In this document: one piece after another, positions 1-416 of the stretch | How the letters are laid out: each line of letters starts with the position of its first letter | Position numbering within the stretch: position 1 is the first letter of the stretch | Assembly (NCBI RefSeq): GCF_003334815.1 | Contig: NZ_QOWO01000130.1 | Source of the DNA: Escherichia coli | GTDB taxonomy: Bacteria > Pseudomonadota > Gammaproteobacteria > Enterobacterales > Enterobacteriaceae | Direction: 5' to 3' (one strand) | DNA length: 416 bases | Notes under the pieces: model-generated | Told to the model about the DNA's origin: nothing | Databases searched by the model: none | The model's input: only the letters and a program-made list of their open reading frames with translations | Position numbers and translations under genes: made by a program

Positions 1-416
1 GAAACCGGCTTTGACGGCCGCACACAGCGTTATCACCACGACCTGACCGGCAAACTTATCCGCAGCGAGGATGAGGGTCTGGTCACCCACTGGCACTATG
101 ACGAAGCAGACCGCCTCACGCACCGCACCGTGAAGGGTGAAACCGCAGAGCGGTGGCAGTATGACGAACGTGGCTGGCTGACAGACATCAGCCATATCAG
201 CGAAGGGCACCGGGTGGCGGTGCATTACAGGTATGATGAGAAAGGCCGGCTGACCGGTGAGCGTCAGACGGTGCATCACCCGCAGACGGAAGCACTGCTC
301 TGGCAGCATGAGACCAGACATGCGTACAACGCGCAGGGGCTGGCGAACCGCTGTATACCGGACAGCCTGCCCGCCGTGGAATGGCTGACCTACGGCAGCG
401 GTTACCTGGCAGGCAT
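1..416 (+). CDS. rhs: Rhs-family YD-repeat protein, internal fragment of the conserved core (partial at both ends)
   Basis: Frame +1 is open across all 138 codons. Frames +2 and +3 hit stops early (TGA at 41-43; TGA at 12-14), and two of the three reverse frames contain stops. The translation has repeated YD-type motifs at a spacing of about 21-31 residues: RYHHDLTGKLI (nt 28-60), WHYDEADRLT (91-120), WQYDERGWLT (154-183), YRYDEKGRLT (226-255), and degenerate HAYNAQGL (319-342) and LTYGSGYL (385-408). From memory the peptide closely resembles the E. coli-type Rhs core (rhsA/B/C-like), but the paralog cannot be assigned from this core-only fragment, so the symbol is given at family level. There is no Met codon in frame, consistent with an internal fragment. 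Confidence 0.93.

Follow-up and report, generated by a model that had tools for sequence, protein, structure and literature searches.

The DNA analyzed here, called the window below, is a stretch of 416 nucleotides that reads as protein-coding sequence from one end to the other. Its frame +1 is open throughout the 416 bases, with no stop in 138 codons, and the translation is built of short repeats. A motif scan located four clear YD motifs, 20–24 residues apart, at residues 11, 31, 52 and 76 of the window; in order, they read YHHDLTGKL, WHYDEADRL, WQYDERGWL and YRYDEKGRL, and after them comes a degenerate fifth unit, HAYNAQGLA. The same DNA is present in both rhsA and rhsB of E. coli K-12, with identity at all 416 of 416 bases. 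The window carries the following features.

1..416, + strand: internal rhs core coding-sequence fragment in frame +1, corresponding to RhsA/RhsB residues 667–804 plus 2 bases of codon 805; 100% identical to K-12 rhsA and rhsB.
16..75, + strand: YD repeat unit 1 (GRTQRYHHDLTGKLIRSEDE); YD motif at nt 31–57 from the motif scan, inside the Pfam RHS_repeat match at aa 14–46.
76..138, + strand: YD repeat unit 2 (GLVTHWHYDEADRLTHRTVKG); YD motif at nt 91–117 from the motif scan; Pfam RHS_repeat match at aa 14–46 (E = 3.9e-05) and TIGR01643 match at aa 13–50.
139..204, + strand: YD repeat unit 3 (ETAERWQYDERGWLTDISHISE); YD motif at nt 154–180 from the motif scan; Pfam RHS_repeat match at aa 54–88 (E = 3.9e-04).
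205..273, + strand: YD repeat unit 4 (GHRVAVHYRYDEKGRLTGERQTV); YD motif at nt 226–252 from the motif scan; Pfam RHS_repeat match at aa 54–88.
274..416, + strand: degenerate fifth unit (…HAYNAQGLANRCIP…) plus the beginning of the following strand (VEWLTYGSGYLAG), likewise predicted shell wall; within the RHS_core match and aligned with Tse5 residues 673–710, including the conserved WLTYG.G.L.
1..414, − strand: open antisense frame, no gene; part of a 190-aa mechanical ORF (L001 8893–9465) and a by-product of codon usage.

Only the codon-aligned antisense frame is likewise free of stops; the remaining four frames of the window contain 5, 9, 8 and 5 of them, and just 1.5% of mononucleotide shuffles leave frame +1 open. 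Four YD motifs were obtained in none of 5000 residue shuffles, for which the mean was 0.007. Tandem Repeats Finder detected no tandem repeat in the window DNA, so the YD periodicity is confined to the protein level. The first-pass annotation had described an uninterrupted frame +1 with tandem YD units, and both parts of that description hold.

Identity of the window and its place in rhsA and rhsB

The first-pass annotation had placed the window inside the core of an Rhs polymorphic-toxin gene and had proposed a profile search of its translation. This search returned RHS_core, Pfam RHS_repeat and TIGR01643. The NCBIfam RHS_core profile (NF041261) matches residues 1–138 with 282.6 bits (E = 6.6e-84) over profile positions 675–812 of 1261. 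This score lies under the curated whole-protein cut-off of 2000 bits because the window is a fragment of only 138 amino acids; full-length RhsA, with 2647.1 bits over profile positions 1–1261, is above it. TIGR01643 (YD_repeat_2x) matches the window with 20.1 bits, above its cut-off of 15.8, and there are two significant matches to Pfam RHS_repeat (PF05593), with E-values of 3.9e-05 and 3.9e-04. At the DNA level, the top megablast matches are 100% identical and annotated as RhsA or RhsB, K-12 MG1655, C600 and J53 being among the strains that carry them.

In MG1655, the window corresponds to positions 9001–9416 of the rhsA locus (L001), that is, to nt 1999–2414 of the rhsA gene and residues 667–804 of the 1377 of RhsA. 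Closure of the frame just outside the window would have spoken against an Rhs gene; in K-12 the frame instead continues as an ORF of 1377 codons (L001 7003–11136). RhsB of MG1655 is intact and 1411 amino acids long, and the window occupies the same residues, 667–804, in it. Both RhsA (WP_000015300.1) and RhsB (WP_000015298.1) belong to the rhsABCF subfamily (clade I of Jackson et al. 2009) and share the DNA, the frame and the repeats of the window. Inside the window the two do not differ; the tips that follow do, with Ntox34 and yibA in one case and the RhsB tip and yhhH in the other.

We consider the window to be an internal mid-core piece of an E. coli clade-I rhs gene of the rhsA/rhsB type, comprising four to five consecutive YD repeats of the predicted shell wall, with a probability of about 0.95. 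We infer this origin from DNA identity, and copies at least 99% identical are present in about 800 records of complete E. coli genomes (megablast).

A choice between rhsA and rhsB, on the other hand, is ruled out. The two genes lie on the same strand of the K-12 chromosome about 143 kb apart and are homologous over 3,689 nt starting at the ATG, a 3.7-kb direct repeat with 99.4% identity, 22 mismatches and no gaps. The window falls within 1,214 consecutive bases (L001 8896–10109) that are identical in both genes and therefore cannot be assigned to either of them. Moreover, since a single genome has these 416 bases ahead of two tips that are unrelated, the window cannot tell which tip follows. 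The base composition of the core sense strand is also distinctive: its AT skew is strongly positive (0.18–0.36; L001 8100–10500), unlike that of the flanking genes, and is probably a consequence of the amino-acid and codon composition of the repeat.

The rest of the gene and its neighborhood

Beyond the window, the K-12 genes have the architecture described for the family, with its core, its tip, the contrast in GC content and the displacement of tips (PMC2935791). The motif PxxxxDPxGL, which demarcates the core in Rhs toxin/immunity pairs (PMC3150448), occurs in RhsA as PVTNTDPLGL at aa 1238–1247 and lies within the Rhs_assc_core match (TIGR03696; aa 1170–1247, 83.2 bits). The end of the RhsA core reads DPIGL, 17 residues and DPLGL, which is DPxG-(18)-DPxG by the counting of Jackson et al. 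The DNA of rhsA and rhsB is near-identical until shortly 5′ of the DPLGL codons and diverges over the last few core codons; 3′ of DPLGL, the comparison of the two genes revealed no similarity. At the K-12 rhsA locus, the GC content drops from 0.60–0.64 in the core to 0.35–0.39 at the boundary with the tip, ranges from 0.32 to 0.39 over the tip and yibA, and is near 0.35 in most of the DNA downstream. The tip of RhsA matches Pfam Ntox34 (E = 3.6e-43), and Pfam RHS is matched in the same protein. In K-12, the core thus ends at the motif that the first-pass annotation had named, and the low-GC C-terminal extension that it had expected downstream is the Ntox34 tip (a drop from about 0.62 to about 0.36).

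The gene expected directly downstream is also there: yibA, encoding a HEAT-repeat protein, begins 21 nt after the rhsA stop codon, and at the second locus yhhH overlaps the end of rhsB. yibA occupies the position of an immunity gene, and neutralization is known from the literature (PMC3150448): in 1995, Vlazny and Hill reported that the K-12 RhsA tip is toxic and that the ORF downstream suppresses this toxicity (in the account given in PMC4436062).

Farther downstream of rhsA–yibA (L001 12029–14603) are two orphan core-end fragments, matching gene nt 3261–3731 (94%) and nt 3531–3713 (76.5%). The first of them encodes a DPQGL of its own as well as a different tip, and yibG (Sel1 repeat) comes next; after yibG come the second fragment and a frameshifted gene of the Imm57 family, a pseudogene. 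The orphan tip/immunity pairs anticipated by the first-pass annotation are therefore represented in K-12 by these core-end fragments with yibG and the Imm57 pseudogene. That annotation had also held that the downstream part of the locus might be novel. Its presence is confirmed by the Ntox34 tip, yibA and the orphan fragments of K-12, but for the exact sequence this part has already been characterized.

The rhsB locus of K-12 (L003) contains a further putative remnant. After yhhH there is a pseudogene (L003 9137–9487) annotated as 'lyase' or HEAT repeat, which over 399 nt shares 97.2% identity with L001 11105–11503, a segment that runs from the final 32 nt of the rhsA tip through the spacer into the 5′ part of yibA. 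The pseudogene is truncated beside an ISEc1 (yhhI) element. Judged by this match, it appears to be a tip-end/immunity remnant of the rhsA type that has been displaced and now lies within the rhsB locus.

Upstream, the first-pass annotation had suggested looking for genes of the vgrG, PAAR and eagR type. In the 7 kb upstream of both K-12 genes, vgrG, PAAR and eag genes are absent; the upstream neighbors are yibF/selAB for rhsA and nikR/nikA-E for rhsB. Within RhsA itself, the PAAR_motif match at aa 2–20 is non-significant (E = 0.18); aa 46–123 correspond to Pfam DUF6531 (E = 4.8e-18), and only about 45 residues precede this region. We accordingly reject a T6SS linkage of the K-12 rhsA and rhsB loci. 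Jackson et al. (PMC2935791) noted that E. coli is an exception to the vgr linkage that is common elsewhere. Such linkage marks the subset of T6SS effectors, not Rhs proteins as such.

Copies among E. coli genomes and alternative readings

Megablast detected close copies of the window in 3,882 of the 5,426 complete E. coli genomes searched; the median number per genome is three. When searched at blastn sensitivity, genomes have a median of six such places, which fits the more diverged rhs subfamilies described previously (PMC2935791). The features annotated under the matches are full Rhs proteins. At the other extreme, 1,524 of the 5,426 genomes have no copy of the core segment even at blastn sensitivity, and 15 of the places found at this sensitivity are plasmid-borne. 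In rhsB of strain ER1709, annotated as frameshifted, we observed a one-base deletion in a G-run (L002, about position 10680), about 20 codons before DPLGL; the same gene is intact in MG1655. Either a sequencing error in the homopolymer or a genuine inactivating mutation could account for the deletion.

We asked whether the window might be part of an orphan or relic core fragment that is silent, such as a displaced tip cassette or a pseudogene, and not of an expressed full-length rhs gene. Core fragments do occur downstream of the main gene at rhs loci (K-12; PMC2935791), some rhs copies are annotated as frameshifted, as in ER1709, and one match at blastn sensitivity spans window bases 250–416 only. 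However, the K-12 orphans retain only the two 3′ stretches of the gene given above, far 3′ of the window. In addition, coverage of the window is 80% or more in 3,877 of the 3,884 records that match, the features annotated under the matches are full Rhs proteins, and the frame is unbroken across the window. We regard such an origin as very unlikely and, for loci of the K-12 type, reject it, as the orphans stop short of the window region.

Even less probability attaches to the other two alternatives, both of which would add a second element to the coding sequence. One is that the antisense frame, which has no stop in 138 codons and belongs in K-12 to the 190-aa ORF listed above, encodes a real overlapping protein. 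This frame is codon-aligned, though, and stays open because the window has no TTA, CTA or TCA codons; every codon-order shuffle (100%) left it open. Five antisense ORFs longer than 100 aa are spread along the GC-rich part of the gene, as composition predicts, and the ORF in question has no NCBIfam match and no promoter-like site on either strand of the window. The codon-order shuffles, the codon census and the NCBIfam search all lead us to dismiss an antisense gene as a by-product of codon usage. The other alternative, that the coding sequence harbors a structured RNA or a regulatory element, could appeal only to an Rfam match to sR32, an archaeal C/D-box family, at window positions 229–277 of the + strand (16.3 bits, E = 0.043). 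This score is far under the gathering score of 40, however, the family is taxonomically implausible, and the protein-coding frame fully accounts for the conservation. A scan of the window for promoters and terminators detected no site resembling either. We therefore discount an embedded signal as well, the sub-threshold sR32 match at permissive Rfam E-values being judged a chance hit. The window is best read as an internal piece of the rhsA/rhsB core.

Predicted shell structure, recombination and significance

Several structures of Rhs proteins have been solved, and full-length RhsA matches a number of them. The best solved relative is Pseudomonas aeruginosa Tse5 (PDB 8cp6; E = 6.9e-128), and matches were also obtained to P. 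protegens RhsA (PDB 7q97; E = 3.4e-83), Acinetobacter Tse15 (PDB 8uy4; E = 1.1e-59) and the Salmonella bongori Rhs core (PDB 8qjd; E = 3.4e-54). The window itself aligns end to end with residues 577–710 of the Tse5 shell solved by cryo-EM (8cp6_B), with 66 bits and an E-value of 3.6e-17. In the solved Rhs proteins, YD repeats spiral into a closed cocoon whose ends are sealed by an N-terminal plug and a C-terminal aspartyl protease; the protease domain cuts the toxin, which is largely unfolded in the shell until delivery (PMC8765631, PMC10684867).

By analogy with these homologs, each YD repeat of the window would form a β-hairpin, and the repeats would spiral into the wall of a closed β-cocoon. 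[quoted passage not shown] In the studied homologs this domain acts as an aspartyl autoprotease, and in RhsA it may likewise free the variable C-terminal toxin inside the shell. The encapsulated toxin of RhsA would be the Ntox34 domain, with yibA directly downstream as its putative immunity gene. By homology, then, the window is predicted to encode four to five shell-wall hairpins that serve a structural purpose and have no catalytic or specificity role.

Tse5 has the YD-shell architecture predicted for RhsA, with an encapsulated C-terminal toxin that is released autoproteolytically (PMC10684867), although its match to the window is far weaker than that of the DNA-identical E. coli copies. The toxin of Tse5 is pore-forming, whereas that of E. 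coli RhsA is Ntox34. Furthermore, Tse5 is delivered by the T6SS (PMC10684867) and depends on VgrG (PMC4436062), whereas the K-12 rhs loci lack a vgrG neighbor. [quoted passage not shown] At its C-terminal end, the YD shell of Tc-toxin TcB/TcC (YenC2, TccC) and of metazoan teneurins has the same hyperconserved Rhs-associated core region as RhsA, whereas the capping domains and biology of these proteins differ from those of RhsA (PMC8765631). The matches of full-length RhsA to YenC2 (E = 1.4e-06) and to teneurin-like proteins (E = 1e-24) are confined to RhsA residues ~1147–1248, outside the window region.

At the level of the chromosome, the homology of rhsA and rhsB has been linked to RecA-dependent unequal crossing-over that duplicates glyS, the source of the name Rhs, 'rearrangement hot spot' (Lin, Capage and Hill 1984, as reported in PMC2935791). 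Judging from that literature and from homologs, the 3.7-kb direct repeat with its 99.4% identity would be a substrate for such crossing-over, and core homology of this kind has been proposed to drive the exchange of tips through recombination.

Nothing in the window is new; rhsA and rhsB have long been known. The Rhs family has been described from 1984 on, its toxin/immunity logic was established by 2011–2013 and its structure by 2013–2023. The only route to novelty would be an uncharacterized tip downstream. As an identical core precedes different tips within one genome, the window is compatible with a new toxin there, and it may derive from a strain of E. coli or a close relative in which an uncharacterized tip and immunity pair is joined to the invariant core. 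We think this unlikely, although clearly less so than the alternatives rejected above, and even if it were true, the window would remain known core.

As a piece of the rhsA/rhsB core, the window has two practical consequences: the core carries no information on the toxin tip of a strain, and reads from the 1,214-nt block cannot be placed uniquely, which affects mapping, assembly and variant calling. Beyond its correct annotation, the segment is of little importance in itself. The gene family to which it belongs was among the first repeated families to be described in E. coli, and the architecture and structure of this family are established, as is its part in competition between bacteria.

Follow-up and report, generated by a model that had tools for sequence, protein, structure and literature searches.

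The YD repeats of RhsA from Escherichia coli were described in earlier literature, and the repeat consensus xxGxxxRYxYDxxGRL(I/T)xxxx, with a period of about 21 residues, is quoted in a passage of PMC7259588. This paper was the sole match to the exact consensus string in a search of the open-access literature. In the Rhs toxin container the YD motif is described as the strand-to-turn transition of each β-hairpin (bioRxiv 10.1101/2024.02.26.582050).

Shells have been solved for a number of Rhs effectors of type VI secretion systems (T6SS), namely Tse5 (8cp6), RhsA of P. protegens (7q97), Tse15 (8uy4) and the Rhs core of S. bongori (8qjd). E. coli RhsA shows strong homology to this group across the YD core, although the effectors with solved shells belong to other species and carry other toxin tips. 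The match to Tse5 has an E-value of 7e-128, with the best stretch (residues 286-916) covering the region analysed here, and that to 7q97 an E-value of 3e-83. Based on this homology and the published description, RhsA would adopt the β-hairpin shell, or cocoon, fold. The YD shells of teneurins and of Tc-toxins (TcC/YenC2) are very distant; in the sequence search they match only the C-terminal Rhs core (query residues ~1142-1250, E-values 1e-24 to 5e-4) and the region considered here is left unaligned.

The current analysis deals with a stretch of 416 nucleotides, referred to as the window. RhsA and RhsB of E. coli K-12 show no difference from it, the nucleotide identity being 100%, and the published consensus and the period of about 21 residues fit the units that it encodes.

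Identity and genomic setting of the window

Many complete E. coli genomes have annotated rhsA and rhsB genes that agree with the window at all 416 nucleotides. Frame +1 is open throughout the 416 bases, and positions 1-416 of the plus strand lie inside the coding sequence of rhsA (= rhsB), comprising codons 667-805 of the 1377-residue RhsA. This corresponds to nucleotides 1999-2414 of the K-12 rhsA coding sequence (4134 nt) and to positions 6001-6416 of the rhsA locus examined (L001), where the coding sequence spans 4003-8136 (WP_000015300.1). Judged by its sequence, the window is an ordinary piece of the YD-repeat core of the known polymorphic-toxin shell gene rhsA/rhsB, and both the gene and the repeat have been known before.

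The window is present in 3882 of the 5426 complete E. coli genomes. At the median, near-identical places number 3 per genome, and 6 once diverged paralogs are counted. In K-12 the same sequence occurs in rhsA and rhsB. It is thus a multi-copy segment, which fits the way the name 'rearrangement hot spot' arose.

The GC content changes sharply over L001 4003-12416, being 61.5% in the window, 59.5% in rhsA and 39% downstream of rhsA. The gene yibA lies directly 3' of rhsA, and YibA reportedly neutralises the RhsA C-terminus (PMC3150448). The downstream region also contains orphan pseudogenes annotated as 'RHS repeat-associated core domain', which are truncated at the N-terminus, and a pseudogene of the immunity protein Imm57. 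On the minus strand, frame -3 is open over the entire window (L001 5893-6465) and gives an ORF of 190 residues with a GTG start, which is probably a mechanical by-product of a coding sequence with 62% GC.

The original prediction, made from the letters alone, had taken the window to encode successive YD repeats, and the domain assignments bear this out. The Pfam family RHS_repeat (PF05593) is assigned twice in the translated window (E-values 3.9e-5 and 3.9e-4) and many more times in the full gene, RhsA as a whole having 14 such matches, 12 of them with E-values of 0.001 or better (residues 201-1377). The parts of RhsA outside the window include the Rhs core-end domain PF03527 (3.8e-14), the demarcation motif PxxxxDPxGL in the form PVTNTDPLGL, and a toxin tip assigned to Ntox34 (3.1e-42). 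The N-terminus (L001 4003-4200) begins with MSGKPAARQGD... and so contains a literal PAAR string; in the N-terminal region a stretch PVNPLLGA resembles the PVxxxxGE autocleavage motif found at the N-terminus of T6SS Rhs proteins.

YD units and the register of the shared words

Repeat units were delineated with a profile built from RhsA itself (HMM and PSSM), and 19 HMM domains result, of which 18 are gapless. The characteristic columns of the profile are G1, R5, Y6, Y8, D9, G12, R13, L14 and T/I15. The statistics reported below are based on the 18 gapless HMM-defined units and, with 6 clear extras, on 24 units, in each case over 18 gapless columns; the units that are most degenerate lie outside this set. 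An iterated PSSM drifted to matches shifted by half a unit because glycine recurs at columns 1 and 12, and it has been retained solely to show that no register fits residues 779-799.

Five YD units are recognised in the window, all on the plus strand. Four start at residues 672, 692, 713 and 737 (spacings of 20, 21 and 24), and the fifth, which is degenerate, starts at 768. Unit 1 (residues 672-689, GRTQRYHHDLTGKLIRSE, nt 16-69) is supported by the HMM and PSSM and by the Pfam RHS_repeat match at window residues 14-46, and its L-T-G (nt 43-51) occupies columns 10-12. Units 2, 3 and 4 are likewise recognised by HMM/PSSM and Pfam. Unit 2 (residues 692-709, GLVTHWHYDEADRLTHRT, nt 76-129) has Y-D-E at nt 97-105, columns 8-10. 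In unit 3 (residues 713-730, ETAERWQYDERGWLTDIS, nt 139-192) the Y-D-E at nt 160-168 is again at columns 8-10 and is followed by W-L-T at nt 175-183, columns 13-15. Unit 4 (residues 737-754, RVAVHYRYDEKGRLTGER, nt 211-264) has the same arrangement, with Y-D-E at nt 232-240 (columns 8-10), R-L-T at nt 247-255 (columns 13-15) and G at nt 256-258 (column 16). Unit 5 (residues 768-785, QHETRHAYNAQGLANRCI, nt 304-357) has Y-N in place of Y-D. It reaches a PSSM score of 18.7 in this register only and has neither a Pfam nor an HMM domain match, which makes it the weakest unit. Within the window the pairs of units share 11-39% amino-acid identity.

The original prediction concerned short words that recur among these units, which it saw as a nucleotide-level echo of the protein repeat. 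The 9-mer TATGACGAA does occur at 97-105 and 160-168, the related TATGATGAG at 232-240 and the 8-mer CTGACCGG at 43-50 and 250-257, as had been given. For GGCTGACC the copy at 248-255 is correctly placed, while the second copy lies at 383-390 and not at 373-380. The three TATGA... sites all encode Y-D-E in frame +1. The (R/W)LTG coding ascribed to the 8-mers holds for 250-257, which follows R; the copy at 43-50 follows D and encodes D-L-T-G-K. Two further pairs of in-phase 8-mers that had escaped mention have been identified, TGGCTGAC (W-L-T) at 175-182 and 382-389 and CGGTGCAT ((A/T)-V-H) at 218-225 and 269-276.

Whether the words fall at equivalent places of the repeat, the yardstick that the original prediction set for itself, differs from word to word. 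The three Y-D-E sites share columns 8-10, and the R/W-L-T sites at 175-183 and 247-255 share columns 13-15. The two copies of CTGACCGG are out of register, with columns 10-12 for the one at 43-50 and columns 14-16 for the one at 250-257. The copy of GGCTGACC at 383-390 falls in none of the units recognised. It overlaps a W-L-T (residues 794-796, TGGCTGACC, nt 382-390, plus strand) that lies outside any recognisable YD unit; all registers over residues 779-799 are PSSM-negative, and no Pfam repeat covers the site in searches with the window or with RhsA.

A repeat search also identified a family of three 24-nt copies on the plus strand, extending over nt 96-254, that follows the motif YDxxG(R/W)LT at 96-119, 159-182 and 231-254. 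The copies share 67-75% identity and are spaced by 63 and 72 nt, which equals 21 and 24 codons. There is thus a weak in-register resemblance at the DNA level around this motif. Between units in general, the nucleotide identity is 41.5% in register and falls to 25-29% once one of the two is displaced, so the DNA-level resemblance is real.

The number of shared words does not rise above chance. The window has 6 pairs of 8-mers, as compared to 2.57±2.14 in dinucleotide shuffles (P=0.096) and 3.13 under codon permutation (P=0.15). Synonymous shuffling, which preserves the protein, gives 5.24 (P=0.41). The single pair of 9-mers compares with 0.67 in dinucleotide shuffles (P=0.39) and 1.41 in synonymous shuffles (P=0.74). 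The count of shared k-mers in the window is in no excess over chance.

These counts, non-significant against dinucleotide shuffles for 8-mers and 9-mers alike, could suggest that all the matches arose purely by chance, as a GC-rich sequence of 416 nt would allow, and are unrelated to the repeat of the protein; the out-of-register pair of CTGACCGG and the copy at 383-390 outside the units agree with such a view. As an explanation for the words as a whole it is nevertheless unlikely, since the codon phase is identical within each of the six shared 8-mer pairs, the Y-D-E sites share their unit columns, as do two of the (R/W)LT sites, and the identity between units drops when the register is shifted. 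The null that preserves the protein, moreover, roughly doubles the number of pairs given by dinucleotide shuffles. Taken together with phase and register, this indicates that the protein motif generates part of the matches. At the YDE and R/WLT sites the evidence speaks against pure chance, which still holds true for the CTGACCGG pair (43/250) and the copy at 383-390.

Codon choice at aligned residues and in rhsD

The original prediction had gone further and read the shared words as showing that the units arose by internal duplication and are still similar at the DNA level. In this reading the k-mers are what survives of homology at the DNA level after YD units were duplicated internally, relatively recently, or underwent gene conversion with one another. 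The common codon phase of all the shared 8-mers and the three-copy 24-nt family would agree with it, as would the slightly higher similarity of adjacent units, which have a nucleotide identity of 0.413 as compared to 0.388 for random unit pairs. The latter difference is marginal (permutation P=0.036) and is not seen at synonymous sites.

Codon identity at aligned identical residues does not bear this reading out, as it equals the expectation from codon usage. Among the 18 units the same codon is used at 298 of 730 such positions (0.408), whereas the synonymous-shuffle null gives 299±19 (P=0.51). With 24 units the figure is 482 of 1187 (P=0.60), and restricting the comparison to the units of the window gives 12 of 31 (P=0.73). 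Adjacent units share the codon at 48 of 103 positions, against 45.4±5.2 expected (P=0.35). The 8-mers common to equivalent unit columns across the gene number 32, where dicodon shuffles give 30.3±7.8 (P=0.45). Neither over all pairs nor over adjacent ones are the units more similar at synonymous sites than expected from codon usage.

The paralog rhsD provides a further comparison. It aligns without gaps, with 79% nucleotide and 80% amino-acid identity. Its three YD sites read TACGATGAA (YDE), TATGATGGC (YDG) and TATGACGAT (YDD), and no 8-mer recurs among them. The third residue of the Y-D-E sites corresponds to an unconserved 'x' position of the consensus. As the YD sites of rhsD differ from one another, the 9-mer match in rhsA is seen as a lineage-specific coincidence of codon choice. 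The CGGTGCAT pair (218-225/269-276) is also lost in rhsD.

Recent duplication or conversion is highly improbable in view of the synonymous sites, the same-column 8-mers and the missing 9-mer identity in rhsD, and the low amino-acid identity of the unit pairs in the window argues in the same direction. YD repeats are, in addition, common to teneurins and WapA of Gram-positive bacteria, so that any duplications would be ancient.

Source of the repeated words

The description of the words as degenerate codon-level repeats and not a tandem DNA array was right. Tandem Repeats Finder (TRF) returned no tandem repeat rows for the window and, for the whole of rhsA, four trivial rows of 9-11 nt with ~2 copies each and no relevant array. 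The rhsA units resemble true within-gene DNA tandem repeats in being periodic and in phase, with a spacing of 20-24 codons. They differ from them in having no TRF array, a nucleotide identity of ~41% and no similarity at synonymous sites.

A gene-wide feature has also been observed. In the rhsA core (L001 4003-7722) shared 8- and 9-mers are 1.5-1.7 times as frequent as predicted by synonymous or dicodon shuffles, nulls that keep the protein, the codon usage and the dinucleotides. The excess is as strong out of codon phase as in phase and is not seen at equivalent columns of the units. In selA and selB, taken as controls, an excess is also present but is weaker and falls short of significance. 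An echo of the repeat is ruled out as its source by the split by phase and unit column, the dicodon shuffle and the selA and selB controls. We read the excess as a higher-order oligonucleotide bias beyond the null models, which does not fully explain it. That it is instead a real word signature of a GC-rich and probably foreign-derived Rhs core, by word bias of the donor genome or selection on DNA words, and not a limitation of the null models, seems very unlikely.

The same unexplained excess, and the history of Rhs cores as substrates of recombination, could be taken to point to a functional DNA or RNA element overlying the coding sequence, for instance one that signals recombination, is bound by a protein or folds into a structured RNA. 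The probability of such an element is close to nil. An Rfam scan gave no match above threshold, no tandem array is present, the inverted repeats are merely 74% complementary and the words at the YD sites vary at synonymous positions in rhsD. The recombination of Rhs loci is accounted for by the long near-identical cores and not by short motifs.

The only Rfam match, obtained in a scan with a permissive E-value, was to the archaeal C/D-box snoRNA sR32 at window positions 229-277 on the plus strand. Its score of 16.3 bits compares with a gathering score of 40 (E-value 0.043), and the match, which lies inside the coding sequence, is attributed to chance. Two weak inverted repeats of 19 nt, 77-95/301-319 and 177-195/381-399, have arms about 200 nt apart and are probably due to chance as well.

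We consider it very probable, at roughly 95%, that the echo is a product of the conserved protein motif and of codon bias in the YD core of RhsA/RhsB, with no DNA-level homology between the units beyond that. Each unit of ~21 residues, xxGxxxRYxYDxxGRL[I/T]xxxx, would form one β-hairpin of the shell around the C-terminal toxin, and the Y-D and G-R-L-T residues would be kept by selection in each unit. The codons for these residues are few and strongly preferred: W has TGG only, L is encoded by CTG in 66% of cases and T mostly by ACC or ACG; two codons are available to each of Y, D and E. Conserved residues written with so few preferred codons would cause short identical words to recur in phase between units.

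The identity of the TATGACGAA pair would then be a coincidence of the expected order. From the codon usage of the gene, two Y-D-E triplets coincide with a probability of 0.152, and any pair among the three sites with one of 0.405. The words CTGACCGG and GGCTGACC have 5 copies each in the rhsA core and are among its commonest 8-mers, an abundance that reflects the dominant codons CTG, ACC and GGC; they recur both in and out of the unit register.

An echo that stems from the motif and from codon bias has no independent bearing on duplication. An ancient origin of the YD units by duplication is plausible on general grounds, and the synonymous sites lend no support to a recent one. The significance of the present observations is small, since the gene, the YD repeats and the consensus belong to earlier literature, cited in the passage of PMC7259588 referred to above, and shell structures have been solved for homologs. 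In rhsA the similarity at synonymous sites does not exceed the prediction from codon usage, and for repeat proteins the in-phase recurrence of k-mers is to be regarded as evidence of DNA-level duplication only where it does.

Follow-up and report, generated by a model that had tools for sequence, protein, structure and literature searches.

How much can the base composition of a short stretch of Escherichia coli DNA say about the gene to which it belongs and about the history of that gene? The stretch considered here (416 nt at its full length, hereafter called the window) had been read in an original prediction as part of the GC-rich core of an E. coli-type Rhs element from an enterobacterial host, and its composition had been taken as evidence of horizontal origin and mosaic assembly. 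The combination of a GC-rich core with an AT-rich tip in E. coli Rhs elements has been textbook knowledge since the 1990s, the gene itself having been described in the 1980s and 1990s, and the GC-rich core pattern was reportedly described by Hill's group. The observation of a GC-rich Rhs core in the window is thus real, correctly interpreted and already known, and the question that the locus raises is what such a composition says about where the core came from.

A segment of the rhsA/rhsB core

Direct counting of the 416 nt gave 134 G, 122 C, 100 A and 60 T, i.e. a GC content of 61.54%, and the earlier hand count of 256 G or C bases (about 61.5%) was exact. GC content was fairly even over the window, ranging from 0.59 to 0.65 in windows of 100 nt. 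Frame +1 was open over the whole window, with a translation that starts ETGFDGRTQRYHHDLTGKLIRSEDEGLVTHWHYDEADRLTHRTVKGETAERWQYDERGW and contains many YD motifs, and GC in this frame was 67.6%, 44.6% and 72.5% at the first, second and third codon positions, respectively (GC1, GC2 and GC3). The remaining five frames of the window contained no ORF longer than 43 aa. The following features were found:

Positions 1-416, plus strand: internal segment of an rhs core ORF (identity to rhsA/rhsB; match to NF041261)
Positions 40-138, plus strand: RHS/YD repeat unit, residues 14-46 (PF05593 RHS_repeat, E = 3.9e-05; TIGR01643 at residues 13-50)
Positions 91-168, plus strand: two 15-nt direct repeats of 93% identity, at 91-105 (TGGCACTATGACGAA) and 154-168 (TGGCAGTATGACGAA), from a repeat search
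Positions 160-264, plus strand: RHS/YD repeat unit, residues 54-88 (PF05593 RHS_repeat, E = 3.9e-04)

The window translation aligned to positions 675-812 of the NCBIfam model NF041261 (RHS_core) with E = 6.6e-84 and 282.6 bits, where the cutoff of 2000 bits on a model of 1261 positions is out of reach for a fragment of 138 aa; full-length K-12 RhsA passes this equivalog cutoff with 2647.1 bits over model positions 1-1261. The TIGR01643 model (YD_repeat_2x) scored 20.1 bits on the window against a cutoff of 15.8. The two 15-nt repeats encode W-H/Q-Y-D-E, which is the YD motif of successive repeats, at a spacing of 63 nt (21 codons), and the repeat search of the window detected only such codon-level repeats of the YD motif together with weak inverted matches (74%). 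An Rfam scan of the window returned only sR32, which was rejected as a sub-threshold chance match (16.3 bits, with the gathering score at 40). The coding strand of the window also strongly prefers A over T (100 vs 60), with an AT skew of +0.17 to +0.40; a positive AT skew of about +0.2 runs along the cores of all relatives described below and is absent from their flanks, and this skew of Rhs cores probably reflects the codon repertoire of the YD repeats.

The window was identical at every nucleotide, and in frame, to codons 667-805 of rhsA of E. coli K-12 (MG1655 record NZ_CP032667.1). In the 40-kb K-12 rhsA locus (L001) the match lies at 20001-20416, within the CDS at 18003-22136. The equivalent part of rhsB in this genome was also 100% identical over the 416 bases, and because rhsA and rhsB are the same over the window, the paralogue of origin is not assignable. 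Accordingly, K-12 RhsA (WP_000015300.1) and RhsB (WP_000015298.1) share with the window its reading frame and YD repeats, with zero differences, and both have a GC-rich core and an AT-rich tip. Megablast against 5,426 complete E. coli genomes found the window in 3,882 of them, at one to seven copies per genome (median 3), and no match in the other 1,544 (28%). Since 803 records among these complete genomes were at least 99% identical to the window, it is not assignable to K-12 over other strains. Together with the NF041261 match, the identity to K-12 rhsA and rhsB bears out both the proposed E. coli-type Rhs core and the assumed enterobacterial host, which is E. coli. The RhsA-B-C-F subfamily, to which K-12 RhsA and RhsB belong, corresponds to clade I of Jackson et al. 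(2009; PMC2935791).

Within the first 1200 residues of RhsA, Pfam detected 12 RHS repeats at E <= 0.001, and TIGR03696 (Rhs_assc_core) covered residues 1170-1247. The core ends with the motif PxxxxDPxGL (PVTNTDPLGL at RhsA 1238-1247, PISDIDPLGL in RhsB), after which the variable tips of RhsA and RhsB are unrelated. Sequence relatives of RhsA with solved shells included Tse5 (8cp6, E = 6.9e-128, RhsA 286-916), 7q97 and Tse15, and the Tse5 alignment takes in the window. The T6SS Rhs toxins Tse5 of P. aeruginosa (8cp6), Photorhabdus laumondii Rhs1/Tre23 (7pq5) and Tse15, and the S. bongori core (8qjd), have a homologous YD-repeat shell; like RhsA, these toxins combine a shell, an Rhs-associated core and a variable toxin, with aspartyl autocleavage (PMC8636562), although those with solved shells are far from RhsA in sequence. 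Rhs YD repeats form a beta-barrel cage around the C-terminal toxin, and aspartyl autocleavage at the two ends of the shell sets this toxin free (PMC8636562). By homology, the window is predicted to encode part of the shell wall: the beta-strands of its YD repeats would form a piece of the wall of a hollow shell around the variable C-terminal toxin, and the toxin would be released by autoproteolysis at the PxxxxDPxGL core end. The Tc toxin proteins TcB/TcC (Yersinia entomophaga YenC2, 4igl) and the YD shells of teneurins belong to the same cocoon fold family and share the Rhs-associated core region; they matched RhsA 1149-1248 only, i.e. the C-terminal core region, and the repeats of the window were unmatched in that search. 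Pfam found no PAAR family in RhsA 1-1200 and placed DUF6531 at residues 46-123; the N-terminus (...PAARQGD...) resembles the prePAAR signature of PMC8636562 by eye only. No vgrG or hcp annotation was present within 20 kb of the K-12 rhsA locus. To our knowledge, K-12 has no T6SS.

GC profile of the rhs loci in K-12 and other genera

A profile of GC and GC3 along the full K-12 rhsA locus revealed the abrupt drop at the core/tip junction that had been predicted. The rhsA core (codons 1-1247, 3,741 nt) had a GC content of 61.6% and a GC3 of 72.1%, compared to 40.2% and 28% for the tip of 130 codons and a GC content of 52.5% for the chromosome flanking rhsA. The steepest fall in the gene occurred at codon 1229, where GC went from 60% to 43% between adjacent 150-nt windows; the PxxxxDPxGL motif ends 18 codons later, at codon 1247. 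The C-terminal extensions and immunity genes of such elements had likewise been described as AT-rich, and the genes 3' of rhsA were at 32-34% GC: yibA, which lies 20 nt from rhsA and carries no annotation beyond HEAT repeat protein (33.7%), yibG (32.3%) and, farther downstream than yibA, an Imm57-family pseudogene (33.5%). The step was repeated in rhsB, with 61.7% GC in the core and 36.6% in the tip. The K-12 loci hence fit the definition of an E. coli Rhs element sensu Hill: in a host of about 51% GC, some 3.7 kb of GC-rich core (about 60% or more) precede an AT-rich extension, and the ORFs farther downstream are AT-rich as well.

The rhsA locus has another GC peak farther 3' (59-61%, L001 22951-23400); it falls on an orphan pseudogene annotated as 'RHS repeat-associated core domain' (23029-23985), which is followed by the AT-rich yibG, and a second orphan core fragment (L001 24492-24710) precedes a frameshifted immunity gene of the Imm57 family. 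Displaced tips and immunity genes form an array in the region from 22951 to 25603 of L001; according to Jackson et al. (PMC2935791), clade I loci are generally without such arrays. The clade II rhs locus of Serratia marcescens Db11 (SMA1610), with 67.7% G+C in the core and 46.4% in the tip, likewise shows orphan core fragments and a trough of low GC on its downstream side (PMC2935791). As in the Db11 locus, GC peaks at the orphan core fragments of the K-12 rhsA locus are followed by AT-rich genes, whereas the two loci differ in Rhs clade, in host GC and in their absolute values, which are higher in Serratia.

We also scanned one genome per species, an approach that needs exact matches of 8-residue peptides and is hence insensitive, and the real relatives that it returned came from Enterobacteriaceae only. 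Amino-acid identity was 89% in E. albertii, 74% in Superficieibacter, 73% in Buttiauxella brennerae and 70% in Phytobacter ursingii, and Atlantibacter hermannii contributed a fragment. These loci had a core plateau of about 60-63% GC between flanks of about 52-56%, with a trough of 30-45% where the downstream sequence continues. In the codons orthologous to the window (segments of 414 nt), the composition was as follows; Atlantibacter was left out of codon-level comparisons, because its segment had aligned to another repeat unit and was out of register.

E. albertii: GC 58.0%, GC3 64.5%
Superficieibacter: GC 66.4%, GC3 83.3%
Buttiauxella: GC 63.0%, GC3 76.8%
Phytobacter: GC 59.9%, GC3 72.3%

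The Superficieibacter core (L007 9233-11387) is broken up into a pair of overlapping ORFs, 421 and 305 aa long, and the GC plateau in Atlantibacter (L012 8501-11000) is only about 2.5 kb long; both look like decayed or orphan cores that have kept their high GC. The representative of E. coli itself was missing among the matches of this genome scan, although 72% of the complete genomes carry the window sequence, and the representative strain is likely to be among the 28% without the RhsA-B-C-F subfamily.

The same scan also brought up apparent matches in high-GC or unrelated taxa, namely Frankia, Streptomyces and a metagenome-assembled genome (MAG) of Oscillospiraceae. The Frankia tisae contig (NZ_JANEZT010000833.1, L013 1-433) is 433 nt long, has a coverage of 0.80 and is 100% identical to K-12 rhsA; the contigs from Streptomyces griseoloalbus (BMUD01000166.1, L011 1-544; 544 nt) and from the MAG (JAETOQ010000140.1, L006 1-2726; 2,726 nt) are each about 98% identical to E. 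coli rhsA. On the basis of these short lengths and near-identities the three matches were rejected, and the contigs almost certainly represent contamination or misbinning. A multi-copy repeat of atypical GC content tends to assemble as such short orphan contigs.

Two simple accounts of the composition can be judged at this point, namely that the window is a chance local GC fluctuation in an ordinary E. coli gene, or that a host genome of about 60% GC makes its composition unremarkable. The background consisted of 150.5 kb of K-12 chromosome that lies outside the Rhs elements (51.8% GC), drawn from L002, L014 and the flanks of L001 and of L005, the rhsB locus; its 416-nt windows had a mean of 51.8%, an SD of 5.6% and a maximum of 63.5%, and 0.7% of them reached 61.5%. 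A lone window of this composition is a roughly top-1% value, unusual and not extreme, and to this extent a fluctuation could produce it. The signal is stronger at the scale of the whole core: the highest background stretch of 3,741 nt had 58.6% GC, compared to 61.6% for the core (z of about 3.1), and the excess spans all 3,741 nt, ends abruptly at the core/tip junction and recurs as a plateau in rhsB and in five other species. The locus-scale profile refutes a chance fluctuation, to which we give practically no probability. A high-GC host, the circumstance that would have made the composition unremarkable and for which the matches in Frankia, Streptomyces and Oscillospiraceae might seem to speak, can be given hardly any credence either: the three contigs, of 433-2,726 nt and 98-100% identical to E. 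coli rhsA, are contaminants or misbinned, and the window is 100% identical to a K-12 chromosome that, as sampled, has a GC content of 51.8%.

Sources and persistence of the GC excess

Atypical codon usage of Rhs cores underlies the classical view of their foreign origin. The GC-rich composition might also be a by-product of the protein, with YD shells needing the GC-rich codons of Arg, Gly, Pro, Ala and Asp, and would then be silent on origin. The 28 intact genes flanking rhsA had a mean GC of 53.0%, with GC1, GC2 and GC3 of 60.5%, 40.7% and 57.6%, respectively, and the highest GC3 among them was 66.1%. When the amino acids of the core were recoded with the codon frequencies of these flanking genes, amino-acid composition alone raised GC from 53.0% to 56.8%, compared to the 61.6% observed in the core. 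Amino-acid composition thus accounts for about 45% of the excess and synonymous codon choice for about 55%. In line with the former, Arg (9.8% vs 5.1%), Gly, Thr, Tyr and Asp are over-represented in the core, Lys, Ile, Phe, Met and Asn are under-represented, and GC1 of the window (67.6%) exceeds that of the flanking genes (60.5%). However, the protein covers only this smaller part of the excess, the largest shift lies at third positions (a GC3 of 72% in the core, above both the mean and the maximum of the flanking genes), and codons that are rare in E. coli are enriched: CGG makes up 29.5% of Arg codons in the core and 10.4% in the flanking genes, AGG 6.6% and 0.6%, and ATA 11.9% and 4.5% of Ile codons, while the share of GTG among Val codons is 72% vs 41%. 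The synonymous part of the excess resides in G/C-ending codons that are seldom preferred in E. coli genes, such as CGG, AGG, GTG and GGG. The decomposition contradicts the by-product account in part, and as a full explanation we regard it as distinctly improbable.

The age of the bias is addressed by the relatives. Because the same GC profile is found in other enterobacterial genera, the bias is no mark of a recent arrival in E. coli; it is an old property common to the clade. Jackson et al. (2009; PMC2935791), who describe the G+C-rich core and the A+T-rich extension, found clade I to be older than E. coli and the core and tips to be evolutionarily decoupled. From data not shown, they also report that composition and codon usage of rhs genes differ between genomes within a clade and are alike within a genome (PMC2935791), which implies substantial amelioration and counts against an inherited state.

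To distinguish decay from maintenance, we built a 1.57-kb alignment of the core region surrounding the window, with sequences of K-12, E. albertii, Buttiauxella and Phytobacter, and polarised the differences between K-12 and E. albertii where both outgroups agree. On the E. albertii branch there were 26 GC-to-AT and 8 AT-to-GC changes (p = 0.003), and on the K-12 branch 15 and 8, which was not significant (p = 0.21); the counts are small (23 and 34 polarised strong/weak changes on the K-12 and E. albertii branches), the outgroups are distant, and orthology among Rhs cores is uncertain given that cores move and recombine. The implied equilibrium GC was 34-47%, compared to the observed 59-61%. 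Polarised changes in the window by itself pointed in the same AT-ward direction (15:2 and 3:1). The AT-ward bias is probably conservative, as parsimony errors in GC-rich sequence would inflate the AT-to-GC counts.

These counts bear on the proposal that the GC3 excess of about 15 points over enterobacterial hosts is not a foreign relic and is actively maintained whatever the host, either by GC-biased gene conversion among multi-copy, recombining cores or by selection on the DNA. Several observations speak for it: E. coli genomes carry a median of 3 and up to 7 core copies, five other taxa retain the excess although their proteins have diverged by 11-27%, and the Serratia core likewise exceeds its host (67.7%; PMC2935791). 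Furthermore, the rhsA and rhsB cores (L001 18003-21743 vs L005 minus-strand 9946-14181) are 98.9% identical, differing at 42 of 3,741 positions, and a single one of these differences lies in the interior of about 3 kb between core nt 81 and 3106; the others crowd at the two core ends, chiefly in the 300 nt that precede the tip. Such a pattern reflects either concerted evolution or recent duplication, and it fits an interior that evolves in concert and recombination junctions that lie close to the end of the core. The copies are a hot spot of rearrangement by recombination according to Lin, Capage and Hill (1984), as cited in PMC2935791. Near-identity of the rhsA and rhsB interiors keeps gene conversion alive as an explanation; in the selective variant, another possibility, the core would be kept GC-rich while the AT-rich tip and immunity cassettes fall into an H-NS-prone compositional class. 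All compared hosts are at about 50-56% GC, so that a comparison of hosts does not separate an inherited, decaying excess from one that is intrinsically maintained. Against maintenance stand the excess of GC-to-AT over AT-to-GC changes on both branches (26:8 and 15:8) and an implied equilibrium well under the observed GC. As far as the aligned sequences can tell, the substitution pattern speaks more for an inherited high GC content that is slowly being lost than for upkeep by biased gene conversion, and active maintenance appears unlikely, though it keeps some weight.

We therefore consider it highly probable that the window is a conserved stretch of Rhs core (codons 667-805) from the YD shell and that the GC content of the core as a whole was inherited from a GC-richer ancestor within the enterobacterial clade. 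The GC excess would most likely be a legacy of this ancestral state of the enterobacterial Rhs clade, decaying only slowly toward host composition, and the AT-rich tip and immunity modules would have had a separate history and have become attached to the core through recombination at its end.

Horizontal origin and the range of Rhs cores

A GC-rich donor was not found, either by tblastn against 72,556 plasmids or in the insensitive scan of genome contigs for exact 8-residue matches. In the plasmid search, close relatives occurred only in Escherichia and Klebsiella, and those elsewhere, in Burkholderia, Cupriavidus and Paraburkholderia, had at most 36% identity. Rhs cores were present on the plasmid-labelled records CP099174.1, CP061270.1, CP088628.1 and NZ_CP069916.1. 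Two plasmid-labelled E. coli records with Rhs cores, of 1.2-1.3 Mb, look like pieces of chromosome; amino-acid identity to the window is 83% for the core on a 10-kb E. coli plasmid and 78% for that on a Klebsiella oxytoca plasmid of 19 kb, the latter being annotated as rhsD. If these small plasmid records are real, they would be vehicles that move Rhs cores between genera.

A horizontal origin may reasonably be proposed from the atypical codon usage, the patchy presence (28% of complete genomes being without a copy) and the mosaic structure of the element. The original prediction is supported, with qualifications to its part on horizontal origin. Composition alone overstates foreign origin because about 45% of the excess is due to the amino-acid composition of the YD repeats, so that nearly half of what seemed foreign belongs to the protein.

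The earlier recognition of an Rhs core from 416 bases and the base count were both right. The presence of orphan rhs contigs as contaminants in unrelated assemblies is a caveat for any taxonomic range of Rhs elements that is drawn from database matches. Finally, the GC bias is common to several enterobacterial genera and apparently decaying, and as such it should not be read as a recent acquisition by E. coli.

Follow-up and report, generated by a model that had tools for sequence, protein, structure and literature searches.

The rhs genes of Escherichia coli owe their name to unequal crossover of rhsA with rhsB, a recA-dependent event that duplicates glyS (PMC2935791), and rhsB-rhsA amplifications of 139-147 kb recur in evolution experiments (PMC4340650, PMC3588905, PMC9769844). 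At the same time, it has been stated that no natural chromosomal rearrangement via rhs is reported, and that the hot-spot phenotype is an artefact of selection (PMC2935791). The closest described systems to the DNA analysed here, a stretch of 416 nucleotides which we refer to as the window, are rhsA and rhsB of E. coli K-12, placed in the rhsABCF subfamily by Hill and co-workers (per PMC2935791). Both are the same as the window at 416 of 416 nt, with the same frame, YD repeats and high G+C, and we found no difference between them and the window. The window belongs to the conserved, G+C-rich core of 3.7 kb that is common to the rhsA/rhsB/rhsC family. It is with great confidence that we hold the overall account developed below, in which a piece of conserved core forms part of a passive repeat, acts as a recombination substrate, is homogenised between copies and leaves short reads unplaceable. 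The consequences of this account, being recombination, homogenisation and read ambiguity, are partly demonstrated and partly deduced. Both the identity of the window and the caution that it may be multi-copy are already known, textbook E. coli biology.

The premise that the window is Rhs core, on which the sequence-only reading was built, is confirmed by its open frame 1, by matches to NF041261, to TIGR01643 and (twice) to Pfam RHS_repeat, and by its high G+C. The features of the window are as follows.

1..416, + strand: internal fragment of the Rhs core ORF in frame 1, with no start or stop inside; 100% match to rhsA and rhsB.
40..138, + strand: YD/RHS repeat unit, aa 14-46 (Pfam PF05593, i-E 3.9e-05; TIGR01643, aa 13-50).
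96..254, + strand: three degenerate 24-nt direct repeats (96-119, 159-182 and 231-254; repeat search, family D1).
160..264, + strand: YD/RHS repeat unit, aa 54-88 (Pfam PF05593 RHS_repeat, i-E 3.9e-04).
188..416, + strand: part of the window kept in the 5'-truncated rhsE pseudogene (blastn, 81.7% identity, rhsE locus 10732-10960).
217..293, + strand: paralog hypervariable patch; 21 of the 31 mismatches to rhsC fall within it, and the 12 amino-acid differences are mostly in or near it.

In a six-frame translation, frame 1 of the + strand is open across all 138 codons, and the remaining two + frames are interrupted by stops. An overlapping gene was sought in the other frames and on the opposite strand, where ORFs reach 43 aa at most, and this candidate was dropped. 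The window peptide aligns with positions 675-812 of the 1261-position NCBIfam model RHS_core (NF041261), with an E-value of 6.6e-84. Its score of 282.6 bits is what is expected for a fragment; the full-length RhsB that contains it reaches 2643.8 bits against a cutoff of 2000. The YD-repeat model TIGR01643 and two matches of Pfam PF05593 fall within the same peptide. The three degenerate 24-mers, which are the only internal DNA repeats in the window, lie 63 and 72 nt apart, are 67-75% identical to the reference copy and encode YDEADRL, YDERGWL and YDEKGRL. They reflect, at the DNA level, the ‘YDxxGRL’ motif that recurs from one YD repeat to the next. On both strands, Rfam returned nothing above threshold, and an RNA element was rejected, the best match being snoRNA-like with 16.3 bits versus a gathering score of 40. 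The G+C content of the window is 59-65%, richer than the 50.8% of the chromosome of the K-12 strain J53 (PMC5968721).

In both rhsA and rhsB of K-12, the window corresponds to CDS nt 1999-2414 or codons 667-804 (6001-6416 of the extracted rhsB locus, 8104-8519 of the extracted rhsA locus), and it encodes residues 667-804 of a 1,411-aa protein, among the central YD repeats of the core. YD repeats of Rhs proteins form an encapsulating shell around a toxin, and the window is, to judge from the profile matches, a YD-repeat piece from the middle of such a polymorphic-toxin core. Further downstream, residues 1170-1247 of RhsB make up an Rhs_assc_core domain, after which comes the divergent tip. The likeness of rhsA to rhsB ends at CDS 3713, beyond which the C-terminal tips diverge, and each core is followed by a small gene, in K-12 yhhH, yibA and ybfB at the rhsB, rhsA and rhsC loci, respectively. 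The yibF-linked (rhsA) locus of numerous wild strains has a tip of the rhsB type with yhhH, followed by yibA (e.g. NZ_CP010125.1, 4,417,080-4,423,627). Finding the same tip at different loci in different strains is as predicted by the C-terminal displacement model of PMC2935791.

We compared the five Rhs loci within one K-12 MG1655 chromosome, NZ_CP025268.1. The window is 100% identical to both rhsA and rhsB, 92.5% identical to rhsC (31 mismatches, gap-free) and 79.8% identical to rhsD; the rhsE remnant, annotated in the record as ‘missing N-terminus’, starts at window nt 188 and keeps 229 nt. Over their cores, rhsA and rhsB are 99.2% identical, differing at 30 positions in 3,713 nt, with rhsC at 96.8% in the same comparison. 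Within the window, RhsB and RhsC differ by 12 amino-acid changes. In the 77-nt patch at 217-293, rhsA/B and rhsC are ~27% divergent, against ~3% core-wide, and no other part of the window could tell rhsC-type reads from those of the rhsA/B type. With rhsD as the reference, rhsA/B stands apart at 9 sites of the patch and rhsC at 10, a count that rules out rhsA/B as the sole odd lineage. Since both lineages have diverged from rhsD about equally, the patch is locally fast-evolving, rather than a single conversion patch.

The exact identity of rhsA and rhsB extends well beyond the window. In MG1655, they share an exact block of 1,214 nt (CDS 1894-3107) that holds the window, and an adjacent one of 1,811 nt; in J53, one exact block of 3,386 nt (CDS 82-3467) holds it. 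In MG1655, one must go 106 nt 5' or 694 nt 3' from the window to reach the nearest site that discriminates rhsA from rhsB; in J53, these distances are 1,918 and 1,054 nt. As rhsA equals rhsB over the window and more than 1 kb around it, no single locus can be named for the window. The copies have unrelated flanks: over the 400 nt before rhsB and rhsA, identity is 27.5%, i.e. random, and in K-12 rhsB is next to nik genes, rhsA to yibF/selA and rhsC to kdp/ybfA. We also observed that rhsA and rhsC share ~115 nt (93% identical) directly before the ATG, at about 5989-6103 of the extracted rhsA locus and about 3515-3629 of that of rhsC, where the rhsB upstream region is unrelated; their repeat therefore reaches slightly past the ORF.

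What does this arrangement allow for in terms of recombination? The five K-12 rhs copies are all located on the same strand, with the starts of rhsB and rhsA 144,226 bp apart. Therefore, crossover between them gives duplications or deletions, not inversions, and an Rhs-mediated inversion needs one of the copies to have been flipped beforehand, which is the case in J53. Direct rhsB and rhsA cores 144 kb apart would give rise to the classic rhsB-rhsA tandem duplication, while cores that have been turned into inverted repeats would invert the interval between them. Consequently, the claim that these cores mediate duplications and inversions, and owe their name to both, stands for the documented duplications and recA-dependent crossover but not for inversions as the origin of the name, which comes from the duplications. 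Long identical tracts at different loci, as a recombination hot spot would have, are present, with 1,214 and 1,811 nt in MG1655 and 3,386 nt in J53. Recombinant junctions inside the repeat are likewise found, in 15 J53-lineage records and in ET82, taken from the assembled records as they stand. Among the best matches to a query joining rhsA and rhsB, there was no complete genome with a tandem rhsB-rhsA duplication.

This query was built from the rhsA upstream flank, the shared core, and the rhsB tip with its downstream flank, and it was searched in complete genomes. The joint yibF-core-rhsB tip-yhhH was present at full length in 15 complete genomes of the J53 lineage of K-12, and the reciprocal joint nikR-core-rhsA tip-yibA in the same 15 of 15. 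A query with the parental order nikR-rhsB-yhhH confirmed the parental junction in K-12 strains. In NZ_CP034595.1, one of the J53-subline genomes, the recombinant rhs genes are located at 4,058,041-4,062,276 and 117,414-121,547. The 139-kb rhsB-rhsA interval of MG1655 is now found within yjgL in this genome, flanked by two copies of IS5, and with a recombinant rhs gene mid-way in the relocated interval. For the published J53 genome (CP028702), a hybrid assembly with long reads far beyond 3.4 kb, the only rearrangement reported is an 825,667-bp inversion between two IS5 copies (PMC5968721). This parental J53 (NZ_CP028702.1) has parental Rhs junctions, with rhsA on the - strand and rhsB on the + strand, and thus as inverted repeats. 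The two genes of the subline are base-for-base the products of one reciprocal crossover within the 3,386-nt block; given the sequences of J53 rhsA and rhsB, a non-reciprocal origin, with a conversion tract at the crossover, was rejected. In the simplest history, the IS5 inversion would first have made rhsA and rhsB inverted repeats, after which an rhsA x rhsB crossover would have inverted an arc of 741,673 bp with dnaA and oriC on it. The same product would also come from excision and subsequent reintegration by way of IS5. In J53, the Rhs exchange is combined with an IS5 x IS5 inversion.

A second case comes from ET82, a sediment isolate outside K-12 (NZ_CP101005.1), which carries both swapped joints with the genes on opposite strands (313,622-317,857 and 131,597-138,297). 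Here, the second break is an IS5-family (ISKpn26) element that joins yhiJ' to glpD. This differs from the second break in J53, and the event is therefore independent. FDAARGOS_1249 (NZ_CP069459.1), likewise not a K-12 strain, also has the two joints, one per strand (2.70 and 3.32 Mb), and may be a third case of the exchange.

We must however take into account that the joints in the J53 lineage and ET82 could have arisen in the assembler, by mis-pairing of the paths through a 3.4-kb inverted exact repeat, in which case the inversion is apparent only. Resolving an inverted repeat pair in the other way changes the sequence by precisely this kind of inversion, the 3,386 nt of exact identity are longer than the span of short reads and many short inserts, and the original hybrid assembly of J53 has the parental joints. 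Conversely, all 15 of 15 subline records show the same isomer, where random error should give a mixture, and at least the parental J53 record made use of reads far longer than 3.4 kb (PMC5968721). Furthermore, ET82 displays the same kind of exchange with other IS5-family breakpoints. Taken together, we regard mis-resolution as unlikely, though still a serious contender. The reading to which we incline, with some reserve, is that Rhs cores do mediate real, large rearrangements without deliberate selection, as exemplified by the 742-kb oriC inversion in a widely used stock of J53 and the exchange in ET82, and along with these by the rhsA/rhsB conversion in K-12 laboratory lineages that is discussed below. 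Neither the J53/ET82 exchange nor this conversion was found described in the searchable literature. If the exchanges are real, they would run against the statement on rhs rearrangements in PMC2935791, and J53 stocks would differ by a 742-kb inversion spanning the origin, confusing reference-based analysis of transconjugants. Regardless, be it a real crossover or a mis-resolved repeat, either supports the caution that the region is multi-copy.

Compared with MG1655 rhsA (6106-10239 in the extracted locus), J53 rhsA (5415-9548) shows the rhsB allele at 8 diagnostic sites in a row, CDS 1893-3231. As a result of these rhsB alleles, the exact repeat around the window grows from 1.2 to 3.4 kb. At CDS 954, both J53 copies have a C and both MG1655 copies an A. 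The pattern resembles the outcome of gene conversion from core to core in laboratory lineages of K-12, a process through which rhs copies would homogenise one another. The alternative explanation of the pattern is polishing artefacts of the J53 record.

For assembly, the concern had been that the context of this copy is ambiguous. In MG1655 this is borne out by the identity of rhsA and rhsB over the window and the 1,214-nt block, with discriminating sites no nearer than 106 nt 5' and 694 nt 3', and no ordinary short read or pair that starts in the window can place it; on the sequence alone, one confined to the identical block fits two loci equally well. With reads or pairs shorter than the identical block, short-read assemblies would break, collapse or join arbitrarily. 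Searching metagenome contigs with an exact 35-mer from window nt 337-371 gave at least 120 contigs. Among the matches listed, the whole window is present in 118 contigs, of which 26 are identical to it, 12 show 99 to <100% identity and 77 show 95-99%. For the 113 contigs analysed at full length, again among the matches listed, the median length is 6.4 kb. The proposed check of whether contigs end within the core turned out mixed: among the matches listed, at least one contig end is located inside the core in 21 of these 113, a count made without a single-copy control, and the other 92 span it, with a median of only ~1.2 kb of flank at either end, so that assemblers often do get through the core. 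Past the core of K-12, another repeated sequence follows after 0.8-1.5 kb, in the form of an orphan core fragment, a yibA-like pseudogene or ISEc1. Flanks of ~1.2 kb fit with breaks caused by repeats, and, there being no single-copy control, low coverage explains them equally well.

Scanning the contigs of species-representative genomes with a degenerate 21-mer returned four contigs, none of them from Enterobacteriaceae genomes, and two of the four being chance or distant matches of 22-35 nt. The remaining two are core fragments in metagenome-assembled genomes (MAGs). JAETOQ010000140.1, from an Oscillospiraceae MAG, is a 2,726-nt contig of 62.8% G+C that consists entirely of rhsA/B-type core (98.6% identical, CDS 85-2810), such that both its ends are inside the core, and JALHET010000378.1, from a Lentisphaerae MAG, is an rhsD-like fragment with 95.6% identity. 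Both have an end near core CDS 2810-2822, ~115 nt past the start of the K-12 orphan fragment (CDS 2695). They are probably mis-binned fragments of the G+C-rich repeat. Short core contigs are G+C-richer than the remainder of the E. coli chromosome and can be binned into unrelated MAGs. Only with long reads or unique flanks can the window be tied to a single locus, which is of importance for variant calls, copy number, toxin/immunity pairing and synteny.

Across 5,426 complete E. coli genomes, megablast found the segment in 3,882, at 12,732 places in total, and it is missing from the other 28%. Carrier genomes hold a median of 3 places, with a minimum of 1 and a maximum of 7. From the matching records we took a sample of 60, evenly spaced down the ranking, in which 56 had two places or more. 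This, together with the 99.2% and 96.8% identities of the K-12 cores, agrees with the claim of several near-identical, multi-kilobase copies. The other four (~7%), e.g. BLR(DE3), PE164 and JX21CE8, had a single place. It had been proposed that the multi-copy inference would fail if no other genomic hit exceeded about 90% identity over the segment. K-12-type genomes do contain such hits (rhsA and rhsB at 100%, rhsC at 92.5%), although their absence could hold for the ~7% of carriers with one place. Could the segment then be single-copy in its own genome, and this copy hence be free of collapse and recombination risk? The four single-place records and the lowest per-genome count of 1 leave room for this, but the window is 100% identical to K-12-type genomes, all listed records at 100% identity have two or three places, and in K-12 two of the places are exact. 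We therefore consider a single copy very improbable.

That the segment is multi-copy as part of a self-mobile element, i.e. an insertion sequence or transposon, can practically be dismissed: ISAs1-family (H-repeat) transposase genes do occur ~1.5-3 kb downstream of some cores, and the ‘Rhs element’ was historically viewed as an accessory element, but the window and whole RhsB match only RHS_core, YD-repeat and Rhs_assc_core models and no transposase, the copies keep the same chromosomal loci across thousands of genomes, all but three of the 12,732 places (12,729) are chromosomal, and rhs are treated as ordinary genes in PMC2935791. An insertion sequence or transposon is recognised by a transposase and variable sites, and this combination was not found for the window or RhsB. 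The core DNA is rather a passive dispersed repeat, with copies at fixed chromosomal loci beside unrelated genes.

How, then, does the Rhs core compare with known systems? At the level of the protein, the nearest solved relatives of RhsB by sequence are Tse5 of Pseudomonas aeruginosa (8cp6) and the Rhs family protein 7q97, both of which are T6SS Rhs effectors. RhsB aligns with these two and with the Salmonella bongori Rhs core (8qjd) over the YD-repeat region, with E-values of 3e-127 to 3e-55. The alignment with Tse5 covers RhsB residues 286-916, the window included, a likeness by sequence only. No T6SS genes are annotated beside the five K-12 rhs loci, and E. coli K-12 is not known to have a T6SS. 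At the level of the DNA, rrn operons and IS elements are likewise dispersed, kilobase-scale identical repeats that, in a RecA-dependent manner, lead to duplications when direct and to inversions when inverted, and they break short-read assemblies as well. The Rhs core differs from both in being a protein-coding toxin scaffold rather than a mobile element or an RNA operon, and its copies are fewer, the median for this subfamily being 3 per genome.
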